A stretch of DNA of 64,000 nt from Phallusia mammillata. Taxonomy: Eukaryota. The first letter of the stretch is position 1; each line of letters starts with the position of its first letter. Shown here in pieces: positions 1 through 64,000 of this stretch. A model generated the notes under the pieces. The model had not been told where the DNA came from, did no database searches, and worked only from the letters and a program-made list of their open reading frames with translations. Where the stretch lies: the NCBI GenBank assembly GCA_965637545.1, contig OZ281501.1, positions 7,502,001-7,566,000 of the forward strand, given 5' to 3'. The translations under genes and the position numbers were made by a program.

Positions 1-2551
1 GCGCAAAGTCATGCGGCGTCTCGAAGGCTACGAAACTACTGGGAGTTGAAGTTCGGGTCAGACAAGCTTGTTTAGAACAGGTTATTTATATTTTACTGTA
101 CAGGTTTATAGCTGTATTTTGGAGGAAATTAACAGATTTTTAAGTGGTCAGTTTTGTTGCAAACTGCCATAAAAGCGGTTTGTTATGACAAGGTTACTAA
201 AAAAAAAGTATAAAAATCAAGTCCACGGGTGCAAACGTAAACAGAAAAATGACATATTGTAGCTTTTGATTAGCGTCTTTGTTTCTCGAGAAATAGTGTA
301 ACTTACGAACGGCACTGTGAACCACGTGACAAAACACGTCATCGGCATTTCCCAAGCGCCAAATTTAAACATGACATATCAGCGTGCAGGTGATGACGTC
401 AAAAGCGACCCGCATGCGCAGAAACCAGGATGATTTGCATTTTAATACATTACCTCACAAGTAACCTACATTTTTAACATGTATTAAGCATGGTTCACCA
501 CAACTGAACCAGTCAAAAAAGTTATTTACTGCACGTAAATATTTTTTCTGAGTGCTGGCGTTTGAGTTTATGGGCTGTGAAGCCCTTGATTACTATTCTT
601 CCATTAGTTCGTAGGCTGAGAAAAAGGTGTGATTAAAGGTGTTACAAAAAGCAGGTACAAGAAGAAGGGTTCCACGTTGGGAGTTAGTGATGTATGTAGT
701 TTCCTACGTGTGGTATGATGTAAAGAGTAGCCTAGTAATATATAAAAACGGGGATTTGTAATTTACTTCAAAACGCAAGAGTCGATTTTCAGCTAGAACA
801 CCATAATCTAAATAGGCAAATGATTTCACTTCCTAAACTAAATTATACAAGGGTTTATTAATGTCGCGTTGACTCGGTTGTGTCGATTACCCAAATTTTA
901 TATATTTTTGTGTTTGCTCTAATGATTCATACGTGGTGTAAAGTGCAAATTGTGTCTTGTCAATTGCAGTTTCTCAGTAACCTCGCTCTAAATGAAAATG
1001 ACAAACGTGTTTTCGATGCATTCAAATGTCATATACAAACATATGACTAACTGATAATGTTATCTTAATTTCCGGGAGCAAGAGTTTTTGAATTCGACCG
1101 CATCACAAAATAGGAGTTATTGTTAGAAGGGCGTTTCTCCAGAGCACGAAATCGGCCAATCGCGCCAGTGGATTTGCGCGCCAAATCTGACGCGTTATCA
1201 CGTGCTTTTGTTGAACAACAACCGAGCATGACACGCCACAAATGCAGGGTTAGAAATGAAGAAACGCAGTGTTGGAAAACCTAGTAGTTGACGTGGTGCA
1301 ATTCTAGATTCTTTTGCAATCTTTTGCAAAATCTTAAATCTAAACGTTAGTTTAATTGTGATTAAGTGCGAATGATACAATCCAGGCGATAGCGTAGTGC
1401 GCCATTTGGAGGTTGAATATGTCTTTGTTTTAAGTCATACTCGTATGAAGCGTGATACCGAAAAAAAGATTTGCATGCGAAAGATGTAAGTTAAAATATA
1501 GTCAGGGAAGACATTTAAATTCACGAAAAAATGTATATATACAGATATATATATAAAAGTATGACTTATTAGAAGTGGAAACACAAATGTTGATGCTGAA
1601 CGTGTGCTTTTGAACTCTTTAAATATTACACACTAATAGACTTTTAAATTCAAAAATTGGAAAACTTTAAAAAATCCTTCCAAGAAAATTGACGGGCATA
1701 CACATTTCTTCATTTTGTGCCCTGCACATTTGTGAGTTTGCACCTTATTTCGTGCCCTGCGCTTCCGTGCAAAGCGCTGTTGTTATGACAACAATAATAT
1801 CGCGTGCGTGCGGCCATTCACGAATCCCTGGCCAAGAATATCTGGATTACAGGATTGCTTGCGTGACAGCCACAGGACCAAAACACATGCACGTGGCCCA
1901 GAGAGCCGTTGGCGTGTTAACATTTACTAGGATAACATCAATTGAAAGTTCCCCATCTCCTGGAAATGCAGCAAAGCGAAGCTTATCAGATGTGGGGAAG
2001 TTAATTCGGCACATGTCACTAAATTCGCGAACTGAATAAATGCCAGAGATGATCTTAACTGTTATATTACCTGGTAACCTGGTGCTGGAAAGAAGTACTT
2101 GACATGCATTGTCACGAACATTCCCAATACCTATTTTTCGATTATTCTCTTGTCAGTAATGTTCGATAACCATGGCGTTTGTCCTGTGCAACACAAAAAC
2201 ACCGATGAGACCGGACATAAAGAAACTATAAAACATTTAATAACAATGTATTAAGCAAACTAATCTAAATTACCATCCCTTATTTAATTATATTACATGA
2301 AGCGCGACTGGCATCAAAATTTTGCTACCGACTTCAAGGAGTAGTTTTTTAAGTTAAAGTCTCACACGAAACCTCTCATATAAAAAACAAAACTAGTTTG
2401 TTGCATTAAAAGAATATTATTATTAAGTTCAAAACTATGTGGCATTGAAACTTTAAATATGAATCAAATAAAGTTGTTTTTTATGTTTCACAGTCTTTGC
2501 TCATTGCATAGAAACTTTAAGCATAAACTTTGTGTCTCTGTTCTAATCATT

Positions 2552-3583
2552 ATGAGTGATCAACAACAAAGCAATTTAAAAGACGATGACGTCATTATCC
2601 TGACGTCACCGCCGCCGGAAAATGAGGAAGACTCGGAGAGCATTGAGGAGGAAATTCAAGAGGAAACTGAGGACTCAGATCCAGAGGAACCAGATCAAAA
2701 GCAACAGCTTTCGGAAAACAATGCAAGGTTCGTGAAGGTTGAATTTGTACAATTGGTGGAAACACAATTGTGGAAAAATTAAGGGCAAAAGTAGGAATAA
2801 AAGCGTTTTTTTTTTCAAACGGAGGCAAAACTAGCATTACTATATGTCAACTGATTTTTTTTGCATGAACCAAAAACGTAGTTCAAAAATGCAGGTACAC
2901 TATACAAACTATGGAAACCACAAATGATTTTATTTAAAACGATGCCACTGAGAACCGCAAGAAGCTGGCTCGTGAACGCGGTTCATTTTAAACCAGCATT
3001 ACAAAGTCTAAAGTCCATTACTTAAGTCTCTACGGTGCAGACAAATTGCATCATGTGTTATGGCACAACATATACAAAAAGCACAACGTGCAAATCCAAT
3101 GCTAAACCACATCTAGGTCTTCCTAGAAATCGGGCGGTCTCGGGATCGCGTGTCGCCTAGAGAAATCCCGCTATGCCATGCGAGCAGAAGCATGCAGTTA
3201 TATATACGGTTTCTCCCAGTTCTAAAAACTTTGCATACCACCAGGCTCGACCACAGCAGTAGTAGAATGTGTTTTTGTGTGCGCTGCCAGCGATATATCT
3301 ACTACTCTCACGCGAACTCAGCACGCGAACACTTATCGACGGTTTGGGCTGTAAATAGTGTTGATCTAGATGAAGTGGTGTCAAGACGGATTCGGGAGTA
3401 ATGCTTCGGGGGTCACTTTTCACCATGTAGACACTATTTATCGGGAAACTAAATCGTCGATATTACACCGATGAGGAATTTATGACGCGACAAGTATGTT
3501 GTACTGTCGCCCGGATACGATGCGTTCACTGCAAGGAACCAATGAGCTTGTGTGTTGCTGACTTTTGCATTGTGAGCCTATAA
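2552..3583 (+). pseudogene. Decayed coding remnant: acidic N-terminus plus Cys/His clusters
   Basis: TATAAAA near 2378; ATG 2552 opens MSDQQQSNLKDDDVII..EEEIQEETEDSDPEE. Downstream protein-like frames are broken by stops and include CVRCQRYIYYSHANSAREHL and RCVHCKEPMSLCVADFC. Confidence 0.3.
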
Positions 3584-4066
3584 AACTGTTAGACTATAGG
3601 GTCACTTTGCGAAATGGATCACAGACAAAATTACAGAAATGACGAGGGGTTTTCATTATGTCCAATTTCACATACACTATGGACTCTTTTTAAAGGGATA
3701 GTTGTGGTATTTTACATTAGATATCATATTTTCAAAACAAGCACCGCGTTGTAACGGCAGGCGACATTACTGAATTCAATAGCACGAACGTTTCACAAGT
3801 TTATGCAATTTGTGACAAAAAAATTGTGTTAAAATTCATCCATAGTGGGGTTAAAATTGCACAATAATAATTTGGACAGACTGGTGAGAGAAAAAAGAAA
3901 ATTCGAACAAACCCAAAACTGGGTGAAATTAAATGGGTGTCGCACCAAATAGTGCTATAGTGACAGCAAATAACGTGTTTGTCCATGCGTTTGACACATT
4001 TAAAGACTTTAACGCTACTTTCTGGTCCACTTTAAACGAAGTCTAATGAGGAGTCGTTTTAGCGAC

Positions 4067-5830
4067 TCAGGTGTATGAAATCGAGTGTGATTGATTCATT
4101 CCTTTATAGTTTATATCACTGACATTACCGAAAATGCAACAATATGCTCTTGCAATCCTTATTAAAATACTAGATGTATACAAACGTCCGATAAAAACAC
4201 TAAACCAACACTTTGACTTCAACAAACAACCACACATTGCAAGCATACCGTGGAACAAAAGATCATCTGTTACGATTTCACATAAATTGCAATCGATCAT
4301 GTCAAACACGACCTTTTTAACTCCGCTCCGAAAAGCGATTTCCTTGCTTTCTGCGTCATCCACGCCAATTAGGTGTTCCTGTAGTTTGTTCAAAGTTCAA
4401 GTTACCAGAGATCAAGTAGTTTACATCCTCCTTGTGACGTCACAACACTTGTAACGTCACCAGAGCATGAACGACCAACGCGACCCAAGGTTTTGGGTTC
4501 ACGTTGCATTTTTCGTTACGTGCCAAAGCCTCTGGGTTCACCCACGGGGTGAAAAGGTCATGTTTCACTTGACATTTTTACAAGGTTGATTACATTTTTG
4601 CAAAACCTGATAAATACGGAATATAAACCGTAATAAAGATTTTTTGGGCCATTAAATTTCGATGTAAACCAATTTGTTTTCAGTTTGTTGTTGTCAAATA
4701 GTATAATGACGTACGAACACAGTGCAGAATTGATATTACAGCCCAAATAGCAGGCATAACGGACAAAATATTGAATAGACGTTTCGACAACATCTTGTCA
4801 TCAGTGGTAACAGAAATGATAGACATAAAAAAGAACTCCATTATCAATCATAAGGTCATGAGCTGCAGACAAATGTTTAAAACACAAAGGATGATGCCAT
4901 TGCCTACAATCAATTGACAGGTACAGAAGCGAACCACGTTGTCGTCAAACACGTTTCGCGACCTAGCGTGACATATGGCGGTTATGTATTCCGCTGTCAA
5001 CCCTTTTAACACACCCACCATCATGTCGATATCAAAAACTACTGTCACAAACCTGTCACTGATAGCGTGATGTTGGCTTTCCGGCGATAGACCTAATCCC
5101 TGTAGCGGTATTTCCCAACTTCCTATTGCGTCAATGTAAAGTTTATCCCGAAAGGATTACCTGTGATGACCCTCAACAAATAATTTCAACTAAAAAGCCA
5201 GATGACATAATTTGTAAAATATTGGACTTTGACCTTTTGTAACCAGTTCCGACGCTGCTAAAACGTTTTCTTGCGACACCTAGCGACATATCATTTGTTT
5301 TCAGTTTAACACATGTGTCGCAAAACAGTATTTATTTTCCTACAGTATTTCTGTCAATCAAAGTACATTAAGAGTTTGAAAGTAGGCAGGTTGAGGTTAG
5401 ACCTTATTAAAATACAGTTAAATGACAAGATAAAAAACGTTAATGCCCCTCGTTAGCTTCGCGCCAAATGTCACAGTGTGAACTGATGACTGATGACGAC
5501 CGTGTTCCATCCAATTATCCTAACACTTTCATGTGAGAACAATTTGCAGAATCAGAGCTACCTAGACACGCGAGCACAAAAATAGTGCTATTAAAGGCAA
5601 CGGTCTCGGTAGATAAGAGACCCGAAAATAAGTTGGTGCGAGTCGTGACTGGTGGGTTGCAAGCGTAGCACGGTAATGCACATATTGCATGCAAACTAAA
5701 ACCGAAATCTGCCGACCAAACCCTCATCACCTGTACTGATGATCGGCGAGCACGCGAAACAGTTGTTTGGTGACGCGGCAGCCGCAAATACAGATGCCAT
5801 CTAGTTCTGCTTGGCATGTTAGCGGTCAAT
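4067..5830 (-). pseudogene. Decayed zinc-finger-like coding remnant
   Basis: Cys/His motifs in shifting frames: GICICGC (~5790), ACNMC..HDSHQL (~5690), about 100 open codons ending FCTCQ then in another frame IDCRQWHHPLC (PHD-like, ~4900), DCNLC (~4285). Confidence 0.25.
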
Positions 5831-8428
5831 TCCAGTCCGAATTTGCCGCTTTTCGGTTATCGCTGCATTTTTTCGCGTGATGGACTGCTTCAATCATACA
5901 CGCGAAGTAGTTGAAACGTTGTATGCGCACGTAATGATGTATCACCTACGAGTGGTGTGTACCTCTGCTGTGACTATCATGCGCACTTCAATTGGGATGA
6001 TTGGCCTCACGTTGTTACTGGAACTTGATGTGAACATTGAGCTCGATGATTTCAATCCGAAAAGTCTATCGTTCGGTTGAAGAGAGACTAAACATTGAGC
6101 AACACGATATACAAAAACTTATCTTTCTAAATACTAGGAATAAGATAAGGAGCTGCAGATGTGATACAAACTAAGTTGCGAAAACTTTCCCAGCAAGCTG
6201 TTTTTTTCTAAATCAGAAAAGTTAGAAAAATGCATTTACGTCGGGCAAACAACATAACAATTGTTAAATTCTAATGCAGTTTGTCACCAATTAAAAAAAA
6301 CAATTACAAAACTTGTATATTGTGTAACGTTTTGTTTTCGTGCACTGATGAAATCAACAGCGAACACTTTGCAAAAGCAATTTTCTGATATAAAAGCCCT
6401 ATATAAGAGTAGTTTTTGGTAAAGCTTTTTTTGAGTTTAGCGTTCTTGGAAAGAAGTATTATCACAAAAAATCTTGACAAATTGATCAACATTGAAACTG
6501 GACAACATATCCAATTCTCACCACCTACAGTGTCAACTTAGCATCAACCAGGCCAGTTTATGTCGTACCACAGTGTCAGCACAACACATGAAACGAGCAG
6601 TGGTTTTCAGCCTGGAAGCAAACATGTTTTTCAATCAGGAGTGTTTGACTTACGTAAATTGGGTGAGGTCATCACAATGTACTGTCTGAGCACGTGTTTT
6701 TGGTGTTGCCAGCACATACAGTCGTAGAGGTTGTTTTGAGGCTAAGATAAAACATTACCCACAGCGACATATCCAACATAACAAAATAGTAAAAAAGTTG
6801 CTGGATCCAACTCTGGTGTAAAGTATTGTCTTTGCTACATCAATCATAAATGTGCTAAAACTAATGAAAGTTGGAACAATGGCAAACAGCGATACATTAA
6901 TGCAAAAAAGGAACAATAAACAAACTAACAGACGTTCTTAAGACCTTAAAACGGCAAAGTATTTCCATGTTAAGTTTTGTTAAAACTTAGTTGGATTACA
7001 GTGAATTGTCAGCTTTCTGTTTGAACTCAAAACAAGGTTAAATATAAACATAGAAAACGTTGTTGGCATTCTGCGAAAAGCTTTGGTCGTGCCATGCTCG
7101 GTAAACAAAAACGACATCGTGTGGAGAAAGTTAAGACCATTCCCAGGAAAAATATTCAACAACGACAATAACGTGATGGTCGAAGAAAATCATGTGCCGA
7201 AAACAACATTGCTTTTCTCACATTATTGTACTTTTAACTTAATTTACAGAGAAAAAGGTGTACGTGAAAATGTGAAATTAGTTACTTTAGGTGACCCACC
7301 GTGACAACATGTCAGAGATACGTCAATTTCAAAACAGTTAACGAATACTTTTGCTTTTAAAACCACAAAAAAACAAGTTATTTGGGCTTTAAATATAAAA
7401 AAGAATAAAGTGCAACAAACTGCAAACCGAGACAAAAAACGGATTTGTTAACTGTCAACTGATTATTCTCAATGCGCCATGTGCTACTTAAAAAATAAAC
7501 GTTCCGCATTAACCAAGCCATTTTCAGAAATACCACATTCACAAACAAGGTTGCAAAATTCAGCACATCCATCCGTGATAGACATAAAGTAAAAACGCTA
7601 TGTTGAGTTTCATCGCAATCCAGGATTACGGCTCATATAATCCACAAGCTAATACAGCTTAAACTGTTGACGGCAAACCATCACACAATGACTTGCAATT
7701 ACCAAACGTTACGCATCACTGTCATTCAGCTTAAGTTGCTGAACCAGCAGCAAATTTCCAAATTCTGGGTTGATGACTGCGTGGGTTCGATTCGATAAAC
7801 AGTGACGACTTGATGAACTACCCCACGTGGATAATTGTGAGTTCGCGTGAGAGATCGGATTTGCAAGATGAAAGTGGAAATGTTTACTGTAATTGGTTTC
7901 GATATAGCTGAAATTTTATTGCTTGCATTTTTGAGGTATGCAGAGGTAAATAACCATAAAATAAATTCCACTGCAAAAAACATGGGCATTATGACGTTTA
8001 TTTGTAACACATACACGCCAATGTCTTATTCTGCACTTCTAAGTAGCTTTTACGCTTTACTTGGATAGAGACCGATTGTTAACCAGTTACGAAGGCGCGA
8101 AATCCAATGCATGGTTTCTTTAAAGTGGTTATTCCTCAAACGCCCAAAATGGTTGAAATTGCTTTCATCCGGAACCATAGTGTGGCATTACCAGCTTAAC
8201 TTATTTTCTTAACCTAGCCCAGTTTGAACGGTTGCATGTCGTTGTGACATAATGACACCCTGTTCGAAGCCTGGCTCCCTGGATTATGCGTTTTCCAACA
8301 AAGGCGATCAAAAGCGCGCGCGCTGTTACGGCATTAGCACTTGGATCGGCTCAGAGGGTTAAAAGCATCGCGTGCTGCCGAACGGTTAAAGGTGAAACAA
8401 TTATAAGAGGCGTACGCAGGCGACGGTG

Positions 8429-8455
8429 ATTGGCCCACGCCGTCACGTGACCAAT
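8429..8455. promoter_or_regulatory. Promoter-like module: ATTGG - GTCACGTGAC - CCAAT
   Basis: Perfect 10-bp palindromic E-box (USF/TFEB CLEAR type) at 8442-8451, flanked by two inverted CCAAT boxes, in a CpG-rich patch. Confidence 0.55.
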
Positions 8456-10403
8456 CACGGCGAAAATCGCGTGCGAGGCCAAGGGGAAGCAAAGATCGAA
8501 GGTGAAGGCTATTGGGATCGGTAATTAGCTCTACTCAAACGATTGCCGCCGATTGTGATACACAGAGCCCACGTTGTGGAGGACCAGCGGCGCCGGTGTC
8601 GTAAGATTTCCTTCAAACTGCAGTAATTGCTGCACCCGACAACTATTTTCCAGTTTGCAGAGCACATGGCGTAAGAGACGATCATTTACCCCACTGCGCC
8701 GTGTTTACCAATCAACACGTTCAGTAGGTGCCACTGAGTGGTTGTAAACAATGCCACACCCTTACGTGCGTATGTGCCAAGTGCGTAATTGACTCGAAAT
8801 GAACGAGTTTTGGTTTCACAATAGAGAAATTGGTGTAAGAGGGCAGAGATTATGAACATACAGCCGTGGGATCCTAATGCAAATGACTATCTCATGCAAT
8901 AATTGCTAAAAAGAATTTGAAGCACTTCGATTTTAACTATTGACCCTTTACAACGCTTTCGAAGCAGGTGAAACAGATAAAAAACACATACATTTCCTTC
9001 CAAGAAAAGAAAATGTAAACAAAATCCGTCAAAATCATGGCCACTTTAGTAACAATTGATTAACAATGACAAACACACTAATTCGTTTTTTTTTAAATGC
9101 ATCTATTTCCAGTGTTTCACAAAATAAAGTATGATTATTTTTTGTCAAATTCATCTCGACTTCAGTAGGAATTGATAAATAATGCCAAATAAACTGATTG
9201 GTTCAAAAAAATTCAAAGGCAACACAGTTTGTCCCTAAGAAACATCACGTGATGGGCTCCTGTTTCACTGATCAGTCAACACGCTATACTTTCTCATGTC
9301 TGTCATTCAAAACATTCAAATAAAAATTCTAAATATATACAAGCGCGACAAATCTTCTGGCGTCAGTTAACCTGGTAAAATACCGTGGTAGTATTTTCTC
9401 CTAAAAGCTTTGCTCTCTGACTCTAACGTGAGTTTAATGAAGTCGCGAATTCTCGAAAATCTAGCCCACAACAACATTGAACAAACTGATTGCATCGCTG
9501 GCTAAACCACTAATGGATTCGGAGAAACCTAATCATAAGCAACCAATATCAAACAGTAGGAAAACTTAATATCTGTGAGAACCACTGGATTCATCATAAT
9601 GTTCCGTTTGACATGGAATTTATGAAACAAGTAATATTGCTACATTTTTCTTTCGGACAAAATTGTAGGTGGCACAAGTCAGCCAGTATGAAACAACAAA
9701 GGATATTTTGACAAGATAAAAAAAATGTAATTCCTTTTCAAGTTTGTTTGTTAATAACTATGACACATATTCAAAGACAAAATTAAACAGAACTACAATT
9801 TGGCATTTTCTGTATGAATAATGCTTTTTCAATTTTTAAATTAATTGATAATGAAATTGAGGTTTTTTATCAAAAGGCTTAGGATTTTCGATCTAAACAA
9901 AAGTGATCACTTTACAACAATTTCTTTGACAATTCCTAGCCCAGACTCACACATAAAAAGCGTTTCAAAATACAAATATTATCATAACCTAGTGCCCACT
10001 GTAGTATGAGCCATTGCCGTTCCTAGAAGTCTGTCGTTTTTTACCAATAAAGGGAGCGCCATGACACGTCATATAAGTTTGTTTGTGTTAAAGTTCAATT
10101 AGTCGTATAAATCCAGATACCACAATAAGAGATTGAAATCTTCGGCATTGTACATTTTTCGAGTCGAGGGGTCAGACGAATACAAGGACTGGCTTTTAGG
10201 AAACCATAAACACATCACGAATGGTGTTGTTTACATTACACATCCAACCGCATGGAATTTGCATTGCCAGTTTTTAAACAAACCCGCTCTGACCCCAAGA
10301 GCGGTCAAGATGGAGGTATAAATTTGGAAATTACCTCACCACGGAATGGAAAGGAGTCACGGCACGACTTTCGAGTTACGCGCTTATTTCGCTGATCTTC
10401 CAG

Positions 10404-10766
10404 TAGATACGACTTTCACGATGATACAACTGAGCTTGTCAACTGGACAATAGTTTGTAGCGACGTTCCGGGTTATCTGACGAGAAATCAAAGGCGCGGG
10501 CAACAATCTAGGGATGGGCACACTCGCATTTCGTCATTTTCAACTCATTTACCAGCCTGGGTGCAAGAGATAAGCCTAAAACTGGCTCAGAAAACAAGAA
10601 TAATACGACAAAATCGACGGTTCGGAGCCCCCTTTGATGCACTTGACTTTCAATTGGGCAAATTGTCAGCTCTCGCGACAATTGTTGTGTTGACATCGCT
10701 GGCACAACGTCATCAATCACGGGTGCTTTGTAAGAGTGACGTAGCTGATCTGGAGTGCTACTTGCA
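10404..10766 (+). CDS. Candidate upstream exon, possibly PDE9 N-terminal region
   Basis: 363-nt stop-free frame between a pyrimidine-rich acceptor (gatcttccag) and a weak donor (CA/GTAATT), phase 2-2, compatible with exon 18536. LSALATIVVLTSL..CKSDV loosely resembles recalled PDE9A LAVLEKRVELEGL..CKSDI. Confidence 0.3.
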
Positions 10767-13700
10767 GTAATTGAGCGAGTGAAAGCCACCGTTGTATCAC
10801 ATGATTTATCTTACGCCACGAAGGTTGGAATATCACACAAGATGCCAATAATTACCTTGAGATAAAGGACAAGGTTTCAAAGTGCGATATTGTGGTGTTG
10901 TATCTTAATTGCCGGTCATTAATCAGGCGTTGAACCAAGGAGAAGACATTTTGTGAGAAAGTTTGATGCAATTTGCATGTATGATGTAATCTAATCAATC
11001 TGAAGTGCTATATAGTGGAGAAGCAATGTTGACATGCAAAAGGGAGAGGCGTATCTCTGTGTTTTACCATCTAGATTCGCACATTCCTATGAAAATATAT
11101 ACACAAACACCTAAGACGGCAAAAATAGCAAACACTTTTGTCCATACGAAATGGCAGTTGATTGCGGTTTTACATATGGCTTAATTAACCCAACCAAGCT
11201 CATAAAGGCTTAAGCTACCTGGAATTAGCATGTACACCTTGACCTCAACAAACAGAACCTTTTGACAACCTCTCATTAAGAAATACAAACAAACGCAATA
11301 AACCGCGTTCTATGAAGCTCACGACATTAGCGGGAAAACATACGACCGTGACGATAGTGGTGGACCAAACATAATCCCTGTGCACACGTTAAAAAAACAC
11401 CAATAAACAGAGATGGATTAAAGACACAGGTGATGCCAGGTTTCTACGAAAGCACGAGGGAGCGTGGGCCGCGTTAAATGTTTGTTGAAAAAACAAGCCT
11501 ATGCAAAACAAAACCACGCCGACTAAATGGTTATCTTAAGACGGAAGCTATTATGTGGCAGCGGCCTAGATAAGGGTTAAATATAAAGAGTTTGGAAAAC
11601 TCGACTGGAAAGCTTCAAGTAGCAAAAATGTCAATAACCTTTATTAACACTTCAAGACATAAACGCTGCTTATGGTGGATAATGACTAGTGGACATCATG
11701 GCTATGGTTAAATGGGAACGAACAACCTAAACTCTTAATTCCTAAAATATCACATTTTCATCTTTCATTTCACAACACAAACAATTTACCTAAAAACAAT
11801 CATATCCGAGCATAAAGTTCCATGGAAACCTGTTTATGCAAGAAAGCAAAATACTTATTTCAGTTTGGGGTGATGAGTTGTAGACGGGAAATATTTTAGA
11901 CACAAAATTACAGAAAGTTAACTGCTCATTTTATTCATTGGGAAAACACGGAATCATGCGCCTAATTGGATACGAATTCCAAGTGCTTCCAGGGAGAAAG
12001 GTCCTTCAAAAAGAAAATACGCTACTGAAATAATGAGAACATATAGGATGTTGAAAAAGCACCTACTCTAAACGACGTGCTAGTATTTAAGTTGTAACCC
12101 GGCTTGCTGATAGTTGCTACAAAAAGCCCCGATATGTCATGGGAAATTATCAGACTGTCCCGAGACGCCAATGCAGCGACGTAGAACTTAAAGCGCACTT
12201 GTCGCAACACAGACCGCCGTTCGCCGCAGGTTCTTCCACGAAATACTTGTCCGAGAATTGTTTACGCTGCCCACTGCGTGACGTCAAAGCTAGCGAGGCT
12301 CAAGTACTGGCAAGCCGATTGACTTAACCACAATCCTGCGGCCACTCAACGCAGCAAACAGTAATCCTACAGCGTACAAGACGCCGTACACGCTTTCAAT
12401 GCCGGCTTCCCAGCTACAAATCGCCTCAACAGACTTCCCCGTCGCAGGTGGCGACCGCGCAATGCCACATAAAGTAACTTGCGGCCAATGCCTCTAAGTT
12501 CCTGCGAGATTAGCCGCTAAAAATGATAGTGAGGTGTGGCAATTGACTGCAATGCACATTTGGTTGCTTTGAGTTACAACGTATCTTTGATCGTAAATGG
12601 CGTATGAAAGTGATGATCGTTGAGAAAAGACCTCGGTTAAAGATGTCACGAATATTTTTGTGGAAATTAGAATTGAAAATTCCATGTGTATTTATTTGTG
12701 AAGAATTTTAAGTGATCATAGGATTAAGCATTTCGTTGATTTCAGTGCCCATTTTACCAGCTAACCTATCAGCTGCCAAAATCTAATGCTGCTCTTAAAT
12801 TCATTTGTTCATGCAAATCTATGTTCAAAACCCCACCCAATTTAAAGTCTATTGGGATTAAGAGCATACATTTTTTTACCGTTAATTATAACAATAATGC
12901 ACCCAAAAAAGCGTACGTGACTAAGGCAAAGAAGCAATGGTGAGGAATGCAAACATGTTGGTAGTGTTTATGACGAGTTGTTTTGATCGCACACAAACTT
13001 GACGCCATAATTCAATGTCACGGCGACCTTGAAAGCAAGGTGTGGCATACGAAAGTGAGCAGTAAGAGATGGATTTCTTGATGGACTTAAACGCCAGAAC
13101 AGGACGATAGTACCATATTGTGACGATTGCTTAGCTTGGATAGTCCAATTACCTTGTTGGAGCAACCCAGATTGACAACAGGCAACCTGTTTCTACACTC
13201 GTTTGTTGATATTAGCCACGAGAGATTTCAACGAAAAACTAAGTGCTCCGTTCTGCAGATTCCCTGGGTAGTTTGTGTCAATCATGAACACAAAGTTTGA
13301 GGAAAACAGTCTAATTTTTTGTTAAACACGTCAACTGATTACATAAAATGTGTGAAATCACATTATCGTTCGTCATACAGCAACTTGCACATAGTTATAA
13401 AAAGGACATACACAAAAAATTATTTGCCTTTTACAAAATATTGACATGGTCTGGTACCAACCAGCCGGATCTAATAAACAAAACCTTCAGACCATTTTTT
13501 CTATGCGCTTTTGAGACACATCGACTGTGGACTTTCCGCCATTTTGCATGTAGTTATGAGACAAAATCCAATCCTCTTTTCCTTGCTTATAATACCAGTC
13601 ACAGATTAATGAAAATGGTGTCGTTTTGGCAAAACGTGAAGCTTAATGTAGAGCCACAAGCACAAAACCCATGAAAAATTCGATTGAAAAACGACATGCG

Positions 13701-15011
13701 TCATTAACTGGAATTTAAGTATTTGTTGAGACATTAGAAAAGGATTCCAACCTCAAATGCAAAGTAGATGACGCAACAAAAATTGATGTCCAGCCTGGAT
13801 AATCCAGACCAATGACCGGAGATGCAGCTGTAAAGATGAAGTACAACATTCGATTGTGGGATTATCCTACTATTCGGCAAGCACATATGTCAATCAAGGC
13901 TTCCGCCAGCTAGTTGCCAAATCCCGTACTCATTTAACGCACGCTGAAACTGCAGATGCCCAAAGTTTACACAACAGTTTATGTGACGTAAACAGTTTAC
14001 ATGAACGTATGCAGAATTCGGGTGATTTAAACTTCGTTTTAAAGTGTAGAGTTGGCCGTTTTAGTGCGTCAAATCTGATCAAAATTCAGATGGAATGTTC
14101 TGTCATAAAAAATATTTTGGGGTCAAGAAAAAAGTATGTTTGTATTTGCGTACGTTTAGCAAAATATTTTTCAACACAATATTAGTTATTTATTTTCTTT
14201 AAAGCCAACAAACTTACAACAAGAAATATTGTAAACATGAACAACGTAAGAGAGGGTGTTCCCTTTAGTCAATTATACCACCAACCCGGACAAGACATAC
14301 AAAGAGAAAACTTTTAAAACGTATTTAACAATAATTAGAATAATAAAATGGTAACAAACTTTGAGTACAAATTTCCTATTGTTCACAAAGAATAAATTTT
14401 GGTCTTTTACTGTAAACACTCGCAATTAGATGAAAAAGCAAAACCGAATCAAACCAAAATTTTGTCAATTCGACAAAAAAAATCGAACATAAAACCTTTA
14501 TGTCCGGTAAAATTTCCCATAAATACATCCACGACAACCACAAACTGAAGACGATTGGGCACTTACATGTAATTTTCGCTACAGATCGAGACTAGTTGCA
14601 AACATTTTGATGGTTCCTAATTGCGTTCGTACAGAGTTCAACAGACCACAAGAAAGTCTGGAAAGGACCGTAATTATTTCAAAATCACATCAAAGCAAAA
14701 TTGACGTCTCTTTAAAATCGTACGAAGCCCAACGCAAAATATTTCTGCAGCCACAAATGATTCAAGCTGGTGATAGGAAAATTCTGTTTGTCGTTGTTTC
14801 AAACAATACCGACTTTCTGAGAAACTTGTTGTCGTATAGTTTTCGAGAAAGAGTCAACTGTTAAAGCGGATAAGAATCATTGTGTAAACACATGCAGCAA
14901 CTTGTGGTGTGAATGTGAAAGTGTCAAATCATGGTGACGTTTAGACATACCACGGCATTTTATGAATGCATGCAGATAATAATCATCAACCTTTGACAAA
15001 TTTCACACCTT

Positions 15012-15065
15012 GTTGCATCAGTCACGAATCACAAACCAAGGTTGCATCAGTCACGAATCGCAAAC
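15012..15065. repeat. Short tandem duplication, period 29
   Basis: gttgcatcagtcacgaatc(a/g)caaac occurs twice. Confidence 0.85.
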
Positions 15066-16145
15066 TGTAAACTTATTTACACTAGTTCAATGGCACTCAT
15101 GTTCCTGCTTCTGTTACTTTTAATATCCTTTGTGTCTAAACCATAGTTGTTGTTTTTTAATAATAAATAAAATCAATTTGATTAACATTTTTAAAATACA
15201 AGATTGCATGTGGCTTCATTTCTGTGGATTATGCTGGCATAACTTTGTAGTTTCAACACGAAAAGAGAAACCAAAGCACATACCACTATGATAAGCCCAA
15301 AGTTTTGATACAATCTACCACACATTGCTGGTGGCCATAGTGTAATTATGGACCATCAATTAAATGATGACAGTAGGGCGAAGTTTGCGTTGTTGCCAAA
15401 GATTATTTCTTATAATGCTAATATTAGATAAAACTCCAGACATCGTTTACCACTTGTGCAAGAAAAGTTGCAGTCTTGTTTGTATATTTCACTTCTTATC
15501 TTCCATTTCGTATCTCTTGTTTATAAAGGACGGCGAAAATATAAAACTCTGCCAACCCACGAATAGCTTCTAGCGCTAAGGCATCAACAATTCACTAAAA
15601 TGCTTGAATGGGGAGCATATATGTCAAATAAAGTTCATTCTATTTGAATAAGATACTGATAAAACCTAACAGCATTGTTTTTTATGATTCATTTGTACAG
15701 TTTAATCGAATACATACCAAATACCACGTAACTTTGTGTAAAGTAAACGTAAACAAAAGCTACATTCAAGAAAGTCCTCTAACAGTTATGATTTTTGACA
15801 AAATCTTTATGGGTGCGTATGTCGTGTTTTAATATTTATGCTTTTTAAAAATATGTGTAACGAATTATGTTTTTGTTGGAGCACTATGACAGAAAAGGAG
15901 AGTGAAACACTTCGTATAGCTAAAATTTAATCAAACTATGACTAAAAAATAATCCAATCATATCCAAAAAAAAAAATTTTTTAAATTAACGTGAAAAATC
16001 GGCTTCCAAAATCGTTATGTATTAATCTGCACTTAAATCTTTGTAATGTTTAACCAAGCAAATTCCCGTTGGGAGGAGTTAATTAAAGTGCGCAAACGGT
16101 GCGAAAATTCTCGAAAACAAGTGTTTGCTTGACACAAATTTCTAG

Positions 16146-16214
16146 AACTCGCGTGTCACTTCTCAGAAAAATCGACCGCACTGTCCACAAAGCGCTGGAA
16201 CGAATTTGCAAATC
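16146..16214 (+). CDS. Candidate 69-nt PDE9 upstream exon
   Basis: aatttctag acceptor and TC/GTGAGA donor, phase 2-2. Reads TRVSLLRKIDRTVHKALERICKS and joins LSDDLANS in frame as a helical segment. No independent support. Confidence 0.25.
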
Positions 16215-18535
16215 GTGAGAATCATGTGTCAAGAGCCCACAAACAAATATTTCATCAAAACCAAGGTTTGCCAATAAAAGTTCAATTATTAGGTGAAAGA
16301 TTACAACTAATTCACGAACGCAAACTGTGTTAACCAAAGTCAGTAAACCATCAATAAATAGGCGCAAAAATTAGGTGAAGCAAACCGAAAAGTTAAAGAC
16401 CTGTAGCAGTGTTTCTCCACACCTTTTCTAGGAAGGGAAACACTGCCATCAATCAGACCTTTAAAGTCATCCGAAAGCGGGCGTAGTGTTGAACGCTTCA
16501 GCGCAAGACGGAAGGCAAAAACGGATGATAACGCACCGCAACTTCAACGCAAAGACGCTGTTTAAATTTCGAGATAAACGGATTAAGCAAACTGGTGGAA
16601 GTTTTAATCTCTGAGTCGTGATGGCTAGCGATTGTGGGTGCTATAATAGGTTGGGGGTGACCCAAAACGCTGTAAGATCTCTGTTTTCCAAAGGGAGATA
16701 ACACAAATGCCGGTAGCTGTTTGCTTGTGGGTCCAAAGTACATGGGTCACCAAATACGGTTAAAACATTTGAGATGACCAAGATGAGACGTCAGGTTTTG
16801 GAGCAATATGAGTTGACTAATAGCTGTTTAACAGTTAAGCATGATGGTCGAAATTGCAAGCCGATTTCTAGTTGTGATAAGCTGTTCGTGTTGTTGTGCT
16901 CTGGCTGCTATCGGTCTAGATGTTTGTTTGAGCAACATGAGCAGCACTAGCATTTCCAGGTAGCCTTTGCAGGATTATATTCGCCATCACATCACAGGTT
17001 ATTACCACATATACCTCAAGTATGGCTGGCAGTAAAGTATTTTTTAAGGTCACTAGAATAATGGTGGTGTTAAAAATAGTTTCAGCATCAGAATTATGGT
17101 GGTAATAATTAATGTTTCGCGTTTTCGATGAACGAGTGACCTGCACTCCATAATAAGCTGTTTTGGCAAATTTAGCAAAATAAGCAAATTAAAAAAAGTC
17201 CGAAATGACAAACACACTAGCTTTTCATAAAAATACGTAACGCAATATCAATATCCAAAAACGGCTGATATAGTCGCAAAAAATCGCAATAAAATCCGAC
17301 AATTACGGTCAAAAACAACGTCATTCCCCCCTTTGACGCATTTGAATAGAACAACAATGGAAGTCCCAGTCAATCCAGGACAAAACTTACGTGACGAATT
17401 CAAGTTCAAGTGCTCCATTGTTCTGGTTGTAAATTGGTGAAAGTCACAGAATGGTATGATAAGAACTTGTAAAGCAAATTGCACGCTGGCAACCTCAAGC
17501 CTTTGATGAAGTGCTACGCAATGTCTGTTAATGCCAAGACGCTTTCAGCCAAATTGCCATTGATTTTCGGCTTTAGGTAAATTGACACTGGAGTTACGTC
17601 ACTCAACGTGCAGGCCAACAAAAACATTACCACGAAAACCAATGCGACTGATTTGTTTAAATCGCAATAAAATCAAAACAAACTGTAGCATGTTCAGTTT
17701 ACAGCAGGTGTGCTACATACACATGTGACCCGTCATAATAATATCGGCAAATAAGGAATCCTGCATTTTCATTCACAGTGTTTGCTGCGAAATAATAAAC
17801 AGGTCCTGACCTTGAATAGATAGCAGTGCTTACTGCCGGCAATTACGGAGTTGGCAAGGAACGCGGTAAACACTCTTTTCCTGCTGGCAATGCGTTCGTG
17901 GAAATGTACCCAAATACGATGGAGTTGTCAAATAGTTAAGCCAGTAATGGTTGGAGGGCGGAAGCACACGGGGTCTGCGCAAAATTGCTGCAACCAACAC
18001 CCTGTTACGTAATGGTCTGTCCCAATAGCACCACGTGCTCAGGCCAATTTAATAGAAAGGGCAGCTATGGTGGAAAAAGCGACGAGTTCACTCCTTTTTT
18101 CCGAGCGAGAGTAAAAAAAGCGCGCCGGTGTATATATATCGGTTACGCGGTAACGGATAGCGACGACAGTCGATGTCTGGCGAGATTGGCGACAGGGACG
18201 GTTTAGTCCTCGGGATTTACCATCACACTGTCGTTGCCTGATGCTTTGGCATGGGATAAACTTGCAGTGACGCAAAACGGCGTTTGATCAAGGACCTCGC
18301 TGTCAGAAGTGCAAACACCTCACACAACTGCGGGGTGGCAAGGAGGTTATAAGGTTTAAGTCAGATTTAACTAAACCACGTCAGAGCCTTGCTATATATA
18401 TTATACGCTGAGTACTAACTTAGCCAGTTCAGTTGTAACAAGACAGCAGTACATGTAGTTCGCGCAGCAAAGAGAAGAGGGCAATATGCATTTTCAGACA
18501 TTTAGAAATTGACCAACTTTATCTATGTTTTGCAG

Positions 18536-21500
18536 ATTAAGTGACGATTTAGCGAATTCAAACAACAACTGCGAATTTGTCGAAACGCAAAACGCGGCAA
18601 ACCTCAGAGCAAAGCAGAAGTTGAGCTCGAAACAAAGCGAGAAAACTGTTCTAATCAACGGCACCAACGGCACAAGCACCGCCGATCAACATCAGGAAGA
18701 AGATTTCACAATGCCAGGACTTGAAGCTGTTTACTGCCCAAAAGCTACGATGCGAGATTTAGCAGAACCAATGTTCGATGTATGGAGACTTGACCGGGAC
18801 TCTATGGTTGATCATATCGAGTAAGTATTGCACAGTAATTGTATGCATTCACCTGCCACAAGTCAACAGTGTATTTAAACTTAGAGCGTAAAGTGATAAA
18901 TAATAAATGGTTCATCATAGCTTTACAAAATTACATCAGTTTTATGTTAACTTCGACGCAATGTAAACCCACCTAAGTGCCGTTTACCTTGTCGCAATCG
19001 TTACTTAAAGTTATGCAATGGACATTAGGCTAATGGACTTACAGCTGTTTCGGTTTACAACACATTCCAACTGCTTTCGGCAAGTTCAACTCAATTAGAA
19101 TCGAAAGGGCGTGGCTAAGTAAAGTCACGTTTAAATGTTGCTACAACAAACGGGAAACGTAGGCCACGCTGAGTTAAAAATCTATACGTTGTGGTGCAAA
19201 ACAGTGCGTGAAATAGTGCAGAATCACGACGGAGTTGTAAGTGAAAACAGATCAAGCGCGGCGGGACGAATAATCGTGATCGGTCGGTTGCCTTAGTTGC
19301 CCACGAGACTTAGATTATAAATATCCAGGCCAAAATATCATCGCTATACAAGCTGCTAAGGCGGTTTACCACTGATTCCGGGTTATGACAGTTTACATGC
19401 GAGTTGTACTAACACCTTAAAAGGCCATACTCACGCTCTTACTACTCAATGTACGAGCAAGCCAACAACACTACTTATTTGTTAACTCTTAAACACCTAT
19501 TAATATCTTTACACACGAACATGAAAAATTTGAGCATTAAATTTGTAAGAATTTTCATAAAGTTGCTAGCAAAAACCTTATCAACCCCGATTAATAATAC
19601 GAAATTTTGTGCAGGTACATGTACCACGATTTGGGTATTGTGCGGGCATGGCGAATTCCGCGGGCAACTCTGCGCATGTTTCTGCTCGGAGTGCGAGAGA
19701 GATACCAGGATAACCCTTACCACAATTTCAAGCATTGCTTCTGCGTGACGCAGGTAAGGCCTTTTCAAGGTCACACGTGGCTACAATCCGTTGTTTCAAG
19801 GCGAACAAATATTGTGTGCAATAACATTTGCTCCCCTACAAACATAAAACCGTCATGAAAAGACGTTTTCCGTTTACACTGACGATTAATCACCAACGTA
19901 ATAAATTTTAAAGTGGCGTGCAAATAGGCCTTGGGTGTTGTAAAAATATTTTGACTAATGGTGCTAATGTGTTTTGCAGATGGCCTACAGTATGGTATGT
20001 AAACTTCGATTGCGTGGTTCCGTTTCTGTGGACTACCTTGGGGCTCTCCTCACAGCGGCTGTTTGCCACGATGTGGATCACCCTGGACTGAACAACGCCT
20101 ACCACTCACACGCAAGAACACCCCTTGCTATCCTGTACAACTACAAAAGCATACTAGGTATGTTTATTAAAACATTAAAGGAACGTCGGTCGCCAAACTG
20201 TCAAACAATTCAAAACAACATCAAACAATTCAATGTTTCTAAGTGGTTGGGTGCAAACCCATTTAAAGGTTATGGGTCAAAATATATCGCGGTATCTCTA
20301 CAGTAAAAACCACTCAAGTAGATTTTTTTCGTGAACTCAAACCAAGTTTTCGTCGGTTCATTGGACAGGCGTAAAATTGTTAGGGGTGATACGCAGTCAT
20401 CGGGCCCACACACAAAGCAGTTTCGCAGTATTTTAACACACAGTTATTCTGCCTCTTTACAGAACAACACCACTTCGCAGTCACGTGTCGCATTCTGTCC
20501 AATAAGGAGCGCAACATCTTCCGCAATGTCAACAACCGTGACGAAGTGTTGACGAACGTCGGCGAACTGATCCTCGCCACCGATCTCGCGCGGCATAAGG
20601 ATGTTATGGAAACATATGCCAGAAATGTAGACGATGGATTTGACTTCAAAAACAAGTGAGTTTCCGAAGACACGCCCGTTTTCTAATCCTTAAAAGCTCG
20701 CACATCAACTTGACGTCGCGTTTGACCTATTGTGACGTAGTAATGGGCTGGCCGTGAAATTCTTTCGCATTTTACAATCTCGCGAAATCAGTTGGCACTA
20801 ACGCCATAAGCACCGTGATGTCATTGTTGACGATCTGCTGTGAACAAAATACGCAATGACGTGAAAGTGTTGCGATGTTAAACAGTTTTTGTGTGAAGCG
20901 AAAATACCTGTGGCATTTTTACGGAGGAAAACCTTGACTGACTCCTTTCATTTTACGTGAAGTCCCATTAAACGTTCTTAGCCAATAAAAAATAGTTGAA
21001 CAGGCAACTGCTTACCGCGTAATTACACATACAAACGCAGAACACCTCGAAAACAATTTGGATGAGGATTTTAATGCTTGTGTTTTTCTACAGTGGCCAC
21101 GTATTGAGCGTTCTGAAGATCATCATCAAATGCGCTGACGTTTCAAACGAGGTCCGACCGGAAACAGTCGCTGGGCCGTGGGTGGAACGACTATTTGCCG
21201 AGTATTCAGAACAAAGCGCCCGGGAAAAGAGGGAGCGATTGCCCGTTACACCATACATGGATCCTGACATTGTAAGTTTAAGCATTTTATTCGTATTTTA
21301 GACATGATTAAGGATCACACAAGCACGTTTCAGGCTAAATTAATCAAACGAACAATGGCTAAGGCGACCAAGGAAGAGATTAGATTAGTTCTAAGAAAAC
21401 CCTAAGTCAACCAGGGGCAACGCGACAGTGCCGCAACTTGTAAACCACTGCCGCTAATAAGACACTGGAATTCGTTCATCACAAATCTACGTCATTGGCG

Positions 21501-23729
21501 CTTGAGATAAGGCATTTAATACGCGATGACCCGTACGATATGATTGTTCAACCGCTTGAGGTAGCTTCCGAGAACAGCTGGACGGTTGACATTGCACTGC
21601 TGACAATGACAGGCAAAATAATCGTAAAATGTAAACCTGTGACGTCAGAGAGCGATAAATACGTCATCGAGGCGAGATTACGTAAATAAACGTCAGTGCC
21701 GCGGTTTGCAAGCGTTGCAGTCGCTTATATTGCGGTTATACTTAACCGCAAGCGCTTTAGGAAGTAAACAAACATACAATTTAATACAGTCGGCAGTGGT
21801 GATTTTGTTTTGGGAAGCCTACGTGTACATATGCATGAACTTAGGGTTTCGTAGACCAAGGCTCAGTGACGATGCACTGCCAGTGGCCTTTACTTATCAG
21901 AGCCTTGCATCTGTCTGTGGTGGAGCGATTCATCTCCTCACACAATCGAGCGTTTGTTTGCGATTTGCAACACGCGCTGGTCCGTGCAAGGGCACACACA
22001 ATCAAGGCAAAATATACAACCTTAAAGGCACAAGTTATAGCAATATTGCCTGAGCAATGAATCGCCTTTTCAATCTGGCCTTGTGATTAGTGACGCGTCG
22101 TAAGGTAATATCAGCGCGGTCTATGAGAGCCACGAAATTACACAACAAACACCAGCGTGCGGGTTCATTACACCACATTCCAGCTCCAGTACATTGCCAA
22201 AGTATGCAATAATCCATAAGCTAAACACTTACTCCAAGCACGCAGGATGCCCAAAGTAAATCTTCGCAAATAAATATAAATTCACCATGTTTTTTGTTGG
22301 CAATGGGCTATAGTTTGACCCTTTACCTAGTTAAGCTAGTCACTGCTTATCAATTCGTGAAAGGCGCAACGTATGAGCAAGATATCAGATAAACTATAAC
22401 TCATGTTTAATCAAGATGAAATTACGCCGTGTGGAATTGGGGTGTGCGCCACTGTGAAATGTTTGATGTTTTGGCGCCCTCACCTGTGTATCTCCACGCT
22501 CATCAACATAAGGCATTTCTACCACGGTTAGGAGATTCGCAGTTCAACACGTAAACAAGTAATCAAAAAATCCAATGTGTGTGTCTGTAAGAAATCGGAT
22601 AAAGGCACACGTCCGGATGCATTTAAACGCGCATTAAAGGCCCAAGCGACTTGACTTTCGCATTTGTTGACTTCGTGTGCGATCAACTGGGTTGTTTTGG
22701 TGCGGTGTCGATCACTTATTGCTGGAATTTAATTATTACCAGGACGCGGCCGTTTGGCACTGCGCGTTAAGCGACTAATAACAGGGCAACACGTGGTCCA
22801 TTACGGGAGTCAGAGTAGCTATTAAACGACAGGAGTCGCAAGAATCGGTGACAAACCGCGCTGGACACCTGCGCCATTGCTTCCGCCGCAAATGTCACGT
22901 TTACACTTAAGCAAAGCTCCAAAACACGCGGTAATCGAATAACTGGAGTGACAAGCCATGGTTTTGCGACAGGCAACCGGCCTTTTCACACCTACACGCT
23001 GCAATTAAGCGCGCACCTATACGCCGACTGCAAGGCACCGAGAAGCACTGACAAGTTTTCGAATAGTCGGTTTTACGGCTAATGTGTACACCAGGCGAGG
23101 CATGGGCATGCGGTCGACGCATGTTTGGCATTTATAAACTTGGCTGGCGAAAAGTTTGGTTAAGGCTAATCCGCGAAACGAGTGGTTGTGCATTAAGTGG
23201 GTGTGAATCGGAGGCAGGCGCGAAATGACTGTAACCCGCATTTAAACAAGGTCCCCGTTCCGCAACGTGCTTGTGTGAACCTTGACTATTATATGTTACA
23301 CGTCATGTACGTCATACACTGGCATGTAACCTCATACTTAAACCTCAGGCTGTGTCATAACCTGGGAGTGATTTGAAAACAACAAGAGTGAATTAAGTTC
23401 ACTGGTATTTAAATATGCGGGTATTTCATACCACACGTTTTATTCAAGTTATTACGATATCCATACAATAGTTGGCTTATCTTACAACATTTAAAGTAGT
23501 GAATGCGAAAATAGCTCTTCATGCGTACGACCAACATTCTAAACTTCATCTTATCATTCATCAGGTAAACGTTGCCGAGTCTCAGGAGAATTTCATCCGT
23601 GGTATTATGCTCCCAATGTACGACGAGCTCTGCAAACTCATCGTGGACGCCCGACTTTTCTACATCAACCCGCTCTACGAAGCTCTAACCCGATACGAAG
23701 TGCAGAGTATGAGAGAGCGAGGAATTTAG
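18536..23729 (+). CDS. PDE9: PDE9-like cGMP phosphodiesterase, catalytic and adjacent exons (5' end not resolved)
   Basis: GT-AG exons in consistent phase: 18536-18820, 19615-19753, 19980-20157, 20463-20655, 21094-21271, 23565-23729 (TAG). Class I PDE motifs: YHNFKHCFCVTQ, CHDVDHPG, ILATDLARH, IKCADVSNEVRP, invariant Gln in SQENF. FDVW..YMYHDLG and SNEVRP match recalled PDE9A. Confidence 0.93.
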
Positions 23730-24531
23730 ACTGCTTCTACACCTAAGATGCAGTGAAGCAGTTGCATGTACGCCAAGTGAACGCGTGCATAGAGAGACCG
23801 ACCTCTAATCCTGCTACACTTCATCAAGAAAAAAAAACACCTGTCGTTCTGTCGCTTCGCATTGACGAAGAATGGAGTGATTTTAGTGTTACAACTTCGA
23901 TTGGGCTGTCATGTCGTTTTGCGTTACTTTCTATGCAACACCCTATACTGTGTGCGGTGCTACTAATGGAGCTGAAGGCGACACCGTCAAAAAACAAACA
24001 CAATTTGATTAGCTACCTCCGTCCAATAATCTACACATGTCTGGATATAAATGAACCTAAAAGAAAATGCCGAAATCCTGGACATATGGATCGCAATCAC
24101 ACCATACAGTGTACTATGACTGAAGCCTTGTTCATCACGGCGGTCAATCACATTCCTGGTTAGCTGTCATTGGATTTACCGCAGTCGCCAAAGTGTCCCT
24201 TATCTAATCTCCAAGTCGATTCGTCGCCCGCTACGCGTTCATGCATCAACGTCATCCACGCAGATACTGGCGTCGCGAAAAAAAAACTCTGCGTGTCCAT
24301 TGAGCTCTTCCTTCATCCGCACACGACAATTGGCCCACTCGCCAAACTATATTTCTGAGCTGGTTTCCCTCAATTAATCGTTTTGCTTGCCACGCGAACG
24401 ATCATTCCTTAGCGTCCTTATTACCGTTAACCTGACCAAGGTTGCGGTGTCATTTCTTCCGTTTTTCTTAGTTATTTACACTCGTATTGAAAGCTGTATT
24501 CGCCCTTTTCACTGTCATCCCGTCGACTCTA

Positions 24532-24545
24532 GCGCCCCCTGTTGG
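24532..24545. promoter_or_regulatory. CTCF-like motif GCGCCCCCTGTTGG
   Basis: One mismatch to the CTCF core consensus, about 800 bp downstream of the PDE9 stop. Confidence 0.35.
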
Positions 24546-27500
24546 CGAGTGGAGACTATTTTTTGCGTTGTTTGTTATTTCTGCGTTAGTTTTTTGGTAC
24601 ACCGATGATTTTTCTGTTTGTTTACGTCAACGCCCATTGAATCGCATGAAATATAATATTTTTTGTACCTTATTCAAATTTGACTGCTTCAAAGAGGTGC
24701 AAGGCAAGGGTTAACAGAAACACAACAGAATATGCGACCAGTTTAGAATAAATTGGCAAAGGTAAAACAGCGAGAAAATTAGATGTGTTTTCAAGAATTT
24801 CAGTTGTGAAAGTTAACATACAGAAAATCACGTCTAGTGTATCACACAGTACTTACACGTTTCTTTAATCGCTTATACACAATATAATAACTGACCTTTC
24901 GCTATCAAAATGGGACCTGGTTGACAAAGATACACAACAGCGTGAAAAATTAAGCTAAATATGGTGTCTTAGCTTAAAACCATTTTAAACCAACAAAATG
25001 CGTCGGGTTAAAACAAACATTCACTGTCATTTCGGCACAAAAACGGAGGCAGTGACGGTGCGCAAAAAGCCGTCACGACTTTGCCTTAGCTCCAGTCAAC
25101 CCGTGGAGGGTTTATGCAACAAGATTCCGACTTTTCCGAGAAGGCAATCTGATGGCAGATAGGCGTAGGTATATGCGGCCTTCGAAAGCCAAGAGGTTGT
25201 GTGATCGAGCGATCAAGCCCATAACAAACAAGCGGGAAAGAATTCGCTGATAAGGAGAGGACACAAATACTATACAAGGAGCTCAGGTGATTCACGAGCA
25301 AATGGTGGTATGGCGTGATACGGAGCACGAAACACTTCTACACTACATCTTTTTTTAATTATGTGTTTGTATATGGGGTTACATCTACAGCAAGTGTTCT
25401 CTCCACATTTTAAGCAAAAGTTGGTTTGATAGTTTGCCATCCAAACAGATTTGTTTTCTATTCTATCTATAGCAAGTTACACTAATCAACAATCGAAACA
25501 CGTAAATATAAAGAAAACAAAATCTAACAAAAATTAGTCACGATTTTAGTAAGATGCCCACTTTAAACGATCCGTATTTAACTGCGATCTATAGAACCAA
25601 TGATGTCAAACAAAGTGGTAATGTTTATGTGTTTATATTTATTTTTGACATTATTTTATAGAAGAAAATAAGAACATAAACGTGGACCACATTGTTTACG
25701 TTAACGATTCATAACATGAAATAGTTTTTCCGAACATTTTGCGAAAATTGCAGACGAGGATGTATCTAATCCATTCTTTAAGGGCAGCAACTGTGTCAGA
25801 TACACAGCAACTGTGTCAGATAAAATGTATCACAGTGCGTTGGCAGGTCGAAAAGGATCAACAAATCATCATAAAACGTAAGAAACCATAGATAGTTCGT
25901 CATCTTGATTAAATCTCTTCGAGGAAATATTTCAAATTGCCGGTAAGCTAAGTGAAAAAAATGCGACAAAATTCTGCCAATGAAAAATGGCGAGGTTATG
26001 GCTACGCCTTCTTGTGGGGAGTGAATCTGCCTTTAGTGCTATTGATTATGATAAGGCCGATGATAGTAATCTAAGCCTAATCTTGTAAAGCGAAGCAACA
26101 ACTGCCGCAAAAACGCAGACAAGTAATTAAAGTGTGACGCCGTTTTTGGCAAGGTCACCTGGTTATTCAAGGTCAAAAATGTAAAAGTGTCAATTTCTTA
26201 GGTCTAATCCTTTGGCTTTTGAGGCTTTTGGGTCGTCGCAAGAATTCGTTTAAAGGCCGCGCAACCAACGAAAACCTAGTTAATTAAGTCAGCAGGAAGA
26301 GTTCGCATAAAGTAGTAACAGGCTCCGGAAAAGAGTGTTACAGGAACTCGTATACGTGGAAAGAGCTGATAAAGGTTACTGCACTCAGTAAGCCTGACAC
26401 AAGCACTTTTAACCTATCTAGAGATCTATATGGAGTCGACACAGAACACTGCCTTGTGCAGTAGAAGGATAATGGGGTCTCACCTATGGCCGACATCAAT
26501 GTAGGCCAAATTATAACCGCCACCTTTACAGCCCCATGAAATTTGCAAGGCTTAAAAACCCGCAAAATCCTGTAAGTAGGGTTAACGTCTTCAATGCCTC
26601 TGTGATCGATGCCAAAAGGAAGACAATTTGGGGAAAGTACAAAGATGCAACATCAGTGCAATCTTAAGGTGTTGTAGTGGGTAAAAGTAGCTTGAGGCAT
26701 TTCGTTTGACGGCTTTCTCGAACAGGAAAGCGTGATAACCTTCAATGCTAGGTGTGCACGACGCAAGTGCGTTTGACGTTATTTAACGCATATTACTGAC
26801 GCCAGTACCGCAACGCTTATTCTGCACGGCACACCGCGATGCCAAAATTGGCTCTCGAGCAGGGCATTAGCCTAAATTTAATTTTCACACAAGGCCACAT
26901 TTGTTCCACCTGCTAATGCGATAAAAACCGAGGACTATTACAGGCAAATTTGATAAGGCATGCATATACATTAGCACGGTGCGCGCCAAAGGTTAATGTT
27001 TATGTACACTTAACATAACGTTAGAAGCTTGGCAGGCATCTGGCATAAGAAATGATGGCTTTATTGAGGCCGTGAACCGGTCGAGTTCAACTCTGACGCA
27101 CGACAAACCGGTGTTTAACAGTCACAACCAGTGGTAACATTCACAAAAAGGTTACATTCACAAATTACGCCGGCGCGACTTGGAAAGAGTCCAGCGCTTT
27201 CTCCTATCGGCGATTTGTAACGGTGGACCGCTTGATGAGAGGAGAAACTGACGCCGGATCAGCTCTCGTGGGTCCCCGTTGTTATGACAACAAATTAAAC
27301 TCAAAATCGCGACATAAATTTAAAGCGCCCGGCAGCACGACTAATTACACGATAGCCCGGCAAAGCGCAGGAGGCAAACAAACAAACTAAGAAGCAAGTA
27401 TTCAGTCACTATATGGATGATCGTAGTGGGATAAGCGACGGTCAAATCGCCGCCCTCTGTCATGTCATAAGCAAATCCAGAAGTAATGCGCTTAGAGGTG

Positions 27501-30500
27501 GGAATAGCAGAATTCCGCCACGACTGTAAAAGCACGCTGTGAGATGGTAAACCGCGATTGGTTATCACTTGCACATTCTTAATGACTGACCAGGGCCTTA
27601 AATGCAAATACGAATACGGATTGAAACTGAAAATTTGCAAAAAAATGGAAAAGTTGGAATCTCAACCTTTGTGTCCTAAATTTAACCTTCCCCAATTGAT
27701 TTGTCAGATAGCAAGCAAGAAAATCGGCACCCAATAAGCCAATACACAAAGAAATGCAATTCGAATGCGATTGACTATGATTTCCGGCCTGATTATAACA
27801 AATTGAGATAAACCACCAATTTTCGCCATGATACACCAATTGTCTATTTTTTTGTAAAAAGCTTCTATTTTTTCTGTATAAAGCTTTAACATAGCCAGCT
27901 ATTTCTGGCTTAGCATAATAGTTCTACTGCAATTTTGTGCAGTGTTTATTTTTACAAGCCAATTGAACTCCACTAAGGTCAAGTTGGAAAGTGCACAGAA
28001 AAGCCGTCGCACTGTAACATTTGATTTTAAAAAAAACTAAGGTGAATATAAGTGGTTTACAAAGAGGTCGTAATAATTGAAACAAACATGTAATAACGCT
28101 GTTTTGGAGGGTAAATTTCAGTGTGTCCAACTATATACCCAACCAGACGATCATCACTGAGGCGCTTAAAAACGTTGGAGTTGCAATGGAAAAGCGAAGA
28201 AGCAAAAATGGATGTGTTTTCATGTTTATTATGAAATAAATACGTATTTACACCAGCAACAGCAGTAAAAATTGTGTGTGCACAAAATTTCAAATATGTT
28301 CTCTTTTACTTACACTAAAAATATTTTAGGATTTGTGATTAGTCAGAATATACCATTTAAGGACAAACAACTGGTCGGCAACAAACATACTCAAGAAAGC
28401 ATTTGTAGTCGTTTAAATCATCAGAAAGGATTTTCATTCGTTAGAGTCGTTTAAAGCATTAGCAAGTAGAAATACGAAGAACTTTCATAAAGTATAGTTT
28501 ACCCCACACCAGCTAATTTCCTGAAATGCGAACAAGAAGTATTCCTTTGTGGGCCTAATGGACTGAAAAGTATGCTAGACAACTTGGTAAACAAGATTGT
28601 TAGAAAAAGAAACTATACATTTTTAAATCATTTGAGGCGAAAAACTTCCGGTGAAGCAGCTAACATGATGGGTGGATAATTTTGAAGCTGAATTAAACTA
28701 CTTGTGAACAAATGTGACCTACAAAGTTTGAGGTTAACGGAACGTTGAACTTCCAAGAATTGTTTTACGATAATCTCATCAGGTAGAACGTCAAACCGAG
28801 CTATTTTCGGTTAAAAAACAAGCAACGAGTGAAATGCACTAGGGGTTGTCAAGATAACGATGTGATAAAGTCCCTGCTGTTAATGCAGTGGCCGGTGTCT
28901 TATGTTTGTGCACTAAGAATAACGGACAACGTAGTGTAAAGTATCAACTGAATATAGCCTTAAAACGTGACGACCAATGGTCAATTCAAAGGCTGTTTAT
29001 TTTCACAAAGACCGCAGTGGTCAATTGAACAACAAATAAAATATGATTACTTAACCCGACAACGCCCACATACTAAAGTAAACATACTGTGGCGGAAAAG
29101 ATTCATTAAAGAGACCATACGTGGCGATTATATGCTAAAAAAATCAACAATGATTATCTTATTTAAGTAGACGCTATTATTTTGTAATCAATACAACGAA
29201 ATGTCAAAATAAAGCCAATATTTCCGAGCTAAATCCATGACCTTAGTAATCTATAGGCACGCCTTAATTTTAAGAATGGCCAAAATTGGAAACTTTGCAC
29301 ACCACACTTTTATCAAATGAGGTAACCTTTAAAGTTCTACGTTTTGGTAACCAGGGTAATTCAGTAACATGAGATTGATCACAAGATACCAATACGCCTA
29401 CGCATTAGGTCTTAGCCAGAAGCCATGGCAAATTACTGCCGCATGGCTTCTGTGGTTGTTTTTTTACGGTGATTTTTTTGCTCTGGGTTATGACGTTCGA
29501 GAAATTCGTCATTGGCCGCATCACGTGATATTTGGGTTGATAACGCGAGGACGAGAAAAAGTTTTGCGATGGAAAATTTTCCACAAACTTGGAATGGTGC
29601 TAAAGGTGAAAATGGTGCAAACAAACTTGAGTTAACTTGAACAACAGGATTCGCCGTTTTGGATCTATAATTTATGCCTTTTTGGGTCTTTTGGATCTAT
29701 GAATACGACAAATCAATTAAATTAACCTCTAGTGATTGCTTCACAATCGATAAATAAAATCGACTTACGGCAACCTTCTGAGACGATGCAAACAAAAAAG
29801 AATGTGTTATTGTTATTGAAACTGTGTATTTGTTGTTTGAACTGAACGCTAAAAATGTTTTGGGCCTATATAAGTTTTACAACAAGTTAATAAATTGCTG
29901 ACGAGGCGTTTGCATGTGTATACAATACACATTTGGTGAATACAAACAATAAATTATCCTATATCACAAACAAGGTTTCTAAAATGCTAAGTGAACAAAA
30001 ATGTAGGCGAGTTACCCAACTTGAAATAGGGTCCACAAGGGAAGCCATACACAGGTCACGTGATAAATAGTTTGGTTTGCAGACCTTTGCGCCACTTAAT
30101 CAACAGTTTAATATCATAAAATAACAATGATAGTTGTATGTTAATACTTTAGTATGATAGTAAATGTAAGTGTTTGTTCGGTAAAAATTGTTTGTTTTCA
30201 AATTCTGGAATGCTCACACAGGGAAAACATCAACAATTTCTTGGAAACGAAAGTTGTTAGATATCTCGGCATCAAGGTGAAAAATCGTGAGCAGTTTCAC
30301 AGAGTCAAGCAATTTATATCGTAGGAGAATTTTCTACGGTTTTACCAACTCTTGACAGCTAGTTTAGAACACATAAAGTAAAAGCATCAACTAGTACAAA
30401 GAGAAAGGGATTTACTTGAAATCGTGAGCAGGTGTGTGGCCATTTATGGATTGAACAGTGACTTGCGATAACATTTTTTATCTTTTTATAAGATTTGCAC

Positions 30501-31652
30501 GTGCGCAGCTGAAAAGAAGATTTGTCAGGTGCTCTAAACGTTCCAACGGCTGCTGTTTGGAAAGGGACTTATTTCATATAACTAAGAATGGAAAATATTT
30601 TCCTGGTAACACGATCAGTGTATAAATTTACTGGGAATAAATATTTCGCGTAACTGGCATCTTTAGTTCCTAAAAAAAAAAACATAGAAACTTTAAAGAT
30701 ATATAAAAGTATTTCATAAAATTAGTCTTTCAGACATGAAATAGGGTACAAACAAATTTATGTAAAATATAGTGTTACCCCACTATCATGGAGCCAAGAT
30801 CTTTCTGTGGTCAGGTAAAACCAAGGTAGCATTACCGCAAATCAAAAACCTTTCCAACTACACATCTCACAAAGATGGTAAATGCGTAGAATGCAAACTA
30901 GAAGGCGAACCAAACAACTGCAGGCCATAGGCAGCTATGTCCAAATATAGCCACAATCACGGCAGCAACAAGTGTCAGCTAAAGCTTCCAGCCTAAACAC
31001 AAGGTGAAAGCGTGGAGAAAGATGTGGTTTAAGCTTGGTGTCCTTGTTTGTGTCAAAGTGCTGATAATCTGGAGCCGTTTGCCAGCACGACGCGACATTC
31101 GTGTTTGTGTACAAACAAGAGCTATGTATGGAATTCCCATCAGTACAAATCAGCGCATGATTGGGATCGGCCGGCCCGCGCATATGCCTGTTTGTTATAC
31201 CGCTGTGACCCCGAGATTTTGGTATTTAGTTTGACAGGAGATCAGGAGGAGAAAGGAAAATAGTGGGGAAAAGAGCGCGGAAGAGGAAAAATAAAAATTT
31301 CCATATTGATGCTTTTTTTCGGTCTTAAGCAAACTGTTATCCAATTAGCAAATTTATGCCTTAAAAGTAAGTATAAATAAGCAAAACTATTTACCATAGA
31401 ATTTGTTTTTGTAAGCAAACATGTCAGTAAACCTAACCTTTAAACCTGACAAAAGGTGAAATGACAAAAAAAATTATCTTTGGTTTAAAACATTGGACAA
31501 AATCAGCGTTGAAAAAAAAAAAAAAAATTTGTGATTGTTTGTGTGCTGCTACAATCCTCATTAACGGGAGACATAATACACCAGGAGGAAAAGATTGCAG
31601 ATTATAAAAGAGAAAAAGAGCAGAAGTAACATCAGAGTAAGGATCAGTAAAT

Positions 31653-31898
31653 GTGGTGGCTGACTTATGGCCCCAATTTTTATCGAGTCACATCGAAATG
31701 GAACATTTAGCACAAGGTTGCGGCTTGGTCGACCACATTGCCCATGGCACTAAGATTAATCTTTTAAAGGAATATTTTTATTTGCCACATGTCCAAAGGT
31801 ATGTGACTAAAATGCAAACCCAATGTACAATAACGACATGCTTGGTCTGGTGTGTTGAGATGGTCGGTTGCAATATAAACACTACAGCCGCCGTTTAA
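31653..31898 (+). mobile_element. Possible integrase HHCC zinc-binding domain relic
   Basis: DHIAHG..LLKEYFYLPHVQRYVTKMQTQCTITTC resembles the H-x3-H..FYWP..V..C-x2-C pattern of Gypsy/Ginger-type integrases. No catalytic core found. Confidence 0.3.
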
Positions 31899-32036
31899 AA
31901 ACTTACAACCAATCGCTTTTTGCTTTAAAATGAGAACCTAAACACCACGGTTTCAAATCCCATACAAGATTTTTTATCTTCGTTTATGCATTTTTATCTT
32001 CATGGGTCAAAAACGAAAGTAATCCAATCGGTAAGG

Positions 32037-32099
32037 TGTTCTCAAAATGGGTATTTTTTGGCAAAAACCTGTTCTCAAAATGGGTATTTTTGGCAAAAC
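32037..32099. repeat. Short tandem duplication, period 33
   Basis: tgttctcaaaatgggtattttt(t)ggcaaaa occurs twice. Confidence 0.85.
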
Positions 32100-33900
32100 A
32101 AAACCTAAAAATTTCAACCTATATAGCCACTTTGAAGTAAATTGAAATGTATTTCTCATAAAATTAAACAATAGTTTCATAAGATAACGGCAATCAACTT
32201 TGCGGTAAGTAGAGGCATAGATATGTTGACATTTGGACAAATAAAGCTATGAACTCCGGACAAGCTGGAAACTATGACCTGACTGACTTACGAGTGACAT
32301 GTAGCATCCTGTCAATGCATCAAGTGGGCTAATCTCGGCAAAGCCGCGAGAAGGGCGCCTGAACTTCCTGCAAGAGTGCAAAAATATACTTGGAATGAAG
32401 GATTGTAATTTTTGTAAATCGCCCCACCCCGAGAATTACAAGTGACTGGCATGTGCTAAGGAATGTGAAAGTGACTAAGTGACGCGTTAAGCCGGTATTA
32501 GCTACTGAAATCATGATGGATTCGCCTGTATCTATATGTGGGCAAATCATCACCTGTCGATCAAAGCAACCAGACGATATGCTGTTTGGTTTTTTCGTTT
32601 AAGCTAAGTCGAAAGGCACAAATAAGGATAAACTTCACATTTGAAGAAAACTCCTTTTCGGGGAAAACTGCCTTCTCAGCCTTGACGGATGGCTGCTTTA
32701 TTCTGTTGGTATTACAAGATCTTCGTGCTGATTTTGTCCCGATTAATCTAAACTAGATGAATGGCCAGAGACACTACGTCGCAAGAAGCTGTAATCGTTT
32801 ATATAGGATCCAAATTTGGATAAAATGGGAACCACACATAAACCATAGCAATGTGACAAATTATTTGACTGGCAAGTTTTGAGACATGCCCAGACTATAT
32901 GACTTCTAGCAGTTCGTGCATGAAGAGGAACTTTTACATTATCCGAAAGAGCTGTAGCATTAGCTTGAGTGAAAAACTACCAATGAAAGTTTAATATTTG
33001 TGTTGACTGCAAGCACTTAGTCTTAAAACCCACTTCAGTTTCAAAGCAACATATATAAAGTCCATTTGGATGTACCTGCAGGCTTTTCCTTAACCAGGAT
33101 TTGTAAAGGCGGTAAAATACTTTCCCAATTCCGACCAAAACAAATCCTACATGCTGCCCTTACACAATTTACTGCTATTGTTTACATAAATTTACAAAAA
33201 AGTCGCCAAATATAGTACTACTCCGACTCCATAATATGGTAAAAACGACTTCATTCGAAAAATGCGAAATCCACTTTAGCTCAACAACTCAAACGAAAAT
33301 TGAATAGAAAACTTTGAGGCGTGCCACAAAAACGTTGCAAGTACGTAGAAAATGTTGTTTGTCCTTCAAATGTGTTTCGCTGTCAATTGTATCACACCTC
33401 TGATAACATTTCATACGCTTTTAATATAAAAAAGAACAATACATTATACATTTCACAGTGGTCAAACTGAAAAGCACGTATAGAGGAATTAGCTGATTAG
33501 GTTGACAAGCAAAGCTACAGGAAGACATAATGGATTGTTTGGAAGATGTTTGGAAGATGTAAGAAAGCAAAAAAGTCTATTATTTAACCAGTTGGCCACA
33601 AAGACAAAAATGTACTACCACTCCAATACACCAATTAGTCTACTAGTATCGTAATAAACAGGAATAATTAGAAAGTCCATGAGATGAGATTATATTGTTG
33701 TTGAGCGTACTTGATAAGTGATGTTACTAAATTATTCATTTTTTGGATTCGTGACAACCATATGACATACAAATGCACCTTTTACTCAATCGTTCGCAAA
33801 TGGGTAAAAAATAAACAAAAATTGTCAAACACCTAAAAAAGTAGAGAATTAAGGGTTTGTTTTCAAGGAAGTACTATAACGGTCGGCCGAAATGTTCAGA

Positions 33901-33981
33901 GCGCCCGACCCACAACAGACGTAAAAACCTGATCGAGATTCGTCCTCGGGAGCGTCCTGGGTTAGAACCCCTTTAAAAAAA
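33901..33981 (+). repeat. Retroposon-like 3' end, copy 1
   Basis: gaccc..acagac..gattcgt..CGTCCTGGGTTAGAA followed by an A-rich tract; homologous to the inverted copy at 54555-54640. Confidence 0.45.
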
Positions 33982-36900
33982 TACTAAGATAAGAGGTACT
34001 AAGCAGAAAATACTAGAAAACAGTTTGTTTCTGCTTCCAAATACCAATTTTTTTACAGCAAAGCGCAAAAATATGCTGCAGAATTTGGTCATGCAAATTA
34101 ATGAATTAATTACTGCAAATTTGCATGCAATCAAAGCATGCTTTGTGTTAAATGTAGTTTTTGAGGAGGAAGACTAAGTTAGTTAGTAAGTTAGTGGCTA
34201 AGGGTTAGTGCGTGAAAACTATATGGAACAAAAATCGGCGCGAGAATTGAACGGGGTCGTGACTTTGGTTATGACGTCATTAGTTGAATGTGACGTCATT
34301 TCTTTCCGCTATTACCAGTCCCAGGGGCTGTAAAACAATAAATACACGTTTGCTGAACACATAACTGTTTGTTAGGTCATTGTGATGTCAAAATAATTGT
34401 GTTGTCAAATCCTAAATAGTTGCTCAGGAAGGTACAATAACTAAACAAAATATTTAATGAAGTATTGCAGCAAAAGGTTGAAAAACCCTGCAAAGCCTAA
34501 CTTTACAAATATTGTCATGAAGTGCATAATGCAGAATGTAGATCTCTCACGGTTAGGGACAGGTATGTTAATAGCGGTAGATTTTGAAACGATTTTCAAT
34601 CCTCTTTTACAAACGCAATCACAAGTTTTTTAAAGGTTGAATGGCGATAAAGTGAGCACGACGGGCCCCTTAAATATACTTTCCATTTGCATCAGGAAAA
34701 CACATGACACGAAAGAAGTCGTACATTGCGTAAGTTAATATGAAATCATTTTTGAGCAAAATGTGCTTGACGTCAATGCAAAAAGATTCTTGTCTGATTT
34801 CGAAAGACAAAGACACGATGATTAGAATGGACAAGCACGAACTACAAAAACCCTCTTTACCGATCTTTACACAGATTGAGATAGATAGTGACGCAATATG
34901 ATCGTCACCATGAGTCACTCTCGAAATTATAAGTATGACGTCACGTAAACTGAAGACAGAACAACTAAATCTTATTCAAAATATCCATAAATGCAGTAAA
35001 TTAACAAAACATCATTACTTCGGGTTATAAATGATAACAACTCAGCATGAAACCTAATTTACGATCGTTGATGGTGATGACAGATATAACGTTACATCTA
35101 CGTTGTGCTAAAAAGCGAGTGTTGGGAATGCATTTTTGCATATAGTATAGGTCGGACAATTTTGTGAAGAATGATAAGAAAACCAAAAACATTTCTTGGT
35201 AATAACGACGGTCCAAAGTCCAACAAGCTACCTGCGTGCTTGAAACTGAGTATTATTGTGTAATTAAAAAGTAGTTTTTTTCATGCATAAATTTTAAGGT
35301 TTACCGCGATACACGATTTGGTCACGAAGTTATATCCGTAAAACAAACCTTTCCAATCTTCTTATCACTAAAACAAAACATACTTACAACCAAACGCATC
35401 TTTAACTCGCCTAACCCACTATGGCTATGAGAAGAAAAAAGCATGCAGGTTATGTCAGTAATTTTTTATTTTGTCGAGATGCGGAAATTTAAGCTAAAAT
35501 TTGGCAAAACTTCTGGTTTATATTTCGACGATTATCCTATCGAATACCAGCTGGTGGTACTTGAGGAATGGGTTATTAATCGCCAGTGACGTATCTATGA
35601 CGTCAGAGTTGGGTATGCGATAATTGTGCGGTCGGAAGTCATGGTACAAGTGCCCAAGTCTGAAAACACCACGTGAAATGATGTAATGTTTAACCATTTT
35701 GCAATCATGAATAGCGCTCTACATGAGGGCTTGGTTATAATTTTGGTCAAATGTTGAACAAAGTTCTTAGTTTGTCATTTTTTTATTGTCGACGGTTTGG
35801 TCTAAAGTTTGGGTTAAGAAATCCAAGTTTAAACTTATTTGAATTTATATACCCTGCATTTGCACACCTAAGTATCTCAAAAAGTTTTTTAACAAGTTAA
35901 CCAAGAGCCCCTAAAAATGGCTATACTAAAGTTTTTTTAAAAAAAATCTGTATATTTTTTGTAAAACAATAAACTTTAGCAAATTTGTGGCCAAACTATC
36001 AAACAAACTTTATTCTTTAAAACTCCAATTATTTTTAAGTGACACAAATTCGGCTTATTTTACTCCACATACAACAAAATAAAATAAAAACATTTCTCAG
36101 AAAAAGGAATCATTACACATAGACGCCATCAATTACACATAGACGCCAAGAGAAAAACAAATCCATAAAATCACACATAAACAGTGGCCGTGGCCTTTTT
36201 TTACAAATTCGACCATGCGGCAGTTAACGGAAGTATAACATCACTGCTTACATGAAAAAAATGAGGACCGGGAGTCACGAAAAAGTTTTAGAAAACAGAT
36301 AACCCTTTATCGAGTTTCGAAAATCGTGCTGAAACCAAAAACAAGGGAGCCTTGAGCTTTTAAACCTACGTTGTAATCAAAACTGGGCTTGTAACAGGAC
36401 TCTTGTGAGAACCCTGCGATTGCGAGAAAGTCGTGCAGTTATTACTAGAAGACGCGGCACTGAAAACTGGCTGTGAATTTTGTTATTGTCAAGGGCGCGT
36501 CCGTCAAGGTCTATCACGACCTAGAAAGCTTACGTATTTGATACAAGAGTTTCGTATTGACCGTCACATGTAATTAAGTTCGAGTGGGGTCGTGCGCGGA
36601 CAGAGGAATCGAAGCAAGGGGATGGGTGATGGCCAAACCCAACCGGCAGTTTCAGCTAAATCGTCGCAATTTTTGCGGTAAAAATAACATTTCACCTCAT
36701 GGGGAAAGATTATCGGTGATGATATCGCTGTAATCGCCTCGTGACCGTGAAACAAGACGCACGACCACGACAAATAATAATGTACGGAATCGCTTCGGAA
36801 CATATGCCAAGGTGTGGCAAGCCTACAAGTTTTGACGTCATACAAGCGGAGGATGGCACCTGGCCTTTACACACGTGATGTAGTAACTTGTTCATGCAAA

Positions 36901-39371
36901 CGTCAATGCGTCAATATACAACAAAGGTCATGGCTTGAACCCAAAACGATGGGAAATTTTCGACCAAAGACTTGTGGGCGTAAACGCAAAAGTACAATAA
37001 ACGCGTGAAAAAAATTTCGGCAATTTTTCTTGGAAACTTTCAGCCGCAAATTAGATAAAGGTTAAATTCTCGTCAGTCGTAAATTTGTACACAATGAGTA
37101 ACTGTAATCCTGTTGCAAGTCGACTTTGATTAATATAGGGCGGTTCCAGAGCCACGATGTAGGGTAATTAGCCTTTTAATCGACAAACCCACTTCGATTT
37201 GGGCCACGACCCATGAAGTTACTCATCACCAGAAAATATCACACATTATGTTTCCCACGGCTCAACACAAACGACAATGGTGGTCTTTGAGAGCGTCAAG
37301 TAAGGAAAATTAAGCTTTAAAACTGTTTGAGTTGTAAAAATGCTACCCTTACTTTCTAGCACACGGGCTAAATTTGTTTAAAAGTTTAAAGACAAACAAC
37401 AAAACATTAGAACATATGTTTGTGATAACAAGTCATAGAAAATAAAATTTTGGCAGCATATTTCTACGTTTTTGGTAGCATTAATGGCTACTTTAAACCA
37501 TTTGTACAAAGTCACAACATTTTGTGTTCGACACCAATTTTTGGCCTGTCACAAAGTTTAGTTCTGACTATGTTACTGGTATATATGCACTGAAATTACG
37601 CATTAATGACAATGATTCTGAATCGTTCAATCAAGGCATGATTAGGTATTATACTTCACGATGATTTAATACGGTTTTCAATACAGACCTCGAATGTCGT
37701 AGGTCCAGGGGCGCCTCTTGTGGTCAAAATAACCTGCGGTGATGTCACTTATTAAAACGGGTTATAAGAAGCTAACAGGTGCAATGACCCTTCATTGACG
37801 TACATTAAGCCACAAGGTATACCACAAATATGCCTGTCGTGTCACAGATAACCGACAAATACACGAACTTAACGTTTCAGTGTTGATCATTGGTATTGTT
37901 GTCAAAATTCAACAGTTAAAGGAGACATTCCAATGTTTTAGATAGGCTAAGTAAAAAGGTCCAAATTTTTGTACCTTTTAAGTATAATACTATTTCGCAT
38001 TCGAACATTGGTGTTGGATACTGTTTTCTATGTCACAAAATAAACGAAACCTAAAAGACAATTTTAGCTTCTAATTTAAGACCAAAAGAGTAAAAAAGAA
38101 CAAATTCCACAGAAAGATATTTGCGGTAAGTACCACACAAAAATAGAATCAGTCCTCAGCAATTTACCTCATTATATGGATTCGAACCCGGGTAACATTG
38201 CCCACAAACGCTTCAAACAATTTGCGAAAATTACCTCTAACAGCACCAACAACAATAAACGCCACATAACGGCTAAAAATAACAAAGCCAAGCTTCCAGG
38301 TAAAACAAATAATGGTTAAGAGGCTTTTTAACAAAACAGATAACTAAAGGGTCGGATAATGTTATCCTTACTAACGTTGTACATTGGAGAAATTACGTCC
38401 GCAGCCTGTTTTTTCTGGAGTTATTTTTAGCGTTTACAGCGGCAGAGGTCGCGACCCGAGCGACAGGCGCATAATTGGATGATACTAAGTGACGTCATAA
38501 TGCTCCATAGTGGCGAGATAATGGTGGAGATTCGGTGAGCCGCGGTACGTAATTAGGGGGGTTCCCCTTTCGTGGGCTTAAGGAGATTTAAATTTCTTGG
38601 AAAAGAACTTGACACGGCGACAAGGTCAAGGAGAAACGACCCCCGGAAGCGACTAAACACTTGTGTTATGATTGGACACAATGTTCTCTGTAGTATGCAA
38701 ATGATACAAAATTTAACAACATTTCAGACGGCACCAGCAAGAACAATACATAAATTGTCAAATAAAAATTACATTAGACTTAAATTAGACAGATAAACAC
38801 AATTTACATAACGATTGTTTCAACAACGGTGTTCTAAATCGCTGTGATTTAAACTCCGGCAGTGATAATTATACTGTACTTAAACAGAATATGAGCTAGT
38901 TGAGTATGCCTAATACATACATAAGATAATGAAAGAACGTGACAAAAACAGCTCAGTGTTTCGGCATTGTGTAAAAAGAGTCATTGTTTAACATGGAATT
39001 ATTTTCCTCATGTTTAAAGTAGCCTTACAGCTGCAGATCAACCAGTAAGGCTATTGACCCCATCATTTTTCACCTTATTGGTGTACCTTATAGATTAAAT
39101 TATTTTTTCTTTAACAGTGCCAAACAAATAAACCCTAAAATGTTAGAAAAACACCCTAATTTTCTAACTGCATGTGGAAAGCCTCGAATTTCATTGAGAA
39201 ATGGAAAACAAGCCATTATCATAACAATTTAGGGGTAGGTTGTTTGATTGATTTGCAAATACAACAAATTGGTTGTAACAATAAGCCAAAGCATAGACGA
39301 TTTAAAATCAAGGTCTTTGAAACCAATAGCACACATTCAAAATTCTAATCCTGCTTTGAGTAAATAAATGA

Positions 39372-42163
39372 CTATTTACCTGGAGAATTGACTTTTTCTG
39401 TTAGGAATTCCACTTGCTTTTCCAAATCCAACTTTTTCATCATAAATTCTTCTGCTGTTGCATCTGGAGTTTCTGAAATCCATTCTTCTTTCTCATTGCA
39501 AGATCCAATAGCAGTTGACTGAAATATTAGCAAAATATTTAAGTGATTAAACAAACATTTTGCACATATTGGAGCATTGTCGAAAGTTGGCTTGATTTTA
39601 TTTATTTAGCTGAAAAATCATCAACACACATTATTTTAGTCATACAAAAACGACAAGCTGTTAATAGCTCTTTTTCTTTTTGAGATGTTTTTGTTTAGCA
39701 TTGTATTTCATGTGCAAGTCATTGCTCCGTTTGATGACACTTTTTAATTGAAAGGCTGGCTAACACTCTACAAAGTTATTTCTGTACATGGCAAAATATT
39801 TATTGAGCCCAAACATGTACAGTTGACAAATATAATCATGAAATATGATTTATTTATTTTTAACATTTACTAAACAAAATATCACAGATAAATTGTACCT
39901 TTTCTTCCTTGGACAGTTTAACACCTTGTAATTTTTCAGGATCTGCAATCATTTCCCGAATGTGAGCTATGAATTGGACTAATGTCATCTTCGCAGCTAA
40001 AATACACGAAAGGGTCAAATTGCATTTAACCAATACTACAAACATAAACATAATTACTTGTGGTAATACAATCTCTTAAAAATCACCCTGTCTTATCTGC
40101 TTCACTACCTGACCTAATATTATAAACATTTGCACCAAAACTGAAAGCTGAACTCAAATGCAAGTTTATTGGGGTTTGGAAAAAAACGTTTGTTAAACTT
40201 CCTCTGCCTAATAGACTTCAATTGTAATGAAACTCTCATCTCTTCTTCTTAACAGGCTTTTTTTCTTGTTCTACAGCCTTTTCTGTTGCTGAAACGAAAA
40301 CAAAGCTTCATAACCTTTTGGAAACATAACAAACCTAAACCAACATTTTATAAGATAAAGAAACAGTTTAAAGAAATTGACACCACCCTGCATAATTCAA
40401 ACAAAAGTGTTTAATCCCATACCTGCCCAGTCCAAAAATTCAATACTTGGTTTCTTTTCATATCGAACAGCTATTTGTTTGGGATTTTCTCCATGGCAAG
40501 ACCTTGCCTCAATGCTTGCTCCAGCCTCAAACAATGCCTCAAGACATGATACTTGCCCCCAGGATGCAGCAAAATGCATTGGAGTGTAACCTGAAAAGTT
40601 AAACCACACATTATACACAACATATTTACATGTATTTGTGGTTTAACATACAGTGCCGGATTGCGGCTGTACAACCACATGCACTAGCACATACAAACAT
40701 ATTCAATAATATGCAGAAATATAAAAAATATGCATAGTAGTGGATGAGCATTGATAAATATTTGGCTTTTAAATGTGGTCGGAGAATCCTTTTTTTATCC
40801 AGAAAGATTAAGTCTAATTTACAAGTTTTATCAAAGCTAAAGGTTTTAGTTGTTTAAGTCACAGCCATAGGCGCCGAGTTTTACAAAAATGCAGATGGCA
40901 AACGTAAAACTAATGAGTGCAATCACAAGAACTCAAAGTCCAATAAACTTCCTACAGAATGCAGAATTTGCCATAATTTAGAAAAAAACAAAACACGATA
41001 TGTTTGAAATAACGTTTGTCATTGTTTAGCAACGTTTAAAACTGTTTCATCAAGTTGTTGCTGCTTTATATCCTGAGATAACCATTATTATAACACATTC
41101 GCATTGTACACAATAATGACCAAACATTTACTGACAGACAATTCTGTGTTTGACGTCATAAACAAGGCACTATAACCTAAGCATGTTGCCATTTTAAGCC
41201 AGGTTTTGTGGGTATTTTGCCAATACGCTCGTTTAAAAGCATAATTGTTCCTAAATTTTTTTTAATTTGACCACATTTCATACGATACAGCTACAAACAA
41301 ACCAAAATATCCATGGTGGCCGCCACCGTGCTTTACAAAACCAAGGTGGTGGCGCCACCCCGCCACCGCTTACTCAGCGCCTATGGTCACAGCAATAGTA
41401 CCTGAGGGGCTTGCTTGGTTTGGGTCAGCTCCTCGTTTTATTAGATCTTTCAAAATATCCACCCTTCCCAACATACTTGCCAACTCAAGGGGTGTTTTGC
41501 CAAGTTTGACACGCTGAGTTAACAATTCTGCTGCATTATCATGGTTAGCATCATCAGGATTCGTAAAGACACTGAAAAATTTAAGTATTCTTAAACCAGA
41601 TAAAAAAGTGACATAATCAAATTGGTGCTCAATTAAAAACTAATGAATCAGTGAAACATACAGGAACACCATACTGTTCTGTTCACTGTTTTAGAGCTGA
41701 CCCATATAACACTGATAAGCATTATGCTAATGTTAGTAAATGTCATCATAAAAGGCTTTGCTTTTGTCATCTTTTAGGTTCTGCCTAATCATCATAAAAG
41801 GCAGAACCTAAAAGATGACAAAAGCAAAAGATATTACAACTGCTAAAAAGTGATAAATCCATAGGTCATTCATTGCAACACAACAATTACCTATCCAAAA
41901 TTATACAGGAAGTAAGCATGTATTCAATGACCAAAATATTGAAGAAACATTTTTTGGAAATTGTGAAAACAAAACACTCAAGCTAATCTTTGTAAAACAG
42001 CTTGTTTACAATACAATATCCCAACCCAAACATAAAAATCACACCTGTTGAGGCGTTCCAAATCATCATGCAAAGTACAATGCATTATAACATTTTCTCC
42101 ATCAAACTCTTCTTGGGCAGTTTGTTCATTTTCTTCTACAGCTTCGACGTCACCAGCCGTCAT
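39372..42163 (-). CDS. ANKRD45: ANKRD45-like ankyrin repeat protein, about 233 aa
   Basis: Exons 42163-42045, 41571-41402, 40590-40423, 39996-39899, 39518-39372, all phase-consistent. GKTPLELASMLG, GYTPMHFAASWGQVSCLEAL, IEFLDWAA, KLSKEEK and SCNEKEEWI align with recalled human ANKRD45 (GYTLLHCAAAWG, VEFLDWADA, KLLKEDK, ACRAKNEWL). Confidence 0.9.
40236..40288 (-). CDS. Alternative terminal exon of the ANKRD45-like gene (ATEKAVEQEKKPVKKKR*)
   Basis: Strong acceptor ttcgtttcag, phase 1 matching exon 3, TGA at 40238-40236, AATAAA on the minus strand at 40170-40165. Confidence 0.6.
40866..41385. mobile_element. Non-autonomous hAT-type element, 520 bp
   Basis: Termini CATAGGCGC / GCGCCTATG with a perfect 8-bp TSD GTCACAGC (40858-40865 and 41386-41393). 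Confidence 0.85.
41757..41828. repeat. Perfect 30-bp inverted repeat with 12-nt loop
   Basis: TTTGCTTTTGTCATCTTTTAGGTTCTGCCT (41757-41786) is the exact reverse complement of 41799-41828. Confidence 0.95.
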
Positions 42164-42501
42164 TATAACTTACCAGTGCAAAAGTCACAAAACAAAAGTT
42201 GAAACGCACTTAAACAAAACACGAAAATAATAACAAATAAACGAACTACACGTGAGGATAAAATCGTAGTACGTTTACTGGTAAACACAGCTAATTCAAA
42301 CATAAAAGTAGTTTAAGAAGTGTTTACTATCCAATCAAAGCAAGAGGGAATTTATTTAGGTTTCCAAACACAAACGAAAGTGCAGGGAATTTCCCGCAAA
42401 TTCTGTTGCTATGTACAATTCCACTAAGCGCCGCTATAACCTATAAAAAAATTACATTGGGGTAAAATATGACTTCAAATCACATTTGGAAAGCTACTTA
42501 T

Positions 42502-42845
42502 AAGCTGTGGTTCGATTCAGCCGGTTCGCACCGGCTCTACAGAACCGTCTCACGAAATTTTATGAGATCAATGAACCGGTTTGCATTACTGGTTACTGTC
42601 AATGAAATTTTGTAACTGAACCGGCTGAAAAATATGACTTTTGTAACAGAACCGGCTGACAAAAAAGCTGTGGTTCGATTCAGCCGGTTCGCACCGGCTC
42701 TACAGAACCGTCTCACGAAATTTTATGAGATCAATGAACCGGTTTGCATTACTGGTTACTGTCAATGAAATTTTGTAACTGAACCGGCTGAAAAATATGA
42801 CTTTTGTAACAGAACCGGCTGACAAAAAATTGAATTCCACCACTG
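42502..42845. mobile_element. hAT-type MITE with internal 163-bp tandem duplication
   Basis: Two apparently identical 163-bp units starting at 42502 and 42665; right TIR TGAATTCCACCACTG; same family as 49416-49595; left TIR degenerate. Confidence 0.8.
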
Positions 42846-43097
42846 CATATTAAGTATTTGCATGAGCTACATCAATTGCCCTATTAACGTTTCTGGTTTA
42901 AACCAGACCAAAACTTCCCGCATTGTTTATTACAATAAAAACGGAAGCACCAATAAGGAAATGTAACAAATACGTCGTAGGCTACAGGTGTGCAAGAGAT
43001 ATACACACGAATAAAACGTAAGAAAATATTACTAGCGCTATTTAGTCACTGTAAGGTACTGGGGCTGATGCAGACCCAAATCCATACACAAGGAAGA

Positions 43098-45114
43098 ATG
43101 AAATTTTTAGGAATGTTAAGTAAGTATTTTGTAAATTATGGAAAGTTGAACACTTTTACACTTTTGTGCTGTTTAGGCTTAGTTGTGTTTGTGAGTGGAT
43201 TTATGCTGTGCTGTGGAACACCTATGAATAGAAGACTGAAAGATATTTGCGAAGAGCTTTTACGTTTGGGTTCTGCTTCTAATGCTTCCATAAACGAAAT
43301 CAACCAATGTCGAGGTATAAGAAATCGCATGTCTACATATTTACTTTAATCTTGCATTTAGCTGTTTTGTTGCATGATTTTAAAACAATAACTTCAAACG
43401 ATCTTTTTTAAAACAATAAAAATTGCTTTGTTTAAGACTTTCCTTGTTTTGTTCCAAATACCAAATAAGAGCTTGTCATTTATTTTGTTTTAGACTATAT
43501 GCCCGATCATGGGTACAATCCCTGCCTTCCATTTGAATGTTATGATATGCCGCCATGCGATTTTGGTTACAGCGTTGACGAACTTGGATGCAAGATATGC
43601 CGATGCAACAGTAAGTACCTGCAAAAATTCCCTGCATACTATTTTTTTATGTACAAAACAAATCGTTGTTAATACTGTTTATATTTTTTTTAAATGAGCC
43701 GATAAAAATGAATTTGTTTTTGTTTTTTTGTGTAACACAGCTGTTTACAACGGTGATATCCAGTTGACTATGAAGTCTCAAGACCGCCTCAATCGGTTGC
43801 TTGGCACTGCACGCAATTCCGCTGGGGGCCAAAAGGAACAGTTGTTATGGGACAAGAACTACGATTCTGTCAAGGGCACCTACACAATTAAATTCACTCT
43901 GGAACGATCCTTAGGTACAGATGTTTTTTTGTTTTTGTGAATAAACGTGGTAGTAAAATATATGTTTGTTGGTCATAGTATTTTAAGATATTGGACGTTT
44001 TATTCTTGGAAAAAAAATTATAACATGTATGTTCTACAATAGGTGATAAGGTTACCCCATATTCTCTTATGTATAGTGCACTGTTTCGAAACCAGTTGTG
44101 TATTTGATGCGAAAAAGGTTAAATATAAAGGTCATTGTTACAGGTTATTGGTATACTTTTATTTCATAAAGAGAATTGAAAAATTTTTCGTTTCTCTTTA
44201 GAACCTTCGGCCGTGACAGCAATCTTGTCAGCTATGAGTGAAATTTCATCGACCACTTGCATCAGCTTCAGGCACTTGCGCAGTAACGATTATCACCTTG
44301 CATTCACTGGAGGTTTGGGTTGTTTTTCTAAGCTGGGAAGAAGTGGCGAAGGAGACAATCAAGAAGTAAGGCAATAACTAAGCTTGTGTAAAATATATTT
44401 TTTGCCTCATGCAAATGTTTTTATTTATTTTTTCCAGATTCGCATTGGTAGTGGTTGCGGAACGAAAGGCCGAGTATTGCATGAAATAATGCATGCTCTT
44501 GGTTTTTGGCATGAACACACGCGTCCTGACAGAGATGAACACATCAGGATTCATTGGCAAAACATTCAAATGGGTAATTAACCAGTTAAACAAAATTTTA
44601 TTTATAGCAATATATTTTTCAACATTAGAAATTATTGCTTACACGTGGAAACCACTTAATGAGATAATTGTTTTCATTTTCTACGATTTGTTTGCAAACA
44701 ACGCTCAATATTGTATACGCCTGGTGACACTAAAGAGTACATATGACGCCATTTTGGTCATTGTTAAGCGTTTGGTGAAATAACAATGCAAATTTACTTT
44801 AGATCAGCTTCGGAATTTTTTGGTTCGCGACCAGCTGGAAGTTGATGTATCGGAGTCCACTTATGACGTCACAAGCGTTATGCAGTACGATTCATACGCG
44901 TTTTCGAAAAACGGTCGGCCAACCATGACGGATTTGTCAGGAAACGTCATCAGTAGACAGGTAATGTGACGTAACAAAGACGTTTTCCGTTTGTGGTACA
45001 AGTTCACTAAGGGTTAATAACGAATGACTAACCCCATTGTGTGTTTAGAATGAAGACCTTTCTGAGCAAGACATCAAACGCATCAACCTTCTCTACAAAT
45101 GTCCTAACCATTAA
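43098..45114 (+). CDS. Secreted astacin (M12A) metalloprotease with antistasin-like module in the prodomain, 324 aa
   Basis: Exons 43098-43119, 43177-43314, 43494-43610, 43741-43914, 44202-44365, 44438-44573, 44803-44960, 45049-45114 total 975 nt. Signal peptide; YNGDI aspartate-switch motif; [19 protein letters not shown] zinc signature; Met-turn SVMQY; terminal INLLYKC. Confidence 0.95.
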
Positions 45115-45673
45115 TGGGACAGTAAAGACATTTTTTGCTGTTTAATTTTAACAAATACTGTGTAAATACATATGCAGTCAATAAGTTGTGTTGGGTTTGT
45201 TTACCAGTTTGGAGCAATACAATTCCCAAGATTAGGTTCTTAAAATAGCTGCAGAAATTCCAAATCCACTTTCAATTAGGAAACAATTTAAAGCGTTTTA
45301 CCAATTGTGACCTCAAGACATTTCGCTTATTGTTCGTTGAAAAGTTTAAGCTGCGTCACTATGCTGGTATTTCCAATAAAGATTGGTTCCAATTCGACCT
45401 TGAAGTTTGGTTTCGATATTCACCTTGACAAACGCAGACTTTGGCCAAGCAAGGGAAATAATGAAAAACGCATTTTGGTTGTCAAAGCAAAGCACCATAG
45501 CAAAATAGGTTGCAGACCTTTTTGCCACTAGACTGTCAAGCAAGAAAATATATTTCTGTAGATTATACTGAGTCTTTACATATCAAACTTTGTCAGTAAC
45601 AGATACTTACGTTTTTGCCGATTTTCAGCAGGCATAAATTTCTTTCAGATCAGCCCAGTATCAAGATAATAAA

Positions 45674-47017
45674 ATGAAGATCGCTTTGTTGGTTGTGTTC
45701 GCTGGTGTCTTTTTGGTTTGCAGCTGTGGCGGGTTTCCTACTGGGCAAGGTATACTGATAATTAAATTAGGTTAAGTCATGTACTCACTTAGTAGAACTT
45801 AACCAACGACTAATCGAAAACCAGCAAGCTAAAATGATCTGGTCTACGATCTTCTTGTCAAAACCAGAAAGAAACTTTGTTAAAAAGCGCTGATCATTGG
45901 GTTGAACCGAAACAAATTAACGTTTCATTTGTAACAATGACTAATCGCTGTATGGGTTTAAGAGGGAAGTCAAAATAGTCAATGATGGGAAAAGATGAAT
46001 GGTTATTATAAGTACATTTCCCTTGCAGATACCATTTTTTCCTAAACAACTGAGTGCATGGGCGCCGGCAGAACATTTTTAAAAGGGGGGAAATTTTAAC
46101 AAATCCGTGCAATGTCAAATAATTATGTGCAGATAGGCATAATTGTGCCCTCTTTTGCCCTTACGTGCCGGCTCCCGTAACTGAATTTGAATTACTTTTC
46201 TAATATATTCGTTTCACAAATTTGGACTTTTTGTAATGATATTGTATTTTAGGCATGGAAGATGCGGGGCATGAGGACGACAGACGACTATTTTTAAGCA
46301 AACTGAAAGCCTACATGTCACGTTGGAACGTGGAGACTCTACAAGCAATAAAGTAAATCAATTACATCAGTGTTGTGCGACCCTCAAAACTTAAGCGTTA
46401 AACAAAATTAACAATATTTGACCGCTGGCGCACCTTCCTATAACAGAAGTTTACTTTGCTGTGCCGCGTATTAAACACGCGTATTGTGTTGATAGCTAGC
46501 AATGAAATTGGTTCTAGCCTTATTATTAGATCGCAGTGTACAATATACACTAATTTGTACAGTAACATAAAATATTTACACTTGCATGCTTGGACTACAA
46601 CAATTCTTTACACTAAAAAATATCATTTTGGCCGTTGATAAATATACTTGCCCAACCGTTTCCAACTTATAATTGGTGACTTTTTTATTAACTATTAAAT
46701 TAGATTTGTCAATGTTTCAAAGAGTGACTTTTCAAAAAACTAAAAAAATGTAAAATAATAAAAACATCACAAAAAATCGACCGGTACGACTCGGAGTAAA
46801 AAACACTTATCCACATCAACGACGAAGGAGTCTTACGTAATGTTTGCCGTTGTAATCACTAAATATCTCGTTTGCTTTGTACAGAACGAAAATTACCGAA
46901 TTGATAGCCGAAAACCATATCCAGGAATCTGCAGCCAGCTTGCTTAAGGCAGGTAAAAAAGTCGCCCAAGATGCAATCGATAGACTGAGGAGCACCGCAC
47001 ATGCAGAGGACCACTAG
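45674..47017 (+). CDS. Small secreted amphipathic-helix protein A (apolipoprotein-like), 102 aa
   Basis: Exons 45674-45749, 46253-46352, 46885-47017 (intron phases 1 and 2); AATAAA at 47094. MKIALLVVFAGVFLVCSCGG-FPTGQGMEDAGHEDDRRLFLSKLKAYMSRWNVETLQAIKTKITELIAENHIQESAASLLKAGKKVAQDAIDRLRSTAHAEDH. The gene model is supported by paralogy; the product assignment is inference. Confidence 0.88.
46057..46179. mobile_element. Degenerate hAT-type MITE in intron of gene A
   Basis: Imperfect termini CATGGGCGCCGGCA / TGCCGGCTCCCGTA; flanks ACTGAGTG and ACTGAATT (6/8 match). Confidence 0.5.
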
Positions 47018-47368
47018 AGAATTCTCGTGGTGGTTACTTTAACACACTCATCATTGATTGTAATCTCTCATGTTTCATAATATGTTAATCACAAATAAAC
47101 AAAGATTGTAATTACCCTTTTGGAGTTTTAAGTTCTCAGAGGTATCACAGTTATGAATTTAGGGCTACTTAAAGCATATATTGTCGCAAACTTTACAAAA
47201 GGCTCGTGACAAACCACCATGCCTCAATACCAACACAACTACTTTGCAGCAGTCAGAGAAACAGCCCAACTTACAAATTGGCGACAGACTATTTACTGAA
47301 GGTTAAACGCTAGAAGCGCTTTTCGGTGTGATCGACGTTTCACAAATTGATTACCCTGCAGGAAAAAT

Positions 47369-47533
47369 CAGTGCCGGATTAAGGGTCTGCTGGCCTGTAG
47401 GCACATTTTATAAGTGGCCCGAAAATCAGGGTTGCCAAATCATTGTCACAAAGATCGTTGTTGCAAAGTGGCCTGGATTTTTGACTGGCCTGTAGGCACG
47501 TGCCTACTTTGCCTAATGGTTGATCCAGCACTG
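47369..47533. mobile_element. hAT-type MITE, 165 bp
   Basis: Termini CAGTGCCGGATT / GATCCAGCACTG with a perfect 8-bp TSD GGAAAAAT. Confidence 0.85.
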
Positions 47534-48679
47534 GGAAAAATAGCACAAACTAAAGCCACAATGTACACTTGAGCAGTTAACTTGTCTGTAAAACAGCAAG
47601 GAAACAAAAACGTTCCACAATAATAAATGTAGCATGCAACAAATATGTTACAAAACCAAAATGTCTCAGTAGCGTGTTAGTTGTCGATTACTTTTTCCCA
47701 TTCAATGTGAGGTCATTTGGGCCTTATGATAAAATGTCTTCAGCGACATTGCCAATCAGTGCTGTGATTGTATTGTGGCGCATAAACGCACCAGTCTTGG
47801 AAAAATATGACGCCATCATCTACTTAGAAAACATGTAAGTCCGTTGTTAGCTTTGAGGTAAAAATTGTTTTAGTTCATGTTTACCTCTGTGGTTTAATAT
47901 TTTAAACATTTGAAATAAGCTTCACAAAAATATATTAAAGTAAATATATAAAAGTTCCGTAAATTAGGAACGTTGACATTTTTATGGCGTCAGAAGTAAT
48001 ATAAGTTTTTAAACGGTGAGCATACAATAACCCAAAAATGTATCGCTTAACTATTACTTTACCTATCTCTAAAGTTAATGGAAGTAACACAGGTATCAGC
48101 CTAAAGCAATTTCTGCTAATATTTATCAAAGTATATTGTAAATACTTCGGCAGTCAGACATATGCGTTGATTTTGTGGTCAGTGTGGTACGACAGAAACA
48201 CCGATTTCAACGTCCAAACAGCCTTTTACTATTCCAAAGTTCACATTTTAACAGGAAACAAAATATGGTGTCACCAGTAGTAAACCCCAAACCTATGGTG
48301 CCACTTCTGCACTTCAAGTCTGGAGAAAAGTTAAAGTTGCGACACATTTGAAAAGATTGTTTGTGCAATTGAGATTTGTGCCCATTCGACTTTGATTAGT
48401 CAGTAGTTCGCTTATCGCTTTCACAAACACGGACTTTGGTCAAGCAGAGCAATCAAGCAAGAAGCCTTTGTTTCGTGAACTGCACAGATGAAAACAAGTG
48501 CGAAACAGATTACAGATACTTTTGACACTCGTCTACCAAAGAACTGCAAGTCTTATTCAGTGAGCGATGTTTAGACAGCAACTTATGTCAGTAGCAAGGT
48601 ATACTTATGCCTAATGTATTTTGTGTATCCTAACAGGCATTTATCACTTTTTAATTGGAAGTACCACTGAGAACATATA

Positions 48680-49963
48680 ATGAAGATTGCCGTTTTGGTG
48701 CTGTTTGTTGGTCTTTTCTTGGTTTGCAACACTGTTGCTTTTCCTGTCGGTGAAGGTAAGGTTTGGTGTGAATATACGTAGTTAAACAGATTTTCCTTCA
48801 TGAAAAGCCAACGTTTTTGGCGAAATCCAAACAACATTTTAAAAATATTAATTTTGCACCAAGAAGTTTGCTTTAAACGAAATATGTGCAGCGATTGGAT
48901 TAAACAAAAATTAGCTGGTTCATCCCAAGTAACTACTAATTTAAACTTAATGTGATTAGATTGCTTAACAGGTAGTTTGTTTGTTTTAGATGTCGAAGTG
49001 GCGGGTGGAGAAGAAGATAGTGGCAGTCTGTGGGGAAGACTGAAGTCCTATATATCGGGATGGGATGTTGAAACACTTCAAAACCATGCGGCTAAAGTAA
49101 AGTAAGAAATATAACATATACAATGCAGTAGTGGGATTCAAATTTTTTGTCAGCCGGTTCTATCACAAAAGTCATATTTTTTCAGTCGGTTCTGTTGCAA
49201 AAAAGTCCATTGGCAGTAACCAGTGATTCTAACCGGTTCGCTGATCTCATAAAATTTCGTAAGACGGTTCATCAGTGATATGATGGCCCTACAGTTGGAC
49301 AAGCATGTCGCTTTTTACGTCTACGTTATTTTCATCATTAAACTTATGATCAGATCCGTATAGTGTTCCATTTTCTTATTTATATATAGGTTGTTTTATT
49401 TTATATATATATGACCACTGGTGGGATTCAGCCGGTTCGCACCGGTTCTATAGAACCGTCTCACCAAATTTCATGAGATCAGCGAACCGGTTAGCATTAC
49501 TGGTTACTGTCAATGGGCTTTTTGTTACAGAACCGACTGAAAAATATGACTTTTGTGAGAGAACCGGCTGACAAAAAAATTGAATCCCACCACTGCATAT
49601 GACCCAATTCTATCTTAGGATGCTTAACATGTAAGACTAAAGCGATTTATGGACGAGCTTCGTGTTATTAACAGATGTTTCCATACCCTCTTTAAAATTT
49701 TAAAACAGCATACACAACAACTTTTACTAATTTTTTCTCCTAATGACCCAATTCAACCAACATAACCTTTTCACCCTAATAGCTTCCGAACCCCGAACCA
49801 AATCACTAATGAATATTTATAATACAGAGCCAAAATTACGGAGTTAGTGGCTGACAGCAATGTCCAAGCATCGGCAGCCGACCTATATAGGGCTGCGAAG
49901 AAACTTGCCAAAGATACTTACGTGAAACTCAGCGGCACCAATGCTGAAATTGTGGAACCATAA
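48680..49963 (+). CDS. Small secreted amphipathic-helix protein B (apolipoprotein-like), 107 aa
   Basis: Exons 48680-48755, 48990-49101, 49828-49963 (phases 1 and 2); AATAAA at 50043. MKIAVLVLFVGLFLVCNTVA-FPVGEDVEVAGGEEDSGSLWGRLKSYISGWDVETLQNHAAKVKAKITELVADSNVQASAADLYRAAKKLAKDTYVKLSGTNAEIVEP. Confidence 0.88.
49126..49270 (-). mobile_element. Truncated inverted copy of hAT MITE
   Basis: Reverse complement of 49453-49595 with scattered mismatches; begins CAGTAGTGGGATTCA. Confidence 0.8.
49416..49595. mobile_element. hAT-type MITE, 180 bp
   Basis: TIRs CACTGGTGGGATTCA / TGAATCCCACCACTG; TSD TATATGAC / CATATGAC (7/8). Confidence 0.85.
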
Positions 49964-50679
49964 AGGCCGAGATTGGATGGCAGATTTATCATACTTTTTA
50001 TAATTTGTCACGCCCTCATGTCCTAAGAAAATGTTAGTCATGAATAAACAAGCTTTGTAATTATTTTGTGTGTCAGTTTGCAAATAGAAACTCACACCTA
50101 TAAAAATTTAAGGTGTGTTTAAGGCGGTAGTGGCCTAAAGTTTTTGAATTGTACAATACAGCCTTTAAACAATTGATATGGGCCGGCGTAGCCCTCGCAT
50201 TTCGCAAGACTTTAAAGCAAGAAAAACTGTCAGCGGTTGATCATTTCTGGATTGCGCAATGCTGGTGAAAACAACGGTAATTGTCAATTGATAAAATATT
50301 AACATGTCTCAAAATGGTAACATATCAAGTCATTGTTTTGTAAAGATTATGGCGTAGGCGTACATTGATTGCGAAATGCAGACGTAGACAAATATCGCAA
50401 GCATGAGTATTTAGACAAATGGGTAAACAAATACCCGTTTCAGTGCCAAACTAATCATTATGAAATCATTGAGTCAATACATTATAAGTACTGTGTAAAC
50501 AATGCGCTCTGTTTCTACCTAAAAAGTATCTGAAGTGAAAAAAATGTCCAAACCAGCGCAAATTCCAATTCAGTTTACACATGAGTGAAAATGATGATAA
50601 GGGCCTCTATATTTCATGTTAGTCAAATGGATTTCTTCATTCCACAAATTGCGACATGCTTCAAGCGCGTGCAACTTAC

Positions 50680-50751
50680 AGTGACAATTCGATTGCAACA
50701 GGACTGGGTCAAACTGTTGTAAGCAGCGTTTCCACAACACCGATCGCCGAA
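50680..50751 (-). other. Orphan galaxin-repeat exon (FGDRCCGNAAYNSLTQSCCNRIVT)
   Basis: Intact acceptor (cacatatag), 72-nt open frame and GTAAGT donor; 7 differences in 72 nt from the cassette exon at 57000-56929; lies 1.7 kb beyond the galaxin stop. Confidence 0.75.
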
Positions 50752-50943
50752 CTATATGTGAAATATTGTTTGTGATTGCAGATACTTTTGCCACTCGTCC
50801 AACATATTTTTAAAAAGGAAATTAGTCAGTGTTTAGATAGCAAATCATGCCATTAGCATGTTAGGTACCTATACCTAACGTATTTTGTGTATCCTAACAG
50901 GCACTTATCACTTTTTAATTGGAAGTACCAGTGAGAACATATA

Positions 50944-51730
50944 ATGAAGATTGCCGTTTTGGTGCTGTTTGTTGGTTTTTTTATGGTTTGCAACACTGAT
51001 GCTTTTCCTGTCGGTGAAGGTAAGGTTTGGTGTGAATATACGTAGTTAAACAGATTTTCCTTCATGAAAAGCCAACGTTTTTGGCGAAATCCATACAGCA
51101 TTTAAAAAAAGTAATTTAGCACCGAGGTGTTAGCTGCAAACAAAGTATATGAAGTGATTGACTTTAAAAAAAAATAGTTTGCTTATAACCAGGTAGTTTG
51201 TTCGTTTTAGATGCCTGTGGGAGTGTGTGGGGCAAACTTAAGTACTTTGTATCGGGGTGGGATGTTGAAACACTTCAAAAACATGCGGATGAAATAAAGT
51301 AAGTAATATAAAGACAATGTCTTATTAATATGTGTCGTTTTTTGTAGTATATTACCTAGTTTTGTTTTAGGATGCTTGACATGTAAGATTGAAGCGGTTT
51401 ACAAACGAGGTTTGTGTGATTACCGGATGTGATTTTTTTATCACAGGCAAAGGTTGAAATAATAATAAAAGTTTACAAAATATGTAATTTTAGTTTTATA
51501 GAACAAAAATATTTTACGTTTTTTTATCATGGTTGACCCAAAAAATACAACAATTTTTACTAACTTATTTTTTTTCTAAATGACCCAATTCAGCAAACGT
51601 AGCCTTTCCACCTTAGTTTCCGAACCGCGAACCAAGTCACCTAAACGTAATGTATACTTCCGAGCTATTTAAGGCTGCGATGCAGCTTGCCAAAGATACT
51701 TATGTAAACCTTAGCGGCAGCAATACTTAA
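50944..51730 (+). pseudogene. Damaged or variant third paralog C of the apolipoprotein-like family
   Basis: Exons 50944-51019 and 51211-51298 are intact, with a 24-nt in-frame deletion relative to B. The normal exon-3 acceptor and about 17 codons are missing; the remainder SELFKAAMQLAKDTYVNLSGSNT* ends at 51730; AATAAA at 51832. Confidence 0.7.
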
Positions 51731-52419
51731 ATTGTGGAACAGACGGAATAAAGGACAAGATTGGATGGCAGATTTTTTATACTTGTTATAATTTGTCGAG
51801 CTCTCATCGTCTTAAGAAAACGTTAGTCATGAATAAACACGCTTTGTAATTGTTTTTGTGTGTCAGTTTGCAAACAGTTATTGGAGCAAGAAAAACTGTC
51901 AGCGGTTGATTATGTCTGGATTGCGCAATAAAACGACGGTAATTTTCAAATCATAAAAGATTAACATGGCTCACTAAGGCAACACGTCCATACATTACTA
52001 GTAATTTGCAAACAATGCACTCCGTTTCTACCTAAAATGTCTCATCAGTGCAGCTTGTGATAGGAGATTGGTCCTATGAGCTAATCTAGATTAGGGCAAT
52101 ACAGTTTGTTGGGAGTAACAGGCTGGAAAGCCATGCCTCACCAAATCTGTTCGATGCCACAAACTGATCATTGTTTGAAAAAACTGGGCAGTTTCATTTT
52201 GCATGTAGTCCTGGGCTGTGGAAAACCTAGATTGCATCTACAAATTCGTCCACCAACTGACTGTGTTGATAAACTAGAGGGTAAAAGTCGTGTATTTCAC
52301 GTTTAGGCCGCAGTTCAAATAAAACACACAGACGCGTAAAAGTACAATCAATCAACGAGAAACAATACGAATAATCAACGAAAACCAAAAGCCTTCAATG
52401 AAACACATAAAAGGAGCCA

Positions 52420-55400
52420 CTAGGGGAACAACGAGTCACATGTCAAGCCGCTGACGTCAATGCCATCCGGATTGCCTTTTTGGTATTGCTTGCCGTCGCA
52501 GCAGAAATACTGTGTACCGTCAATACAGCCTTGACCACAACAAATTGCCTTGTCTGCCGGAACACCGTTCAATGAACGAGGGACGCCATCGCAGCATTTA
52601 AACAAAGTGCTGTCCATACCGGTTGACCCTGTAATAAGAAAACGTATGTTGTAAGTTGAATTCTAGTTTGTAATGAATTGTACGAGGCGAACAAGCAGCT
52701 AGTATATCCAAGCCAAGAGATTATTAAGCTATGCACACTCATGTAACACGATTTAGTCCTGCTTAGCAGTCGCCTAGAACTTTTTAAAAGTTAAACAAAA
52801 AAACGAGACTACAACAGTAGTTTTAGGTCACAAAATTGCTTTGAAAAGCTTGGGCCATGCCGAAAGTCGGCTCGGGTTTGCGATTAAGTTTGAATAAAAG
52901 CGGTTTGATTCAGACTTGACGTTACACTAAAGGCCACTTTGGTGTGGTAATTTCACTTTAGTAAACTTATTGTTTTGTCCTAAGGCTGAGTTTATTGTTA
53001 AAAAGGCGGATTTCAGACCCGCTAATAACTCTGAAATGGAGAGGTTTTCTGTAGTTTGCAATATATTTTAAACGGCGATTCATTCCCACGGCCATTAAAA
53101 TCAGATAGAAATTAAACAGGGCGTTACTTACCACAACATTCGGTGTTTGCATCATTTGCAATCACATTGTTTCCACAGCAAATGCTGTCAGTTAAGTTCA
53201 TAGCCGTTCCATTACAACAACCAGTAGCATCTCCATACCAACGATCAACAGCAGCACCCTCACAACACGTTGATGTTTCTTTGTTGATTACTACACCCTC
53301 ACAACACGTTGATATTTCTGTGTTCATTACTTCACCACCGCAGCATTCAATCAAAGATGGGTCTAGGCCTCCTGAAACCGACATAAAAAATTTAGCGTTA
53401 AAGTTGGGGGTGAACTAGATGATGAAATGTTACTTGAGTGAGGACGGTACTACAGTACTAGGTTTACAGTTGTGTTCAAAAGACGGTTTTGGAAATGTAA
53501 AGAAGCTCAAAATAAACGCCTAAAGAAAATAATTTCTCTCAAAAAAGGGAATTTTAGATGCAATGTATACGGTGAAAAAATACATTATAGATTTTTAGCG
53601 TTTTGAAAAAAAATTTCACCCAATGCCAAAACGTATTCATTTAATTTTATCATAACGACCATTGCTGATTTCAAATTTACCAAAACGACCAAATATCTTA
53701 ACAATGTGGTTTTGCAAGTTTGGATAAAGGAATGCTTTATGTTACACTTGAAATATCAAGATTTTGTACCGATGTTTTTTTACCTAGATCGACGATGTTT
53801 CCGTTGCAGCATGTGCTTGTGGCGTAATCGTAAGGTAGCAGTGTTTGGTCATTAGAGAAATCGCCACAGCATCGGGTCTGATGGCTTACTTCAATTTCAC
53901 CCTGCAGAAATGAAAACGTTTTTTAAATACAGAAAGACACATTTGGTCGGTGCAATTGGAAATAAATTCATCAGGCTAGAGCCTTTTGGAACCATTTCGA
54001 CCATAAACATATATTGTATTATATGTACAAAGATAACTGTGTAAGTTCCCAAGGGTTACTATATGTCGTAGTGTAAAATTTACATATAAACGTAAAGCGT
54101 AATTACATAAAATTTAAACAGACAATATGCATGAAAATGTACAAAGAAACGGCAACTTAATTCAAAAAAATTCAACAGAGGTTTGTTTATTGAGAGAAAC
54201 AAAGCTTTCTATAAGTTACAATGAGGACAATTAAAGTCATAGTCATTGTGCACTTACAGTGATAGTTGATATGATTTCCGGATTGTCGTACACAATTCCT
54301 CCGCAGCATGTTTGCACGTAGGAGTCAAAGGTTGCATTGACACAACATGAAGGATATATGTACACGGAAGGCTACAAAGACAAAACGCACAAATTAATAA
54401 GGATCAATTTAAAACACTCATGTCGTCTTCAAACTCTTTAATATGAAGCCGCTTAAAATGTTATAAAAAACATGCGTTTGATTGTTAGCAAACTCTCTTG
54501 TTGTAATATTAAGCTGCTAAAGCTTAAATAAAACCATGCCTTGAGTTTGCACATATTTTTTATTTCTAACCCAGGACGGCCCAGGCCACGAATCCCGAAT
54601 CCCGATTAAGGTGTTTATGTCTGTAGATGGGTCAAGCGAACTAGACCATTAAACCAAGTTCCTCCCCGAGATTGCAAATTTAATATTTTGGGCATGTCGA
54701 TTACTCCATACCGTCGTATAGCGGATTTAAAACATGTTGCACTTTGCCACTTGGTTAAGTGATTAAAGCCATGCAAAGAAGCGTCATGCGGATACAAAAA
54801 TGTCTAAATGAGCACATATTCTCCTTTTACGGTGACATGTGAGTAAAACAAACGACAGTAAGAACATCTATGAATGATTTAATGGTGAAAATAACGGCCC
54901 ATATCGACGTAAAAAGCGACATGCTTTATGTTTCAAACGTTTCGGCAAATGCTCATGCATCATCAGTGATGTGAAAGCCACATCAGTTACACTCTGTGAA
55001 TGACATTTGGCAATATCAATCGATTTCGTAAGCTACAAATTGCGACATGCTTCAAGCGCGTGCAACTCACAGTTACAATTTCTTCGCAACAAAACTGGGT
55101 CAAACTGTTGTAAGCAATGTTTCCACAACACCGGTCCCCGAGCTATACGGGAAATATTGTTATACAATGGGTGGAAAAATACGAAAACAATAGTATGATT
55201 TAATACAGACTGATTTACCACATTATAGAATTGTTTAATCCCAGTTACTTACAATGTTAAACCTATTTTTTAAAGGGAAGCCATTTGTAACAGGTCGGTG
55301 TTACCTAGTTCCAAATAATAGGACCATATTTTTTACAACAATTATGCACGTATGTCTGCTTTGGGATAATTATAATAACTTATCTGGATTTTAACATGGG

Positions 55401-58400
55401 AAAATCATAATACCTGGATTTCGCCGGAACAACAAGTAGAATCAGAGCTGAAATATGGGACATCATTGCAACAAGCGTCACCAGCTGTTTCTGTGTCAAA
55501 CACGTTACCGTTGCAACAGATTTGTCCGGCTGCGTCCTGCAAGTACAGACAATATATTGCACTTAAAAATACAGAGTCCAAAATAGGACTGTTAAAGGTT
55601 TTGGAATTTTTGTCTAATCAAATGATTCAAATAAATTTAAATTCCTGAGATGTATGCCCCACAGCCGCCATTAAATCAGAATAAGTTATTAAACAAAAAT
55701 TGCAATGTGGTTGTGCGCTCTTAGTCATCAAATCTATACGATTTTTTTTCTGTTTAAAATATAAAAATATGAGAGATATGTTTCAGTTATTCTCCTTAAG
55801 AAACCATGTGTGTTTCCAAGTGTTGTTTCACTTCTTTAAGAGCATTCTATTGAACACTTGGTTAATTAAACTATGATCTTTAACTTTCTAATCACTTGAA
55901 TAACCTTAATTGTTACTGGGTGTAATTGATACTGAAATGTACAGTAAATTACCATGCTTTTTGCCCAATATTTTTTGGGAAATGTGTATTTAAGACTGGA
56001 AACACATGCTTCTGTTTAATCTCCATTTCATAAAAATATCACCAATATGTTTAATTAAATTAATAGTGCACCTACATTAAGGTTTACTAAAAAAATATTT
56101 GAATATTTGAAATTGTGTTAAAAATTACTTGATAACTTATCAAATAATTAAAAATGTCAAATAATCAAATAATTATTTGTTTAATAACCACCCTAGTCCA
56201 AAACCTTTTTGAGAAAGCATTTTTTGCAAAAAGACTGATGACCGTCATTGGTCTTAAACCCATAACATTGACAGTAAGAGCCTCGCATGACTGACATTTG
56301 TCAATATGAATAAATTTCGTAAGTTACAAATTGCGACATGCTTCAAGCGCGTGAAACTCACAGTGACAATTCCTTCGCAACAGAACTGGGTCAAACTGTT
56401 GTAAGCAACGTTTCCACAACACCGGTCCCCGAACTATACGTGAAATATTGTTATACTATGGATGGAGAAATACGAAAACAATTTTTTAATTAAATTTCAA
56501 AACATTAAACATTTCAATTTGTAGCGACCTCACTACCGTGTTCGCTTATGCGAATTGAAACGTGCTATTTCCCTTTTTGTTTTGATCGCTATTGCCTATT
56601 TATAAACGCCGGTATCGCATTGTTCTACCTCTCACACGCTCTAACATGACTCTGACATGGCGCCACTGCTCAATAAAGCTTCGACCGCTTCAAAATAATC
56701 ATTTAAAATTGTGTAAAAAATTATTTGATAATTTTCAAATAATTAAAAATTTCAAATAATTATTTGTTTGATACCAGCTCCAGTCTAAAACCTTTTTCAA
56801 AAAGCAATTTTTGCAGTAAAGGCTGATGACCGTCTTAAACCCATGACATCGACAGTAAGAGACATTTGGTAATGCGAACTATTTTGTAAGTTACAAGTTG
56901 CGACATGCTTCAAGCGCGTGCAACTCACAGTGACAATTCCTTCGCAACAGGACTGGGTCAAACTGTTGTAAGCAACGTTTCCACAACACCGGTCCCCGAG
57001 CTATACGAAAAATATTGTTACACCATGGGTGGAGAAATACAGAAACTATAGGGAAATTTAACACATACTGATTTACCACATTGTAGGTGGGTTTTACCTT
57101 GTTCCAACTAATAGGACCAAGTGTTTCAGGAAGTTTAGTGTTGAAGTGTAAATAGTTCTAAAAGTATTTATGCTTAACTGAGTTTTATGCATAACTGATT
57201 TTGTCCATATGACAAGTGGAACATTGCTTGTCCTTGCATTCAATCTGTTCATTAGCAGTAAAGGTACAGTTGTTATTGACTTGATGTTAGCTCCGAATGT
57301 GTTTATCTGTCAACTATCGTATGTATGTTTTACAATTATGTTTATTAATCATATTTTTATGATTCTATTTGAATAAGTTTATAACATAAGTTTACACATA
57401 CACATTTACCTATGAAAGCTTTTTAAGTACCCTAAAGTATATATTGGTGCCACTTACATTTCCAAGATTATCCACAAGAGCTCCTCCACAACAAAGTTGC
57501 TGTGTGGGATCGTAAACTACGGTGCTTCCGTCGTTCAACAGACAGCATGAAGAACCGGTTTGGTTTGCGGACTTCGATGCAATTGAGTCTCCACAACATA
57601 CCTGTTATTCAAAAACAAATTTGAAGTTAACTGTAATATACTGACAATCATAAACAAAAAAACAAACAACTTGAAATCTTGAAGTGGGCTTCATTGCAAA
57701 AAATGTTATCAGGTATCTATATAGCGAATACATTGTAGGCATACGTTTGAACAATCACTGTGGTTATTGTCTGTGCAAATGAAAAAATAAAAACTATTTC
57801 TAAAATGGACACTAAAGGGACCAAGAAAAACAGTCAGTTATACAGTACATTAAAAATAGTAAAAAGGTTAGGTACACAAGACACGGACTTAAATAGTAGC
57901 TTTAGTATGAAACAAATTGCCAGCGAAGTGGAAGAAACGTATTTATTTTATTGAGCAAACGTTTCGACAAAAAACATTTGTCATCATCAATGAAATATCA
58001 ATGTTTTTTGTTTTTGGCCGAATAAAATAAATTCGTTTTATTCCACTTCGCTGGCAATTTGTTTAATACTAAAGTAAAAAAGTTTACTTCAACATTTTCT
58101 TTTAAATCTATAAGAAAGATGCTGAAAACGGGTGGTTATCATAGAACAAATTATGCACTATATAATAGTGCCTTATTATTTTTCAAACAAACCACCGTTA
58201 AAATATGCACCGTGACGTTTGACTAACTCACCTCTGTGCCTACTTCTCCCACAAGTCCGTTACAACAAAACTGCAGGCTGTTATCATAAACAAGCCCATT
58301 GCAGCATCCCTCGGTTTCAGTGTTATAAGGTGCCTTGGTGCCGTCGCTGTTTTGGCAGCAAGCCGCGGTGAGTTCAGAGGCACCTATTTGCACCTGTCCG

Positions 58401-60859
58401 TCGTGGCAGGGACAGGACGCAATCCTACGGTCATATGAAATGGCACCACAGCAAGATGTGTAGGCGGTGTCACCTGAGAATAGTGTTTGGAAAGTTCAGT
58501 GGTCGATAGGAAAACAAGCGTGTCTGATATCGCGATAAAACGCGTTAACCAAGGTTGCCAAACCTGCTAGACTGGATATAATGCCAATACATGTTTTCGG
58601 GTTGACATTAAAGTCACGAAGATGTTCACCCTTTTAAAAAGCGTTTAGTCAAAAAACATTCCAATGGAACGGTTTAAGTGTTATAATGGTAGATAGACAG
58701 AAAATCAGTAATGCATTGGCAGGTTGGCAATTATTTTTTTGAGGCAACGTTAAACCCAACAGAACTAAAATAAGGACGAAACACAACTATTCTGCGCAAA
58801 ATGCCTGGTAGATAAACTTATGTTTTTCATGTCAAACGCGTTGTTTATTAGCAAAACCGCCGAATATTCGGTTTCGAAATTTAACCGATTCGGTACATCA
58901 CTACTTAAAACACACACTACGTTTTTGAGCTATAAAGAAGTTTAAGGACCCTTATAAAACCAATAAATTACAGCTAAAAAATCTGGTTTCCTCGTTCAAA
59001 AATCGTTTGTTCAAAAAGCACATTATCGTTCAAAAAGCACATTATAAAAATCTTCTATGCGTACAATCATAATTAAGCCACAACAATTTCGTTCATTTGT
59101 CTGTATAGAAAACCATCAACCCCGAGCTTAAAGTAGCACAGACTGATTCTGCTTGATTTCACTTATACAGGACGTTTAACATTTCTTACCTGAAAATCCG
59201 ACTTGTCCTTCGCAGCACATTTCAGTAGTCGATGAGAAAATAGCCGGCTTGTTTGTCCAACTGTTACAGCAGGACTGGCCCGGGCTTTCAGCTGGGTCAA
59301 ATAACTCGCTGCCACAGCACCAAGCGCCCTACAAATCGAAATAAGTTGATTTTAAATTTCTGCACTCTACGCCGACGTGCAAGGACAAATAATTTCAAAC
59401 CATTCCGCACTTTAAGAATTGGCTAAAATTAAGACTACTGCGGGAATCAAAAAACCTATTCTATTGCCATAATAATCGTGATACGATATAAGAAACTTCT
59501 CATGGTACGATTTAAATTCAAAGGGTTTCTCTTCATAAAATTTTTAAAGCTTTCATAAACAGTTTCATAAAAAGCACAAAATATTGCTTTTAAATTATCC
59601 AAAAGATTGATAGTAATAATAAAAAACAAATTTTGACTAGCATTGCAAACACCAACTTAAAACTATGTTATCAATGAAAAACGGATTTTAAACAACTGCT
59701 ATGTTTCATTGTTTGTATCATGAATCATTTTTTCAAACGCTTTTTAGAAGAAATTAAAACCAAATTAAAAACGCCCTTGAACGTTACACAAACAAACCCG
59801 AAATGCCACAATTCTGCCCCAGGCTGTGAATTTAAGCAGAAGTGTTGGTTTACACTTCCATGTTAGGAAAACTCTTTTTAACAAACAAATGAATTTCAAA
59901 AAAGATACAGTGGTCGAAATGACGAAATTTTACCCCATAACGTATTCACTTGAACATACTAGGGCGGTTTAACACCTAGCTAAGCGCAGTCAACTGTGAA
60001 AACGTAACTTATATCAAAATTGGTGTAAAATAATTGTAAATATACCTATTAAAAGCTCTGTTTAGTTTCAAAAACAAAAAAAATGTGTTTTTGATTAGGT
60101 TAAAAGATATAATATATCAGATTTTGTGACAGTTTTTCTTTTTTTGGAAAGAATGTTTCATACCTGGGTCTTGTTGTGGATAACGTATTCGTTTCCGTAT
60201 TGCCACATACAGCACATTTGAGTGTTGTCGTTGTATGGAATTCCCCGTTCGTTGTTGCCACAGCATTGGAAGTAAGCGTCACGATCGTAAAGTTTTCCGC
60301 CTAAGAAATTAACGTATTATTTCTACTGACTGATTGCAAATTTGAAACATTGTGTGTCGATAATTGCCAAAAAGGTTATTTTTCAAATATGCCGTACCAG
60401 CTTGTTTATCATTAGGGTCTGCCCTAAAGCGCAATACCTGCAAACCATAGAGTGCTCTAAGTCTCCGGTAGCCAATTTGTCAAGTAGGCTAAACGCAATA
60501 GCTTCTTTTTATTAATACAAATTAATACAAGTAAACACAACAGCTACTTATAGTCAATAGGAAAATCTAAATTAAATTTTTGATTGCTAGTTTGCCCAGA
60601 GAGGTTTCTTCTAGCAAATGTTATTGGGTCCAAATTGGGATTTGAATAATTTTTAAGATTTGGTATTAAAGCAGTTAGCCATACACTTACCACAACACAT
60701 TTGTACGCATCCGTTATATTCAGTAAGCGTAAATTGTCCGGTGACGTCATCTGTGACGTTACAAATCTGAATGCCACGTTTGCAACGAGCAGCTGATGAC
60801 GAACCAACCGTTGCCAGGACAACAACAGACACAGCGAGAGAAAACAGAATGTTCTTCAT
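52420..60859 (-). CDS. Secreted galaxin-like di-cysteine repeat protein, about 616 aa, 13 coding exons
   Basis: Exons 60859-60691, 60300-60164, 59328-59190, 58473-58232, 57601-57458, 57000-56929, 56433-56362, 55536-55414, 55142-55071, 54371-54258, 53901-53784, 53371-53132, 52628-52420 total 1851 nt, all GT-AG and phase-consistent. Signal peptide MKNILFSLAVSVVVLATVGSSSA; about 35 CC pairs at roughly 11-15 residue spacing. Confidence 0.92.
54555..54640 (-). repeat. Retroposon-like 3' end, copy 2
   Basis: Shares the exact 15-mer CGTCCTGGGTTAGAA, upstream similarity and an A-rich tail with 33901-33981. Confidence 0.45.
56130..57050. repeat. Local duplication (offset about 570 bp) carrying a galaxin cassette exon and intron flanks
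   Basis: 56130-56480 aligns with 56715-57050; a third related unit lies at about 54996-55330. Confidence 0.8.
57900..58074. mobile_element. Palindromic non-autonomous element with ~52-bp arms and hammerhead-like core
   Basis: Arms tttagtatgaaacaaattgccagcgaagtgg..ttttatt and its near-exact reverse complement; the centre on the minus strand reads TTGATGA-T-GACAAA/TTTGTC-GAAACGT. Confidence 0.7.
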
Positions 60860-63800
60860 CTTTTCTGCAAATAAAATCTTTTGTTTGATACTCTTAAACG
60901 CATTATAGCAGTAAGTTATATATTTCTTCCAGCTTATTTAACACACGGTGTGTAAATCGGTCTTTTGATCAATGTACTTTGCTAATTTTTGTGCACTTTT
61001 AACGTTTCTCGTACTTTATGGGTACGTTCTTCAGATGCTTGCTGAACAGTGTCTGCGACTAATTAAATTACTTCTGAATCACTCTCTACTTTTATGCTGA
61101 ATTTCGACATTTGGCAAAATGGGAATCGAAAACTTGGCACTTGTCATAAAAGGAGATTTGGGTTTTCAACATTTAGAAACGGTGATTTCTAATGCCAATT
61201 TAATTAAAATAAATGTCACAAATGACGCAGGGAAAAACTCCAAATGGTTTGTTTATATTTGCAATGCGAAACTTGCAGAACAACCTAACGAAACTCGTCA
61301 TACGATTTTCGAAAATACGTTAGTGAACTAATCCGAGGTTATTGATTTTATGTTCTTATCATATATAGGTCGTCATTAAAGTTTCAAACTCACGTTATTT
61401 TGAGCTAAAACGGAACACTTAATCTAGTTTCGTTGTTTTTTAAAAAGACTGCTGTAAAAGATATAGTTTTACCCTGGAAGCGACCTAAATGAAAAATCAG
61501 CACTTCGATAAAAAAGAAACATCTCTTACCTTTTGAAACTCGTCCTCCAGAAAGCTTATGACTTTGAATGACAACGGTCTGCTCCCCGTTACCTTTATAC
61601 GCGCGCAGGGGTTTGTCAAAAATCATAACAAGACGAGTGAGAGCATAAAAGATAAAGGGAAAGAGTGTGGTGGAGCTCCAAGCATTATGACGTGTCACGT
61701 TGTAGGACAAGTTCGTGTGATTTGGATGTCGCCTTTTCAGGTTGCTTCCTGGTAACACAACTCCTATTTGTGCTGCGAAAGGGGGCTTAGTAGTGCACGA
61801 CGTTACAGCGAGAACGGTTCTAATCTTCTAATCTTGCCCCTTGCGGTCCTTAGAAATTCTTTCATGGCTGCTATCAGATTTTTTCCGCTTACTGTTTTAT
61901 TTATCAGTGTTCCTTACCATTAGAAATAAATTTTGGAGATCAAAAATGCATTTTTACCAAAAACGTGGTTTAAATCCTAAATCGTGTGAATGATAAAGTC
62001 ATACCGGCGGCATTTTTACTTGCAAAGGCCATTCGCGCGTCGTTGCTTGAGGGTAGTTGCAACATTTTGTATTTGAAAATTACAGCCTGATAAAACCCTG
62101 CTACTTTTGCGATAAAGAGGCATCTCGCTGTTTTTAAAGTTAGTCCACAGTATTACCAAGAATAGAATAGTGCTAATGGTAATAAAATACATGGTCCTCT
62201 TATTGTTGCATATACGATTACACTGGCTATGTAAAAGTACAAAATTACAAAAGTACAAAATTACAATTTTTTTGTGTGAGAAACGTTGTTGCGAACAATT
62301 TAAAATTTCACATTGCAAACTTTAATTTTGGCAATCTTGAAATCTTAAATTTGGAATTTTTAAGATTTGTCAAGTGTGGATAATTATTGAAAGGTCAAAG
62401 CAAAAAAACTTCCAAAACACGCACTTAAATTTCGTCCATACATATTAAATTTCACGAATATAGATGAAATTTCATCGTGATTAAGATGTAATTACAAAAC
62501 CAAGTCAAAATTGCTAAAAGTAGCAATTTCATGTTTTTCATCAAATTTCAAACAAATTACTGTAGGTTGGTCTCGAAGGAACGTTTAGAAGGGCGAAGAC
62601 AAGTGATTAGAAAGCGCTCTTGGTAATTTGGTTTGCTTGAAAACAAGACACGTCATGTGATAATTGGTTTGTTTGTCGCTGTCCCATGCACGCACAGACA
62701 AGTATGGCCGGTGTAAATCACATTTTCGTTGTTTCTGCCTCGTCAAATGCATTTGTCTACAATAAAATGGCGGGAACGTTCAATACTACACCAGAGGATT
62801 CGTTTGTGCTATTACGTTAGCATGTACGTAAACCACAAAAATGCAAACTTTTGGTAAATGTAAATTAACATCATCTTTAGCATTTTTATTGGTAGAAAAT
62901 GTCCCTAATTATAAGCTATTGGTCACCGTTTAAACAACAAAATTTCACGTCTACTTAATTTTGTTAGTGTGCAATTTATAATCATGTTACTTCGCAGACA
63001 AAAAAATCGTTTAGAATAGTTACCAATTGAATTTCTTTTTAAAGTACGACTGGAAATATACACATTCAATGTACATAGCGATATCGCCCATGTGACGGTA
63101 AAGCCGATGCTTGTGCACTCCTTGTATAAACGTGTATGTAATTTGATGGACTATTCCATTGATCTTGAAGCAGCAGTAGTTCTATATCAGAATCAGTCAA
63201 CACAACTGTTTTTTAAAACACAACGTATATTTTACCCTTTGTGGGAATCATCAGTATTTCCTAGAAGATTCTTTTTTAAGAAGAGAGTGAGATCGAGTAA
63301 AATAATGCTAAAAGTTGCCGATTTTTTAAACCTTTTTTGTTGTGAATAACACTCAAAAGCTCTCCCGTAACCAAGTACTTGATCACTTAATGAGGAACTC
63401 AGATGAGATAAAGCAAATTTACTAAGAATTATCGTGACTATATCTACCGGGTTTGCTATACCAAAATCAAACCTAAACCGACGAAACAAATGTGTTGGAT
63501 TTAAAAATCAAAGCTTCTCAAAAAACTTGTTTTATTTAAATTTCACGTAAACTCTGTATTGCAAAAACGTAAAGAAAACAGTAAAAAGTGATTGTGAGAG
63601 AAAATGCGTTGTTAAATGGTGGATTTTCAATTTATGTTAAGCAAAACTACTTTCTACTTGGCAAAAAAAAACATTTTTAAACAAGATTGGTCTTTACGCC
63701 AGTGGAACGCACGTGTGTGCCTTTTTACCTGAAACCTTAAAATTACAGATAATGTGTTTTGTTTTAAAGTGCAGCAGTGGTACAGAAACTAAAAATAACA

Positions 63801-64000
63801 CGCAACAACGCTATATACCGATTGAGATCTGTAAAATGACAAAATCTAATAAATACCAGTGAAATCCGTGCGTCTCAAAAGATTATGAAACAGTGGCATG
63901 ACAAATTTGACAGTTGACTAAAAATATGCAGTAAAACCACCTGGCAATGAAATGTAACTGTTACATTGACGTATAAATAATAAAGTGACAACCATGGCCT

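Follow-up and report, generated by a model that had tools for sequence, protein, structure and literature searches.

A six-cysteine antistasin-type module ahead of the aspartate switch in an astacin propeptide of the ascidian Phallusia mammillata

Background

Tasts, the tunicate astacins with thrombospondin type 1 (TSP1) repeats, are sperm proteases of Ciona and Halocynthia. They combine an N-terminal membrane anchor and TSP1 repeats with an astacin domain, and one Tast paper includes an AF2 model in which the pro-domain lies in the active site. Astacin zymogens with an aspartate switch include crayfish pro-astacin (3LQ0), human pro-meprin beta (4GWM), pro-meprin alpha (7UAC) and Limulus LAST-MAM (8A28), which have an FxGDI-type propeptide, the zinc-site consensus HExxHxxGxxHExxRxDRD and a Met-turn Tyr. 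In their 2023 review Gomis-Ruth and Stocker (PMC9848320) listed more than 30 astacin accessory domains and described prosegments which range from short to long, are essentially unstructured and have only FXGDI in common; neither an antistasin module nor a folded propeptide domain is in that catalogue.

Antistasin-type modules also occur in other proteins. Multi-repeat antistasin-like proteins, such as the CRIM1-type proteins, consist of tandem repeats without a protease domain. The leech proteins antistasin (1SKZ), hirustasin (1BX7/1HIA), bdellastasin (1C9P) and guamerin (3BG4) are free inhibitors with ten Cys per domain: an N-terminal four-Cys subdomain followed by a six-Cys framework (G...D..GC..C.C) with a 3-residue Cys2-Cys3 loop which carries the specificity-defining P1 residue.

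Here we describe an astacin gene in a 64,000-nucleotide stretch of Phallusia mammillata DNA (the window, to which all positions refer unless another contig is named), in which a single antistasin-type module lies inside the propeptide, and compare it with its paralogues and with astacins of other ascidians.

Gene structure and transcripts

The gene contains 8 exons, whose features are as follows (X1, X5 and X11 are RNA-type sequencing runs with matching contigs):

Exon 1a, 43057..43119, plus strand: 5' UTR and start of the coding sequence, with in-frame ATG codons at 43068 and 43098; contigs start at 43057 and 43062
Intron 1, 43120..43176, plus strand: 57 nt, GT..AG, in frame; junction 43119>43177 in X1 and X5
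Exon 1b, 43177..43314, plus strand: signal peptide (remainder) and first part of the propeptide, containing two Cys and INEINQ (43290-43307); no Pfam match
Exon 2, 43494..43610, plus strand: 117 nt, symmetric cassette in phase 1-1 for the antistasin-like module, with ttttAG before it and GTaagt after it
Six-Cys framework, 43523..43606, plus strand: Cys spacing 4,5,10,2,1; PF02822, 23.8 bits
Exon 3, 43741..43914, plus strand: aspartate switch YNGDI (43746-43760), linker, predicted activation site TAR/NS and start of the catalytic domain
Exon 4, 44202..44365, plus strand: astacin catalytic domain, Pfam positions 20-67; PF01400, 30.3 bits
Exon 5, 44438..44573, plus strand: zinc site (44480-44536); PF01400, 68.4 bits
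Exon 6, 44803..44960, plus strand: Met-turn SVMQY (44874-44888) with the zinc-binding Tyr; PF01400, 31.2 bits
Exon 7, 45049..45402, plus strand: end of the catalytic domain, TAA at 45112-45114, 3' UTR and AATAAA at 45375; the X11 contig ends at 45402

The flanking exon borders, placed by eye and checked by script, all follow AG/GT and leave one joint open frame. Between 27 and 42% of the sampled words of window 43000-45300 were contained in 12 runs from three studies, a fraction close to the exonic share of this interval (~45%), and two runs contained 97% of them. We aligned the contigs of one run from each of the three studies (X1, X5 and X11) and of one of the 97% runs (X9). The first three each gave one contig which matched the predicted exons exactly, with exon 2 spliced in through junctions 43314>43494 and 43610>43741, while the X9 contig was unspliced, as expected of genomic DNA. 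As exon 2 is spliced into transcripts in three studies, a pseudo-exon or annotation artefact is ruled out; inclusion was judged from contigs, which do not reveal rare isoforms such as a minor exon-skipped form. The sequence-only reading, which had proposed this exon with its phase, its six-Cys pattern and its place between INEINQ and YNGDI, was thus borne out at the transcript level; INEINQ is on the previous exon and YNGDI opens the next. Its first exon includes an additional 57-nt in-frame intron at 43120-43176; splicing this out shortens the protein by 19 residues and gives an ordinary hydrophobic signal peptide. The AATAAA at 45375 is consistent with a contig that ends at 45402. In exon 6 the X5 contig, and it alone, shows two C>T differences (44876 and 44916), which are probably allelic or strain variants.

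The product has 324 aa if translation starts at the ATG at 43098. A start at 43068, where the contigs include another ATG in the same frame, would make it 334 aa long. The protein consists of a putative cleavable signal peptide, a propeptide of ~95 aa and the catalytic domain of an astacin. Its stop codon comes 21 codons into exon 7, directly past the catalytic domain, which leaves no C-terminal accessory domains. The zinc consensus HExxHxxGxxHE is followed by xxRxDRD, and the Met-turn is of the SIMHY type, with Met and Tyr kept and His replaced by Gln. At the place of the switch YNGDI, paralogues and homologues have F-x-G/E-D-I. This protein shares the propeptide motif, the zinc site and the Met-turn Tyr with the solved astacin zymogens. 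Their prosegments are described as essentially unstructured (PMC9848320), whereas here a six-Cys knot adjoins the switch, with its last Cys 7 residues ahead of the zinc-binding Asp in YNGDI. Membership of the Tast family was ruled out, as this protein has no TSP1 repeats and ends after the catalytic domain; unlike the Tasts, it begins with a putative signal peptide.

The module and its relatives among protease inhibitors

The module has the six Cys and the G..D..GC..C.C signature of the Antistasin family. The reading frame of exon 2 begins at 43496, and its translation reached 23.8 bits with Pfam Antistasin PF02822 (cut-off 21.2, E 6.5e-5) in an alignment to all 26 positions of the model. In a six-frame scan of the genome it scored 22.2 bits. 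The Antistasin HMM which the sequence-only reading had named as a check therefore recognises the exon. We compared a profile of 14 modules with the PDB and found that guamerin (E 0.0015), hirustasin, bdellastasin and antistasin were the only matches; in all four leech inhibitors the alignments cover the C-terminal three-disulfide subdomain carrying the reactive loop. The AF2 model of this gene's module alone had a pLDDT of 64, and 7 of its 9 Foldseek neighbours were antistasin-type inhibitors (rmsd 0.9-3.3 A over 20-32 columns, all with E >1). The Pfam and PDB profile matches indicate homology of the module with the C-terminal subdomain by which antistasin-type inhibitors bind proteases.

It differs from the leech inhibitors in several respects. 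They are free inhibitors, whereas the module is part of a protease propeptide. The N-terminal four-Cys subdomain is absent from this propeptide, where the two Cys upstream (in KDIC and NQC) are on a separate exon and bear no similarity to it. The Cys2-Cys3 loop has 5 residues here (C-YDMPP-C), as it does in the paralogues L010 and L014, compared with 3 in the proven inhibitors (Cys-P1-x-x-Cys), and the P1-equivalent residue is not conserved, since the astacin-linked modules have S, T, P, E, L, M, A or Y in its place. The spacing 4,5,10,2,1 recurs exactly in multi-repeat antistasin proteins. In genes of that kind, such as the 8-repeat gene at C4:21.935-21.940 Mb, each repeat has its own small exon, like the module exon here, and the last two Cys spacings are likewise 2,1; the module described here is a single copy inside a propeptide.

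Occurrence in the Phallusia genome

A six-frame scan of the 240 Mb assembly gave 26 PF02822 matches, and a PF01400 scan of the same assembly gave 137 exon matches, which we counted as ~49 astacin genes. At least 14 of the PF02822 matches sit 0.5-3 kb upstream of an astacin catalytic domain on the same strand, the remainder being in multi-repeat genes without a protease domain. In 11 paralogues (alignment A1) the module runs directly into the switch on one exon, with the pattern ...GC-x2-3-C-x-C-K-x2-G-x-F-[ED]-G-D-I. Searching the genome with the A1 profile brought the number of astacin-linked modules to 23, mostly on the same exon as the switch, that is in 23 of the ~49 astacin genes, of which ~15 had their propeptides judged from scan coordinates only. 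Among the astacin-linked modules, that of this gene diverges most, scoring 38 bits with the family profile. PF02822 and the A1 profile were needed for these results, since exon 2 used as a single protein query found only itself in its own genome. The astacin clusters on C4 seem to be without any module.

Three further astacin loci were noted during the scans. At C6:19.13-19.22 Mb there is a tandem cluster of ~8 astacin genes (including L033 3478-3780, plus strand, and L036 6202-6483 in the minus-strand reading) whose propeptides carry, immediately ahead of an xxDDI switch, a different and more divergent stretch rich in Cys (ECC-x-PVDC…CKC-x-C), which escaped both PF02822 and the A1 profile. 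At L047 (C2:4980000-4989999) a 779-aa retrotransposon pol-like open frame (1354-3690 in the minus-strand reading) lies directly upstream of astacin catalytic exons, and propeptide exons were not found within the 10 kb examined. On the minus strand at C7:4954658-4954789 there is a module-and-switch exon (63 bits) with FEGDS in place of FEGDI, downstream of which astacin catalytic exons were not detected; it may be what is left of a paralogue that has decayed, with an intact paralogue on either side.

Occurrence in other species

We searched 1.84 billion representative proteins with the A1 profile and obtained 282 matches at E<=0.001. Multi-repeat antistasin proteins rank highest, and among the best 150 of the 282 there are ~45 proteins in which a single copy, at residues 30-170, matches through the switch. 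PF01400 was found in 25 of the 31 single-copy matches which were aligned (A2), TSP_1 in 17 and FG-GAP in 14; only 7 of the 31 reached PF02822 at E<=0.001, which may explain why the module went unnoticed. Thirty matches were looked up, and all of the 22 that fell in named clusters are ascidian: Ciona intestinalis/robusta, Styela clava and Clavelina lepadiformis. Among them are the Ciona sperm proteases Tast2b (AZM68748) and Tast2c (AZM68750) as well as AZM68747, in which the module is fused to FEGDI or FEGDV ahead of the astacin domain, much as in our gene, with a spacing of 6,3,10-12,3,1 in the Tasts as against 4,5,10,2,1. The consensus of the ascidian matches is C-x-F-D-x3-C-x3-C-P-F-G-[YF]-x2-D-x2-GC-x2-S-C-x-C-A-x2-G-x-F-E-G-D-I. 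No non-tunicate protein with module and switch was seen among the best 150 of the 282 matches, and no close orthologue of this gene was among the retrieved proteins. A word-index search with the module and switch of Ciona P0110 returned the query only and is uninformative on other phyla.

What more than 40 ascidian astacins have in common is not the loop but the position of the knot, which lies a short way ahead of the switch Asp and in most cases shares an exon with it. Judged from these profile searches, ascidian astacin propeptides carry the module as an inherited, family-wide element, and it is not a private insertion. The architecture had been put forward as unfamiliar and possibly new. 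It is common in this genome and occurs in at least three other ascidian genera, Tasts included; it was unseen outside ascidians among the best 150 of the 282 matches and is undescribed in the literature searched. The module is not mentioned in the Tast papers (including PMC11673157), papers which name both antistasin and astacin (including PMC9382459) concern separate proteins in those examined, and, judged from titles and abstracts, the literature on antistasin in ascidians contains no description of the module in an astacin propeptide. Ascidian proteins bearing the module are already in public databases, where automatic annotation should flag the domain in a minority. What we describe is thus an undescribed feature of partly known proteins and not a new kind of system.

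Module subtypes and their origin

The astacin-linked modules fall into three types by Cys spacing:

Type 1, spacing 6-7,3,10-11,3,1: this genome, and the common type in other ascidians
Type 2, spacing 4-5,3,10,2,2: this genome
Type 3, spacing 4,5,10,2,1: this gene and a head-to-head pair at C1:27.30 Mb

The three type-3 genes share a module exon of its own in phase 1-1 and a phase-1 intron in the codon five residues ahead of the switch Asp. Trees of the catalytic domain were built from exon pieces placed on the HMM, using FastTree and a quick IQ-TREE search. They put this gene among the module-bearing ascidian astacins, with weak deep branches, and an AU test did not reject the three type-3 genes as one clade (p 0.476). 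Spacing and introns place this gene in a small subtype with the C1:27.30 Mb pair. It is one divergent member of the family rather than a unique invention.

The type-3 module could have been acquired secondarily, a canonical antistasin phase 1-1 exon from a multi-repeat gene having replaced the older astacin-type module by exon shuffling. Its last two spacings (2,1) agree with the multi-repeat proteins and not with the common astacin type (6,3,10-12,3,1), the repeats of a multi-repeat protein give its best BLAST match (54% over 28 aa) within the set of retrieved proteins, and its exon is symmetric and separated from the switch by an intron. However, the module occupies a position identical to that in the other 20 paralogues, and it is too short for a reliable tree; the catalytic-domain tree is poorly resolved. 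We regard this origin as unlikely; it concerns origin only and would fit either of the functions considered below.

A possible role in latency

Our reading is that the module belongs to the latency apparatus of these zymogens. Since prosegments run opposite to the substrate, and the Asp replaces the catalytic water (PMC9848320), the part of the propeptide upstream of the Asp should lie on the primed side. With a prosegment running backwards through the active-site cleft in this way, we infer that the knot, being just ahead of the switch Asp, would lie where the cleft ends on its primed side. A rigid knot there would anchor the switch and keep the zymogen latent, and cleavage in the flexible linker past the switch would release propeptide and knot together.

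This cleavage would probably occur after the Arg in GTAR/NSAG (the slash marks the bond), by a trypsin-like enzyme. The predicted activation Arg codon (43812-43814) comes from the alignment to the mature N-terminus of astacin and places the site 12 residues ahead of the conserved Trp, compared with 10 for the mature N-terminus of crayfish astacin, so that some trimming would follow cleavage here.

We used the AF2 model of a Ciona homologue, P0068 (XP_002126824, alignment A3), to examine this arrangement. Module and switch have a pLDDT of 77-92, the linker (residues 89-98) is below 50 and the catalytic domain is above 90. The superposition of the solved zymogens 8a28_B and 7uac_H on the model begins at residue 64, the switch, and that of mature enzymes only at residue 96. 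These confidences and superpositions, which belong to the Ciona homologue and not to the Phallusia protein, suggest a module that may act as a rigid cap anchoring the switch. In a complex test of P0068 residues 28-63, the module alone, against its own catalytic domain, the score was 0.02, which counts neither for nor against a contact. The knot is not needed for latency in general, as the solved astacin zymogens are latent with short unstructured prosegments and module-less paralogues (the C4 clusters) exist in this genome. The moderate confidence of the model of this gene's own module (pLDDT 64) and its divergence within the astacin-linked set also speak against this role. Taken as a whole, the explanation that this is an expressed minimal astacin whose family-wide module serves as a disulfide-knotted latency cap seems to us somewhat more probable than an even chance.

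The sequence-only reading had instead raised the idea of a working canonical (Laskowski-type) serine-protease inhibitor, which would gate activation while attached and act as a second effector once released. The homology to the reactive-loop subdomain of hirustasin, guamerin, bdellastasin and antistasin agrees with this, as does the high variability between paralogues of the residue after the second Cys (P1), which is typical of reactive sites; and an activation site predicted to follow an Arg would make a serine protease the likely activator. That same P1 residue is neither basic nor conserved, however, and Pro, which is unfit for canonical binding, is among the residues found there. The 5-residue loop in this gene, L010 and L014 departs from the 3 residues of proven inhibitors, the leech N-terminal four-Cys subdomain is absent, and what stays constant in the family is the distance to the Asp switch and not the loop. 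An inhibitory role, possible but weakly supported by the sequence, thus appears improbable to us. Still more doubtful is the stronger form, in which these zymogens are two-in-one precursors whose canonical inhibitor knot shields them from the activator and is then freed as an independent inhibitor. Should it be true, a single gene product would couple metalloprotease and serine-protease cascades, including in the sperm Tasts at fertilisation.

We give the least credence to a module whose main task would be binding or targeting (to matrix, egg coat, metal ions or some other protein), so that it placed or tethered the zymogen rather than controlling its latency. In its favour, antistasin-like repeats are also present in adhesive and matrix proteins, for which the authors of PMC9382459 propose stability or metal binding and not inhibition, and the propeptide remains beside the membrane anchor in type II membrane Tasts (PMC11673157). 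Tethering, however, would need neither a fixed, very short distance to the switch Asp nor a common exon, and a module removed on activation cannot target the active enzyme.

On the latency-cap reading, a knot welded to the latency switch in about half of the astacins of one ascidian and in three other genera, a set that includes sperm proteases proposed to open the egg coat, offers a handle on latency and activation. It also provides a natural case in which to ask whether an inhibitor fold has been recruited as a structural cap or is still inhibiting.

Genomic surroundings of the gene

We also looked at the sequence on either side of the gene. A short interspersed repeat, in which certain ORF pieces recur (…RFSRFAPALQNRLTKFYEINEPVCITGYCQ), has copies at window 42469-42893 and 49131-49607. 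At 42800-42893 the depth in X9 is ~16,700, compared with 97 for the gene, and RNA contigs from elsewhere end there, which together indicate that an element of very high copy number immediately precedes the astacin gene. Further upstream, on the minus strand at window 40397-42163, there are ankyrin repeat-like ORF pieces (…HFAASWGQVSCLEALFEAGASIEARS…, …LGRVDILKDLIKRGADPNQASPSG…), which suggest a neighbouring gene on the opposite strand.
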